A stretch of 9,000 bases of DNA from assembly GCA_965644495.1 (NCBI GenBank), contig CBFFSA010000096.1:1-9000 (forward strand), in the 5' to 3' direction. The notes under the pieces are model-generated. The model worked only from the letters and a program-made list of their open reading frames with translations, was not told where the DNA came from and ran no database searches. Source of the stretch: Perkinsela sp. CCAP 1560/9. Its lineage: Eukaryota > Protista > Euglenozoa: Kinetoplastea. This document shows positions 1 through 9,000 of this stretch, one piece after another. Each line of letters starts with the position of its first letter. The stretch's first letter is position 1. Position numbers and translations under genes: made by a program.

Positions 1-1
1 G

Positions 2-1315
2 ATCAGTGATGCTAATGCCACAGTGGGTGCGATTGATTTAATTAAGCCAGGACGCAATGCCAATGTACGTGATTTCACGATCTTTACTAATGGTGAAGAA
101 CACACGCAACAAATCATTGCACAATTAAAATCAATGCCAGATGTGACATTTTTAACAATGTCAGATCGCACCTTCTTAATGCACATCGGTGGCAAAATTG
201 AAGTAAATAGTAAAACCCCGATCAAAAATCGTGATGATCTATCGATGGCGTACACCCCGGGTGTGGCTAGAGTATGTATGGCCATTCATCATGATCAAGA
301 CAAAGCCTTTAAATTAACGATTAAACGCAACACCGTTGCCATCGTCTCCGATGGAACTGCCGTATTAGGGTTAGGTGATATCGGCCCGAAAGCAGCAATG
401 CCAGTGATGGAAGGCAAAGCCATGCTATTTAAAGGCTTTGCCGGTGTCGATGCATTTCCTATTTGTTTAGACACCAAAGATACCGATGCGATTGTTGATA
501 CCGTCAAACGGATCGCACCTGGCTTTGGTGGCATCAATTTAGAAGATATTTCAGCGCCGCGCTGTTTTGAAATCGAAGACCGGTTAAAACGCGAATTAGA
601 TATCCCTGTATTTCACGATGATCAACACGGCACTGCGGTTGTGTTTACTGCAGCGTTGATCAATGCGTTAAAACTTGTGAAAAAACGCCCTGAAAAGCTG
701 AAAGTAGTGGTCGCTGGCGTTGGTGCTGCCGGTGTTGCTTGTACTAAGATGTTACAAAGTTTAGGCGTTACCAATGTCATTGGCTGTGATCGCAAAGGCG
801 CATTAGTCAAAACCCGTGATGATTTAAACCCAGCTAAACAAGCTTATGCAAACTCAACTAATCCAAAACAACAAAGTGGTGCAATCAGTGATGTAATTAA
901 AGGAGCCGATGTGTTTGTTGGTTTATCCGGTCCTAACGTATTAACGGTTGATGACTTAAAAGCCATGGCGAAAAAACCAATTGTATTTGCTATGTCGAAC
1001 CCAACACCTGAAATCTTGCCAGAAGAAGCAGCACCCTATGTTGAGATCATGGCTACCGGTCGCAGTGATTATCCCAACCAAATTAACAACGTCTTAGCAT
1101 TTCCAGGGATTTTTCGTGGCGCATTAAACGTACGTGCAACTGATATTAACGATGTGATGAATTTAGCCGCAGCTCATGCAATTGCAAATGTCATCGATGA
1201 ACATACCTTAAATCCAGACTACATTATTCCTAGTGTATTCGATACATCCGTTGCAACCAAAGTCGCTGAGGCAGTGATGCAAGCAGCATATGACAGCGGT
1301 GTAGCTAAGAAATAA
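2..1315 (+). CDS. NAD(P)-dependent malic enzyme, small-subunit type, with N-terminal ACT-like domain (5' end outside window)
   Basis: Malic enzyme motifs AYTPGVA, SDGTAVLGLGDIG, PVMEGKA, NLEDI, FHDDQHGTA, Rossmann GVGAAG, ATGRSDYPNQINNVLAFPGIFRG. The frame is open upstream of the GTG at 23 to the window edge (ISDANATVGAIDL...), so the real start lies outside. GAIDLI...VRDFTI...EEH...SDRTFLMHIGGKIEV resembles the ACT-ME junction. There is no C-terminal phosphotransacetylase domain, so this is not E. coli-type MaeB. Confidence 0.93.
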   Translation: MSDANATVGAIDLIKPGRNANVRDFTIFTNGEEHTQQIIAQLKSMPDVTFLTMSDRTFLMHIGGKIEVNSKTPIKNRDDLSMAYTPGVARVCMAIHHDQDKAFKLTIKRNTVAIVSDGTAVLGLGDIGPKAAMPVMEGKAMLFKGFAGVDAFPICLDTKDTDAIVDTVKRIAPGFGGINLEDISAPRCFEIEDRLKRELDIPVFHDDQHGTAVVFTAALINALKLVKKRPEKLKVVVAGVGAAGVACTKMLQSLGVTNVIGCDRKGALVKTRDDLNPAKQAYANSTNPKQQSGAISDVIKGADVFVGLSGPNVLTVDDLKAMAKKPIVFAMSNPTPEILPEEAAPYVEIMATGRSDYPNQINNVLAFPGIFRGALNVRATDINDVMNLAAAHAIANVIDEHTLNPDYIIPSVFDTSVATKVAEAVMQAAYDSGVAKK

Positions 1316-2812
1316 TCACTTCCATCGATAAGATATCCGGTCAGTATTCCCCATCCAATAATTTAATATTGGTGACAAACATAATAATAGAAATGCTACC
1401 ACCAATGCGGCTACCCCTAATTGGGTAAATGCATGGCTGTAATTCGGGTTGGTGACTAACGGCGATGCACTGTGACTGGTACCGGCTGCATAATTAGAAA
1501 AGAAACTGGCAAATACGGCAGCAACACCCGTATTTAGCAATAGACTACCCATACACAGACTTTGCCAACGCGCAGGGATCAGCAACCCAACCATCGCATA
1601 ACCAATCGGGCTAATCAGCAATTCTGCTAACGCTTCTAATACATACGTTGAAAAGACCCAAGAAAATGATACATAGCCATTATTAGCGAAGGCAATTCCA
1701 AGTGGCAAAATTAATAAACCAAGCCCACCCAAGGTCATTCCCATGGTAAATTGAATAGGCACTGAAAAACGGCCACTGCCCTGCTCACGCGCACGCATAA
1801 AATAACGCGCCAATAAAGGGCCACCAATAAAAATAGTAACCGCATTAATGTTAGACAACCAACCGGGAGCAATCTGCCAACCAAAAAGGTGTAAGTTAAC
1901 GTTATTTTTGGCGAAAAACATCAAACTCATCGGTGATAATTGGTAAATAATCCAAAACATTTGCGCACATAATAATAAGACTAAAAATGTTAAAAAGCGT
2001 TTGCGTTCTTGCTGCTGGTGGCTCATTGCCCCATAAAATAAGACAATGACAATCACTGCACCGGCTAATAAAATAACACCATCACCGATCGCTACATGAT
2101 GTAATAGAAAATACAATGCTGGCACTAATGCAAGTAATATCGCAATACCAATGGCATTTCTTCGAAACTGAACAGGTTTATGATCACACTGAGATAGGGT
2201 GGTTTGTTTGTCACGTAAATAGTTCCACCCAAGTGATAAAACCATAATCGTCACCAGATTAAATAACGATGCAAATAGAAATAACCAGGTGTAATTATCG
2301 TGTAATTGAAAATACCCAGATAAGGTAAACCCCATCAGAAAACCAATATTCATTGCACCATAATTCCAGAAAAACGCTGTTTCACGCTTTGAAACATCAT
2401 CGCTGCTAAATAGCTGTGACAGTAGCATATTGAGGCATGTCACTAAGGTACCAGTGCCAATTAACACACCAGCCAATCCCCAGTAAAACAGTTGCAGACT
2501 ACCGTCTACTAATGCAATTGTGCCTAATAATTGGAATATTATGCCAAATAACACCATGGCACGATAGCTTAAATAACGTCCGCCAAGGTAACCGGATAAT
2601 TGATGCAATGCAAAGTTCAGTGCGAAATACACCCCAGCAACTAAATTAGCATCGTGTTCACTAAACCCTAAACGACTATTCATGTATAACACTAGCGATG
2701 CAAACAACACGGCAAAACTAATCGTGCTAAACAGTTGCACACTATATAAAAAGCCAAAGCCGTGTGGCATCGACAAAAATGATTTTTTAACGGGTTGCGT
2801 TGTCGTCGTCAT
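1316..2812 (-). CDS. POT/PTR-family (MFS) oligopeptide transporter, divergent type
   Basis: 498 aa with many hydrophobic segments. POT-like segments: SGYLGGRYLSYR (cf. GGxxADRxLG), KRETAFFWNYGAMNIG (cf. FxxFYxxINxG), MFWIIYQ, LAELLISPIG (cf. GELxxSPxG). AGGAG Shine-Dalgarno 8 nt upstream of the ATG. Confidence 0.88.
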   Translation of the reverse strand: MTTTTQPVKKSFLSMPHGFGFLYSVQLFSTISFAVLFASLVLYMNSRLGFSEHDANLVAGVYFALNFALHQLSGYLGGRYLSYRAMVLFGIIFQLLGTIALVDGSLQLFYWGLAGVLIGTGTLVTCLNMLLSQLFSSDDVSKRETAFFWNYGAMNIGFLMGFTLSGYFQLHDNYTWLFLFASLFNLVTIMVLSLGWNYLRDKQTTLSQCDHKPVQFRRNAIGIAILLALVPALYFLLHHVAIGDGVILLAGAVIVIVLFYGAMSHQQQERKRFLTFLVLLLCAQMFWIIYQLSPMSLMFFAKNNVNLHLFGWQIAPGWLSNINAVTIFIGGPLLARYFMRAREQGSGRFSVPIQFTMGMTLGGLGLLILPLGIAFANNGYVSFSWVFSTYVLEALAELLISPIGYAMVGLLIPARWQSLCMGSLLLNTGVAAVFASFFSNYAAGTSHSASPLVTNPNYSHAFTQLGVAALVVAFLLLCLSPILNYWMGNTDRISYRWK

Positions 2813-2815
2813 TGC

Positions 2816-2848
2816 AATATCTCCTATTGTGCCGCAATAGCCGATATT
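2816..2848 (-). promoter_or_regulatory. Inverted repeat/hairpin covering the POT gene Shine-Dalgarno
   Basis: Minus strand reads AATATC-GG-CTATTG-CGGCA-CAATAG-GA-GATATT: two 6-bp perfect stems separated by a 2x2 purine internal loop. AGGAG lies in the 3' arm. Confidence 0.55.
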
Positions 2849-2849
2849 T

Positions 2850-2878
2850 ATCGTAAGGATAGCGATTACTCAAGTCAA
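2850..2878 (-). promoter_or_regulatory. Putative sigma70 promoter of the POT transporter gene
   Basis: Minus strand TTGACT (2878-2873), 17-nt spacer, TACGAT (2855-2850): 5/6 and 4/6 matches to TTGACA/TATAAT with optimal spacing, 37 nt upstream of the ATG. Confidence 0.65.
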
Positions 2879-2884
2879 GTCACC

Positions 2885-3011
2885 TATACTCTTCTCGTTT
2901 TAAATTTAGGCTTTGTTGGCTGCGTCTTCTCACAAAAGTCATGTATTTCAATACACTCCTTTTGATTCAAAGACTTGCCGCCTCGCCTAAATTCAAAACG
3001 CTTTGAGTATA
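2885..3011. mobile_element. 127-bp ERIC-like palindromic element (MITE-like)
   Basis: Ends TATACTC...GAGTATA. 16-bp arms at 2896-2911/2985-3000 with one mismatch that is a G-U pair on the minus strand. Nested stems GTCTT/AAGAC, CAAAAG/CTTTTG, TGTAT/ATACA. The minus strand carries AGGCGGCAA, TGAATC, AGGAG, TGAC, GTGA and ACGCAGCCAAC in the order found in the ERIC consensus as recalled. The length equals the canonical ERIC length of 127 bp. Confidence 0.85.
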
Positions 3012-3761
3012 TTACAATACCACTGCAATCAGTGCCATTAGCGCAATTCCTAAACCAAAGTAACACACACTAACCATTGAGGCATCACCAACGTTACTAC
3101 TTAATGCTTCATCCATAGCAACATATAGGAATGTACCTGCAGCAATCGCACTAAATATCGCTAACATTAATTGCCCCTGTGGCGTGGTGAGATACATATG
3201 TAAACCATATCCCATTAACATTCCTAATGGGGTCATCCAGGCAAAGAAAATCACAGCGTACCACAATTGATTTTTGGATAATTGGCAACGACGCATATTA
3301 ATGAGTAAAGCAAAGCTATCTGCACCTTTGTGTGCAATGATAGCGGTTGCAATGGCAACTGTATTAGCAACACTATCACTAATCCCCAACGCACCACCTA
3401 AAATGATAGAGTGAATACACAATACCAATAATAATAAATACGGTTGTAAATGCCGATGAATTTGTGATGAAGTATGTTGACAAATACGCAATGCGGCTTG
3501 TCGTAATAAATATAATAACCACACGGTGACAATCGCAATCACAAAGGTATATGGATAAGTGACACGACCTAATGCATCATGTAAACCCTGCTCTGCACTG
3601 GGTAACATGTGGATGATTGCTGCACTTAAGAAAATACCACGAGCAAAGGCTTCACCATCGATCAACCAACGGCGTGCATTGGGTTTGTCTCCCAATACAA
3701 TTGGCCAAGCACCGCCGGCCACACCAACTGCAAAAATGATTAATGCTAAGCTAATCATCAT
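3012..3761 (-). CDS. ZIP (ZRT/IRT-like, ZupT/SLC39) family divalent metal transporter
   Basis: About 8 hydrophobic segments with motifs AFARGIFLSAAIIHMLP (TM2), IHSIILGGALG (TM4), AIIAHKGADSFAL (TM5), FAWMTPLG (TM6), AIAAGTFLYVA (TM7). Start taken as ATG 3761; TTG 3776 is the alternative. Confidence 0.88.
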   Translation of the reverse strand: MMISLALIIFAVGVAGGAWPIVLGDKPNARRWLIDGEAFARGIFLSAAIIHMLPSAEQGLHDALGRVTYPYTFVIAIVTVWLLYLLRQAALRICQHTSSQIHRHLQPYLLLLVLCIHSIILGGALGISDSVANTVAIATAIIAHKGADSFALLINMRRCQLSKNQLWYAVIFFAWMTPLGMLMGYGLHMYLTTPQGQLMLAIFSAIAAGTFLYVAMDEALSSNVGDASMVSVCYFGLGIALMALIAVVL

Positions 3762-3806
3762 ATTGTTTGTCTGCAAAACCTACCGTAAAAAACAGCTCTC
3801 GAGATA

Positions 3807-4229
3807 TTATTCTCGCTCAGCATTACGATCATCAAAGTCATTTTCCTGTCGATCACCACGTTCAATATGCAGGTGGGCATTCTCAACGTCATCACGATCA
3901 ACATCAAGACGACCACTATCATCTTTTAACAAGGCTTGATCAGCATCATCTTCTGGGAGCACACTGACCGATGGTAATGGATCAACTTCATCATCAGGAT
4001 GATAATTATGCTCGATCACATCTGGCTCAAATTCACCACGTTGTGCATCATATTCAGCATACTGATCACCAGCAACCACTTGCGTAGCTCCTCTGGTTGG
4101 ATTAATCACTGCTTGCTGCGCTCGCTCAACCGTGGCAGATGATAACTGAGTACCCGAATGATTATCACTGGTATCACACCCGGTTACCAGAATAATTAAT
4201 GCAATAATAAATACTAATTTATGCCTCAT
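3807..4229 (-). CDS. Hypothetical Asp/Glu-rich lipoprotein
   Basis: Strong SD (AGGAGG) upstream. Signal peptide MRHK + hydrophobic core + lipobox-like VTG-C18. Start overlaps the tatD 3' end by 11 nt. Mature part is strongly acidic. No family recognised. Confidence 0.78.
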   Translation of the reverse strand: MRHKLVFIIALIILVTGCDTSDNHSGTQLSSATVERAQQAVINPTRGATQVVAGDQYAEYDAQRGEFEPDVIEHNYHPDDEVDPLPSVSVLPEDDADQALLKDDSGRLDVDRDDVENAHLHIERGDRQENDFDDRNAERE

Positions 4230-5025
4230 GTTGCGCCCCTCCTATGGCATCATTAAACAACCTAATATAATTCTCTGTCGTCTTTTGTGCAATTAATTCT
4301 AAGCTTACCCCACGTAATGTGGCAATATAGTCTGCCACATGATAAACATAAGCCGGCTGATTGGCCTTACCCCGATACGGTACGGGGGCCAAATAGGGTG
4401 AATCTGTTTCAATTAATAAACGCTCTAGTGGAATGGTTTTAGCAACAGCTTGCAATTCGGTTGCATTTTTAAAGGTAACAATACCAGAAAACGAAATATA
4501 ACACCCCATCTCTATTGCTTGTGCTGCCATTTCTTGGGTTTCGGTAAAACAATGCATCACCCCACCAACGCGATCAATACCTTGTTCACGCATGATTGCA
4601 ATTGTATCTTCACGGGCATTACGCGTATGAATGATCACTGGCTTTTGTAGCGCTATCGCCGCTTGAATATGAGTACGAAACCGATTTTGTTGCCAGGTTA
4701 AATCACCTTGTTGACGAAAATAATCTAAACCAGTCTCACCAATGGCTACCACATTGGGATGTTGTGCTAGTTCAACTAATTCATCCACCGTAACTTCATG
4801 GGGATCATCTTGTTCATTGGGATGAACACCAACTGATGCGCTCACATTAGCAAATGTATCCGCAATACGTAACATATTCGGCAAATCACGTAAATTAACC
4901 GCAACGCATAAGCAATGGTGCACATGGTTAGCACACGCATTAGTTAATACATTTTCCATTTTCCCGTCAAACGCAGTGAGGTCGAGCATATCAAGATGAC
5001 AATGTGAGTCGACTAATTGTAGCAT
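4219..5025 (-). CDS. tatD: TatD-family metal-dependent hydrolase/nuclease (YcfH-like)
   Basis: Motifs VDSHCHL, GVHP, IGETGLDY, IIHTR, VMHCF, SFSGIVTF, ETDSPYLAP; syntenic after holB-pilZ. Start taken as ATG 5025 because the GTG at 5064 lies within pilZ. Confidence 0.93.
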   Translation of the reverse strand: MLQLVDSHCHLDMLDLTAFDGKMENVLTNACANHVHHCLCVAVNLRDLPNMLRIADTFANVSASVGVHPNEQDDPHEVTVDELVELAQHPNVVAIGETGLDYFRQQGDLTWQQNRFRTHIQAAIALQKPVIIHTRNAREDTIAIMREQGIDRVGGVMHCFTETQEMAAQAIEMGCYISFSGIVTFKNATELQAVAKTIPLERLLIETDSPYLAPVPYRGKANQPAYVYHVADYIATLRGVSLELIAQKTTENYIRLFNDAIGGAQHEA

Positions 5026-5038
5026 AGTGGGGTTGTCA

Positions 5039-5393
5039 TTAAATCGTGTCCGTTGGTTTATCACTGTCTAACATACCAGCTAAGGCTAATTCTATTTTTT
5101 CACGCACAGTACGTCCCAGTTTACCTTGTAGTTGTACACCAATACCACGTTGACTACTGCCAGATTGTTGCGAAACTACCCAAACTATTTTTGCTTGCAA
5201 GCGATGTGGTTCCGATTCATCTAATAACCGTAAGGATAAAAAAAATTAAATCACCCAATGCAAACGTGCGCGTGGTTGGAATGAATAACCCACCCCCTGT
5301 TACAAATTTCATATAAGCACGATACAATTTTTCTTTATCAGTCAGTTCCAATGACAAAACGGGGGTATCAGCAGCAGGTTGTTTATCCATCAT
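5039..5393 (-). CDS. pilZ: Type IV pilus assembly protein PilZ (PA2960-like), split by a 1-nt frameshift at the A8 run 5238-5245
   Basis: Manual translation: MMDKQPAADTPVLSLELTDKEKLYRAYMKFVTGGGLFIPTTRTFALGDLIF then, after removing one T from the T8 run, LSLRLLDESEPHRLQAKIVWVVSQQSGSSQRGIGVQLQGKLGRTVREKIELALAGMLDSDKPTDTI* (117 aa). Matches PilZ hallmarks LYxAYM, GGLFIPT, KxVW, GIGVQ and the canonical position between holB and tatD. Not in the ORF track. Confidence 0.9.
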
Positions 5394-5422
5394 GTATCAA
5401 CTTATCATGCCTTACATTACTG

Positions 5423-6449
5423 TTAATTAGCTAGACGATACCACTTCACCAATAAACTTTCCAATAATAATTGCTGATTGGGGTTGGCTGCACTATTCAA
5501 CATACCACGTGTGTTGGTTAATTGATCAATAAATGTAAATAGCTTACAAATAAAATGAGATACATCGATATCAGGTACTACTAATGTTGACCAACTAGCC
5601 GGTAAACACTGCGCATGACCATGTAATTGCCACACTAAACCACAACAGGCACGGATCCACTGTGTGATTAGATCATCGATGGCTTGCGTCATCCAAGTTT
5701 GCGCAACCATCACTGGCGAACACTGTTGCTGAAAGACCATTTGCAGCGCCTCTAACCACTGTGTCATTTGTTCAGTTAATTGCGGATCACTAGCGATTGC
5801 CAATGCCGTTAATGGTGCTCCATCACTGACAGTTAACCATTGTTGACACTGGGTTAATGACACATCCTGATTGGCTGCTTGTAACGTTTGCTGTAACCAC
5901 GCACTGCTTTTTTCAAGTGGCGGCACTTGGAATACCACGTGTATACAACGACTGCGTAACGTAGCTGGTAAACTCATCGGTTGTGCAGTGACTAACAACA
6001 ACACTGTATTGTCTCCTGGCTCTTCTATTATTTTTTAATACACTGTTAACCGCTGCTGTTGTTAAACAATCCGCCGGTTCAATCACTACTACGCGAAAAC
6101 CGGCATGCTGCGGGGTTTGCTGTAACGATTGTAACATTACACGCACTTGATCAATTTTAATTGTGCTGGCGTTTTGTTCTGGGTAAACGTGGTAATAATC
6201 AGGATGTGTACCTGCTTGTTGCCAACGACACGCCTGGCAATGCCCGCAGGGTACTGTTTCATCCTGTTGTTCACACAACAATATCGCGGCACAATAGCGA
6301 GCTACTCTCTGTTTACCTAAACCCGGTAACCCGCTTAATAATAGGGCATGAGGCATCGTTGCTGTTTGCTTGGCTTGAACCAATTGGGTGAGGTCCATGC
6401 CACGCATTGATACAGGGGGCAATATAGTGTGATCAATCTCAATACTCAT
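5423..6449 (-). CDS. holB: DNA polymerase III subunit delta', split into two ORFs by a 1-nt frameshift at the T6 run 6031-6036
   Basis: N-part has HALLLSGLPGLGK, a four-Cys Zn module (C...PCGHCQAC), HPDY, IKIDQVR. Removing one A from TTAAAAAATAATAGAAGAG restores NSVLKIIEEPGDNTVLLLVT...LPATLRSRC, giving a 341-aa protein. Syntenic after tmk with ATGA overlap. Confidence 0.92.
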
Positions 6450-7078
6450 AACACCTCTGCTAATACCGTTTCAATTGATTGCTGTACCGCTGATAAACTG
6501 GCACTGGCATCGATCACGCGAAAGCGTTGTGGTATTTGACGTGCGCGTTCACGATAACACTGATGCACTCTTTCAAAAAACGCAGTATGTTCTTGCTCAA
6601 TACGGTCCATATCACCCCGAACAGCAACACGTTGTTTACCCACAGCAACCGATGCATCCAACAATAATGTTAAATCAGGCCAACAATCACCGTGTAACCA
6701 TTGTGCTAAATACTCAATGACATCTGTAGATAATTCCCTGCCTGCGCCTTGATAAGCAAATGTTGCATCGGTAAACCGATCACAAACAACCACTTTACCC
6801 TGTTGCAATGCTGGCTGGATAACCATTTCTAAATGTTGTGCACGTGCAGCAAAGGCTAACAATAATTCGGTATTAGCAGTTACTACTTCTGCTTGAGGTT
6901 GTAGGATCACATCACGGATCTGTTCTGCAACCGGTGTCCCACCAGGTTCACGTGTCACAATATAAGAACGTTGTTGTGCGTCTAAATAACGGGTAATCGA
7001 TTCAATCGCGGTTGATTTACCAACCCCTTCGCCCCCTTCCAATGTTAAGAAAAATCCAGATGCAACAGTGTCATTCAT
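6446..7078 (-). CDS. tmk: Thymidylate kinase
   Basis: P-loop EGGEGVGKST, TREPGGT, ELLLAFAARAQH, CDRFTDATFAYQG, PDLTLLLD, DRIEQE; ATGA overlaps with both neighbours. Confidence 0.96.
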   Translation of the reverse strand: MNDTVASGFFLTLEGGEGVGKSTAIESITRYLDAQQRSYIVTREPGGTPVAEQIRDVILQPQAEVVTANTELLLAFAARAQHLEMVIQPALQQGKVVVCDRFTDATFAYQGAGRELSTDVIEYLAQWLHGDCWPDLTLLLDASVAVGKQRVAVRGDMDRIEQEHTAFFERVHQCYRERARQIPQRFRVIDASASLSAVQQSIETVLAEVL

Positions 7079-8148
7079 GATGATGGGCCTTGCGCTTGAG
7101 TTGAGTTAAGCTGATAGGTTACCACAGCTTGGCGATGCGCTTTAAGTGTTTTTGAAAAATGATGCGATCCATCACCTTTGGCAACATAGTAATAATAATC
7201 CGTTTGTGCCGGATGTAATGCTGCATCCAGTGCATCAGCGCTGACTAATGCAATCGGCGTTGGTGGCAAACCTCTATGCAAGTAGGTATTATACGCCGTT
7301 TTCTGGCGTAGATCGGCACGTGTTAGTTTGACTTTGGGTTGCACTAATTGACGATTAATACCGTATAACACAGCCGCATCAATTTGCAACGGCATACGAT
7401 CGCGCAATCGATTCAACATCACACTGGCAATCAAACGCCTTTCATCTGCAATGCTAGCTTCCTTTTCAATTAATGATGCCAAGATTAAGGCATAATATGG
7501 GGTTGGATATGGCAAATTAGTATCACGAGTTTGCCAAGCATCAGCTAACTGTTGTTGCATGCGTTGATAAGCCCGTTGCAAAAACTCATAGGCAGTGGTT
7601 CCCTTTGGAAACGCATAAGTATCTGGATAAAACAACCCTTCAAGGCTTGAGTGCGATACTGAAAATTCGGTGCTAATCGTTTTGAGTAATTGTTCTGTTG
7701 AATCGGTATGGGTTAAATTGGGATTTGCCCTCACTGCATTGAGTAATTCTGTTATTGTCCAGCCCTCAACAAGCGTTAACAAATGCTGCAGTACATCGCC
7801 TTGGGTCAATTGATCTAATACCATTGTAGGTGTTGCTTGATACGATAAAGCATACTCTCCCGCTTGTAAATCATGGGTTCGATTAGTAAAGCATGCATAC
7901 AACACAAAATAATTTGGATGGGTTAAATAACCACGTTGTTGTAACTGTTGTGCAACCTGCGACATACTCATGCCAGGTAATAATTCAATGAGTACCGTTT
8001 CATCATTGTTAGTTGTCATTGTTGTTGGCGTTAATAACGGTGTGTGCAGGAAATAGGTAAAACGTATGATATGTGACAATACAAAGCCGATTAAGATAAG
8101 TCCAATGCCAAGCAACACGTATCCCAAGAAGACTGTTAACTTTCGCAT
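7075..8148 (-). CDS. mltG: Endolytic peptidoglycan transglycosylase MltG (YceG)
   Basis: N-terminal TM anchor, LQAGEY, LTLVEG, LEGLFYPDTY, ILASLIEKE (catalytic Glu region), NRL...MPLQID, YNTY...GLPPTPI, YYVAKGDGSHHFSKTL. Confidence 0.95.
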   Translation of the reverse strand: MRKLTVFLGYVLLGIGLILIGFVLSHIIRFTYFLHTPLLTPTTMTTNNDETVLIELLPGMSMSQVAQQLQQRGYLTHPNYFVLYACFTNRTHDLQAGEYALSYQATPTMVLDQLTQGDVLQHLLTLVEGWTITELLNAVRANPNLTHTDSTEQLLKTISTEFSVSHSSLEGLFYPDTYAFPKGTTAYEFLQRAYQRMQQQLADAWQTRDTNLPYPTPYYALILASLIEKEASIADERRLIASVMLNRLRDRMPLQIDAAVLYGINRQLVQPKVKLTRADLRQKTAYNTYLHRGLPPTPIALVSADALDAALHPAQTDYYYYVAKGDGSHHFSKTLKAHRQAVVTYQLNSTQAQGPSS

Positions 8149-8999
8149 TAAGTACCCTCAACTAATGGACAAAAACTATAAGGCGCCACCCATGATTGAC
8201 AGTGACGCACTACATCAGGAACTGGGTAACACTGTGGTACAGGCGTCTCAATGCGTGTTACCGGCCACACACCAATTAATGCATTCGTCATGAATATGGC
8301 ATCCGCATCGCGTAAATCCTGCGGTGTAATCGTTGTTTCAGTCACAGTGTAATGATGTGTGCGTAAACAGGCTAACACATGGGTACGCATCACCCCACGC
8401 ACGCCACTGTGATCGAGTAATGGGGTATAACAACATCCTGCTTTGATCATAAATACATTACTCTTCACACCGCTGACTACATTGCCTTGCCAATCACAAC
8501 ACCACCCTTCTTGTGCAGCGGGATATTCTTTGGCTAAAGTCGCTGCTGCTAACACATTCTCCAAACGATTAAGGTGTTTGATCCCGGCTAAGATAGGCTG
8601 CATGGTTAATGGGTATGCCAATGGTGCCAAACTGATCCCGGTTTGCCAATGGGTAAGTGGCCAATTCGGCCGTGGGTAAACACTGATGATCTGCTGTGCA
8701 GGTTTGCCAGTTTGAGGGAGATAACCACGACGATGGGCTGCACATTCATCACGAATAAAGGTAACTTTAATCACGCCATCTGGTTGATGTTGTGCAGCAG
8801 CACAGACATCTTGATAACACTGTTGCTCGTCGGGAATCGTAAAACACAATGCATCAGCAGCCTGTTGCAGGCGCGCCCAATGATACTGCCACAATTGCAC
8901 TTTGGCATTCAGTACAGCGATTGTGGTAAATACCCCATCACCGTATGCTAAACCACGATTGGGTAATGTAATGTGATCAGCAGGTTCGCCGTTAATAAA
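8148..8999 (-). CDS. pabC: Aminodeoxychorismate lyase (fold-type IV PLP enzyme); start just outside window
   Basis: The frame is open beyond 8900 to the edge: FINGEPADHITLPNRGLAYGDGVFTTI... Also HWARL, RGY, LAGIKHLNRLENVLA (PLP lysine), GVRGVMR, FMTNALIGVWPV. TAATG overlap with mltG and canonical synteny. Confidence 0.93.
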   Translation of the reverse strand, partial: FINGEPADHITLPNRGLAYGDGVFTTIAVLNAKVQLWQYHWARLQQAADALCFTIPDEQQCYQDVCAAAQHQPDGVIKVTFIRDECAAHRRGYLPQTGKPAQQIISVYPRPNWPLTHWQTGISLAPLAYPLTMQPILAGIKHLNRLENVLAAATLAKEYPAAQEGWCCDWQGNVVSGVKSNVFMIKAGCCYTPLLDHSGVRGVMRTHVLACLRTHHYTVTETTITPQDLRDADAIFMTNALIGVWPVTRIETPVPQCYPVPDVVRHCQSWVAPYSFCPLVEGT

Positions 9000-9000
9000 C

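Follow-up and report, generated by a model that had tools for sequence, protein, structure and literature searches.

A divergent ERIC-family MITE and its candidate IS630-family mobiliser in a Dot/Icm-bearing, Legionellales-like bacterium

ERIC sequences are among the oldest known bacterial repeats, and a typing PCR in wide use is built on them. Wilson and Sharp (2006) reportedly described size variants, short ones that lack an internal stretch and long ones in which fixed internal sites carry insertions. Duplication of a TA dinucleotide is the signature of IS630/Tc1-mariner transposition; to our knowledge, experiments on the mobility of ERIC are lacking. ISfinder files ERIC as MITEEc1, in the IS630 family (PMC11434687, PMC11602168, PMC6267812), and reviews still restrict its distribution to Enterobacteriaceae and Vibrionaceae (PMC10969869, citing Zo 2011). 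MITEPlu5 of Photorhabdus luminescens (Zamora-Lagos et al. 2018, PMC6267812) resembles the element described below in several respects: it is a 123-bp ERIC relative with a TA duplication, it is present in hundreds of copies, its predicted hairpin is very strong and its ends resemble IS630-type elements starting with CCC after the TA. Two further families, RUP of Streptococcus pneumoniae (IS630-Spn1) and Correia/NEMIS of Neisseria, are likewise MITEs with a TA duplication whose transcripts form long hairpins, those of Correia being cleaved by RNase III. Mobilisation of RUP by an IS630-family transposase was proposed from matching terminal repeats (PMC2229807). The Coxiella elements QMITE1 and QMITE2 were considered as the same kind of element and rejected, their lengths being 400 and 190 bp and their duplications 7-9 bp. 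The link between ERIC and IS630 is thus already known in outline from MITEEc1 and MITEPlu5; what is added here is the host range, the cognate insertion sequence and a pattern in rRNA spacers.

The copy from which we started lies in a window of 9,000 nt, the whole stretch of DNA that was analysed. The window belongs to contig 96 of a 21-Mb assembly and matches OZ220716.1 (MAG: Gammaproteobacteria bacterium) at 100% identity; that record is the 2,447,832-bp host chromosome, hereafter G001. On the minus strand, positions 2885-3011 form a TA-bounded, imperfect palindrome of 127 nt, whose letters match those transcribed in an earlier, sequence-only reading of the window. The features to which we refer are as follows.

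2885..3011, minus strand: ERIC-family MITE copy, 123 nt long and flanked by a TA on either side, with its 'f' orientation on the minus strand
2985..3011, minus strand: 5' outer arm, f positions 1-27, terminal TA included, corresponding to the left terminal inverted repeat of the host IS630-family element
2912..2984, minus strand: conserved ERIC core, with two internal loops, two covarying stems and an apical hairpin
2885..2911, minus strand: 3' outer arm, f positions 101-127, terminal TA included, corresponding to the right terminal inverted repeat of that element
3012..3776, minus strand: ZIP-family metal transporter gene (Pfam Zip, 97.9 bits)
1316..2812, minus strand: POT/PTR2-family peptide transporter gene (Pfam PTR2, 118 bits)
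2850..2878, minus strand: promoter-like site, a consensus match only, with TTGACT and TACGAT 17 nt apart, located between the element and the start of POT

The internal loops of the core read AGGCGGCAAG on the 5' side and GCAGCCAAC on the 3' side. As RNA, the minus strand is predicted to fold into one long interrupted hairpin with a minimum free energy of -53.4 kcal/mol (z -11.1), a fold that none of 200 dinucleotide shuffles matched. The plus strand reaches only -39.6 kcal/mol (z -7.5), since some G-U pairs exist only in the minus-strand form. The TAA stop codon of the ZIP gene (3012-3014) directly abuts the element, and the POT gene starts 72 nt downstream of it on the same strand. The promoter-like site is weak, two such sites having been found against 1.2 expected. 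A search of positions 2650-3150 for a terminator-like site found none, and a scan of the whole window against Rfam 15 at the gathering score gave no match. Two minor observations concern the neighbouring genes. An ORF at 3807-4229 on the minus strand had been called pilZ; Pfam lends this name no support, no PilZ match being obtained even at E<=1 and the top match being DUF7251 (E 0.064). Further along the minus strand, at 5423-6449, holB is split into two overlapping ORFs, of which 5913-6449 carries the DNA_pol3_delta2 N-terminal domain and 5423-6004 has weak C-terminal-domain matches only; a frameshift, a pseudogene or a sequencing error could account for the split.

We then compared the element with its best-known relatives. 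Searched by blastn in a set of 5,426 complete E. coli genomes (28 Gb), the 127 nt matched the repeat in the metR-metE intergenic region in 2,103 of them, with 74-76% identity over 101-109 nt (E 1e-7). This alignment is gapless; it preserves the outer arm and the motifs of both internal loops, whereas the two inner stems are changed on both sides: CCCCGG/CCGGGG in E. coli versus AAAAG/CTTTT in the window element, and CTTAC/GTAAG versus TGTAT/ATACA. A profile HMM built from host copies alone retrieved the same E. coli repeat with an E value of 1.6e-15. That this repeat is an ERIC was judged by eye from motifs that it has in common with the published E. coli ERIC/RU-1 sequence (PMC2759123, Table 1a), the RefSeq records being without annotation of it. 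The sequence-only reading had seen in the element a highly divergent member of the ERIC family, with whole stems replaced in a compensatory manner around retained loop motifs, and had proposed an alignment to ERICs as a check; both parts of that claim are borne out, the first by blastn, the gapless alignment, the HMM and the covariance model described below, which likewise matches the metR-metE repeat, the second by the alignment to the E. coli repeat itself.

The likeness to ERIC/IRU/RU-1, or MITEEc1, of Escherichia, Salmonella and Yersinia (with variants in Vibrio) extends to the overall organisation. Both are imperfect palindromes of 127 nt including the TA ends, both have the loop motifs, the apical hairpin layout and the termini TATAC...GTATA, both occur as short variants of about 70 nt and as internally expanded ones, and both are intergenic and frequently abut stop codons. 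The two differ in that the inner stems of the host element are AT-rich, having been replaced pair by pair, in that the host genome here also holds a cognate IS with near-identical 27-nt ends, and in the host itself, which is here a Dot/Icm-bearing, Legionellales-like bacterium. A partial literature search found no report of ERIC elements in Legionellales. The element is a MITE of the known ERIC family whose host range is new and distant; it is not a lone structured RNA gene.

Further copies abound in the host chromosome. BLAST of the element against G001 gave 56 matches of 74-98% identity, which share the termini TATACTC...GAGTATA and have unrelated flanks. These copies sit in short spacers, mostly intergenic, and frequently lie 0-20 nt from the end of an ORF. 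A covariance model with 45 base pairs, R1, was built from an alignment named A3; at E<=1e-6, and among the 150 of 851 candidates that were scored in G001, it gave at least 67 matches representing at least 63 distinct loci. About 35 of the loci are full-length, about 14 are 150-190 nt long with internal inserts, and about 8 measure 59-78 nt; in the long forms the inserts follow f position 37 or 85. One short form of 72 nt (L002:1473-1544, on contig 99; 61.4 bits) was observed between rplF and rplR, in the conserved spc operon. The window copy itself scores 144.2 bits with R1 (E 6e-35). Its nearest paralogue, at locus L008, is 98% identical, and by this measure the window copy ranks among the youngest in the host.

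The dispersal of the family decides against the simplest alternative, namely that the window holds a single-copy regulatory hairpin, a terminator or a chance palindrome between ZIP and POT. The position of the element directly after the ZIP stop codon is what such a view would have in its favour; but there is neither a U-tract nor a terminator-like site, Rfam has no match, chance folds as stable did not appear among the 200 shuffles, and the copy number, with unrelated flanks around the dispersed loci, refutes it. The sequence-only reading had named copy number in the source genome as something to be determined, and the count obtained leaves this alternative with practically no credence.

In contigs from four public runs of one study, assembly breaks at the element, where depth is 50-150 times that of the flanks, and no empty allele was seen among these contigs, which end at the repeat. 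A joint in them that 'skips 68' was considered as an excision product and rejected; it represents a short paralogue. At the ZIP locus of G002 (here the only relative with multiple copies), a malic enzyme gene converges on ZIP and there is no POT gene. Neither source yielded an empty counterpart of the window site.

The family extends well beyond G001. R1 gave 59 matches in G002 and at least 150, among 1,183 candidates, in G315. The latter genome measures 2.8 Mb, and its 16S shares 86% identity with that of G001 and 87.5% with that of Legionella. Most of the G315 matches are nearly identical 128-nt copies, and G315 carries hundreds of such ERIC-like copies (loci L121-L140 among them), a number comparable with MITEPlu5; their near-identity suggests a recent burst. 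No match was obtained when this abundant family was compared by blastn with the E. coli genomes, and its link to ERIC is through the covariance model only. A sample of 151 genomes of the class to which the host belongs included 35 with an R1 match at E<=1e-5. None of the 14 R1-positive genomes placed by 16S is enteric, Vibrio or Pasteurella; two have 16S 95% identical to that of Legionella and the others are 80-85% identical to E. coli. This agrees with the wider element family that had been anticipated from the window alone. With respect to MITEPlu5, the host context differs at phylum level.

The mode of insertion can be read from G315. A 24-nt repeat of that genome is present in 29 empty copies that have one TA at the centre, and 4 more times as a variant, and the same repeat is filled three times by a 124-nt insert with TA on both sides. 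Comparison of these 33 empty and 3 filled paralogous sites shows directly that insertion of the family duplicates the TA. The window copy has flanking TAs at both ends; the duplication as such is demonstrated for the family, in G315.

The sequence-only reading had left the mobilising protein unnamed and had suggested a search for co-occurring transposase genes. Such a search turned up a good candidate. G001 has exactly one match to Pfam DDE_3 (117.8 bits), and its closest plasmid-borne relatives, 37-48% identical, carry the annotation 'IS630 family transposase'. A unit of 1,202 bp (L060:1381-2582) contains the gene, and the 27-nt inverted repeats at the ends of this unit are 96% complementary. 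The 5' outer arm of the element, counted by eye, equals the left end of the IS (L060:2582..2556) at 24 of 26 positions, and the family consensus of the 3' outer arm equals the right end (L060:1381-1407) at 23 of 26. Even the asymmetry of the ends is common to both: arm position 18 is G on the left and A on the right in the IS ends and in the element arms alike, which makes one G-U pair. The outer 26-27 nt of the hairpin arms are therefore the terminal inverted repeats of a resident IS630-family IS, and the ends of the element no longer call for a mobiliser still to be found. The match is more extensive than that described for MITEPlu5, where likeness to ISPlu3/8/19 concerns the extreme termini.

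Taken together, the findings argue for a non-autonomous ERIC/MITEEc1 transposon that inserted at a duplicated TA and was moved in trans by an IS630-family DDE transposase, a reading to which we give a probability of roughly 85%. The transposase would recognise the 26-30-nt terminal inverted repeats, that is, the outer arms of the hairpin. The window copy lies on the transcribed strand and, if co-transcribed with its neighbours, would form a very stable RNA hairpin without a U-tract; by analogy with published work on Yersinia, such a hairpin may act as a stabiliser or processing site rather than as a terminator.

In G001 the transposase gene is interrupted after 66 residues, inside a TAT codon, by a foreign palindrome of 99 nt with a duplicated TA, as read from the alignment with an intact relative in G315. 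This palindrome (L060:2255-2355; about 99 nt, 31-nt arms, ends TATAG...CTATA) is unrelated to the ERIC element; one MITE has here inactivated the IS that would move another. Since the sole cognate IS of G001 is broken, the host copies are probably immobile now and drifting. G315 has at least five copies of a 1,107-bp IS (e.g. L080:1470-2576, L097) with 30-nt ends of the same type as those of the G001 IS. Two of the copies have uninterrupted frames of 345 aa, the others a TGA or shorter frames, and the proteins are 77-80% identical in amino acids to the G001 transposase. These intact frames, together with the ERIC-like elements, offer a concrete transposase/element pair for a mobility assay.

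Within G315, there was no sign that MITE arms had evolved together with the intact IS of that genome. The arms of the abundant family match a truncated second IS (L141:1596-1621; 51-54% amino acid identity), not the intact one, and pairing of transposase and MITE is thus not one-to-one. This and the broken IS of G001 count against the proposed mobilisation. For the burst family this raises the possibility of cross-mobilisation or of a true partner that was lost. Another IS630 relative, in G050 (44% amino acid identity; L084), has ends of a different type (TATAGTC...), and short palindromes derived from those ends (L084:2552-2611 and 2771-2798) adjoin it; this IS may have a MITE family of its own. 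Clear terminal repeats were found at none of the other distant IS630-relative loci.

A hairpin with covarying stems, in a host with seven Y1_Tnp genes, might also recall REP/REPIN elements, which are moved as single-stranded hairpins by a Y1 (HUH) transposase of the IS200/IS605 or RAYT type. The termini of our element, however, are those of an IS630-family IS, and it duplicates a TA, as the paralogous empty sites show, whereas Y1 transposases make no target duplication. Moreover, G002, albeit an incomplete genome, combines its R1 matches with no Y1_Tnp match, and an AT-rich element of 127 nt is unlike the 20-40-nt GC-rich REPs. REP/REPIN elements with RAYT are short GC-rich palindromes without target duplication, associated with a Y1 transposase that the repeats flank; the present element departs from them in composition, length, ends and duplication, and mobilisation by a Y1 enzyme is highly improbable.

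Transposition by an IS630-family enzyme accounts for the ends of the element; the part between them was examined by covariation. In a set of 48 copies from G001, G002, G315 and E. coli, 91.9% of the cells form standard pairs and 34 of the 45 pairs have changed on both sides. Two-sided cells numbered 193; shuffles gave 58 +/- 6.6, and sliding of the partners never gave more than 56. In helix 4 of alignment A3, two-sided changes were present in all 12 pairs. A test set of 32 independent R1 matches from 29 genomes, none of them used for model building, gave 89% paired cells and variation on both sides in 45/45 pairs, figures that come from a model-fitted alignment, which favours the structure. 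Covariation of the hairpin, which the sequence-only reading had proposed to examine, is thus strong. In the 32 matches, information per position was 0.96 bits for internal loops, 0.67 for internal stems and 0.54 for outer arms; conservation is highest in the two loops and the apical hairpin, which make up the ERIC core. No counterpart of this core was found inside the IS. RUP and Correia/NEMIS differ in that neither has the conserved ERIC core and no sequence relationship to them was seen; Correia, in addition, carries an IHF site and promoters. By the measure of these alignments, conservation of the core goes beyond what IS terminal repeats explain. The earlier proposal that selection acts on a structure and its loop motifs, and not on terminal repeats, therefore stands in one half: across the 29 genomes the loops are indeed better conserved than the arms, but the arms are IS ends.

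These results lend some substance to a different view, in which the element or its core is a structured RNA module selected by the host for mRNA or rRNA processing, stability or insulation, transposition only spreading it, and in which the window copy was kept for shaping the ZIP and POT transcripts. The excess of two-sided changes over shuffles and the better conservation of loops than of stems and arms would both be expected of such a module, as would the G-U pairs that let only the f strand fold well. Yersinia ERICs, moreover, change mRNA stability in an orientation-dependent manner (De Gregorio 2005, as summarised in PMC2229807 and PMC10969869). On the other hand, covariation in palindromic DNA can also arise through selection for transposition or through hairpin-templated repair, and the G-U pair at arm position 18 is inherited from the difference between the left and right ends of the IS.

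The fate of inserted copies bears on the same question. Rare (private) variants were taken as mutations that arose after insertion. In G001 their frequency per site and copy was 0.022-0.028 in paired and 0.036-0.040 in unpaired columns. The ratio of G-U to A-C outcomes among private mutations was 14:9 in G001 and 20:20 in G002, and strand-specific selection was not detected by this comparison in either genome. Nor was there an orientation bias between co-directional genes, 14 copies being sense and 10 antisense. Similar rates in paired and unpaired columns, no G-U excess and the 14:10 orientation indicate that inserted copies mostly drift; they seem to decay nearly neutrally, as far as small numbers of paralogues that are not independent of one another can tell. 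Compensatory changes, as seen in the alignments, distinguish subfamilies. Given that the private mutations of inserted copies appear nearly neutral, we infer that selection acts among master copies or element lineages, through mobilisation or retention, and not on each insertion. The same observations count against a module selected by the host at each site, which we regard as unlikely, and fit a transposon mobilised by an IS630-family enzyme.

Sites in the rRNA operons show a different picture. In 16S-23S spacers, R1 found 9 distinct positive sites in 7 genomes, 9/9 of them sense to the rRNA:

L059:3141-3303 (G001), rRNA-spacer ERIC-like element, sense to rRNA
L119:3056-3180 and 3600-3725 (G315), two rRNA-spacer ERIC-like elements, sense to rRNA
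L190:2159-2283 (G132), rRNA-spacer ERIC-like element, sense to rRNA
L184:3382-3508 (G103), rRNA-spacer ERIC-like element, sense to rRNA
L195:3114-3234 (G050), rRNA-spacer ERIC-like element, sense to rRNA
L186:3319-3442 and 3675-3798 (G057), two rRNA-spacer ERIC-like elements, sense to rRNA
L181:615-739 (G048), rRNA-spacer ERIC-like element, sense to rRNA

In G132, G057 and G103, which are Legionella-like genomes, a spacer element runs right up to the 5' end of tRNA-Ala; the copies of G132 and G057 are clearly orthologous. The spacers could be a safe haven for insertion, or the copies could be domesticated processing hairpins. The sense-only pattern, which is in line with the host-selected RNA module set out above, and the conserved core hint at a role at the RNA level, for which the spacer copies are a natural place to test. 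One could go further and see in the 70-nt ERIC core a portable functional RNA module carried between different IS630-type ends and more than filler between binding sites of the transposase, spread over distant gammaproteobacteria and domesticated in the rRNA spacers of Legionellales; the core would then serve RNA processing or stability as a hairpin whose internal loops are sequence-specific, AGGCG and CAAC being the loops that an RNA- or ssDNA-binding partner would recognise. This joint claim is a tentative one, and we consider it possible but rather doubtful.

The host itself lies outside the groups in which ERIC is usually reported. The 16S of G001 is 82.5% identical to that of E. coli; among the named records of the plasmid collection, Legionella adelaidensis comes closest, at 86.9%, with Vibrio, Pasteurella and enterics at about 83%. 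In a 16S tree whose outgroup was unsound, G001 clusters with other genomes, apart from the E. coli, Vibrio and Pasteurella rows. IcmK/DotH (PF12293), a component of the Dot/Icm type IVB secretion apparatus, was detected in G001, G002, G315, G031 and G036 but not in any of the 14 genomes that served as controls. From 16S identity to a few named records and from IcmK, the host appears to be an uncultured Legionellales-like gammaproteobacterium, the order-level name resting on these two markers, and it is more probably an associate living inside the protist than a free-living contaminant. Contigs 96 and 99 of the kinetoplastid/amoeba assembly belong to this Dot/Icm-bearing bacterium, whose complete chromosome is OZ220716.1. 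The case for a non-enteric host, originally a guess from gene order, is thus stronger than guessed; a host among Enterobacteriaceae or Vibrionaceae, which describes the reported distribution of ERIC and is not a structural criterion, was not found here. ERIC-family elements evidently thrive in Dot/Icm-bearing, amoeba-associated, Legionellales-like bacteria, with at least 63 copies in G001 and at least 150 in G315 per genome of 2.4-2.8 Mb. The 16S comparisons yielded one observation of another kind: locus L210 (NZ_CP101851.1, 'Xanthomonas oryzae plasmid pYNCX4', 5.5 kb) has a 16S almost identical to that of Vibrio campbellii, and this record looks mislabelled or contaminated.
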